From positions 1,028,415 through 1,068,414 of the forward strand of contig CAWGYA010000008.1 in the NCBI GenBank assembly GCA_963826715.1: a stretch of 40,000 nucleotides of DNA, given 5' to 3'. Each line of letters starts with the position of its first letter. Positions within the stretch are counted from its first letter, which is position 1. Of this stretch, positions 1-40,000 are shown piece after piece. Origin of the DNA: Candidatus Bathyarchaeota archaeon (GTDB taxonomy: Archaea > Thermoproteota > Bathyarchaeia > Bathyarchaeales > Bathycorpusculaceae). A model generated the notes under the pieces. It saw nothing but the letters and a program-made list of their open reading frames with translations. It did no database searches and was not told where the DNA came from. A program made the position numbers and the translations under genes.

Positions 1-224
1 CCAATATAGGGCATAAAATAGAAATCTCAGTAGAGGACACTGGTGAGGGCATTTCTAAAGAGGTTCAGGCGAAACTATTCACGCCTTTAATGACAACTAA
101 AGCGAAGGGTCAAGGTTTCGGTTTAGCGGTTGTTAAACGTATGACGGAAGCGATGGATGGAAACATCGTGTTTGAAACTCAGATAGGCAAAGGAACAATA
201 TTCACATTATTCTTTTCAGAGTGA
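1..224 (+). CDS. Sensor histidine kinase, C-terminal HATPase fragment (5' end outside the window)
   Basis: Frame 3 is open from the window edge to TGA at 222-224. It translates to '...VEDTGEGISKEVQAKLFTPLMTTKAKGQGFGLAVVKRMTEAMDGNIVFETQIGKGTIFTLFFSE', which carries the G1/G2 boxes of a GHKL ATPase. Not in the ORF track because it has no start codon. Confidence 0.8.
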   Translation, partial: NIGHKIEISVEDTGEGISKEVQAKLFTPLMTTKAKGQGFGLAVVKRMTEAMDGNIVFETQIGKGTIFTLFFSE

Positions 225-228
225 TCTG

Positions 229-1101
229 CTATTTTTTGAAGCATACTGAAGCGTAGCCCACAACGTCAGGGTCACCGGTGACTTCGCCACTGTTGTGGTA
301 GCTAAGCAGTTGAGCTTTGGCGTTTATGCCAACGGCATAGGTGATTAAGCTGGTTATGGGTGCATAGCCACAGGCTGAAATGTTCTGTTTCTCGATTGTT
401 TCATAGAATCCCTTAGCGTCTAAGGAGGTCACGTGTTTGAGCGCGGCATGGTCTTTGATTGAAGCTGACTCTGCGGATTCGTAGTGAGTCATGTCGGAGG
501 AGGCGATTACGACTGAATTGGTGGATTCCAGTACCTCCGTTAGCGCTCGACCGATTTCAACAGCTGATTTGTAGTCCTGCATTAAATAGGCGATGGGTAC
601 TATTTTGAAGTTGTTACCGTAAAGGAACTGTAGAAAAGGTAGCTGTACTTCAAGGGAATGCTCAAAGCGATGCGATAGATCATCTACATCTAAAACTGTG
701 GTTTCAGCTAAAATTTCATCCGCAAGTGCTAAATCAATTTCCACGTTGCCCAAAGGAGTCTGCCAGGTGCCTTCTCTCATGACAGAGAGCGCACTGCCAT
801 ATCCAGTGTGGTTGGGTCCTAATAGAATAAATGTGTCTGGTTTGCCATCTTGGGCTAATTCAAAATAACCAGATGCTGCCACGGGACCTGAATAGGGATA
901 GCCTGCGTGGGGAGAAATTAAACCCACAATTTTGCGTGGGTGATTATGCAAGTTTACAGTGGGGAGTTTTTGTGGTCCAAGTTTGTGGAGGAAGCATGAG
1001 GTAAGTTGTGCTTTGAGTGCTTCGGCGTTGCCCTCATAAAATTGAGAAGCGCCAATTGGACGCCGAAGGGTGGGCAAATTTTTAGGTGTCCTCCTCATCA
1101 T
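229..1101 (-). CDS. MEMO1-family protein (AmmeMemoRadiSam system protein B)
   Basis: 290-aa ORF. 'AGxFY'-like N-terminus ('GASQFYEG') and 'SPHAGYPYSGPVAA', typical of the MEMO family. Its tandem ATG starts overlap the uS2 stop by about 17-20 nt, indicating an operon. Confidence 0.85.
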   Translation of the reverse strand: MMRRTPKNLPTLRRPIGASQFYEGNAEALKAQLTSCFLHKLGPQKLPTVNLHNHPRKIVGLISPHAGYPYSGPVAASGYFELAQDGKPDTFILLGPNHTGYGSALSVMREGTWQTPLGNVEIDLALADEILAETTVLDVDDLSHRFEHSLEVQLPFLQFLYGNNFKIVPIAYLMQDYKSAVEIGRALTEVLESTNSVVIASSDMTHYESAESASIKDHAALKHVTSLDAKGFYETIEKQNISACGYAPITSLITYAVGINAKAQLLSYHNSGEVTGDPDVVGYASVCFKK

Positions 1102-1918
1102 CTCGCGTGACTTTCGCTTCGAAGTCTTCGATGCTTACTGGCGGATCACGATCGGGTGCAAGTTCGCCTCTTTCGCGTAGTACTTGTCTTGCGAGAAGCC
1201 AGAAGATTACAGCTAGTGCGCGTCTGCCTTTGTTATTGGTTGGAATAACTATGTCTACTCCTGAGAATTCGTTGTCAGTGCTACAGAGTGCGACGATAGG
1301 AATGCCTACGTTGCTAGCTTCTTTTACTGCTTGGGCATCTGCACGTGGGTCTGAGACAACAATTACTTCTGGGTCAACTCGGTTGCTGTATTGTGGGTTA
1401 GAGAGCTGACCAGGTATGAATCTGCCGATGAGAGGTGTTGCACCTGTGAGTTTGCAGAACATTCGGACTGGTTCATGAGCGTAGAGCCTTGTGGCTGCAA
1501 CTGCGACTTTGCTGGGTTCATAGCGTGAGAGAAACTTTGCGGTTGTGCGGATGCGGTCATCTGTTTTTTTGACGTCAAGTACGAACAAGCCGTCTGGGCG
1601 GACACGATAGATGAAGGGTTCCATGTCAAGTGTCTTCATCCTTGTGCCGATGTGGATGCCTGCAGATAGAAGGGTATCTCTTGGTAGAAGGAGAGTTTCT
1701 TCAGATGCTGAAGATTCTTGAACTTCAGCTTCTTCTTCATTTTCTTCTATTGATTGTTGCGGTGCAACTTCGATGACTTCAGCTTCAGTTTCATTGGTAA
1801 TTGGAGTACAGATTTCTTCTTCCTGTGGGGTGGACCCTACAGTTTCTTCTACTTGTTCCTCTGTCTCTTCTTCTTGGTTCTCTTCTGGTTGATTTTCTTT
1901 TACTTGGTCTTCAGACAT
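1082..1918 (-). CDS. rps2: 30S ribosomal protein uS2 with an acidic N-terminal extension of about 78 aa
   Basis: Core 'LLSAGIHIGTRMKTLDMEPFIYRVRPDGLFVLDVKKTDDRIR' matches archaeal S2. The first ~78 aa are E/Q/T-rich low complexity. The only in-frame ATG/GTG/TTG upstream of the core is the ATG at 1918. Confidence 0.9.
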   Translation of the reverse strand: MSEDQVKENQPEENQEEETEEQVEETVGSTPQEEEICTPITNETEAEVIEVAPQQSIEENEEEAEVQESSASEETLLLPRDTLLSAGIHIGTRMKTLDMEPFIYRVRPDGLFVLDVKKTDDRIRTTAKFLSRYEPSKVAVAATRLYAHEPVRMFCKLTGATPLIGRFIPGQLSNPQYSNRVDPEVIVVSDPRADAQAVKEASNVGIPIVALCSTDNEFSGVDIVIPTNNKGRRALAVIFWLLARQVLRERGELAPDRDPPVSIEDFEAKVTRDDEEDT

Positions 1919-1933
1919 TCTTCATCTTCTCAT

Positions 1934-3187
1934 TTAGCGTATATTTAAGTCAGCCATTTTGGCTCTATCACCGAGGAAATGCTCAATGCGAATGAGCTCA
2001 TTTAACTTGGCTATACGTGCACCTTCCACCACGCCTGTTTTAATGATAGGACATTTATAGGCAACGGCTAGATGTGCTATATGCCAGTCGCATGTATCAC
2101 CGCTCCGGTGGGAAACGATGGCGCTATAACCGTTACGCTGGGCTGTCTCGATTGTTTCAGATGCGTCGGTTAAGGTTCCTATCTGGTTGACTTTGATGAT
2201 GATAGCGTTTCCAGCGTTAATCCTTATTCCATTATTTAACCTTTCAGTATTAGTTGTGAATAAATCGTCTCCACAGATCAAGGAATTTTTAGATTTATTA
2301 GTAAGTTCTGCGAAACTGTCGAAGTCATCTTCATGAAATGGATCTTCTACGTATGAAAGGTGATACTTTTCGATAAGTTCACGCATATATTCAAGTTGCT
2401 CGGCAGTGTCCCGTTTTTTACCCTCGGTTTCATAGATATATTTTTCTTCTTTAGCTTTCCAAAAGCTTGAGGCTGCAACATCTATACCAAAGCCGCATTC
2501 AAAGTCAAGTTCATTGCCCACTTCTTCACATGCACGAGAGATAACTTCAAAGGCGTCATCGGTTTCAATGTTAGCAATCCATGCACCTTCGTCACTTTTG
2601 CCACCATTAAAAGTGGTGCTTTTCTTTTTCAATAAATCGCCAATTTTTTTATGGATTTGTGTGTTGGCGGTTTGGGCTTCCAGGAAACTTTCAGCACCAT
2701 GTGGAAGCGCAAGATATTCTTGAATGGCTGGGGCTTTACCGCGGGCGTGAGCACCGCCACTTATGCAGTTCCCCAATGGGTAGGGCATAGTGGTTGCGGC
2801 GTTTCCACCAATGAATTGAAACAAAAGTAGCCCATGGCTGTTTGCGGCTGCCTCTGCATTTGCAAGGCTGATTGCGAATGCAGTGTTACCGCCGATGTTT
2901 TTGAAATCTGATGTACCATCTATCTCATGTAGCGTGTTATCGATTTCCTCTTGAAAGTCAGAGTTTAGTCCTGCGAGTTCTGGGGCAATAAGATCGTCAA
3001 CTTTTTTGATAGCGGCTTCCACACCGCCTGAAGGGTAGTAGATGACTTCAGCCTTACCGCGGCTTTTGCCTGCTGGTGCACCTGAACGCCCAAATCCGCC
3101 GGCTGTGATAACATCAACTTCTATGGTTTCTTCTCCACGATTATTGAAAATTTTTCTAGCGATGAGGTCCTCAATGATAGATGACAC
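1934..3187 (-). CDS. eno: Enolase (phosphopyruvate hydratase)
   Basis: 417 aa with 'SHRSGDT' (variant of SHRSGET), 'IKVNQIGTLT' and 'GDDLFTTN'. GTG start. Sits 15 nt upstream of rps2. Confidence 0.92.
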   Translation of the reverse strand: MSSIIEDLIARKIFNNRGEETIEVDVITAGGFGRSGAPAGKSRGKAEVIYYPSGGVEAAIKKVDDLIAPELAGLNSDFQEEIDNTLHEIDGTSDFKNIGGNTAFAISLANAEAAANSHGLLLFQFIGGNAATTMPYPLGNCISGGAHARGKAPAIQEYLALPHGAESFLEAQTANTQIHKKIGDLLKKKSTTFNGGKSDEGAWIANIETDDAFEVISRACEEVGNELDFECGFGIDVAASSFWKAKEEKYIYETEGKKRDTAEQLEYMRELIEKYHLSYVEDPFHEDDFDSFAELTNKSKNSLICGDDLFTTNTERLNNGIRINAGNAIIIKVNQIGTLTDASETIETAQRNGYSAIVSHRSGDTCDWHIAHLAVAYKCPIIKTGVVEGARIAKLNELIRIEHFLGDRAKMADLNIR

Positions 3188-3565
3188 GCAACATTAACCT
3201 CAAGAGGCTATAGTTTTGTTACCAGCTTATTTTATGTTTCGGAAGACTTTTTCAATGCATCTGACATCTGCTGCATAAAATCTTCTTTGCAAATTCTAAA
3301 TGATTGTAAATGTTTGCAGCTACTTCTTCTATTTGTTCACTCATTGCATTCTAAAGTAATAATGTTATGATTCTTTTTTTGAAGATGTTACTGAATTTTA
3401 AAATCAAAATACGTTACTTAAAATATCATATACTTTACTTGTGGACTTTCTCATTGTGTTGATACAAGTTTTACCTAGTTAGAATAATCTTAAATGCCGG
3501 TTTTAAGTCTGAATTTGACAAGGTTTTTATGGATGCAACGGAAATACTGTTTGCACTAGTAATGT

Positions 3566-3643
3566 GGGGCCTTCGGCTAGCTTGGTCCAGGCTTGTAGAC
3601 TTGGGCTCTATAGACTCCGGTTCAAATCCGGGAGGCCCCACCA
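3566..3643 (+). tRNA. tRNA-Pro (anticodon UGG), 3' CCA encoded
   Basis: Hand-folded cloverleaf. Acceptor stem GGGGCCT/AGGCCCC. D stem GGCT/GGCT with two G-U pairs. Anticodon stem GTAGA/TCTAT with loop CT-TGG-GC (G37). T arm TCCGG-TTCAAAT-CCGGG. Discriminator A followed by CCA. No intron. Confidence 0.88.
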
Positions 3644-3796
3644 TTCACAATATTGGTTAATTGCTTTTTTAGGTTTAGTGCCGAAAACCGCCTATTCATT
3701 CAGCTCGTAAGTTGCTGCTTTTTTAGTTTTGGTACTTTTATTGTTGTTTATTTGAAGTGGCTAACCCTGCAGTGGCTTCAGCTCATTACGTCTTAA

Positions 3797-4318
3797 TTAA
3801 TGTCGTAACAATTCTCTTGTAAATAACCCAACTTTTTTGTCTGTAATTGGAAGCCCCGTTTTTGCTGCGACTATTTCCATTGTGTCTTTCACAATGTTTT
3901 GAGCAGCTTTTGCCACTTCTTCTGAGACCCCCATTTCGCCACTAAAAATGCCTTTGCAGTTTTTGACTGCGGCTGGATTTAACTCAATAATAATCCTCTC
4001 TGCTTTATAATCAAAGTCCTTTATAATAAAGGGGTCCAAAATACAAATTGACGGTTTGATGTCCTGAATTTTACATGTGTTTAACTTGCTTAAAAAGAAA
4101 CATCTCCCGTCTTTCTTTCTGCGAATACTTCTGTTATTAGAATCATTTGGCGATTCCAAAAAATTAACAAACCCCTTGGCTTCAATCCTTAATTGTTCCT
4201 TCAAATTAATGTCCGAAGGCTGATCTCTACAACAAACCCCACATTTCTTGCAATGAAAACTAGTCGACTCTGGAAATGTGACATTTCCATATTCCATATT
4301 AACCATAATTTTACACAT
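3797..4318 (-). CDS. YkgJ/UPF0153-family cysteine-cluster (CxxCxxCC) protein
   Basis: 173 aa with 'CKKCGVCCRD' plus later Cys residues ('GRCFFL','NTCKIQD...PSIC'). Several candidate ATG starts lie near the 5' end. Confidence 0.7.
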   Translation of the reverse strand: MCKIMVNMEYGNVTFPESTSFHCKKCGVCCRDQPSDINLKEQLRIEAKGFVNFLESPNDSNNRSIRRKKDGRCFFLSKLNTCKIQDIKPSICILDPFIIKDFDYKAERIIIELNPAAVKNCKGIFSGEMGVSEEVAKAAQNIVKDTMEIVAAKTGLPITDKKVGLFTRELLRH

Positions 4319-4372
4319 TTATAATAATAGAAAGTCAAAGTTTTTAGTCTATCCTAAAAAGATTTCCCATTT

Positions 4373-4813
4373 TTGCCAAATTGGCTTTCGATTATTTTGT
4401 TTTTGGAAAATCTCTTAATTTCACTAGTTTTTAATACCCGACTATTTGACTCTTATCTGAGGATCCACTTGCTCTTTAAACACAAAAATAAATCTCAACC
4501 CCATCTTCAAGTAGACTTAGGCGATCTGCAAAATGAAAGGCAGCGACTGAGCGATTTTATCCAATTACACCTAAAAGTTTCCGTTTCCAAAGAGGGTGAC
4601 AAATTGGTGGTAAATTCCGATAAGGTGAACCTTCAGGAATTGCAACATACTGTAAACAAGTTTGTTTACCATCGAGACCTAAACGGTACTTATTGGGTCT
4701 CAGCGGAAGGTTCAATTGTGAAAATTAATCGCTTCAAAGGCAAAGAAAAGAAAAAAGAGCATCATGAGACGGAGTTGCCGCATCAAACCGCCATCCAAAG
4801 CTGGGGACTATAG
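4373..4813 (+). CDS. Hypothetical small basic protein with a weak ribosomal L22e-like pattern; start uncertain
   Basis: The ORF opens with TTG and its first ~40 aa look non-genuine. The C-terminal ~100 aa ('LSDFIQLHLKV...VNKFVYHRDLNGTYWVSAEGSIVKINRF' followed by a K/E tail) look like real coding sequence. See findings. Confidence 0.45.
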   Translation: MPNWLSIILFLENLLISLVFNTRLFDSYLRIHLLFKHKNKSQPHLQVDLGDLQNERQRLSDFIQLHLKVSVSKEGDKLVVNSDKVNLQELQHTVNKFVYHRDLNGTYWVSAEGSIVKINRFKGKEKKKEHHETELPHQTAIQSWGL

Positions 4814-4918
4814 AAAAATAGATATAACCATTAATTTGTTAGCGTGCTTCTAAACCTAATTTTATATGACCGCAAATCTTAAAACTAAATCTCCTTTACT
4901 TGTAATTGAGGAAACCTA

Positions 4919-5263
4919 ATGGTTTATTGTAGTAGATGCGGCACCCAAAATCCCGATACTCACACTCATTGCACTAACTGTGGCGCACCCCTCTACACGG
5001 TAGGTCAACGCTACCCCGGAAGTGACAGAGAACATTACCGTCGAGTGGAAAATGAATGCTTCGGCTTGCCCAACGGAGGCATGATTGTGAGCATCGTTAT
5101 TGGTTTAATAATCGTTCTTGTAGGGTTAGGTTTGTTCTTGCAAGCTACATATGGCATATCGGTGGATATATGGCCCTTCATAATAATTATCTTCGGGGTG
5201 CTTATTGTGCTTGGTGGAATTTTTGGTCGGAGGCGACGTAATGAACGTCCTTCGAAGTCCTAA
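4919..5263 (+). CDS. Zinc-ribbon membrane protein
   Basis: 'CSRCGTQNP...CTNCGAP' zinc ribbon followed by two hydrophobic helices. GAGGA lies 6-10 nt upstream of the ATG. Confidence 0.6.
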   Translation: MVYCSRCGTQNPDTHTHCTNCGAPLYTVGQRYPGSDREHYRRVENECFGLPNGGMIVSIVIGLIIVLVGLGLFLQATYGISVDIWPFIIIIFGVLIVLGGIFGRRRRNERPSKS

Positions 5264-5951
5264 AACAGCGTCCACACTCCAAACACGTTTTTTTATTGTT
5301 CCATTCTGAGAGCAAAATCCTAAACCATAACATAAATACTATCAATCCGAGGACGTAGCTATCAATAAGCAAGCTTTGACCAACTAAGTCTGTCGTAATC
5401 ATACTAATACAGGATCCAATCACGAATAATGTATTTGCCGCCATTTTGGCGTAATCCCTTAGTTTTATTTGAACTAAACCCGCGAGCATCATAATTTCTC
5501 CTGTTATCAAAATCCATAATTCTCCTGTTTGAAAATCAAAAAAATTTAAAGAAAACAAAGTTATCCCAGCCATGGCAATTGTGGCTCCGAAAAGTAAACC
5601 ACTACAGGCGGCACAAAAAACCGAGCCTCTTATTGTGATTCGATTAGACGAAAACTTTTCACAGTTTGGATGGTGCCCTTTAAGCTGGTCTTCTAAATTT
5701 GTTGGGTTCTCAGAGTTTTGGTTGCTTCTTGGATTTTGGAAAATCATACGACACTTACCTGGATAAAAAACCGCAACTACGCCCAAGACACAAATAACAC
5801 TATAAATAGTGCCTACGAGCGGTCGCCGAATATATGAGGGATCTATTTGCAGATTGGGCTGTAGCAAAAGAATAGGGACAAGCACTAATCCAAAAAGTGA
5901 AGCCCCAAATAAAAACGGCAAGAAAAACTTGGAGGATATAGATTGAGTCAT
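5202..5951 (-). CDS. DUF2085-like polytopic membrane protein
   Basis: 'GHHPNCEKFSSNRITIRGSVFCAACSGLLFG' resembles the DUF2085 'HQ.P.RSF...CARCTG' core, with multiple TM helices. I prefer the ATG at 5951 (9 nt after the upstream stop) over the track start at 5996. Confidence 0.6.
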   Translation of the reverse strand: MTQSISSKFFLPFLFGASLFGLVLVPILLLQPNLQIDPSYIRRPLVGTIYSVICVLGVVAVFYPGKCRMIFQNPRSNQNSENPTNLEDQLKGHHPNCEKFSSNRITIRGSVFCAACSGLLFGATIAMAGITLFSLNFFDFQTGELWILITGEIMMLAGLVQIKLRDYAKMAANTLFVIGSCISMITTDLVGQSLLIDSYVLGLIVFMLWFRILLSEWNNKKTCLECGRCFRTSKDVHYVASDQKFHQAQ

Positions 5952-5959
5952 GGTTTTTC

Positions 5960-7384
5960 CTAGAACATCGATTTGATTTTGCCCAGCACACCCCATGTGG
6001 CCATATGCCTGAATGTGCGCCGTTTCATTGGATTGTTAGAGAACATCCCTCCAAATCGTCTGCTCCAAGAACCGTAAAAATTGCGGTAGCAACCATAAAG
6101 TTCCTCTTGTATTTGGTAGGTAGATAATGTTTCGGTTGGCATGATGGCATGAATCATGTCGTAGTGGCTCCAATTATGGTCTTCGATCCAACCGTTGCGT
6201 TCAGCCTCGGCATATATTTCTGTGCCAGGAAAGGGTGTTAGGATGCCGAACATTATGAAGTCTGGATCCAAATCGTTGGCGAACTCTCTTAGTTGCTGAA
6301 TGGATTGGTGAGTTTCTTTGCGGTTGCCAATTATAACCATGGCGTGGGCAAAGATACCGTTGTCCTGTAATAGCCGTACCGCCGTTTTTGCATCATTTGG
6401 TGTGATGCCTTTTTTGAAGTAATCCAGTGTGGCAGGATTTGAATTTTCTACTCCAAGCAGCACCCAGCTTAATCCAGACTTAGATAGGCGGGGCAAAAGG
6501 TCTTTATTGCGGATTATGTCATCGCAGCGAGCCTGCACAAACCACGTCACATCTTTAGGTAACTGTTTAGCGATGATTTCCTCAGCAATTTCTTGAGGAC
6601 GCTGTCCTGTGCCAAAGTTGTCGTCGGTTAACCAGATCATTTCGCTACCGAATTCTCTACTGCAATATTCCATTTCGTCAGCAATGCGCCTCGCCGGTTT
6701 GAGGCGCCAGCAGCTTTGCCAATGACTCCACTGGGTGCAAAAGGTACATTGATGGTTGCATCCACGTGCGCCTTCTATAAGCGCATATGGTGCTCTTTTG
6801 CCTGCCATGACTGAGAAGTGGTATTTGGGCATGTTGTCTTTAACGAGATGGTAGCCTGGAAACGGTAAATCCTCCAAGTTTGCAATTAATGGCCTTGAAG
6901 GGTTATGTGAGACAGTTACGCCGTTCCTATATGAGATGCCTTCAATATTGTGTAAACCTGTATCTTGCTGTTTTGCCTTCACCAATTCAGATAGTGTCTG
7001 TTCTCCCTCACTACGTACGATTACATCGATGTCTTGGTAAAGCTTGAGGCTGTCTTGGGCTGTTGAGGTAAAATGTTGTCCACCTGTTATTGTAAGCGCA
7101 TTTGGTGCCATTCGTTTAGCAATTTCCAGAGTTTTAACGACCGCATAAGTGTTACATGTAGCCAGAGAGGCACAAGCTACCACATCTGGGTTTGAACTGG
7201 CAATGCGCTCCTCTAACTGTTTCCAATCAACTTTCTCTGCGTTGCAATCTAGAATCTCTATTTCGATGTTTTTGTTTTCTCTTTCAAGATAGGCGGCGAG
7301 TTGGATTATGCCATAAGGTGGGGGCAGATATTCACCCATGACAAACCATATGTCTTTAGGTGGCTCGATGAATAGGACTTTCAA
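5960..7384 (-). CDS. B12-binding-domain radical SAM protein (class B)
   Basis: 474 aa. The N-terminal Rossmann-like segment ('DVVACASLATCNTYA...') resembles a cobalamin-binding domain. The radical SAM triad is 'CNHQCTFC'. TTG start. Confidence 0.8.
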   Translation of the reverse strand: MKVLFIEPPKDIWFVMGEYLPPPYGIIQLAAYLERENKNIEIEILDCNAEKVDWKQLEERIASSNPDVVACASLATCNTYAVVKTLEIAKRMAPNALTITGGQHFTSTAQDSLKLYQDIDVIVRSEGEQTLSELVKAKQQDTGLHNIEGISYRNGVTVSHNPSRPLIANLEDLPFPGYHLVKDNMPKYHFSVMAGKRAPYALIEGARGCNHQCTFCTQWSHWQSCWRLKPARRIADEMEYCSREFGSEMIWLTDDNFGTGQRPQEIAEEIIAKQLPKDVTWFVQARCDDIIRNKDLLPRLSKSGLSWVLLGVENSNPATLDYFKKGITPNDAKTAVRLLQDNGIFAHAMVIIGNRKETHQSIQQLREFANDLDPDFIMFGILTPFPGTEIYAEAERNGWIEDHNWSHYDMIHAIMPTETLSTYQIQEELYGCYRNFYGSWSRRFGGMFSNNPMKRRTFRHMATWGVLGKIKSMF

Positions 7385-7575
7385 ATGCGCGGTCTCCTAG
7401 TCCTGATTAGTTAATTATGCTTATTAGACTGCCGTTAATTTTCTAAGACTAAATTTTGAATTAAGGTTCAAATGGTTATTTAGTCTTGAGACGTGGTCTT
7501 ATTTTGCATCTTAACCTGAATAACTGCCCGATGAGTCGAAATATATGTAATACAAAAAATTTCGCTTAAAAAGGC

Positions 7576-7641
7576 GGGTTAAGAGTTGTGCGGAGATGCA
7601 AAGCGTGATGGCGAGCCATCAGATGCATTCCCTCTTAACCC
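7576..7641. other. 66-nt extended imperfect hairpin (candidate structured RNA; strand unknown)
   Basis: GGGTTAAGAG (7576-85) pairs with CTCTTAACCC (7632-41). GGA-G-ATGCA pairs with TGCAT-TCC. TGATGGC (7606-12) pairs with GCCATCA (7615-21). It lies in a 527-nt ORF-free gap. Confidence 0.4.
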
Positions 7642-7911
7642 ATTAAATAAATTGGTTAGTTAAGCTGAAAAGTTTTATGAAAGCAGAATTCATATTTTAG
7701 CACATATTTTGCTGTTTAACCATTATGAGAACTGAACCTGCAGATGCCAGAAACGAGAGGATGGGATAACGTAACTGTGAGTGTTTTTTATTCTATGGGT
7801 TGGGATTGGCAAAAAATAAAATTGATGTAACTCAATTGGATATAAGAGATTGATTGGGCACTGAAGTTTTTGTTTAAAAAAATGTGTGAAAAAATAAAAT
7901 CGTTGCTGATC

Positions 7912-8145
7912 TTACTGTACAGATTGAACTTCCTTTATTTCTGGAACTTGCGTTTTAAGGTGCGCTTCGATGCCGTTTTTTAGCGTCATCTGCGACATAG
8001 GGCAGCCTGCGCAATGTCCAACCAAGCGGACCTTCACTATTGAACCTTCGACAGCAACAAGTTCTACATCTCCGCCATCCATTTGAATTTGGGGTCTTAT
8101 GTCGTCAAGAGCAGCTTGGACTCTTTTCTCGATTGATTCAACCAT
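7912..8145 (-). CDS. NifU-like (Nfu-type) Fe-S cluster carrier domain protein
   Basis: 77 aa with 'DGGDVELV...VKVRLVGHCAGCPMSQMTLKNGIE', the CxxC Nfu motif. Confidence 0.85.
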   Translation of the reverse strand: MVESIEKRVQAALDDIRPQIQMDGGDVELVAVEGSIVKVRLVGHCAGCPMSQMTLKNGIEAHLKTQVPEIKEVQSVQ

Positions 8146-8377
8146 ATAGCTTCACGTTAGCTATTTTGAATTGGTTGGATTATAAAAAAGATTCCTGTCG
8201 GCTACCATCTTTCATCCATTTCAGGGAACGAGCTGACCTCGTAGCTAAATCAATTAATGTCCTTAGAAAGAAAACGTGTTTATTTGTCTTTAAAAAACAG
8301 GTAAAAACGCAGGTGGCGGCAAAAAGGTAGATTTTAGGGGTAATTATATTAGTAAGGCAGTAGAGTTTGACCATGAA

Positions 8378-9262
8378 ATGTCGCACAAAGACCCTGCATC
8401 TTTCATGGCTCATCAGACAGGGAAAACAAAATACTACGGTATAATCTTCATAGTAATCTTAGCTATTCCCATAGGCATACTTCTCTACCTAATCGCTCAG
8501 GGACCGTTGGCTTTTGCAGCTGCAATGTTTGTAACCCTCATTGGGGTGCTTGCCTTTTTAACATACTTCACTCTCAAAAGTGGTAGTCTCAAATACGAAG
8601 TAACCCCCCGAGAAGTCCGAGTCGCGTTTGGATTACTCACTAAAAGGGTGCCCTACAAGCAAATCGTCAAAGTGGAAAAAGCCGAGATGAGCCTCTCTCT
8701 GCGTCTCTTCGGCGCTAGCCTACCGGGTTTCCATTGGGGTTTATTTACAACAAGCATTGGTAGAGTCCACGTTTACGCTACCAAAATCAAAGGTGAATTT
8801 GTAATTGCCACCTTGAAAGATGGCGAAAAAATCGCACTCTCCCCCGAAGACCCCGATCAACTCATTGCAGCCTTAAACGAAAATACTGCAGTATTTAGCA
8901 GCCAAACCAAGCAAGAAATCACTATCCAAATGCAAGCTCAAAAAAAACTTGCCTATTTCCAAGTCGCCGCGGTCACCATTGCCTATCTGGTTTTTCTAGG
9001 TTACTTCTTTTGGGTTTACGCATCTCTTCCGCAGACTGTTCCAGTTCATTTCGGCTTTGATGGGATAGCTAACCGCTGGGCGGACAAATCGGAATTGTTA
9101 TGGGTTGCTGGAATTGCAGCTGTTTTTCCAGCTATTAACGCCGTTTTAACTTTAAAATTCGGTAAATATGAGAGATGGATGGTGATTTTGTTAGGTGCCA
9201 TATTCGTAGTAACAATAGCCGTGTTCGTCTACGCTATCAATACCATAGTTACAGTAGCATAA
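8378..9262 (+). CDS. Membrane protein with a bacterial-type PH domain and a DUF1648-like C-terminal domain
   Basis: Two TM helices, then 'YEVTPREVRVAFGLLTKRVPYKQI' (bPH-like). After further TM helices comes 'VPVHFGFDGIANRWADKSEL' (DUF1648/SdpI-like motif). Confidence 0.6.
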   Translation: MSHKDPASFMAHQTGKTKYYGIIFIVILAIPIGILLYLIAQGPLAFAAAMFVTLIGVLAFLTYFTLKSGSLKYEVTPREVRVAFGLLTKRVPYKQIVKVEKAEMSLSLRLFGASLPGFHWGLFTTSIGRVHVYATKIKGEFVIATLKDGEKIALSPEDPDQLIAALNENTAVFSSQTKQEITIQMQAQKKLAYFQVAAVTIAYLVFLGYFFWVYASLPQTVPVHFGFDGIANRWADKSELLWVAGIAAVFPAINAVLTLKFGKYERWMVILLGAIFVVTIAVFVYAINTIVTVA

Positions 9263-9281
9263 AACACAAATGAGCGTGTAC

Positions 9282-9806
9282 TTACTTTGGGCTTACGTTT
9301 TCTTTTAATTGGCATGCGAATTTTTTTGCTTTCTTTATTTCTTTACTGTTGGGATGCCCCTTGTTGACACCGCCGAATAGTTTGAAAATTCGATAATAGT
9401 CTGTGAAGCCTCGACAAGAGTACTCACCAATAATTGTGTAACCTTTAGCTGTGAGTTTATCTTTGAGATTGCGGTGATAGCGGCTTTCAAAGAGACTGTT
9501 TCTGCCTCGTGTAGAGAAAATAAAGACTTTTTTGTCTTGACGTGGTAATGAATCAACGAAGGCCAGCAAATTTTCATCGTGGCTGCCGTAGAATATGCCT
9601 GAGCCAAACCCGACTAGATCAGCCTCAGTGGCATCGCTGGTTTGTGCATACGTAGGTTGTACGACTTTAGCATCCAGAACTGATGCCATGGCTACCGCAA
9701 GCTTTTGGGTATTGCCTTTGTATTTTTGGGAACACACAATCGTTGTTTTCAAGTTTATATCAAAGCCTTTAGAGGAAGTCGATGACTTAAATTTTTCATT
9801 TCGCAA
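9282..9806 (-). CDS. Flavodoxin-family protein
   Basis: 'KTTIVCSQKYKGNTQKLAVAMA' and 'VGFGSGIFYGSH...KVFIFSTRG'. The track start is TTG at 9806. An internal TTG near 9752 would give a canonical 'MKTTIV' N-terminus. Confidence 0.7.
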   Translation of the reverse strand: MRNEKFKSSTSSKGFDINLKTTIVCSQKYKGNTQKLAVAMASVLDAKVVQPTYAQTSDATEADLVGFGSGIFYGSHDENLLAFVDSLPRQDKKVFIFSTRGRNSLFESRYHRNLKDKLTAKGYTIIGEYSCRGFTDYYRIFKLFGGVNKGHPNSKEIKKAKKFACQLKENVSPK

Positions 9807-9944
9807 AACCTTGACTTAGTGAGATAAGTCTATTTATCTGCCGTTCGTTGTTCAATATTTCGGGTTAGCTTTCAAAAATTTTTGCATGCACTGCCGGATT
9901 CCGGTTGTGGCTCCAACTGTGGCGTTGCCGAAACAAAGCAGTAT

Positions 9945-10184
9945 TCACTCAGGCGGATGTTTAATCCATACCTTATTCTTTTCCTGCATCTTAACCCGCC
10001 CCTCTGTCTGCATTAGCTGGACCTGAAAATCAACAAATCGGTCGTCGCCGGAGGAGACTTCTTTGCGGATAGCGTCTTGCAGCTTGGGCAAGTTAATATG
10101 TTCTGTCGAGCCTACGATGCCCCAGAAGTGGCGTTGGATGTTCTCCCGCATTTTCTGCGTATTTAAATCCGCGATTTTAGTCAT
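9945..10184 (-). CDS. Hypothetical 79-aa protein
   Basis: ATG-initiated ORF 6 nt downstream of the mini-ORF at 10191-10310. I recognise no family. Confidence 0.5.
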   Translation of the reverse strand: MTKIADLNTQKMRENIQRHFWGIVGSTEHINLPKLQDAIRKEVSSGDDRFVDFQVQLMQTEGRVKMQEKNKVWIKHPPE

Positions 10185-10190
10185 CTGTTG

Positions 10191-10310
10191 TTACCTTGCG
10201 CAGTAAGGCCATTCATCTTTGGTTTTATGGTAAGCTGCACATTCTTGGCAATTGCTATGGCGAGGGCAACTTTTTTTTGGGCATGGACAATGAGGGGCTA
10301 AATCCGACAT
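10191..10310 (-). CDS. Cys-rich miniprotein (39 aa), absent from the ORF track
   Basis: Hand translation gives MSDLAPHCPCPKKSCPRHSNCQECAAYHKTKDEWPYCAR*. It has 6 Cys and 3 His. ATG at 10308-10310, TAA at 10191-10193. Confidence 0.55.
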   Translation of the reverse strand: MSDLAPHCPCPKKSCPRHSNCQECAAYHKTKDEWPYCAR

Positions 10311-10403
10311 AATTCATATTGCATAGTTCGTTGAATATAACAGTTCTTTAATTTTGGAATTGCAATAGAAAATGTTCTTTAAAGCAAGAGCGGATAAAAC
10401 TAT

Positions 10404-11198
10404 ATGGCTGATATATTGGATTCACTAAAAAAGCTGGCGGCCTTCTTAATTGTCATATTGTTTTTGGCAGTTGTCACAATTGTCATTTTTCATTTCTTTA
10501 TAGCTGAACCCACAAATTTATCTATATTTTTGAAGCAAGTGGGTAACATATCCATAATTCTTGTTTTTTCGCTAATTGTCCTTTATTATCTATCCCATGT
10601 AAAAAATCTCTTGTCACCACATATCGGCCTGCAGGCAGCTACCATTATTCAGTTTCTCTTTATTGGACTTGCCCTTCTCATAATGACATTTTCTATCTTA
10701 GCAAACTTTAACGTTAGCCTCACCACCCTGCTCACAGGCGCAGGCATAATCTCCATCACAGTCGGTTTAATCATATCCACATTCGTCGGAGGCATCCTCT
10801 CAGGAGCATTGGTTTTTACAACCTACCAGTTCAAAATAGGCGAAGATGTTATGGTTAACAACGTTCCTGGAAAAATCGTTGATATGACCGCTCTTGTTAT
10901 GCGTATAAGAACTGATGTTGGACAAATTACCATCCCCAACAGCGCCGTATCTTCAGGAGGTGTAATTATAACTTCAGTACGCAAACCTGAACCAGCCCAG
11001 GAAACCAGGCTCAACTATAAGGTGGGCGACCGTGTGATTACTTCCTTTAAACTCGAGGAAGGTAAGGTAAAAGAAATCACCGCTTTCCATACGACTGTTC
11101 TTTTGGATTCAGGTCGACAGATTACTTTCCTAAACAACAGTGTATTAATGGGTGCGGTTGCGATTGCTAAAGTGACTTCTAATCCGCCGCCAACCTGA
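10404..11198 (+). CDS. Small-conductance mechanosensitive channel (MscS family)
   Basis: Three to four TM helices, then the MscS beta-domain pattern 'IGEDVMVNNVPGKIVDMTALVMRIRTDVGQITIPNSAV'. Confidence 0.8.
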   Translation: MADILDSLKKLAAFLIVILFLAVVTIVIFHFFIAEPTNLSIFLKQVGNISIILVFSLIVLYYLSHVKNLLSPHIGLQAATIIQFLFIGLALLIMTFSILANFNVSLTTLLTGAGIISITVGLIISTFVGGILSGALVFTTYQFKIGEDVMVNNVPGKIVDMTALVMRIRTDVGQITIPNSAVSSGGVIITSVRKPEPAQETRLNYKVGDRVITSFKLEEGKVKEITAFHTTVLLDSGRQITFLNNSVLMGAVAIAKVTSNPPPT

Positions 11199-11286
11199 TT
11201 TTGTTATCTCATTTTATTATAAACCACTAACCCAAGGCTTCAGCGCCAATAGCAAACAGTTTTTGTCAGTTTAGTTTTTTGGTGCC

Positions 11287-11297
11287 TTTTTTTTTTT
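11287..11297 (+). terminator. Oligo-T (T11) archaeal-type terminator downstream of the MscS gene
   Basis: A run of 11 T in the convergent gap between the MscS gene (+) and feoB (-). Confidence 0.45.
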
Positions 11298-11314
11298 ATC
11301 TTTTCTAAAAAGTT

Positions 11315-13276
11315 TTAAAGGAATAGCGAGAGCAGCCTATAGGCTAAACCTCCCACTAGTAATGCCGCGCCTATATTTGCGGCGGTTATCGCTGCGGTAG
11401 CTTTCCAGCCGAATTCTTTGCCCAAAATTGCTACTGTCGATATACAGGGAATGTAGAGCATCGCTACCACGGCAATTACCACTAACTGCACGGGTGTGAA
11501 GCCCACAAGAAGGTTGGTGGTCCCGAGAATCGATACTGCGCCGAGGAGCACAAATTCTTTGCGAATTGTTCCTAAGATGAGTAGAATACCTGCTATGGTT
11601 GGTAATCCGAGCCACCAAACAGTCAATGGCGCCATTGCATCGCTGATAGGTGTTAACACATTTAAAGCGTAGGCGGCTTGGATGAGTGCGCTGCCTATGA
11701 TGTAAATGGGAAACACTACGTAGATGATGGATTTAGTGCGTGTCCAAGTCTGCTTCAGTACTATTTTGAGGTTGGGCCGCTTGAAGCTACTCATCTCCAT
11801 GATTAATCCTGTTGATTTGCCCGGAACTGCTTTCATTGCAACTCTACCTAACGCGAAAATCACCACCACATCAACCACATAAAGCAGTAGAGCCCACTGG
11901 ATACCGACGAATAAGCCCACCATGCCGAAGAGAATGATTGTTCGGGCAGAACAGGGTGCGAAAGTTATAGCGAAGGCAGCGAGTAGTCTTTCCCGTCGTG
12001 TTTCCATGATTTTACATGCTTGGATTGCTGGAACGTTGCATCCAAATCCCAAAATGATTGGGATTAGCGCTTTACCATGTAGCCCCATCTTGTGCATGGC
12101 GCTATCCATCATGAAGGCGACGCGGGTTAACAAGCCTGAATCCTCAATGGCTGCCAAAAGCAAGTAGAAAGGAATCACGAATGGGATAATCAGTGTTAAA
12201 CCTGCGGCTATGCCGCCCCAAACGCCGTTTAAGAGAATAGCGAGAATCGGTTGAGAAGACATTAAAACAGGGTCTACAGGTTGAATCAAGTTTAACCCGT
12301 CTGCAATTACAGTTGATATAGCATTGCCGATAAAGAATGTCCAAAGTAGCAACCCCGCTATGACGCCAACGGAGGTGAAGTACCCTAAGACGCGGTGAGT
12401 AGTTAACCATTCCAGCTTATCGGAGAATGTATTCCATATCTCGCTTTGCTGTAACGTTGAAGCCGCAATTGAGCTTGCTAGTGCATATCTTTCTGAAGCG
12501 ATAACAGAGAAACAGGGTTCCTCACAGTTTACCTGAAGTTCGTTCCCAATTACCTTAGCATATTCAAAGACTTTTTTGAATTTTTCAGCGAATTTTTTGT
12601 TTATTTCACTGTCGCCTTCAAGAAGCTTAATTGCTAGCCAACGGGCAGGATATTGGACTTCAAGATTTTCTTTTTCTACTATCTGTTGCAGTTGTTCGAT
12701 TTTCTCTTCTATGTCTCGGCGGTATTTGAGGTGTTTGGTTTTTGGTTTCTCTAAGGCAACTCTCACCACTTCACCCATGAGTTCATAAATGCCTTCGCCG
12801 CGTGTTGCCACCGTAAAGACAACGGGAACGCCTAGTTCCTCTTGGAGTTTTTCTTTATCAATGATTATGCCTTTCTTTTTTGCTTCATCTACCTGGTTTA
12901 AACAAACAATTAGTGGAACACCCATCTCCATAAGTTGAATGGTGAAAAAGAGGTTGCGCTCCAATATCGATGCGTCAAGTATGTTAACAACTACGTCGGG
13001 TTTCTCTAATGCGATGTAGTCGCGGGAAACCATTTCCTCCATTGAAAATGTGGAGAAGGAGTAGATTCCTGGCAAATCAATGACTGTTATGTCATAGCCT
13101 TCAAAACGTAGAGTGCCTTCGGCGCGGTCTACGGTTTTGCCTGGCCAGTTGCCGATAACCTGGTCCGAACCTGTGAGATCGTTGAAGATAACGCTTTTGC
13201 CCACGTTTGCGTTACCAGCTAATGCTATGGTTAAATGCTTATCATTTGCTACTTTTTTTTTCTGGTTGGGCCTCAT
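11315..13276 (-). CDS. feoB: Ferrous iron transporter FeoB
   Basis: 653 aa. N-terminal G domain '[18 protein letters not shown]', 'DLPGIYS', 'LNQVDEA'. Large polytopic C-terminal permease region. Confidence 0.93.
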
Positions 13277-13295
13277 CTGGTGGTCATCTCAGGCT

Positions 13296-14012
13296 TTATC
13301 TTGGGGTTGGCTCTACGAAAACTTTAGATGCGATACCTCTGCCTATGGCGAGTTTGGAGCGGCGCACAGAAACCTCGATTGGTCCCTCGAAGGGTGCAGC
13401 TTTGATGAGCGTAATTTTTGTGCCAGGTGTCAATCCCATGTCAAGAAGGCGCTGAAGTACAGTGTGACCACCTCGAATGAACTGGATTTTGCCCGATTGC
13501 CCAGCTTTTAGCTCACTGAGTGCTAGTAGGTTTTCTTTGCGTTTGCCCACTTCCTCGAGACCTTGGCTATGAAGTTTTATGCATTCCTCGCAGGTGGAAA
13601 ATGGAAGGTCGCAAGCGGGGATGGTTTTGCCGTCGTCGCTGCAGGTGTCAGGATGTTTTAGGAAACGACACAGGGATTCTTCAGCTTCGTCGGACAGGGA
13701 ATGTTCCATGCGGCAGGCTTCCACATGGACTTTGTCTTTGCCGATATGGAGTACGTCGCTGAGGAAAGTTTCAAGTAAACGGTGTTTGCGAGTGACTTTT
13801 TTTGCTTCTTGTAGTCCTTTGTCGGTGAGGGTGCTGCCCTGGTATGGGTGGTATTTGACGTAGCCTTCTTCGGATAGTTTTTTGAGCATTTCGGTGACGC
13901 TGGCGGGAGAGACGTTTAGTTTTTGGCTGATGTGGGTGGTGCTGACTAGGTCACCGTTTCGGTTTAGGTTGTAGATGGCTTTTAGGTAGTCTTGAGTTGA
14001 TTTTTGCTCCAT
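13296..14012 (-). CDS. DtxR/MntR-family metal-dependent regulator with C-terminal FeoA/SH3-like domain
   Basis: N-terminal wHTH ('YLKAIYNL...VSTTHISQKLNVSPASVTEMLKKL'). Metal site 'HVEACRMEH'. 'HPDTC...IPAC'. C-terminal 'LKAGQSGKIQFIRGG...LLDMGLTPGTKITL' is FeoA-like. Confidence 0.88.
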   Translation of the reverse strand: MEQKSTQDYLKAIYNLNRNGDLVSTTHISQKLNVSPASVTEMLKKLSEEGYVKYHPYQGSTLTDKGLQEAKKVTRKHRLLETFLSDVLHIGKDKVHVEACRMEHSLSDEAEESLCRFLKHPDTCSDDGKTIPACDLPFSTCEECIKLHSQGLEEVGKRKENLLALSELKAGQSGKIQFIRGGHTVLQRLLDMGLTPGTKITLIKAAPFEGPIEVSVRRSKLAIGRGIASKVFVEPTPR

Positions 14013-14029
14013 TTGTCTCGTCCCTGTTT

Positions 14030-14045
14030 TTTAGGTGTGCCTAAA
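14030..14045. promoter_or_regulatory. Candidate DtxR operator 1 (TTTAGG-TGTG-CCTAAA)
   Basis: Inverted half-sites TTTAGG/CCTAAA, placed between the TATA-like element and the dtxR ATG where the transcription start site is expected. Confidence 0.55.
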
Positions 14046-14060
14046 TTAGGTTTTTTAACC

Positions 14061-14067
14061 ATATAAA
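14061..14067 (-). promoter_or_regulatory. TATA-box-like element (TTTATAT on the minus strand) for the dtxR-feoB operon
   Basis: 48 nt lie between the element and the ATG at 14012. It is flanked by both palindromes. Confidence 0.5.
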
Positions 14068-14069
14068 GG

Positions 14070-14085
14070 TTTAGGCATGCCTAAA
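14070..14085. promoter_or_regulatory. Candidate DtxR operator 2 (perfect 16-bp palindrome TTTAGGCATGCCTAAA)
   Basis: Perfect self-complementarity, immediately upstream of the TATA-like element in the BRE position. Confidence 0.6.
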
Positions 14086-14131
14086 TATTTCTTACGACTG
14101 AATTCTAACGTGGCATCAAGAACAAGCCATA

Positions 14132-14911
14132 CTACTCAAAAAACGATTCAAGTTTAGCTGTTTCTGCTTTCTTAAGTACCAAAGCGCATTCTTTCGGATC
14201 CAACGCCTTAAACTCTAAGTCCATAGAAATCAATAATCGCTGAACATCTTTAGCGAGACTCGGTGCAACTAATACTGCTCGGACAGGGCGATTAACTTTG
14301 GCCTTAATGGGTTCAATGTATTTTGCCAACTGTAACGCGGCTTCTTTGGAGGCTACTCTGCGTTTAACTTCAATAATGACAAGTTTGCCCTCTTTGTCTT
14401 CTCCGAAAATATCTACAAATCCGGGTTCAACCTTTTTTTCCCAACTTATGGGCTTGAAGCCTTCTTCGAAAAGCTGAGGTTTAAGCAGTATGGCTCGGTG
14501 CATGTCATCTTCGCTAGCATGCAACAGAAAGTCTCCGAAATCCACAAGTGCCAATGAGGAAACCATTAGAATTGACGAAAAAGTTACTTTCACTTTTTCT
14601 CGGGGTTTCCCTCGCACGCCATGGATTTCTAGTTTGTTATCTTTGACTTCAACGTGGAAAATGCTGCCTGCAGGTTGCCAATTTACGGGTTCATAACCGA
14701 CTGGGCGATGCACCAAAAGTGCTCCATCGGATTTCACCAAAAGCAAGCGCTCGCCGTTTTCCAGCTTTGAGTTGGCTCTGCCTGTGTAGTTGACTTGGCA
14801 GTTACCTGCAACGATTAGAGTTCTGCGTTGTGCAAAGTTTTTTTCAATGAGGACTGCGGCTTCCTCTAAAGTGGGTTCTTTGAGTACTTCAAGTTTGTTT
14901 GGTGGCTGCAT
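14132..14911 (-). CDS. nucS: Endonuclease NucS (EndoMS)
   Basis: 259 aa. N-terminal 'GNCQVNYTGRANSKLENGERLLLVKSDGALLVH...PVNWQP'. C-terminal RecB-like 'GFVDIFGEDKEGKLVIIEVKRR'. Confidence 0.88.
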   Translation of the reverse strand: MQPPNKLEVLKEPTLEEAAVLIEKNFAQRRTLIVAGNCQVNYTGRANSKLENGERLLLVKSDGALLVHRPVGYEPVNWQPAGSIFHVEVKDNKLEIHGVRGKPREKVKVTFSSILMVSSLALVDFGDFLLHASEDDMHRAILLKPQLFEEGFKPISWEKKVEPGFVDIFGEDKEGKLVIIEVKRRVASKEAALQLAKYIEPIKAKVNRPVRAVLVAPSLAKDVQRLLISMDLEFKALDPKECALVLKKAETAKLESFFE

Positions 14912-15004
14912 ATTTTTTTCAGCTAATGTATTTTAGGTGGTGCAATGGTACATAAGATTTCTTGAGGCAAAAAAGTATTGGCTTGGAAACAGAAGCGGCA
15001 GGTA

Positions 15005-15529
15005 ATGCAGCGCTATGATGTTACAGCTCAGATGTATGATGAACGCTATTGTGCGGAACAGAGTCGAAAATACAAGAAAGCCCTCAAAAGTGTCGATGTG
15101 ACTGATTTAACGGTTCTGGATGTGGGTTGTGGTTCAGGTAATTTTTTTGGAGAGATTGCTGAGAAAGCCAAGTTTGTGGTTGGTATGGATGTGTCTCGGG
15201 GGTTGCTGAAGTTAGCTAAGGTGCAGGCGAAGATGTTTGATAACGTTTTTGTGGTGCAGGCAGATGCTGACCATTTGCCGTTTTGTAGTAGCGACTTGTT
15301 TGGGGCTGTTTTTCTGTTTACCGTGCTGCAAAATATGCCCACGCCCATTAGAACCCTCAAAGAGCTTAAGGGTGCTATTGTGATTGGTGGTTGGGTAGTT
15401 GTCAGTGGTCTCAAAAAGGCTTATGGGTTGGAGAAGTTCATGGATATTTTGGAATCAACAGGATGGCCGATAGTGGCGTTTGTGGATGAAGAGGCTGTGA
15501 ATTGCTATATCGCTGTGTTAGTCGCATAG
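15005..15529 (+). CDS. Class I SAM-dependent methyltransferase
   Basis: 'VLDVGCGSGNF' motif I and 'VVQADADHLPF'. I prefer the ATG at 15005 to the TTG at 14978. Confidence 0.75.
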   Translation: MQRYDVTAQMYDERYCAEQSRKYKKALKSVDVTDLTVLDVGCGSGNFFGEIAEKAKFVVGMDVSRGLLKLAKVQAKMFDNVFVVQADADHLPFCSSDLFGAVFLFTVLQNMPTPIRTLKELKGAIVIGGWVVVSGLKKAYGLEKFMDILESTGWPIVAFVDEEAVNCYIAVLVA

Positions 15530-15692
15530 CATCAGTCTATTCGCGATTATCGCGGAATTGATGGCGATTTTAGAGCAGCTAAAAATGAGGCTACAGTAAA
15601 TTTACAAATATGAGTCGCTTCAGTGTGCAGTTGATGCACTTTACAGTAATCCTTTACTGCCCTGGGACAATACCCTTCTTAGATGAAAAACT

Positions 15693-16196
15693 ATGTTGAT
15701 TGGTGCCGTCTCGGATTCTCATGATAATTTGCCGTTAATAGAAAAAACAGTTCAAATTCTAAACAATCACAAAGTTGATTTGGTGCTTCATGCAGGTGAC
15801 TTTGTAGCACCTTTTACAATAGTCAGATTCAATAAGCTTAACTGCCCCTTAATTGGAGTGTTTGGTAACAATGATGGTGACCATGAACTTTTAAAATTGC
15901 GTTTCAGCGAAACCAAGAACTGCACTGTTCATGATCGTTTTGCCGAGATCACTGTGGAGGGCTACCGCGTAGCGTTGCTCCATGGACACGAATCTGATTT
16001 ACTTGCTGCTATAATTAACTCAGGGTACTTCGATTGCGTCGTGCATGGGCACTCCCACAATGCGGATATAGAACGCAAAGGCAAGACCCTTGTGGTGAAT
16101 CCCGGTGAGCTTTGCGGCTACCTCACAAATAAACCTAGTATAGCACTTATCGATACCGAGAAAAAAGAGGCAATTCACTTAATGTTAAATCTTTAA
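15693..16196 (+). CDS. YfcE/MJ0936-family metallophosphoesterase
   Basis: 'IGAVSDSHDN', 'HAGDF', 'GNNDGD', 'LLHGH', 'VHGHSH'. This is the full set of calcineurin-like motifs in a 167-aa protein. Confidence 0.88.
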   Translation: MLIGAVSDSHDNLPLIEKTVQILNNHKVDLVLHAGDFVAPFTIVRFNKLNCPLIGVFGNNDGDHELLKLRFSETKNCTVHDRFAEITVEGYRVALLHGHESDLLAAIINSGYFDCVVHGHSHNADIERKGKTLVVNPGELCGYLTNKPSIALIDTEKKEAIHLMLNL

Positions 16197-16255
16197 CAGA
16201 CTGTGCATTTTGCCGCTAAGTGACTTTTCCTGAAAACATTTAGTCGTGTGGCGTG

Positions 16256-16645
16256 TTATGAGTAAATTTCTACTATATCATTTTCAATAGTGACTCGGTT
16301 GCCTGTTTTGATCTTGGATATATCGATTTTGTCGACGAATGGGATTTCACTGATGATGGCGCCAACTGCGACGATGGTTTCGGTTTCTTTGTTTATTAAT
16401 GCTGCTGGGGCTGCGTTGTTCTTTTTGAGCCGGTAGAGTGTGTAGCTTCCAACGGTTGAGCCTTTACCCTGCGGGAACACTAGTACTTTTCCTTTGACAC
16501 TTATTCCACTGAGTTCGTGTCCTTTTTCGATCACGATACCTGTGTTGGGGTCAACGCCTCCATAGAACGAGATAGGCATGGAGGTTACTAGTGCTTCGCC
16601 TTCTGTTTTCCCTTTGAAGATTATTCGTCCCTTTAGTTGTTCCAT
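16256..16645 (-). CDS. Aconitase X swivel-domain protein (DUF126); putative phosphomevalonate dehydratase small subunit
   Basis: 129 aa with 'ISFYGGVDPNTGIV' and 'KVLVFPQGKGSTVGS'. Overlaps the upstream large subunit by 13 nt. Confidence 0.85.
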   Translation of the reverse strand: MEQLKGRIIFKGKTEGEALVTSMPISFYGGVDPNTGIVIEKGHELSGISVKGKVLVFPQGKGSTVGSYTLYRLKKNNAAPAALINKETETIVAVGAIISEIPFVDKIDISKIKTGNRVTIENDIVEIYS

Positions 16646-17841
16646 TTTCCAGTCACCGCTGCATTAACACATTCTTCCATGCTGCCCATCTTGGTTTTCA
16701 TTAGGTTCTGCCGTGAATAGAAGCAGCCTTTCGCTGACGTGGTCGCCAATGACTTAAACCTGCCCTTTAGTGGAGCTACAGCCATGCAGGTGTCACACGC
16801 GAATTTACCGCCTGCGGCTTCTATTATCGCAGTATAACCGCGTTTATCAGCAAGTTGTTTTGCTGTTCGAGAGGTCGCCACCCAAAGCTCTGTACCCTGC
16901 GCCACTTTTTTGTCTTCAAGTAAGGTTGCGATTTCGGAGATTTCTTTTACTGAACAGTGGGGGCAGCCAAGGCAGACAAGTTCTATATCGTTTATATCAT
17001 CGTTTATGGCGTCGTAGGCTATTTTGAGGTCGCCCTGGTCAACGGTGAAGGTAGTACTGGGTTGTTTTTGGAGTTCTGAGCCTGGAGTTATACCTTTGAT
17101 ATAGAAAAGGGGTTTCGCACCATATGTTACTACGGATGCACAGAAGCTTTTAAGTTCATCAAGTTGTGCGGTTTTAATTCCTGTGATGTAAGGAATTTTA
17201 TTCTCCGCTTTCTTGCCAATCATATAGCCCAGTGCCCCCCAATCCGATAGTTTGCTCAATTCAGCGTTTACCTGGATGTGAACATCGGGTACCCGATTCT
17301 CATCAAGGTGCAAACCGTAATTGGGAGTTTTTCCCACAAATGCTGCTGCCAACGCAGATGGTCCACCTTCACGGTTCGTTTTTGCACCCAATACAGAGTT
17401 AGCGAATGTGACTGCGCTGCTCTCTGACCATGCAATATGCTCACCGTAAAGAGGCAAATTTCCGATAAGGTAGGGCGTGCAGGTGCAGCTGATAAGTATG
17501 CCCATGCGTTGAAAAGCGTCAATAACGAGGTTCTGTTTTTCGGCGAATTCAGGGCTTATACCGAGTTGTTGCCAATTTTCGAGGTCCATACCTGCGGGGT
17601 TGAGGGTAGTCTGGACTTTGACTCTGCCGTCGGCCGCGAGAGAATTAAGAAACTCTAGTCCCGCGTCGCCAAGGTTGTGATATGAGACGCCTGCAACTTG
17701 GACGCTGCCTACCTCAATTAGGTTTTTTGCACCGAAAATCTCTCCTAGCGCAACTAAAATTTCCATACTCTTGCGCACTGCATAGCCTTCGGCGCCGTCC
17801 AGCATGATTTGTTCCTGTTTTGTCAGTTCCATATCTATCAC
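16633..17841 (-). CDS. Aconitase X catalytic-domain protein (DUF521); putative phosphomevalonate dehydratase large subunit
   Basis: 402 aa with 'MLDGAEGYAVRKSMEILVALGEIFGA', 'GVSYHNLGDAGLEFL' and conserved Cys residues. Its start abuts the UbiD-like stop with no gap. Confidence 0.85.
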   Translation of the reverse strand: MIDMELTKQEQIMLDGAEGYAVRKSMEILVALGEIFGAKNLIEVGSVQVAGVSYHNLGDAGLEFLNSLAADGRVKVQTTLNPAGMDLENWQQLGISPEFAEKQNLVIDAFQRMGILISCTCTPYLIGNLPLYGEHIAWSESSAVTFANSVLGAKTNREGGPSALAAAFVGKTPNYGLHLDENRVPDVHIQVNAELSKLSDWGALGYMIGKKAENKIPYITGIKTAQLDELKSFCASVVTYGAKPLFYIKGITPGSELQKQPSTTFTVDQGDLKIAYDAINDDINDIELVCLGCPHCSVKEISEIATLLEDKKVAQGTELWVATSRTAKQLADKRGYTAIIEAAGGKFACDTCMAVAPLKGRFKSLATTSAKGCFYSRQNLMKTKMGSMEECVNAAVTGKWNN

Positions 17842-19152
17842 TTAGACGTACTTTCTTAAGTCAACTTTGATGTAATCAACTTTACTAAAGCCTTTGCCAG
17901 TTGAAACCAGAGGTGCCGTCGCATCTAAGCCTGCTTTTGCAGTAGTCGCTTTTTTGCCCTCTGAGAGATCCCCTGATGGGTCCAGTGATGAGCCGGGCTG
18001 GTTGCTGAGAATGATAGAGTTTTTATCAGCTTGGAAACGGGTGGCAATTGCCCATTCTACATCGTGTGGGTCATAGATGTTAATGTCTTCATCTACAATG
18101 ACGCAGTGTTTCAGTGAGCCGTGACCTTTGAAGGTGGCCGCTATTGCTTTTTTGCCATCTTCTGCATCTTGTTTTTTGATTTGGACTACGGCGTGGAGCC
18201 AACTGCATCCTCCGGGTGTGATGTAAACGTCTTTGCATTGGCACACTTTGTTAACTTCTTTAAAGATAGTGGGTTCTTTAGGCATGCCCATGAGGAATTT
18301 GTGTTCATTTCGGCCAGCCAAAATCGTTTGGTAAATTGGGTTTTTTCGGTGGGTTATGCATTTGATTTCGACAATGGGTTGCTGGCGGGTTCGGTCTACG
18401 ATGCCTGTTAAGTCAAGGAAGGGCCCCTCTGTGGCTTTCTCTTTGGTTATTTTGCCTTCGAGGACGAATTCGCAATCGGCGGGGACTTCAGTCTCAATAG
18501 TTTTGCATTTTACAATATCTGTTTTTTCCAGCGCGTTTGCCATACCTAGTTCATCAATTCCCATAGGCATGGTAGTGGCTGCTGAAAGCAATGTTGATGT
18601 GGCGTTGCCGATGCAGATCGCAATGTCCAATTCGCCTCCTGCTTTTTTGAGTATAGTATCGGTGCCGCGGTTTTCTACTATACGGGCTACGAATTGGTTT
18701 TTGTCTTTAAGCATCAATCGATGGAAGCACATGTTTCGGTTGCCTGTTTCGGGGTCTTTAACTATTGATACTGCTGAGGCTATGTATTTGCCGCCGTCTT
18801 GGTTAGTGTATTGCATGATGGGTAGTTTAGTTAAGTCTACTTCGTTTTCAACTACTTCTTGGCAGGTTGCATTGGAGATTTTCTGAGGTGATTGGGGATT
18901 TTCTATTGCGCTTAATAGTTTTGGCAAAAGTTGCTCTTTGGTTATCCCCATGGAGCGGCAGATGAGTTCTTTTGAAGAAACCAGACCAGCTATCACAGGG
19001 TATTTAGATTCCATTACATTCTCGAAATAAACTGGTTTTTCCCCGAGTGCTGCGATTATACCTGCCATCTCATATTCGGCTGTTACGGGTTTAGTAATTT
19101 TTGTTAATTCACCATTTTTTTGGAGTTGGTGGATGAATTCTCTTAAGCCCAT
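17842..19152 (-). CDS. UbiD-family decarboxylase; putative anhydromevalonate phosphate decarboxylase
   Basis: 436-aa UbiD-like protein ('NRNMCFHRLMLKD','GPFLDLTG'), first gene of the UbiD-AcnX-AcnX operon. Confidence 0.82.
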   Translation of the reverse strand: MGLREFIHQLQKNGELTKITKPVTAEYEMAGIIAALGEKPVYFENVMESKYPVIAGLVSSKELICRSMGITKEQLLPKLLSAIENPQSPQKISNATCQEVVENEVDLTKLPIMQYTNQDGGKYIASAVSIVKDPETGNRNMCFHRLMLKDKNQFVARIVENRGTDTILKKAGGELDIAICIGNATSTLLSAATTMPMGIDELGMANALEKTDIVKCKTIETEVPADCEFVLEGKITKEKATEGPFLDLTGIVDRTRQQPIVEIKCITHRKNPIYQTILAGRNEHKFLMGMPKEPTIFKEVNKVCQCKDVYITPGGCSWLHAVVQIKKQDAEDGKKAIAATFKGHGSLKHCVIVDEDINIYDPHDVEWAIATRFQADKNSIILSNQPGSSLDPSGDLSEGKKATTAKAGLDATAPLVSTGKGFSKVDYIKVDLRKYV

Positions 19153-19435
19153 CGTGGTTCGCCTTTTGGTCCAACTTTATACTTGATTGTTTCTTAAAAA
19201 ACAATCGCATAGTTAAAAATTGGGCTATTTCTCTAAGTGAGTTTAAATCCTTGAATGAGAGTTATACGTTGTAAGTCAGTGGTTTTGGAACGGTAAAATG
19301 CTAAGTCTTCAATCTTACAATCAAATTCATATCAGATTTGTCTCTAAGATAAAAAGCAATTTCCCGTATTTCCATAAAAAACTAACTCTGACTTCAGTAT
19401 AAAACGGTTAATTAAAGATATTGAGGAAAAATAAA

Positions 19436-21076
19436 ATGGCATATTTAACGCAAACCCAGAGTGGTCAACCAGTTCTCATCTTGAAAGAAGGAACATCTCG
19501 AAGCAGAGGCAAAGAAGCCCAAAGAAACAACATTATGGCCGCTCGAGTAGTCGGTGAAGTACTAAAAACCACTCTGGGTCCAAGAGGCATGGATAAAATG
19601 TTAATCGATAGCCTAGGCGACATAACAATAACCAATGATGGTGCCACAATTTTAAAGGAAATAGATGTGGAGCATCCCGCTGCAAAAATGATGATTGAAA
19701 TCGCAAAAACTCAAGACGACATGGTGGGCGATGGAACTACAAGTGCTGTCGTACTTGCAAGTGAGTTACTCAAAAAAGCCGAGGAACTACTTGACCAAAA
19801 CATACACCCAATCATACTCGTAGCAGGATATCGTAAAGCAGCACAAAAAGCAATGGAAATAATTGAGAAAAATGCTGTGGGTATCGATGTTGAGGATCAA
19901 AAAATGATGATGAAAGTTGCTTTGACGTCAATGGGAAGCAAAGCAGTGGGTGGTGCTAAAGAGCACTTTGCAAAAATAGCAATTGAAGCTGTCAAGCAAG
20001 TGTCTGAAAAGCATGCTGATAAGGTAATAGCAGACATAGATAACGTACAACTGGTAAAGAAGACGGGTAAAAGCCTAATCGAGACACAACTCGTTAGAGG
20101 TATAATCATCGACAAAGAAATCGTACATTCAGGGATGCCCAAAAAGAAAGAAAACGCTAAAATCGCGCTTATAGATATGGCCTTAGAGATTGAAAAAACT
20201 GAAATGACTGCGGAAATACGCATACATGAGCCAAATCAGATGAAAGCTTTTCTAGATCAAGAGGATAGCACACTCAAAGAGATGGTGACCAAGATTAAAA
20301 CTTCAGGCGCAGATATTGTATTCTCTCAGAAAGGCATTGACGACATTGTTCAGCACTTCCTTGCGAAAGAAGGCATTATTGCTGCACGTAGAGTCAAAGA
20401 GTCAGACATGGAAAAACTCGCAAGAGCAACAGGTGGACGAGTAAGTTCTAACTTGAATGATTTAAAGCCAGGAGACTTGGGTTTTGCGGGGTTAGTGGAG
20501 GAACGTAAAATTGGCGACGACAAAATGATTTTTGTGGAAAAATGCAAAGATCCTCATTCTGTAGCCATATTGATACGGGCAGGACTTGAAAGAATGGTGG
20601 ATGAAGCTGAAAGAGTAATTATCGATGCGTTATCAGTAATTTCAGACGTTACAGAAAACAATAAAATCGTGGCTGGCGGCGGAGCAATCGAAATGGAAAT
20701 CGCAAAAGAACTAAGAAACTACTCAATCAAAGTCGGCGGAAGACAACAAATGGCAGTAGAAGCTTTTGCGGATGCAGTCGAAGTAATCCCACGGACACTT
20801 GCAGAGAATGGAGGCTTAGAAGCAATGGATATACTCATAGAATTACGTCAAGTTCACGATAAAGGAGACGGCAAATTCATGGGCATTAACATCTTTACTG
20901 GCAAACTGCAAAATAGCGTTGAAAACGGAATTATCGAACCAATAGTGGTTAAAGAGCAAGCTATAAAATCAGCAGCCGAATCAGCAGCTATGATACTACG
21001 TGTAGACGATATTATCACAGCCAAATCGCCCAAAGGTGGTCCAGGAGGTATGCCTGGCGGTATGGGTGGAGAATAA
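19436..21076 (+). CDS. ths: Thermosome subunit (group II chaperonin)
   Basis: 'LGPRGMDKML', 'ITNDGATILKE', 'VGDGTTSAVVLA', 'VAGGGAIEME' and a C-terminal 'GGMPGGMGGE' tail. ATG at 19436 with GAGG upstream; the track start at 19421 is TTG. Confidence 0.95.
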   Translation: MAYLTQTQSGQPVLILKEGTSRSRGKEAQRNNIMAARVVGEVLKTTLGPRGMDKMLIDSLGDITITNDGATILKEIDVEHPAAKMMIEIAKTQDDMVGDGTTSAVVLASELLKKAEELLDQNIHPIILVAGYRKAAQKAMEIIEKNAVGIDVEDQKMMMKVALTSMGSKAVGGAKEHFAKIAIEAVKQVSEKHADKVIADIDNVQLVKKTGKSLIETQLVRGIIIDKEIVHSGMPKKKENAKIALIDMALEIEKTEMTAEIRIHEPNQMKAFLDQEDSTLKEMVTKIKTSGADIVFSQKGIDDIVQHFLAKEGIIAARRVKESDMEKLARATGGRVSSNLNDLKPGDLGFAGLVEERKIGDDKMIFVEKCKDPHSVAILIRAGLERMVDEAERVIIDALSVISDVTENNKIVAGGGAIEMEIAKELRNYSIKVGGRQQMAVEAFADAVEVIPRTLAENGGLEAMDILIELRQVHDKGDGKFMGINIFTGKLQNSVENGIIEPIVVKEQAIKSAAESAAMILRVDDIITAKSPKGGPGGMPGGMGGE

Positions 21077-21350
21077 TTTTTCTCCCCTTATTTTTGACTA
21101 AGAAACGCTTTTTGTTGTACCGTAAAAAAATTGCCTTGTTGGTCATGAAAAATAAGGCTGTTTTTCACAGTGAACTCTCAATTTGCTTATTGTCAACTCT
21201 CTGTTTTGTCTACATTAAAAACCCTCTCAAATACTATTCCATTATTATTGTTTTGGCTCAAGAGGGCGTTAGGTTTAAAGGAAAGTAAGAGTATCTTCAA
21301 TAAAAAGCTGGTAACTTTTAAAAGGTTTCAAAACTTTAGCTGGTTTAAGG

Positions 21351-22379
21351 ATGAAGCAAGTATCCAATAATTCTGTTCTTGAAAATAATTCTCACCATTT
21401 CTCGGAAAAATTTCGGATGGGCTTCAGAGTTTATAGCGGTTTGATCTCAAATTTGTGCGGTGTGAGGGCTCCAATCTTTTGCGGGCACAAGTTGACCTAC
21501 AATTGTAATTTACAATGCAAAATGTGTCCTTTCTGGAAAAGAAGCAGCCCCAACTCAAGTTTGAACCAGGAAAAATTAATTATAAAAGAGATTTACAATT
21601 CTGGTGCCTGCGGAGTTGCCTTTGAAGGCGGGGAACCGCTTCTTAGAAATGATTTGGCTGAAATTCTGGCTTTCTCCAGGTCTTTACCTTTGCATACCAG
21701 CCTTATAACTAACGGGACTTTGCTCGCAGCCAGAATAGATGAGATAGCTCCACATATTAACGGTGTTGTTTATGTTTCCTTAGATGGTCAAGAAAAAACT
21801 CATGATGCTATCCGAGGAGTAAGTGGTAGCTTTCGAAAAGCAATACAAGGAATAGAATCGGCGAAAGAAAAAGTTGCTGTAACCATAAACACCACTGTCA
21901 TGGATGATAATATAAATGAAATAGAAGGAATGGTAGAGTTAGCTAAGGAGTTGGGTATTAAAATATCTTTAGCTGTAGCCCACGAATACTGCACCGCCAA
22001 CGTATCCTCACCTGCAACTGACAAAATACCAAAAATAGCCCATACTCTTATACAAATGAAGCAGGAAGGTTATCCAATAGTCAATTCAATCGGTTACTTC
22101 AAGGTGATAGCTAAAGAGAAAAAATGGCAATGCCGCCCCTGGGCGATGGTAAACGTTGATCCCCATGGAAACCTGGTTTTGCCCTGCTATGTCCACAAAG
22201 ATTACGCGAGCGGCACCTCTATCTTTGAAAAAGGTATCAAAAGAGCATTATCTGATTTTGATTGGAAAAAAATAGAAAACTGCCAAAGATGCAATCTTCA
22301 TTGTTATGTTGAGCCTTCGTTAGTGCTTTCACGAGAAATCAGTGCGTATATGCATTGGGCATTTCGTGTAAACTTGTAA
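21351..22379 (+). CDS. Radical SAM protein with C-terminal auxiliary Cys motifs (SPASM/twitch-like)
   Basis: 'CNLQCKMCPFW' (CxxxCxxC), 'GGEPLL', and C-terminal 'WQCRPW...LPCYVH...CQRCNLHCY'. Confidence 0.75.
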   Translation: MKQVSNNSVLENNSHHFSEKFRMGFRVYSGLISNLCGVRAPIFCGHKLTYNCNLQCKMCPFWKRSSPNSSLNQEKLIIKEIYNSGACGVAFEGGEPLLRNDLAEILAFSRSLPLHTSLITNGTLLAARIDEIAPHINGVVYVSLDGQEKTHDAIRGVSGSFRKAIQGIESAKEKVAVTINTTVMDDNINEIEGMVELAKELGIKISLAVAHEYCTANVSSPATDKIPKIAHTLIQMKQEGYPIVNSIGYFKVIAKEKKWQCRPWAMVNVDPHGNLVLPCYVHKDYASGTSIFEKGIKRALSDFDWKKIENCQRCNLHCYVEPSLVLSREISAYMHWAFRVNL

Positions 22380-22880
22380 CTCAAAGGTTTAGCGATCACA
22401 ACACTGACGTTGATTTTATTGATTATAATTCTGCAATTTATGACTAATATTCATTTTAGTGGTGGCCTGGTAGTTCCCTGTTTGCTCGGAAACGAACAAG
22501 AAGTCCACCGCTATTTAGGGATTAAGAAAAAAAGCTGTTTAGCAGGTGCAATCCGAAAAAATACTTCTTGGTAAACTTGCTTTCAATGATATATTCTTTG
22601 AAGCGAAAATACGCTTATTAAAGGCATTACATCAAATACGCATGGGCAAAGCATTTGAGCGAGAAAGAATTCACACAGATGTTAGTCGAAGCTGGATATT
22701 CTGAACGGTTAGCTACTATTATAGAGAAGTGGTATAGTTCGCATTAAAGTCTTCCCAAAAATTGGGTCTAACTTGTGGAACGAAGCCAATAGTTTAAAAA
22801 CGCGAGGATAAGAAAAGATAGTATTATAGTCATCAAAAACTGATTGACTTTTGATGAAATTGAACAAAATTCTATATTGG

Positions 22881-23615
22881 TTATACAATATGGCCAACTA
22901 CACTTAGGTAGATTGTGCTTTCTTTCTCTCCATTAACACCTACAACTGAATTAACTGCATCATCAAAAAACGCACCTATTTGGCATGATCCGCAGGATAT
23001 GCTCGTCGCAGCCAAAGCCAAGTTTTCTGCTATATGCCCGGCATCCAAATATATGTAGCGATAAGCCCTTTGGGCGTATTTCCACTTTGACCTCTCAAAA
23101 ATAGCAGTCCAAACAAAAACCACCGCCGCAGTAGCACAAATTGATTGCCCTAAAGCAGCTTGCGATAAGTCCGAACCAAACTTTCCAGATTTCAATAACT
23201 CCAACGAGTGGTCTTTTATGTTATAGTGATAGACCCCTTTTTCAAGATTCTCAACCGTGTTAACAACTAAGTATGTTTCGATAGGATAGAGCGCTCCGGC
23301 TGAGGGTGCGGTTCTGAACTCGTAGTTCTTATCTATTCTCTGGATACCTGTCGACGCCCAAAGTAAAAATGCCAATTCGGATTTTTTTAAAGGTTCGCTT
23401 GAAAAAGTCCGAATACTTTTTCGATTACTAAGGATTGTAGCAAAATAATTTTTGCCATCAGAGGTTGGAATTGGTAAAGGTTCAGTTTTTATTTGAGAAT
23501 ATGTTTTGTAGGTTTCTGGTTTGGTTGTCCAATTCAAACTTGGTGGGAACCTCGTGTCCCGAGTGTATTTGGTAGCTTTTTGAAAATCGTCTCCTACAGT
23601 TGACATATTTTCCAT
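22881..23615 (-). CDS. SagB/ThcOx-family (nitroreductase-fold) FMN dehydrogenase
   Basis: 244 aa with 'NRKSIRTFS', 'RTAPSAGALYPIETYLVV', 'KGVYHYN', 'KYAQRAYRYIYLDAGHIAENLALAA', 'GAFFDD'. Confidence 0.85.
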   Translation of the reverse strand: MENMSTVGDDFQKATKYTRDTRFPPSLNWTTKPETYKTYSQIKTEPLPIPTSDGKNYFATILSNRKSIRTFSSEPLKKSELAFLLWASTGIQRIDKNYEFRTAPSAGALYPIETYLVVNTVENLEKGVYHYNIKDHSLELLKSGKFGSDLSQAALGQSICATAAVVFVWTAIFERSKWKYAQRAYRYIYLDAGHIAENLALAATSISCGSCQIGAFFDDAVNSVVGVNGEKESTIYLSVVGHIV

Positions 23616-23616
23616 A

Positions 23617-25317
23617 TCACCTATCTGTGCATGAGAAGCAAGGGTCTAAGCTGACAAAGTTGCTGGGAACATCAGCTATGCTTTCGCCTATTGCAGTCTT
23701 TAGGAATGATGGTATGTTAGCGAATGTTGGTGTCCGGATTTTTACGCGGTCCGGCATGTCTGTGCCGTTACTCTTTACGTAGTAAAAGAGTTCACCTCTG
23801 GGAGCTTCCAAACTGCAAACTGCTTCGCCAACTGGAACAGAACGCGAAGCGTCCACCCTGATTGGACCAGCCGGTAAATGATCGAGCGCAAATTCAATTA
23901 TTTTTATGCTTTCTTCAACTTCATCCAAACGAACGTTCATTCTTGACCAAACATCACCATCGCTATAAACTATTTCTTTGAACGGAATCTCTCTATATGC
24001 TTCGTAGGGTAGGTCTTTTCGGACGTCCATATCCACCCCTGAGCCTCTAGCAACCGGTCCCACAACGGAGAGTTTCAATGCATCTTCTCGGCTTAATATG
24101 CCAATGTCTTTCATGCGGAGGCGTAATGTGGGTTCATCAAGGTAGATTTTTCGGTAAAAAGGAAGTTTTTCCATAAGATCTGCAAGGGCTGACTTGATTT
24201 TTGGGAATTGCTCGGCGTTAATGTCTCTTCGGACGCCACCGATGGTAATTAGTGAACCGTAGACGCGGTTGCCGCTTGTTAATTCGATTAAATCCATAAT
24301 TGGTTCACGATCTCTCCAGAAGTATTGGAATACCGTTTCATAACCGATTTCTAAGGCTGCATGACCTAAGGTTAAGAGGTGACTATGTAACCTATTTAAT
24401 TCCATGGCGATTACCCTTAGGTATTTGGCGCGTTCTGGAATCGCGGTTTTTAAAATTTTTTCCACTGCGCCGACGAATCCATATGCATGAGCTGGGTTGC
24501 AGATTCCACAAACCCTTTCCACCAAATAAATGTCCTGCAAATAGGTTCTTGACTCAGTAGTTTTTTCTATGCCCCGGTGAACGTATCCGATGCGTGGTTC
24601 GACTTGGGTAACAGTTTCTCCGTCAACGGTAACTGAGAATTTTTCAGGCTCCAAAAGCGCAGGGTGTTGTGGACCTATGATTATTTTTACTTGTCTGCCT
24701 TCCGCCGCTTTGTTAGCTTCCCTTTCTGGAGTTGGAACCAGTTTTATCTCTGAAGCTTTGACGTCTTTACGCAGGGGATAGACGCCATCTGGCCAATTTT
24801 CTGAAAGTACAAAGTGCCCGTTGAATTCGTTTCCTATGAACACAACACCCATAAGATCAGTTACTTCGAGTTCATGGAAGTTTGCGCCCGGATGAATATC
24901 AACAACGGTTTTTATTTTAGGGTTTGCCTTCGGAACTTCAGCTTTAATTGTGAAAAAGGATTTCGATGTATGAACATGGTAATATACACCCAAGTTTAAG
25001 CCTAAATCCAAACCTGAAATGGCGGTTATGCCAGTTTTTTCATCGGCCTCTATTATGGCTTTTAGGACATCGTGGTGTAAGCCGTTGTTTGCCAAAAACG
25101 AGGCTTCGCCATTTACATTTTTTTGAATTGGGACTTTATTACCGAACTTTGATTCAATTAAATTTATGATATTTACATAACCGTTTGACACTTGGTTTGC
25201 CCCTTCAAGTAGGATATACTCTTGTTGCTCAGACTTAGAACCTCCAACACCGAAAATAACATTATTTTTTGATTGAATCCTATTTTCGGTTAAATTATTA
25301 CTCTTGAAGAAATTCAT
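23617..25317 (-). CDS. HycE-like NuoC-NuoD fusion: group-4-type [NiFe]-hydrogenase large subunit homolog
   Basis: The N-terminal ~190 aa are NuoC/30-kDa-like. 'RVCGICNPAH' is the L1 motif. The C-terminus 'DPCFSCTDR*' is the L2 motif and ends at the stop. ATG at 25317; an alternative TTG lies at 25335. Confidence 0.82.
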   Translation of the reverse strand: MNFFKSNNLTENRIQSKNNVIFGVGGSKSEQQEYILLEGANQVSNGYVNIINLIESKFGNKVPIQKNVNGEASFLANNGLHHDVLKAIIEADEKTGITAISGLDLGLNLGVYYHVHTSKSFFTIKAEVPKANPKIKTVVDIHPGANFHELEVTDLMGVVFIGNEFNGHFVLSENWPDGVYPLRKDVKASEIKLVPTPEREANKAAEGRQVKIIIGPQHPALLEPEKFSVTVDGETVTQVEPRIGYVHRGIEKTTESRTYLQDIYLVERVCGICNPAHAYGFVGAVEKILKTAIPERAKYLRVIAMELNRLHSHLLTLGHAALEIGYETVFQYFWRDREPIMDLIELTSGNRVYGSLITIGGVRRDINAEQFPKIKSALADLMEKLPFYRKIYLDEPTLRLRMKDIGILSREDALKLSVVGPVARGSGVDMDVRKDLPYEAYREIPFKEIVYSDGDVWSRMNVRLDEVEESIKIIEFALDHLPAGPIRVDASRSVPVGEAVCSLEAPRGELFYYVKSNGTDMPDRVKIRTPTFANIPSFLKTAIGESIADVPSNFVSLDPCFSCTDR

Positions 25318-25463
25318 TTCATTTCTTTTAACCAAGAGTGTAATTCCAAAGAGTCCGATTGTAAGATATAAGTTGTTTTGTTTTTGGTTACTCTGCTTTC
25401 TGGAAGCTCAAAGAGCAGCTTTAACTAAAAGATCTTTTGCAAAACTTGTTCTCAGTCTTCATT

Positions 25464-25470
25464 AAAAAAA
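25464..25470 (-). terminator. Oligo-T (T7) run 30 nt after the DsrE-like stop
   Basis: The minus strand reads 'CCTTTTTTTAATG' downstream of the stop at 25501. This probably separates the sulfur operon from the HycE-like/SagB pair. Confidence 0.4.
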
Positions 25471-25500
25471 GGAATTGGTGAAAGTGTCGAGATCGGATTG

Positions 25501-25920
25501 CTAAATGAACATGGAAACGTCTGCGCCAGAAGCAATGTCAAGGAAGGTTGCAGCACCGACCATGTTATCTACTTCTGGAATAAGGTCTTCTCTTTTGATT
25601 CCAAACATTTCCATAGTTGGAGTACATGCGTATATTGTACATAGACCAGATTTTTTAAGGCGCTTAAGCATATCGTAAGGCGTGGGGTATTTCATGCGTT
25701 CTAAATTCTTTCGCATTGTCTCTTCCAGATGTTTGTAGTCTCCGGGTAAAACTGCTTTTTCCATGGCTCCTTTTGCTAGACTTTGTAGCCCCCAAAATGT
25801 GAAGTAAAGGTGAGCTTCCCAACCCATAGCTACAGATGTGGAGGCTAAAATAAATGCACAATATAGTTTATCGATCGTTCCACTTTGAACAACTAGAGCT
25901 AATTTCTTTGTTTGACTCAT
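25501..25920 (-). CDS. DsrE/DsrF/DrsH-like family protein
   Basis: 'KKLALVVQSGTIDKLYCAFILASTSVAMGWEAHLYFTFWGL' and 'IYACTPTMEMFG'. The ATG at 25920 shares an ATGA overlap with the upstream mini-ORF. Confidence 0.75.
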   Translation of the reverse strand: MSQTKKLALVVQSGTIDKLYCAFILASTSVAMGWEAHLYFTFWGLQSLAKGAMEKAVLPGDYKHLEETMRKNLERMKYPTPYDMLKRLKKSGLCTIYACTPTMEMFGIKREDLIPEVDNMVGAATFLDIASGADVSMFI

Positions 25921-26069
25921 TTTTTTATCTCCTTTTTTTCTTGAGGTGCACAATTTTGACAGCAAAAACTTACTGTTTTCCCATTTATTTCGGTTGAGTA
26001 AGTTGCAAGTTCACAAGCTTCTCCTGGGCTTTCTGTATCGCAGCAATTACACTTGTTCTCTTTTTTCAT
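25917..26069 (-). CDS. Cys-rich 50-aa miniprotein (TRASH/YHS-like pattern), absent from the ORF track
   Basis: Hand translation gives MKKENKCNCCDTESPGEACELATYSTEINGKTVSFCCQNCAPQEKKEIKK*. Its start overlaps the iscU stop (TAATG) and its stop overlaps the dsrE-like start (ATGA). Confidence 0.6.
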   Translation of the reverse strand: MKKENKCNCCDTESPGEACELATYSTEINGKTVSFCCQNCAPQEKKEIKK

Positions 26070-26455
26070 TATTCCACCTCTTTTTTACCTGTTTTCTTTT
26101 TTTCATAGTCCTCTATAGCCGCATGAAGTGCATCAGCCGCTAAGTTTGAGCAATGCATCTTTACTGGTGGAAGACCCCCGAGAGAGTCGGCAACACTTGC
26201 GCGCGTTATTTTCATTGCCTCATCCAAGGTTTTTCCCTTTGCAAGTTCAGTTGTCATACTGCTTGTAGCAATAGCGGCTCCGCAACCGTATGTTTTGAAT
26301 TTAACGTCTTCTATGCGATTCTCTTTAACTTTAATGTACATTGTCATCATGTCTCCGCAGGTTGGGTTTCCTACTGAACCCACACCATCGGCATCGGGAA
26401 TTTCTCCCATGTTTTGAGGTTTTTTAAAATGTTCCATTACTTTTTCAGAATACAT
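26069..26455 (-). CDS. iscU: Fe-S cluster scaffold IscU/NifU-N
   Basis: 128 aa with 'GNPTCGDMM', 'FKTYGCGAAIATSS', 'MHCSNLAADAL'. Confidence 0.92.
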   Translation of the reverse strand: MYSEKVMEHFKKPQNMGEIPDADGVGSVGNPTCGDMMTMYIKVKENRIEDVKFKTYGCGAAIATSSMTTELAKGKTLDEAMKITRASVADSLGGLPPVKMHCSNLAADALHAAIEDYEKKKTGKKEVE

Positions 26456-26457
26456 AA

Positions 26458-27645
26458 CTATTTCAACTCCTTAGGCGTAAGAGGAGACATATCTCTTAGT
26501 CTCTTTACAATACCTGGCATGATACTTTTTAATTTATCCACGTCTTCTTGTGTATTTTCTCTTCCCAAAGTTAACATCAGAGAACCATGTGCATCTTCTG
26601 GTTCTAAACCCAATGCGCGCAAAACATGAGAGGGCTGCAAAGTTTTAGCGGCGCATGCCGAGCCCGATGAAGCTAAAATACCCTCAAGATCTAAACTTAA
26701 GAGTATTGATTCACCTTCTATGAAGCTGTACCTTACCGAAACGTTATCGGGTAATCTTTTGGATGGATGGCCGTTTAAGAATGTGTTTGGAACAGGTTCG
26801 ATAAGACCTTTAATTAAATCATCTCGAAGCGAAATCAATCTCTTGCCTTCGGTGAACATTTCGGTTTTTGCAATATCTGCAGCTTTAGCAAAACCCACTA
26901 AACCAGGTATATTTTCCGTTCCCGATCTCAATCCGCGTTCTTGTCCACCACCTTGAATTATTGGCTCGATAGTTGTGCCTGGTTTAATATATAGTGCTCC
27001 AACTCCTTTTGGTCCATACATGTCGTTACTTGAAAGTGTTAAGAGATCTATGTTTTCATTTTGTACATCAATTGGGACTTGACCTGAAGCTGCTGTGGCG
27101 TCAACATGTAGGAAAGCCTTTTTTTCATGCACTATTTTACTAATCTCTTTGATTGGCTCAATAGTACCTATCTCAGGGTTTGCGTAGACAATTGAAACAA
27201 GTATCGTTTGATCGTTCAATTCAGCTTCAATTTTTTCTAAATCTAAAACCCCAAAGCTGTCAACAGGCAAGAAAACTACCTCGAATCCGTTTCGTATCAA
27301 AACTTTACACGGGTTAACAATTGACATATGCTCGATGCTAGAGGTTAAGATTTTATTGCCCCGGGTTTTGTTTCTACCGGCTATACCTCTGATAGCCAAG
27401 TTGTTGCTTTCTGTGGCTCCTGAAGTGAAAATTATAGCTTCATTTTTTTCAGAGTTGATTAATTTAGCGATACTTTCTCTACTTTGTTCTAAAGTTTGTT
27501 TTGCATGCTGTCCTAAGGAATGTACTGATGAAGGATTCCCAAAATACATTTTAAAAAATGGTAACATAGCATCAGTTACGCGTGATTCAACAGGTTTTCC
27601 CGCTGAGTAATCCATACAGATTTTTTTTTCATTAATGTCATCCAT
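26458..27645 (-). CDS. iscS: IscS/NifS-like class V aminotransferase-fold protein lacking the PLP-binding lysine
   Basis: 'HVDATAASGQ' and 'SSGSACAAKTLQPSHVL' (active-site Cys loop). The canonical 'SGHKxYGPKG' reads 'SSNDMYGPKG', with Asp208 (codon 27022-27024) in place of Lys. AAGGAGGA precedes the ATG. Confidence 0.88.
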   Translation of the reverse strand: MDDINEKKICMDYSAGKPVESRVTDAMLPFFKMYFGNPSSVHSLGQHAKQTLEQSRESIAKLINSEKNEAIIFTSGATESNNLAIRGIAGRNKTRGNKILTSSIEHMSIVNPCKVLIRNGFEVVFLPVDSFGVLDLEKIEAELNDQTILVSIVYANPEIGTIEPIKEISKIVHEKKAFLHVDATAASGQVPIDVQNENIDLLTLSSNDMYGPKGVGALYIKPGTTIEPIIQGGGQERGLRSGTENIPGLVGFAKAADIAKTEMFTEGKRLISLRDDLIKGLIEPVPNTFLNGHPSKRLPDNVSVRYSFIEGESILLSLDLEGILASSGSACAAKTLQPSHVLRALGLEPEDAHGSLMLTLGRENTQEDVDKLKSIMPGIVKRLRDMSPLTPKELK

Positions 27646-27666
27646 GTTACGGTCCTCCTTGTTTGA

Positions 27667-27966
27667 TTATTTCAGTTTCTTAACTATTATCTTGGTTACG
27701 CCGTCTTCTTGTTTGCTTTCTAGTACTTGGTGACCTAAATTTTTAGCAAGGTTTTCAATGTCTGCTTTAGCTGCTGGGTCATCGGCAATGATTTCAAGAG
27801 TTTCTCCGACTTTCATTTCATCCAATTGTAATCTAGTGTTGAAAACTGGTTCTGGACAGAATAACCCCAAACAATCTAGAGATTTATCGGCTTTTATAAG
27901 AATACCCTCAAATAAACTGAGACGTGGTAACAATAAAAGTTTTCCTAAATCATTGAACACATTCAT
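27667..27966 (-). CDS. TusA/SirA-family sulfurtransferase
   Basis: 'LDCLGLFCPEPV' (CPxP motif) and 'LEIIADDPAAKADI'. The first ~25 aa may lie upstream of the true start. Confidence 0.78.
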   Translation of the reverse strand: MNVFNDLGKLLLLPRLSLFEGILIKADKSLDCLGLFCPEPVFNTRLQLDEMKVGETLEIIADDPAAKADIENLAKNLGHQVLESKQEDGVTKIIVKKLK

Positions 27967-28105
27967 TAAGAATTTGACTGCTCAAACTTTTATGGCTCAG
28001 TTCAGATTTGGAATTTATAAATTTTCGTATCAATGATTTTGAGTGTCGTTGTTAAGTTTGCAAACAAACAAAAATAGGATTAAGGCAAAAAAGCCTGTTA
28101 CTTTA

Positions 28106-29041
28106 TTAAATCAATACGCCGATTTTTGTGGCTAACACCTCGTACCCCGCCGTCTTGAAGGCGGATACAACTTTGTCTTGAAGTTCCTTGCCAGGAGTCA
28201 ACGCAACCATGCAGCCTCCGCCTCCGCCCCCTGTTAATTTTGCGCCAAATGCACCTTGATTTCGTGCAATGTCGACGAGAAGGTTAAGTTCTTTGCTGGA
28301 GACTCCTATTTCTTGTAGAATCCTGTGATTTTCATTCATAAGGTCGCCCACTTTCTTTAGGTCGCCTGATTGAAGGGCCGCACGCCCCGCAATAGCCAAA
28401 GATTCTGCTTGCTTGAAGAGGGGGTCGTATTTGGATGAATTGGATTTCTTGCGTTCCGCGACGCCTTCCACCATGGCTTTGGTATTGGCGACTTTGCCTG
28501 TGCTTCCGATAACGATTTCAATTGGACGCTTTACCTTGATTTTTTCGACAAGGTCCTGTCCTCCTGCGGGGTTTTTCTTGAACCACATAAAGCCTCCGTA
28601 AGTCGCTGCGGTGTTGTCAATGCCAGAGGGATTGCCAGCGTAAGCTTTCTCGCCTTCGTATGCGACAGCATTTATTTTCTCGTTAGATAAGTTGAGACCA
28701 CGCTCTTGACTAATGGCACGCGCAATGGCGACACTGCTTGCCGCCGAAGCCCCTAAACCACTGAAACCTGGAAGTGTCCCGCCTATCCAGATGTCAAAAG
28801 GCGTCTTGGGATCTAAATCCATAGCTTTGAGCATGCGTTCAATAGATTCGACTTGTTGTAGTTGTTTCTCTTCACTGTAGCCTTTGGCGGTTTTTCGTTC
28901 ATCTCTTATGTTGAATTTATTAGATTTTTGGACTTCGGCATCTGTTGAGGCGTCGATTGCTGATACGACACCGGGAATGCCGTGGACAACGAAGTGTTCG
29001 CCGAATAGAATGACTTTTCCGTAACCTGAACCTCTACCCAT
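28106..29041 (-). CDS. mvk: Mevalonate kinase
   Basis: 'GKVILFGEHFVVHG', 'PGFSGLGASAASSVA' (GHMP motif II), 'KLTGGGGGGCMVAL'. Confidence 0.92.
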   Translation of the reverse strand: MGRGSGYGKVILFGEHFVVHGIPGVVSAIDASTDAEVQKSNKFNIRDERKTAKGYSEEKQLQQVESIERMLKAMDLDPKTPFDIWIGGTLPGFSGLGASAASSVAIARAISQERGLNLSNEKINAVAYEGEKAYAGNPSGIDNTAATYGGFMWFKKNPAGGQDLVEKIKVKRPIEIVIGSTGKVANTKAMVEGVAERKKSNSSKYDPLFKQAESLAIAGRAALQSGDLKKVGDLMNENHRILQEIGVSSKELNLLVDIARNQGAFGAKLTGGGGGGCMVALTPGKELQDKVVSAFKTAGYEVLATKIGVLI

Positions 29042-29269
29042 ACATGTTACACCTTAAATAGAGCTATTTATCTTCCCCAGATAAAAAACATTCTTTCGGC
29101 TCAAACCTTATGGTTCAGCTAAAATTGTTTTTTTGCCATCCCAAAACTTGTTTATATTCTTCAGGATTTCTAAAATTAGACCTTTTTAATTTTTGGGAAC
29201 AATAAAATAGCTTTAGTAATGGCTAAATACTGCAAAGCCTAATTCCGTTGATATTTAGCTGGGAAAGCA

Positions 29270-30607
29270 ATGAAAGATGTACCCGAACTAGTCTCCGAGT
29301 TAATCGATGCATCAAAGAAGCATGAACAATACCGTGACAAAGAATGCATTAACATGATAGCTAGTGAGGGCATAAAGTCACCCGCAGTCAGCCAAATGCT
29401 CGATATGAGTCACGATCTCGCAACGCGATATGCAGAAGGCGACAATGACATAGAAGGGCACGTCAAAAAGCGTTACTATCAAGGGCAAAAATACATGAGT
29501 CAAATCGAGGACTTTGCCACAGACGCAATTAAAAGCCTTTTTAATACAAAATGGGCTGATGTTCGCTTAATATCAGGTACACACGCTAACACAGCAACAT
29601 TCAAGGGGTTATCTTTAGCCTCAAAGAATAACAAGATGGTTGTTACACCACTAAGCTGTGGTGCTCACATAAGCCACGATTATACTGGCTTAGCAGGCAG
29701 TATACTTGGCATAGATAACATTAATCACGTTTACGATATAGACGAATTTAACATAGACCCTGAAAAATCAGCCTATGTTATCCGCGCCGCCAAACCAGGT
29801 ATAGTCACCTTTGGCGGCAGTTTGTTCCTTTTTCCACACCCAATCAAAGAGCTAAAAACGGTTTGCGATGAAGTTGGTGCTTATGTCGCCTATGATGCAG
29901 CCCATGTGCTCGGCTTGATTGCCGGTGGGCAATTTCAAGACCCTCTTCGGGAAGGTGCCGACTTCATCACTGCATCCACCCACAAGACCTTTCCAGGTCC
30001 TCAAGGTGGTGTTATCATGGGCACTCCTGACACTCCTGCCAAAGAAAAGGCAGTCCGAAAAATCCAGTATGCCGTTTTCCCACTGAGTGCTTCAAGTACC
30101 CATCTGGGTAGATTGCCTGCATTAGGAATAGCCTGTTTAGAGATGAAAGTATTTGGCTCAGAACTAGCAACCCAAATCGTCAAGAACGCCCAGATTGCAG
30201 GACAATATCTCTATGAGAACGGTGTCAAGGTACTTGCGGAAAAGAAAGGATTTACACGAAGTCACCAAATTGCCCTTGATGTAAGAGAGTTTGGTGGTGG
30301 CAATAAAATCGCTCAGGACCTCGAAGATGCCAATATTATTCTTAATAAGAACCTATTACCCTACGATGACCAAGCCAGCAAAGAAAACCCTTCAGGGCTC
30401 CGTGTCGGATTCCAAGACATTTCAAGACGAGGTTTCAGAGAGGGTGATATTAAGCACCTCTGCGACTTGATGCTGGATATAATTAAGGCTAAACGCACGC
30501 CTGCTGAAGTTAAAGTAGATGTGTTAGAGCTTAAGAAAGAGTTTGCTGGCGTCAAATACTGTTTCCAATCAGTTGAAGAAGCCCTAAAATATACTAAGAG
30601 TTTATAA
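29270..30607 (+). CDS. glyA: Serine hydroxymethyltransferase
   Basis: 445 aa with 'INMIASEG', 'RYYQG' and 'ASTHKTFPGPQGG' (PLP lysine). Confidence 0.92.
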   Translation: MKDVPELVSELIDASKKHEQYRDKECINMIASEGIKSPAVSQMLDMSHDLATRYAEGDNDIEGHVKKRYYQGQKYMSQIEDFATDAIKSLFNTKWADVRLISGTHANTATFKGLSLASKNNKMVVTPLSCGAHISHDYTGLAGSILGIDNINHVYDIDEFNIDPEKSAYVIRAAKPGIVTFGGSLFLFPHPIKELKTVCDEVGAYVAYDAAHVLGLIAGGQFQDPLREGADFITASTHKTFPGPQGGVIMGTPDTPAKEKAVRKIQYAVFPLSASSTHLGRLPALGIACLEMKVFGSELATQIVKNAQIAGQYLYENGVKVLAEKKGFTRSHQIALDVREFGGGNKIAQDLEDANIILNKNLLPYDDQASKENPSGLRVGFQDISRRGFREGDIKHLCDLMLDIIKAKRTPAEVKVDVLELKKEFAGVKYCFQSVEEALKYTKSL

Positions 30608-30685
30608 TCCAATTATTATGGGATTTTTCTTTTTATTTTAAATAACCTTAATTAAGTAATTGCTTGATTTTTGATTAGAAACGTA

Positions 30686-30967
30686 ATGTCTTTGCCTTTA
30701 GACCCTTTAACAGTTCTGTTCTTCGCTGTTGCAATAGGTTTTGTAGTAATCTTTATCCTACTCCCAAGGGTCGGTCCACATTATACTTCCAAGTTGACTT
30801 GTCCTAATTGCAGGAAAACCTTCAACTTCCATTGGATACCCGGGGCAACTATATCTTCTTTGATTCAACGCAATTACCGTACCCTGAAGTGCCCCTATTG
30901 TCACCGCAAATCAACTTTTGACGTAGCTGCTACGAGAGTTCGTACTCCTAGAAAACCTAAACCTTAA
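30686..30967 (+). CDS. Small membrane-anchored zinc-ribbon protein
   Basis: One TM helix, then 'CPNC...CPYC'. I prefer the ATG at 30686 to the TTG at 30671. Confidence 0.5.
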   Translation: MSLPLDPLTVLFFAVAIGFVVIFILLPRVGPHYTSKLTCPNCRKTFNFHWIPGATISSLIQRNYRTLKCPYCHRKSTFDVAATRVRTPRKPKP

Positions 30968-31048
30968 GTGGAAGCATAGCTGACAAGCATTTTCTGGAGA
31001 GAACTTTATAATCTACTTGCTTTAACTAAAGTTCAAGGTGAAATTTGC

Positions 31049-32233
31049 ATGAAGGTATTGTTAAACGATGGTTTAGAGAAAGAAGGCTTAAGCATCTTCC
31101 AACAAGCAGGCATAGAAACAGATACAAAGAAACGTGATCCTGTCACATTAGTCTCAGAAATCGGTCAGTTTGATGCACTTGTAGTCCGAAGTGCTACCAA
31201 AGTAACCCGTGAAGTCATTGAAGCAGGTGCGAAAGGAAAACTCAAAATCATCGGACGCGCAGGCGTAGGATACGACAACATTGACGCTGCCGTAGCATCA
31301 GAAAAAGGCATTGTGGTAAAGATTGCCCCTTACGGTAGTACTAACGCGGTTGCAGAATTAGCAATTGCCCTGATGCTATCCATTTCACGCAATACCCCCC
31401 AAGCGCACAACTCGTTGAAAAACGGCGTTTGGATAAAAAAGAAACTTCAAGGTAGGGAAATCGCCTACAAAACACTTGGGCTCTTAGGTTGTGGAAGAAT
31501 AGGTCAGAAAGTAGCCCAAATTGCAAAACGTGGCTTTGATATGGACGTAATTGGTCACGATATTAAACCCTGCTTTGAAAGTGGCATAAAATTTACAACT
31601 AAAGAAGAAGTGCTCCAGAAGGCTGACTACATTAGTATTCACACTGGTGGTAGAGATATCATCGTAGGTGCCAAAGAACTTGCGATGATGAAACCCAGTG
31701 CCTACATAATCAACACTTCGCGCGGCAATAACATTGACCAGCAAGCTCTCTATAATGCACTTAAAGACGGCACAATTGCGGGTTATGCTACGGACGTTTA
31801 CAAAGAGGAACCTAAGGTCGAAGGTGACCCATTCATAGACAGACTCAAAGAACTTGATAACGTAGTACTCAGTAGCCACCTTGGTGCATCAACGGTTGAA
31901 GCGCAACGTGAAACTGCAACTGAAATGGCTCGCGTCCTAATAGGATATCTTTTTGGCGGTGATTTTATCAACGCAGTTAATGCAGGGGAATCAATCGAAG
32001 TGGAAGAAAAGCCTGTTCACACTCTCTTTATCCATCACAAAGACGTTCCCGGTGTCTTCGCAAATATCGATAAAGTTCTAGCTGATAATGAGATCAACAT
32101 CCGCGCTAACTACTCTCGCCAAATCGGCATCAGCGGCTATGCCATCTCGGTTTATGTGTTGCATAAGAAAGTTGAGACAAGTGTAATTGACGTGTTGAAC
32201 AAGATAGATAACGTTTGTGACGTTAAAACCTAA
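31049..32233 (+). CDS. serA: D-3-phosphoglycerate dehydrogenase (with C-terminal ACT-like domain)
   Basis: '[14 protein letters not shown]', 'NTSRG', 'GYATDVY', 'SSHLGAST', and a C-terminal '[22 protein letters not shown]'. Confidence 0.88.
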
Positions 32234-32286
32234 TTCTTCATTTTTGTTTTTTATGGTATCAATAAAATACTTTTAGACGGTTTGCT

Positions 32287-32493
32287 TTAGTTCTTTTCCC
32301 TGAGCTCTTTTTGTTGGCGCAAAATTTGAGTGGCGAGCGTCGTTAGAATTATTATTAAAAAGGATATTATGCCGATACTTATCTTATAGGTGAAATCTAT
32401 AGGCGCATAGAATATTGCGAGCATAGTCACCATCATCAATGCTAGTACAAGAACTTCTTGAACTCCTCCTATTTTGAGACCGCCAAAACTCAT
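32287..32493 (-). CDS. Small two-TM membrane protein (hypothetical)
   Basis: Hydrophobic 68-72-aa ORF. ATG at 32493; the track start at 32505 is TTG. Confidence 0.4.
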   Translation of the reverse strand: MSFGGLKIGGVQEVLVLALMMVTMLAIFYAPIDFTYKISIGIISFLIIILTTLATQILRQQKELREKN

Positions 32494-32642
32494 GTATTTC
32501 ACCAATCAAGAGTTTCTGGTAAAGGTGAAATATTAATTTTATGCGTTACACCCATCAAATTTGGTGTTCATCAGTACTTCCAGTGGTGATTTAATCAAAA
32601 TGTAAAAATAGAATGGTAAAGATGGAAAAAGGTTGGTGGTTG

Positions 32643-33095
32643 TTAAAGGTCTTCTGTAGAGATTTCTTTCACACGACTCTCGATGAATTCGGCGACTTTC
32701 TGTTCACTGAACTTGCGATCGTTCTCTTGTGCATATAGCTGCTGCTTGACGATATCTAACAGTTTCTCTACATCAACAGGTTTTAGAAGATAAGCGTCCG
32801 CGTTCTTGTTTACTGCTGCAATGGCATTCTGCATCGACGGATAACCGGTGACCATGATTTTGCGGGTTCGAGGAACGCCGTCTTTAATTCTTTTAAGCAG
32901 TTCTATCCCTTCCATATCGGGTAGTCGAATGTCTAAGAGCGCTATATTGTATGAAGTTTCCTGTGTTTTCTCAATGGCCTCTTTACCACTGGCTGCCAAA
33001 TCAACAATATAGCCTTCGTCCTGTAGGATAGCTTTCATTGTGGTTCTTATGGTTTCATCGTCGTCGACAACGAGGATTCTGGGATTTTTATCCAT
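32643..33095 (-). CDS. Response regulator, receiver domain only
   Basis: 'ILVVDDDETIR', 'LLDIRLPDMEG', 'MVTGY', 'LLKP'. No DNA-binding output domain. Confidence 0.9.
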   Translation of the reverse strand: MDKNPRILVVDDDETIRTTMKAILQDEGYIVDLAASGKEAIEKTQETSYNIALLDIRLPDMEGIELLKRIKDGVPRTRKIMVTGYPSMQNAIAAVNKNADAYLLKPVDVEKLLDIVKQQLYAQENDRKFSEQKVAEFIESRVKEISTEDL

Positions 33096-36000
33096 ACTTT
33101 TTCACCTCCTATTTCAAATTTAGGTTTAAAGGGTAGAGTTACTGTGAAGGTTGTCCCATAGTTTTTGATTGTGCTAACAGTTATTGTGCCCCCGTGTGCC
33201 TCAATAATGCGTTTACATATTGCTAGTCCGAAACCCATACCCTGTGCTTTTGTAGTGTAAAGTGGGGCGAAAAGTTTTGGTAAAACCTCATCGCTGATGC
33301 CGCTTCCTGTGTCATGGAATGAAATCTCCATACTGCCTTTGACTTCTAGGCTATCAACCGTAAGATTACCTCCACTAGGCATAACTTCAATTGCGTTCTT
33401 TACCAAGTTTATGAAAACCCTCTTTATTTTATCGGGGTCAACATTTAAGAGAGGGGTTTCTGGAAGTTTGTTTTTGATTTTGACTTTTTTGGGTATAATG
33501 ATGAATTTTAATGCTTCAGATAACAGGTTCTTCGGTGAATCCTCAACAAGTTCTAAATGGATTTCCCGGGAGTAGTCGAGAAGGTCACTGACAATCTTGT
33601 TTGAGTAATCCACGCATTTATCGATGATTTCAAGCATCTCCTGCGTCTGCTTAAGGGGCAACTTTGTTCCCTTCTTTTTTAGGAAATACGCAGAATTCTT
33701 GATTCCTGTGAGCGGATTGCGAAGATCATGCCCAACCATGCCTGCTAATTCGCCAATTGCTGCCAATCGTTCTGATTTAACGAGTTCTGCCTGTGTCTTT
33801 TTCAACTGCTCTGTTCGCTTTTGAACTAGCTCTTCAAGCTTCTGAGAATACTCAGCTAACTTATTTTGCAAATGTTTTCTTTCGGTGATGTCAATTGCAA
33901 TCTCTAATGCTGCGATAATGCTTCCGTCTTTATCTTTGATAGGGGTAGTTATGAGTTCTGACCAGACATCTCTCTCACTGGTTTTTATTTTGTAATCTCT
34001 TCGAACAATGTTCTTGCCTTCTTCAAAGACTTTTTTGACTCCGCATCCTTCGCAGACCCCTTTGGAACCGTTTCCTAGAGTTTCATAGCAAGCTCTGTTT
34101 TCTATTTTGTTGCAATGAACTACTTGTTTTGCCGTCTCGTTTGCCCAAATAACTTTGTAGTCATGGTTGATAATGGCTAAAACGATGTTAGTGCTTGTAG
34201 CAACACTTTCAAGCAGGTCACGTTCTTGCCTTAGGGCTTCCTCTAACGCTTTTGATTCAGTTATATCCCTAACAATCAATAGTAAACAGTTTTTGTCTTT
34301 TAACCTCACAGTTATCACTGAAAGGTCAATAGGAAAAGCACTACCATTTTTTCTGAGCGCGGAAATTCCTAATTCTCTCTTTGAAGTTGGTTTATTATTT
34401 AATTCTTTACGTGTCTGAATGTATTTGTTTTGCGCTTTGAGTGGAATAATCAGCTCGGTAATTTTTTTACCAAGAACTTCTTCAGCTAAAAACCCAAAGA
34501 TTTTTTCTGCCCCAGGGTTCCAATAAATCACTTTGTCATCCATATCGCTTAGAACTATGGCATCCATAGCTGAAGTGCTGATGGCGCGGAACCGTTCCTC
34601 GCTTTCCGCTAATGCTTGTTCTGCTCGCTTACGCTCAGTTATATCGGATATGACTGCTAACATGCCTATTTTCTGCTTTTGATCGTCAGTAATCGTTGAG
34701 AGCGCGATAATTGCATCTACTCTCTGACCATCTTTTTTTGAGAACTTGAACTCAAACTGCCCTGTCCCACCCGAGGCTTTGTATTCCTCCAAGATAGCCT
34801 TATTTTTTTCTCTCTCTTCAGCATTGAAGAAATCAATAATCTGTTTGCCACGCATTTCACTTCCAGTGTAGCCCAGCATCTGCGTCATACGTGGGTTAAC
34901 AAAAACAACTTTGAAGTCGTTGTTTATTGCCCAGATACCCTCATGTGCAAGCTCAACTAATTGACGATAGCGGGATTCGCTTGCTATAAGCGCGTTTTGA
35001 ACTTTTTTAATTTCGGTAATATCGTGAAATATAACATACAGATATTTCTTTCCTGCAGTTTGGAAAGTTCGAGTCGTCACTATGACGTTTCTTATTTCGC
35101 CATTTTTTGTTCTATGCTGGGTTTGAAATTCTTCTCCGCCACTCTCAATCATCTGTTTTGTATGCGCTTTTATTTCCTCGAGTGACTTTTTAGCTTCTAT
35201 CTCGTAGATCGGAATTTTCTCAAATTCCTCTCGTGTATAACCTAACTGTTGATGAGCACAGTCATTAAATTCAATGCATTCGTTTGTCTCCGGGTCGATG
35301 ACCAAAACGCCCAATGGCGCCTGATTAAACAGTGCATGATAACGTTGTTCTGCATCTCTTAGTTTCTGGTCTGCTATTTTTCGTTCAGTGATATCTTTTA
35401 CTATGCCAACAGCCTTCCAGCTTCCGTTTGCGTTCAGAGAAGAAACTGATAATTCAGCGGGGAATTCACTTCCATCCTTGCGACGCCCAACTAATTCAAC
35501 TTTTCCAACAGTGAAGTACCCCATGCCGGTTTCGCTGAAGATTTTCATGCTTTCCTCTATGCGCACTCTTCCTTCTCTACACATAGATTGAGGAACAACT
35601 AGATCATGAATTTTTCTACCGATGACTTCTTTCTTTGTGTAGCCGAAGGTTTTTTCAGCGGCAGGATTCCAATAAGTAACTTTTGCATGCTCATCGATAA
35701 GAATTAAGGCATCTTTAATAGAATTGGTGATCCCTCTGAATTTCTCCTCGGCGCTCTGTAACTCATCATACATTCTATTGATACTTGTCACATCGTGGCA
35801 AGTTGCCAGAATAACCTCTCTTCCTGATAACTCAATCTTACACTGATTAACTACAACTAGTCGAATTTCGTTGTTTTTAGTCCGATGTTTCGTAAGAAAT
35901 TCGTTTTTTCCCACTTTAAGAACACTGCCGAGTTGCTCCAGAATTTCTTGCGGCTTTACAAGTGCTTCGAAATCCCACATATGAAGCTTGCTAAACTCTT

Positions 36001-37291
36001 CTCGAGAATAGCCTAATTGACGATGCGATACATCATTAAATTCAAGAACCGCGGCATTGTCTGGGTCTACAACAAGAACACCTACAGGTGTTTGCTCAAA
36101 AAGTGCTCGGTGGAGTTTTTCCGCTTCTTTAATTTTGATTTCCATCTGTTTTCGATGAGTAACTGGCACAGTTATTTCCAGGGCAGCGGCAACTTCGCCA
36201 TTTTTATCTAAAATTGGTGTGGTGGTTACCTGCAACACAAAACTTTTGCCATCTTTTGCGATCCCTTCAGCTTCTTTGATATCACACACTGCACCATCAA
36301 AGATTTTTTTGACTCCACAATCTAAGCAGATCGCCATTTGGTTATGTAACTTTCTATAACATGTTTTGTTTTCGATATCGCTGCCGAAGATTTCTTTCAG
36401 TTGTTTGTTAGACCAGAGAATTTGATAGTTTCTGGTGATAATTGTGAGGCCGACACCTGTGTTTTTAGTTACTGCTTCAAGCAAATCATGTTGCTGTTTA
36501 AGAGTATACTCGTAGTTTTTGCGTTCACTTATGTCGCGGACGGCTGCAACTATTAATTCTTCGTTTCCAACATTGATTTTCGAGAGCGTAACTTCAGAAG
36601 GAAATTCAAAGTTACCCTTTCTTAATCCAGGAAACTCTATTGCTTTTTTAATGACTCCTTGCTCTTTGATGAATTTTTCTCTAACTTTAGTAAGCAAGTC
36701 AAAGGCTTGTGGTGGTACGATGGTCTCTTTTAGGGTTTTGCCCATTATTTCATCTTGTCTATAGCCGTAGATTCTTTGAGCGGCTGCGTTCCAGTACCGA
36801 ATTTTTTCTTGCTCATCAAATAAAACAACGGCATCAAAGATACTGTCGCTGATGGTTCTGAATTTTAATTCGGTGTTACTTAGATTGTATTGAAGTTCTT
36901 TTTGCTTCCTAGACCTCTTGGTGACATCGCGGAAAACAATGAAATCAAGTACTTGACCGCAATGTTTAACCCGTTTTGCATTAACTTCAAGAAGGATTGT
37001 CTCGTTCTGTTTATTTTTAAGTGAGATTTCATATGGTTCAATTTCTACGCCATCAAGTCTTTTTTTCATTTTTTCTTTGATAAGTAGTGTTTGTATTTCA
37101 TCAAAAAAGTGTTGGTCAAAGAAACTTTTTCCAAGAAGGTCCTCAACAGGTATTCCTGTATATTTTTCTGTAATTAAGTTTGCAAACAGAACCTGGCCTG
37201 CAGAATTAATCATTACCGCAGGATCAGCTATGAACTCAATTATTTCGTTGATGAGGGCGCTATGTTTCTTGTTCAGGTTTTTCTCCGTCAT
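33047..37291 (-). CDS. Multi-PAS (about 9 PAS domains) sensor histidine kinase
   Basis: 1414 aa. Repeated PAS units. H-box 'GHDLRNPL'. N box 'NLVKNAIE'. 'HDTGSGI' and 'GMGFGL'. No obvious TM segment. Confidence 0.92.
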   Translation of the reverse strand: MTEKNLNKKHSALINEIIEFIADPAVMINSAGQVLFANLITEKYTGIPVEDLLGKSFFDQHFFDEIQTLLIKEKMKKRLDGVEIEPYEISLKNKQNETILLEVNAKRVKHCGQVLDFIVFRDVTKRSRKQKELQYNLSNTELKFRTISDSIFDAVVLFDEQEKIRYWNAAAQRIYGYRQDEIMGKTLKETIVPPQAFDLLTKVREKFIKEQGVIKKAIEFPGLRKGNFEFPSEVTLSKINVGNEELIVAAVRDISERKNYEYTLKQQHDLLEAVTKNTGVGLTIITRNYQILWSNKQLKEIFGSDIENKTCYRKLHNQMAICLDCGVKKIFDGAVCDIKEAEGIAKDGKSFVLQVTTTPILDKNGEVAAALEITVPVTHRKQMEIKIKEAEKLHRALFEQTPVGVLVVDPDNAAVLEFNDVSHRQLGYSREEFSKLHMWDFEALVKPQEILEQLGSVLKVGKNEFLTKHRTKNNEIRLVVVNQCKIELSGREVILATCHDVTSINRMYDELQSAEEKFRGITNSIKDALILIDEHAKVTYWNPAAEKTFGYTKKEVIGRKIHDLVVPQSMCREGRVRIEESMKIFSETGMGYFTVGKVELVGRRKDGSEFPAELSVSSLNANGSWKAVGIVKDITERKIADQKLRDAEQRYHALFNQAPLGVLVIDPETNECIEFNDCAHQQLGYTREEFEKIPIYEIEAKKSLEEIKAHTKQMIESGGEEFQTQHRTKNGEIRNVIVTTRTFQTAGKKYLYVIFHDITEIKKVQNALIASESRYRQLVELAHEGIWAINNDFKVVFVNPRMTQMLGYTGSEMRGKQIIDFFNAEEREKNKAILEEYKASGGTGQFEFKFSKKDGQRVDAIIALSTITDDQKQKIGMLAVISDITERKRAEQALAESEERFRAISTSAMDAIVLSDMDDKVIYWNPGAEKIFGFLAEEVLGKKITELIIPLKAQNKYIQTRKELNNKPTSKRELGISALRKNGSAFPIDLSVITVRLKDKNCLLLIVRDITESKALEEALRQERDLLESVATSTNIVLAIINHDYKVIWANETAKQVVHCNKIENRACYETLGNGSKGVCEGCGVKKVFEEGKNIVRRDYKIKTSERDVWSELITTPIKDKDGSIIAALEIAIDITERKHLQNKLAEYSQKLEELVQKRTEQLKKTQAELVKSERLAAIGELAGMVGHDLRNPLTGIKNSAYFLKKKGTKLPLKQTQEMLEIIDKCVDYSNKIVSDLLDYSREIHLELVEDSPKNLLSEALKFIIIPKKVKIKNKLPETPLLNVDPDKIKRVFINLVKNAIEVMPSGGNLTVDSLEVKGSMEISFHDTGSGISDEVLPKLFAPLYTTKAQGMGFGLAICKRIIEAHGGTITVSTIKNYGTTFTVTLPFKPKFEIGGEKVWIKIPESSLSTTMKP

Positions 37292-37688
37292 CCATTAACG
37301 CCTCCAAGTTCATTGTTTTAGTCTCGTTTTCTACACTGCTTCTTGCCAGTTTGACATATTTTTCAAAGGTTATGTCTGGAACAAGCCATTTTGGTCCAAC
37401 CCACTTGTAACTGCGTTTTACTCGTTGGTTTAGGCACTTTATTATTAAAAGTTCAACTTGTCTCGCTGCTTGACCAAAAATTCTGTCTAGGGCATCAGAG
37501 AAATCGTCTATGCGGTCGGGTATGTCCTGTTTTGAAAGGGTAAATTTGGTTTCAAGATGAAAATAAAGCGATAACTGTACATTTGCCCCTAAGCTTGCGA
37601 AGGCATCATCTATGGAGTCTAGCAATATCCCTGTGAACTTTTGGTCAGCTTTCGTTTTAGCCAAATATTTCATCTCAAACTTTGCCAT
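37260..37688 (-). CDS. Small conserved-looking hypothetical protein upstream of the kinase
   Basis: 'LLDSIDDAFASLGANVQLSLYFHLETKF...IPDRIDDFSDALDRIFGQAA'. ATG at 37688; the track start at 37712 is GTG. Its 3' end overlaps the kinase start by 32 nt. Confidence 0.6.
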   Translation of the reverse strand: MAKFEMKYLAKTKADQKFTGILLDSIDDAFASLGANVQLSLYFHLETKFTLSKQDIPDRIDDFSDALDRIFGQAARQVELLIIKCLNQRVKRSYKWVGPKWLVPDITFEKYVKLARSSVENETKTMNLEALMDDGEKPEQET

Positions 37689-38013
37689 AGCGTTTTTTTT
37701 CTTACTTTTCACTACGGTTAAGGTGCTGAAATGAAAGTAAAGCCTTATGAATCATTAATCATGCTTTTCAATCAACTACTGTATGGCTAAGGTGTTTCCA
37801 TGGAAAAAGTAAATGGGACAAGTAAGTTAATTTAATAATGTAAGACACTCTTTTAGTCATTTACTTATTCTTGGTTCTCTGTCGTTTTTTCCTATATACT
37901 CAGGTGCGATAGTATAAGCTTTTAATAGCTCGAAGCTGGAAACATCTCCCGCAAAATTCCATTTTTTTCTTTCAAAATAATTTCACCCAACAATAATTGT
38001 TGAATACAGAAAA

Positions 38014-38232
38014 CTAAATTCTGACATCGGACTCTGCCCAGAGTGGATAGTGGTCAGAAATGCGATACGACAGTTGATTTTTGTGAGGTTTATGGATGAT
38101 ATAGTGTAAGGTACGAAGTCAAAAATGCCACCCGTAATGTACTTCAAGGTAAGGTAGGAATTCTTTTTTCTGAGTAAACCAAGCGATTTGATCGTAAAAA
38201 TGGTTCAGGTCTGGCTTGAGAGGAAGCAGTTA
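38014..38232 (-). pseudogene. Degraded endonuclease/exonuclease/phosphatase (EEP)-family gene remnant
   Basis: Hand translation gives '...PDLNHFYDQIAWF...VHYGWHF*LRTLHYIIHKPHKNQLSYRISDHYPLWAESDVRI*'. 'SDHYPLWAE' is the EEP C-terminal signature. There is an in-frame TGA at 38119-21, and the upstream frames are broken. Confidence 0.45.
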
Positions 38233-38481
38233 GCACATTCATTCTTTGTACTCTGCATGTTAAATATGGTCGGACCGCAGGAATGCATACCTGACTTGAA
38301 GACCATTGCCGAGTGTCTTCACGATTGGGCAAAAGAACTACCGTTAATGGGTGCCCTTGTTGAGTTGATAAAAAAAATGGCAAATTTCGCCCTAACAATA
38401 TTTATTCAAAGCGCATTCTTTAAGCAAATTTGTTCAAAGCTCTTATAAACACTCAAGACATAATACTCTTGGTGTGTTAAA

Positions 38482-38736
38482 TTGTCTAGTTTTGATGAAG
38501 AAATCAAAAAACAAAAAAGAATGACCACGCAACTAGCCGTCGACGAAGTAAATAATTGGATTAAAACTATGCCAGTCGAGAAAAGAAAACAAGTTGTAGC
38601 TGCTGTAGGAACAAGATCATTTACCCCCGAACAATTAGCCAAGGAAATACAAGACGAAACCGAATACGGCAAGAAACTTGTAACAATGATTAACCGACTC
38701 CGAATTGAAATCACAAAAAAACCGGAGGAACAATGA
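38482..38736 (+). CDS. Hypothetical 71-84-aa protein
   Basis: ORF with TTG at 38482 or ATG at 38521. Its stop lies 1 nt before the ATG of the next gene. I recognise no family. Confidence 0.45.
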   Translation: MSSFDEEIKKQKRMTTQLAVDEVNNWIKTMPVEKRKQVVAAVGTRSFTPEQLAKEIQDETEYGKKLVTMINRLRIEITKKPEEQ

Positions 38737-38737
38737 T

Positions 38738-39541
38738 ATGTCAGCTAAAAATCTGAGAAGAGTTGTTGCGAAACCAGTTTTGGCAACTTCAACTGCGAAA
38801 GTCTCCGTAGCTAACCCCAACTTATTGCTTTCAGACAAGCTGATAATTAGCAAACTGAAACTTTGGTGGACAACCAAAAACTTGCTTATAATTCGCCCAA
38901 AATTCCCAAACGACGGTTACACCGGCAGTTTCTCGTTCCAAGCCTGTGAATTAGTTAAAAATAAAGCCATCGCAGAAGGATGGACCGTTACAGACTTGCA
39001 GATAAACAATGCTAACCGAGCTAATGTAACTCAAACAATCAATACTAAACCATTTGACTTCGTAATCCACTACGACCACGGCGGAGACTTCGTTATGTGC
39101 GGACAAAACAACAATCAATTCGAAAACGCAATCGACAATAATAACGTGGATCTGCTCAAAGGCAAAGCAGCAAGCACTGTTTCATGTGATACTGCGATAG
39201 GACTGGGACCTTTAGCTGTAACTTCAGGTGCACGAGCCTACTTGGGCTATCATGATTTGCACTGGGTTTATTTTGCTTGGACAGGACAATTTACTGAAGC
39301 ATCAAACGCAGCAAACTACGCATTACTGGAAGGCAAAACCTTCCAAGACGCATTCAACATAGCATACAATGTATACACACAAAAATACCAGCAGATTCTC
39401 AATGGAGGCGACACACTTGCGGCATCAGCCATGCTGCATAACAGAAATTGCTTAACCCTGCTTGGCGACCCAAACGCAAAGGCAATCGGCAGACACTCAA
39501 TTTTCGAATTAATAAAACCAATTGCAATAACTAATCCATAA
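38738..39541 (+). CDS. Minimal clan-CD (peptidase C25/gingipain-like) cysteine peptidase domain protein
   Basis: 'IHYDHGGDF' (His-Gly) followed 36 aa later by 'STVSCDTAIG' (Cys), then 'GARAYLGY' and a terminal 'LTLLGDPNA'. This order and spacing match C25-type peptidases. ATG at 38738. Confidence 0.55.
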   Translation: MSAKNLRRVVAKPVLATSTAKVSVANPNLLLSDKLIISKLKLWWTTKNLLIIRPKFPNDGYTGSFSFQACELVKNKAIAEGWTVTDLQINNANRANVTQTINTKPFDFVIHYDHGGDFVMCGQNNNQFENAIDNNNVDLLKGKAASTVSCDTAIGLGPLAVTSGARAYLGYHDLHWVYFAWTGQFTEASNAANYALLEGKTFQDAFNIAYNVYTQKYQQILNGGDTLAASAMLHNRNCLTLLGDPNAKAIGRHSIFELIKPIAITNP

Positions 39542-39679
39542 AACTCCACCATATCACCTTCTTTTTTTATTAAAAAAGGCACTGCCAGACTTTGAGTTTA
39601 ATTCTCAAAATTAATTAAGTATTAAAAAACAAAAAAAGAAAGTATAGGATAAACTACTGACTTTGATTTTAAGCGGGTG

Positions 39680-40000
39680 TTAAGGTGTTAAAGCGAAGGC
39701 TATGGCGCGTGAAGCGTCGTATTGACTTTGACGTGAAAATCCATTGATTGCCCGTGCTGCAACGTACAAGTGAACGGCAAAAGCGGCGCTTGGACATGTT
39801 CCCAGAAGGTTCGCAACGGTGTCTTTATAGATGAACGCAGAAACTGCTACAGCCCCTGAAGTGCTATAGACACCGTTTGGTCCTTTGATGATTCCAAAAG
39901 AGTAGTCTGCCATGAGCGTTGAATGAGAAGCAACATAGACTATCTGAACAAAATCGTTTTTATTATTGAATTTAAGCATTCCACATTGGTTCGCTGCCAC
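39680..40000 (-). CDS. Hypothetical protein, 5' end probably beyond the window
   Basis: The ORF is open to the window edge, so the apparent GTG start at 40000 may be an artefact. I recognise no family. Confidence 0.35.
   Translation of the reverse strand: MAANQCGMLKFNNKNDFVQIVYVASHSTLMADYSFGIIKGPNGVYSTSGAVAVSAFIYKDTVANLLGTCPSAAFAVHLYVAARAINGFSRQSQYDASRAIAFALTP

Follow-up and report, generated by a model that had tools for sequence, protein, structure and literature searches.

Where does an IscS-IscU pair find its sulfur when the IscS lacks the lysine that binds PLP? This question is raised by five minus-strand genes in a 40,000-nucleotide stretch of a Candidatus Bathyarchaeota contig (CAWGYA010000008.1), here called the window. 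Structural work since 2012 has reportedly revealed that the IscS-IscU pair of Archaeoglobus fulgidus holds a cluster even though the IscS is unable to obtain sulfur from cysteine. Among Fe-S systems, the minimal archaeal ones are, to our knowledge, the least studied. For a pair lacking an explained sulfur source, gene linkage names concrete donor candidates, TusA and a DsrE-family protein. The window adds two further handles: here one DsrE subtype has naturally taken the place of another, and IscU has a small, putatively metal-binding partner.

The layout of the locus agrees with the original prediction. The ORF listing and a direct reading of the strand place the five genes as listed below, with spacings of 21, 2, -1 (TAATG) and -4 (ATGA) nt in the order TusA, IscS, IscU, miniprotein and DsrE.

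28014..28021, minus strand: TATA-box-like element TTTATAAA (archaeal type), read from the sequence, 48 nt 5' of the TusA ATG
27667..27966, minus strand: TusA-family sulfur carrier, ORF of 99 aa (PF01206)
26458..27645, minus strand: lysine-less IscS (MisS-type), 395 aa (Aminotran_5, PF00266; best PDB match 4eb5)
26069..26455, minus strand: IscU scaffold, 128 aa (NifU_N)
25917..26069, minus strand: Cys-rich, TRASH/YHS-like miniprotein, 50 aa (orthologs found; no Pfam family)
25501..25920, minus strand: DsrE2B-like protein of the sulfur-transferase family, 139 aa (PF13686; 2QS7)
25464..25470, minus strand: T7 run, read from the sequence, 31 nt 3' of the DsrE stop codon

The DsrE-like gene is counted here from its ATG (25920-25501), and a TTG-extended frame reaches up to 25965. 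As the TAATG and ATGA junctions indicate, the miniprotein gene is translationally coupled to both of its neighbours. The element TTTATAAA is a putative operon promoter, and the T7 run, which resembles an archaeal terminator, may act as one. On balance, with odds slightly better than even, the five genes would constitute an operon for a minimal ISC-type (MIS) Fe-S assembly module, in which IscS is not a cysteine desulfurase and sulfur is relayed.

The IscS-like protein matches Aminotran_5 at 3e-75 over residues 11-372. Its top PDB matches are every one of the IscS/NifS type, and the best of them, A. fulgidus IscS2 (4eb5), aligns end to end with an E-value of 1e-140. In the HMMER alignment the window segment 'lssnDmygpkg' stands opposite 'issnDiygpkg', so that Asp208 (codon GAC, 27022-27024) faces Asp199 of 4eb5, in the column that holds K in the engineered D199K variant 4r5f. 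Comparison with the A. fulgidus protein had been proposed as the check on an Asp at the PLP-lysine position; the K-to-D column stands and a register shift is ruled out. The active-site loop Cys, also claimed to be kept, is Cys331 in SGSACAAK (26653-26655), and Lys334 follows three positions later. In addition to Asp208 in place of the PLP lysine, the protein has Ala185 in place of Gln and Asn207 in place of His. Three paralogs from the same genome read SGHK, SSFK and SGHK at the lysine column. A pseudogene reading was rejected, since the ORF is intact and homologs at 79-86% identity fill more than 100 clusters.

The same pattern extends over the relatives. Gln is lost in 64/64 lysine-less sequences and His in 63/64, which suggests a coordinated loss of the PLP triad (Lys, His, Gln), and a basic residue occupies the third position after the loop Cys in 59 of 64 lysine-less versus 10 of 84 lysine-bearing sequences. 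The loop Cys itself is invariant, both in the first sample (80/80 loci) and among cluster representatives (150/150). The window protein, with its SSND motif and NCBIfam scores under the equivalog cut-offs (NifS 485, cut-off 530.75; IscS 404, cut-off 643), falls outside the canonical IscS/NifS cysteine desulfurases. It is predicted neither to bind PLP nor to have desulfurase activity, because the Lys, His and Gln contacts are lost and because of the work on A. fulgidus. That it is still a working desulfurase in an ordinary IscS-TusA pairing, with PLP held non-covalently or through another lysine, is very improbable: the conserved equivalents of Thr78, His106, Asp182 and Arg240 would fit such an enzyme, but the joint loss of three PLP-contact residues and the low equivalog scores speak against it, as does the reported inactivity of the close A. 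fulgidus relative (PMC7585200).

The change from Lys to Asp is in itself already known from A. fulgidus IscS2, the inactive D199 type in the IscS2-IscU pair (PDB 4EB5, 4EB7 and 4HVK; D199K variant 4R5F). That protein reportedly has no desulfurase activity and lets its loop Cys coordinate the [2Fe-2S] cluster carried by IscU (PMC7585200, PMC13066941). The window pair shares the SSND segment, the Asp at the lysine column, the retained loop Cys and the adjacent IscU gene. Its assignment to the same class, made in the original prediction, holds, since A. fulgidus IscS2 is the best solved relative, the SSND segment is common to both and the window protein falls in a well-supported lysine-less clade (14 rows, SH-aLRT 98, becoming 58 rows, local support 99; the tree was built without the A. 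fulgidus sequence). By analogy, the window pair may form an (IscS-IscU)2 complex in which the IscS Cys serves as a [2Fe-2S] ligand. Beside the pair, the window operon encodes three more proteins (TusA, the DsrE2B-like protein and the TRASH/YHS-like miniprotein); the accessible literature on the A. fulgidus pair contains no discussion of partner sulfur carriers.

IscU matches NifU_N at 5e-50 and NifU_clost of NCBIfam with 208 bits (cut-off 187.9), and it has the complete ligand set (Cys33, Asp35, Cys58 and Cys102) together with the LPPVK motif. TusA matches PF01206 at 8e-24 (83.7 bits, cut-off 28.6) and contains Cys37 in a CPEP motif, the active-site Cys of Cys-Pro-x-Pro, as well as an additional Cys32. 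Its score of 67.8 is below the NCBIfam cut-off of 78 for the E. coli TusA equivalog, and it is thus taken as a family member and not as the tRNA-thiolation ortholog. An alignment with 15 orthologs and a comparison of start codons mark its first ~21 aa as an extension without counterpart in the orthologs. TusA looks less secure in the closest relatives of the window, where the ATG start of tusA is absent in two and a frameshift is present in one; this counts against the relay reading. The DsrE-like protein matches DrsE_2 (PF13686) at 8.5e-26 (91 bits), and its best PDB match is DsrE2B of S. solfataricus (2QS7, E 2e-32), in which FACSTTMEFFG lies opposite the window's YACTPTMEMFG with the conserved Cys99. 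Although it scores 75 against the DsrE2 equivalog cut-off of 210, its domain, nearest prototype and conserved Cys point to the DsrE2B subgroup, which bears out and narrows the initial label.

The combination of carriers with a lysine-less IscS had been presented as special to this locus, with a survey proposed to see how general it is. Loci were searched with a 6-sequence alignment as query, and several samples were pooled into 147 loci, 63 with a lysine-less and 84 with a lysine-bearing IscS; linkage was scored when TusA and/or DsrE lay no more than 2 kb away and on the same strand. In this non-random sample, chosen by similarity to the window protein, carriers of the TusA and/or DsrE family adjoin 57/63 lysine-less IscS genes, whereas TusA was found beside 2/84 and DsrE beside 0/84 of the lysine-bearing ones. 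The setting is the rule for this class. In archaea and bacteria alike, a lysine-less IscS nearly always has genes for TusA and a DsrE-family protein as neighbours, and a lysine-bearing IscS almost never does. All 8 genomes that have both kinds of paralog have the carriers beside the lysine-less one. Some lysine-bearing IscS genes, too, are linked or fused to TusA (L143, L144 and P0178), and there sulfur is expected to pass from IscS to TusA; gene linkage as such gives no direction of sulfur flow. A literature search returned no paper that links lysine-less IscS with TusA/DsrE or studies them together. At Asgard loci the IscS-IscU pair has a further neighbour, in which a pyridine-nucleotide-disulfide oxidoreductase is fused to two rhodanese domains and TusA; this hints at sulfane sulfur.

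Lysine-less sequences fall into two clades, each supported in its own right, that differ in their substitutions, D/N versus Q/A. TusA and DsrE are linked to the one as to the other, in differing gene orders. The two clades supply no more than two independent contrasts in evolution, and they may yet share one origin. Sister Bathyarchaeia loci have a DsrE3A-like gene upstream (3MC3, E 4e-18); in the subclade of the window it is replaced by the downstream DsrE2B-like gene. A DsrE partner is thus retained even where its gene is exchanged for another type. Within the genus, lysine-less IscS and the DsrE match occur in exactly the same 8/24 sampled genomes, and the module is accessory there. This accessory status, the DsrE subtype exchange and the TRASH/YHS-like miniprotein are what is particular to the window.

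The miniprotein of the original prediction is present, and the designation can be made more precise: the protein is a conserved module that looks TRASH/YHS-like, and some relatives have it fused to IscU. It has 7 Cys in 50 aa, of which Cys7, Cys10, Cys19, Cys36 and Cys37 are conserved across orthologs, and it is conserved in Bathyarchaeia. A TRASH/YHS domain would show a C-x2-C ... C-x3-C arrangement on a beta-hairpin plus a helix, together with a match of profile or fold. An AF2 model gives a hairpin and a helix at low confidence (pLDDT 62), and a search with a profile of the miniproteins gave a weak match to a 'GKTYYFCC..C' protein in L027 (E 6e-4). The Pfam profile search gave no match reaching threshold, and Foldseek with the model gave no significant match, the top ones being L24e, 2INP/2INN and the TRASH domain of ZMYM5, all with E at least 0.28. 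The 2INP and 2INN chains in that list are phenol hydroxylase alpha-subunits. The label TRASH/YHS serves only as a lead, and the fold assignment is weak. The alignment of the fusions was made without the free miniproteins, which were misplaced onto the IscU domain. An AF2 model of the natural IscU-miniprotein fusion P0366 has a confident IscU domain, a disordered linker and a low-confidence tail. The miniprotein probably binds a cluster or a metal, either iron or zinc, and its fusion to IscU in relatives speaks for a direct joint action of the two.

The most likely mechanism, as we infer it, is a relay of persulfide sulfur from DsrE/TusA to Cys331 of IscS and on to IscU. Sulfane sulfur would be held as a persulfide on Cys99 of DsrE2B and/or Cys37 of TusA and handed to Cys331, which would transfer it to IscU and then stay in place as ligand number four of the cluster. 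Environmental sulfide/polysulfide could load TusA, or genuine desulfurases encoded at other places in the genome could do so. TusA-binding residues of E. coli IscS are W45, E49 and D52. In E. coli, IscS binds TusA as well as IscU close to its loop Cys, with the TusA Cys ~4 A away (PMC2854127), a structural precedent for a TusA-IscS-IscU relay. That IscS, however, is PLP-dependent and donates sulfur to TusA; the flow proposed for the window would be reversed, because its IscS is predicted to be unable to make a persulfide from cysteine. The broader proposal, that lysine-less IscS is a persulfide-relay adaptor which together with TusA and a DsrE-family protein provides a widespread cysteine-independent route to IscU for sulfane sulfur, inorganic or relayed, with the Bathyarchaeia miniprotein as a metal-handling step, is put forward tentatively and at clearly less than even chances. 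If true, it would give the minimal ISC-type system a distinct fifth component set.

Free sulfide is abundant in the anoxic habitat, and the pair might simply build its clusters from it. IscS would then be only a structural partner and cluster ligand, and TusA and DsrE2B, instead of feeding the pair, would be co-regulated neighbours with other tasks in sulfur supply, for example in tRNA thiolation, in making the molybdenum cofactor or in buffering sulfide. In the published view, minimal archaeal systems draw on free sulfide (PMC13066941, PMC12192291), and 6/63 lysine-less loci have no carrier nearby. The DsrE2B of Metallosphaera cuprina, the only one studied, weighs on the same side and against the relay: inert in vitro, it was unreactive with six sulfur compounds and took no thiosulfate from TusA or DsrE3A (PMC4175335). 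This account leaves unexplained that carriers accompany the lysine-less and not the lysine-bearing paralogs of the same genomes, that a lost DsrE-type gene is replaced by another and that module and DsrE are gained and lost jointly within the genus; it is regarded as rather unlikely. Still more doubtful is a flow away from the pair, with IscS-IscU capturing sulfide or cluster-derived sulfur on Cys331 and delivering it for thiolation pathways by way of TusA and DsrE2B. On this view the module, instead of being a cluster factory, would mobilise sulfur independently of cysteine. Such a flow would have the E. coli direction, from IscS to TusA (PMC2854127), and lysine-bearing IscS is also fused or linked to TusA; yet IscS is not known to form a persulfide by itself when PLP is absent, and the full IscU ligand set and the IscU-fused miniprotein point to cluster assembly.

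The carriers of the preferred relay are known from other settings. The dsrE3A-dsrE2B-tusA clusters of M. cuprina and S. solfataricus (3MC3, 2QS7) encode the same protein families, but there the carriers serve the heterodisulfide-reductase-like sulfur-oxidation complex of sulfur oxidisers, whereas in the window, the DNA of an anaerobe, they accompany IscS-IscU and no complex of that kind lies near. Another related system is the isc1 cluster of Methanosarcina acetivorans (IscS1 MA0808, IscU1 MA0807), whose IscS1 also lacks the catalytic lysine; compared with the window, its genes stand in another order and its DsrE is of another subtype. The cluster has been depicted but not investigated, and IscS1 expressed on its own proved insoluble. 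Among 301 genomes sampled from the phylum that includes Methanoperedens (L026), the best 30 loci by score all read SSND or ASND (30/30), and TusA and/or DsrE lie beside 29/30 of them.

Five tightly packed genes had been predicted on the minus strand, with gaps or overlaps of 21, 2, -1 and -4 nt, and the ORF listing gives the same genes and junctions:

27966-27667, minus strand, TusA (Pfam TusA)
27645-26458, minus strand, IscS-like protein (Pfam Aminotran_5)
26455-26069, minus strand, IscU (Pfam NifU_N)
26069-25917, minus strand, 50-aa Cys-rich ORF, the miniprotein (a Pfam search assigned no family)
25920-25501 from its ATG, minus strand, DsrE-like gene (Pfam DrsE_2)

In gene order from TusA to the DsrE-like gene, the sequence shows gaps of 21 and 2 nt and then overlaps at TAATG and at ATGA, and the genes are tightly coupled translationally. 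Because a TTTATAAA element also lies 48 nt 5' of the TusA ATG and a T7 run follows the final stop codon, the five genes look like one transcription unit. The TusA ORF carries a 21-aa N-terminal extension (27904-27966) that is absent from its orthologs. Among the relatives compared (loci L130-L134), two of the closest (L131 and L132) lack an ATG where TusA should start, and tusA is frameshifted in L130. The TusA gene of this subclade therefore needs caution.

The best solved relative of the window IscS is A. fulgidus IscS2 (4eb5, E 1e-140); the named homologs come from Bathyarchaeia. Asp208 (codon GAC, 27022-27024) aligns with Asp199 of 4eb5, in the column where the engineered D199K variant 4r5f has Lys. 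The loop Cys331 (codon 26653-26655) is present. The original prediction of a Lys-to-Asp IscS of the A. fulgidus class with an intact Cys loop is thus borne out by the alignment. The PLP site is lost and the loop Cys retained, and the protein scores under the NCBIfam NifS and IscS equivalog cut-offs. Comparison of 148 homologs shows that the substitution is not isolated but accompanied by other residue changes. Gln at window position 185 is found in all lysine-bearing proteins and in no lysine-less one; His at position 207 occurs in all lysine-bearing proteins save one and in a single lysine-less protein; Lys or Arg three residues past the loop Cys is present in 59/64 lysine-less versus 10/84 lysine-bearing proteins. 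In A. fulgidus IscS the substitution is reported to leave no desulfurase activity, and the cysteine to serve as a ligand of the IscU-bound [2Fe-2S] cluster; the lysine is likewise missing from M. acetivorans IscS1 (PMC7585200; PMC13066941). Given these precedents, the Lys-to-Asp IscS is a known class, of which the window gene is, judged by its sequence, a new member.

The association of this class with sulfur carriers was surveyed in four sets of loci. A small alignment of lysine-less sequences retrieved 80 loci from named genomes; a 301-genome sample of the phylum that includes Methanoperedens contributed 30 loci and, in a separate set, 20 more paralog loci; and relatives of the window genome supplied 18. 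ORFs were searched with profiles based on the window proteins and on orthologs of these, and carriers were counted up to 2 kb away on the same strand. Among these loci, selected by similarity to the window protein, TusA and/or DsrE accompanied 57 of 63 lysine-less IscS genes versus 2 of 84 lysine-bearing ones, which indicates that such co-occurrence is general.

Carriers beside lysine-less and lysine-bearing IscS
Lysine-less (63 loci): TusA and DsrE 38; TusA only 15; DsrE only 4; neither 6 (one truncated by a contig end)
Lysine-bearing (84 loci): TusA and DsrE 0; TusA only 2; DsrE only 0; neither 82

In genomes with both paralog kinds, the carriers adjoin the lysine-less copy in 8/8. The lysine-less proteins fall into two separately supported clades of the IscS tree, both TusA/DsrE-linked with different gene orders. 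The SSND-like clade includes Bathyarchaeia, Methanomethylicia, Thermoplasmata, Asgard archaea, Methanoperedens-phylum sample loci, Actinomycetota and Nitrospinota, and the NQ-like clade Dehalococcoidia, Nitrospirota, one deltaproteobacterium and Scalindua. They represent at most two independent contrasts and may have a single origin. The sole lysine-bearing loci of the sample with TusA, both from Bathyarchaeia relatives (L143:1495-3533 and L144:1492-3540), encode IscS, then IscU fused to DUF59 (FeS_assembly_P), then TusA. Together with P0178, a natural TusA-IscS fusion of 485 aa whose IscS part keeps the lysine, they indicate that TusA pairs with lysine-bearing IscS as well; within this sample, only lysine-less loci had a linked DsrE. 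No paper naming or testing the TusA/DsrE link of lysine-less IscS was found in the literature searched.

The DsrE partner in the window is DsrE2B-like (2QS7, E 2e-32, Cys99 aligned) and follows the miniprotein gene. In most lysine-less loci, those of sister Bathyarchaeia included, a short DsrE3A-like gene (3MC3, E 4e-18) sits between TusA and IscS. In the IscS tree the window belongs to a seven-row subclade (support 100) that exchanged the DsrE3A-like for the DsrE2B-like gene, a new observation here. Retention of a DsrE-type gene through non-orthologous replacement argues for a required function. In two loci of the Methanoperedens-phylum sample (L101 and L103), the lysine-less IscS-IscU pair has both types, preceded by a DsrE3A-like gene and followed by a DsrE2B-like one.

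Of 16 lysine-less loci examined from Bathyarchaeia, 15 conserve the miniprotein, as do three Methanoperedens-phylum sample loci, with Cys7, 10, 19, 36 and 37 invariant in the ortholog alignment. Its tail, '..G-K-x-x-x-F-C-C-x-x-C', is similar to YHS/TRASH modules. The predicted structure, of low confidence (pLDDT 62), comprises a hairpin and a helix; its top Foldseek matches, none significant, were L24e, phenol hydroxylase alpha-subunit chains (2INP, 2INN) and a TRASH domain. The IscU C-terminus is fused to the miniprotein in two genomes of the same genus and in five protein clusters of a large database, and the model of a natural fusion has a flexible linker, uninformative on docking. The TRASH-like miniprotein and its IscU fusions are new observations here. 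In Asgard and actinobacterial lysine-less loci, IscU is extended at its C-terminus by ~140 aa that match no Pfam family:

L029:7180-7980, extended IscU
L033:7204-8007, extended IscU
L035:7161-7997, extended IscU
L051:3845-4648, extended IscU

The window's own assembly (2.64 Mb, 96% complete) encodes further IscS-type proteins outside the window:

C7:115543-116712, lysine-bearing IscS/NifS-like protein
C8:632066-635167 (loci L004, L001), a second, diverged IscS-like/IscU-like pair, then a genuine SufS

SufS scores 587 bits against a family cut-off of 475. With the lysine-bearing IscS/NifS-like protein, it suggests that persulfide from cysteine is available in the cell, though the window IscS would not be its source. 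The diverged IscS-like protein, on a long branch, keeps the Lys but has Phe in place of His and Asp in place of Gln, and its IscU-like neighbor has 178 aa. A degenerate IscS next to a genuine desulfurase is reminiscent of the proposal that lysine-less IscS acts as a persulfide-relay adaptor. Searches of this 96%-complete genome turned up neither the SufB/D core nor a YeeE-type sulfur transporter; three rhodanese domains are encoded elsewhere in it.

The window IscU is complete, and TusA Cys37 and DsrE2B Cys99 are conserved. We infer a route in which sulfur would enter as persulfide on DsrE/TusA and pass to IscS Cys331 and then to IscU, where the miniprotein would handle metal or cluster. Its plausibility is supported by E. 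coli TusA docked on IscS, with the two cysteines ~4 A apart (PMC2854127), and by a ~795-aa gene adjoining the lysine-less IscS-IscU pair in Asgard (Promethearchaeota) loci:

L029:9239-11635, domain-scanned, 798 aa
L031:2345-4735, grouped with L029 by BLAST clustering only
L033:8375-10756, grouped likewise
L034:8786-11188, grouped likewise

The L029 gene fuses a pyridine-nucleotide-disulfide oxidoreductase, two rhodanese domains and a TusA domain; it resembles a persulfide or CoA-disulfide reductase and points to sulfane sulfur. Against the persulfide route count the inertness in vitro of the sole DsrE2B studied (PMC4175335), free sulfide as the published sulfur source of minimal archaeal systems (PMC13066941; PMC12192291), and the silence of gene linkage on the direction of sulfur flow. 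The operon makes the question of the sulfur source directly testable.

Within the genus, the lysine-less module is accessory: lysine-less IscS occurs in 8/24 sampled genomes, exactly the eight with a DsrE match, a co-inheritance pattern that is a new observation here. SufB/D, compared across the own genome and 40 relatives, is patchy (9 of the 24 genus genomes), and 10/24 have neither SufB/D nor the lysine-less module, indicating that Fe-S machinery varies greatly among close species.
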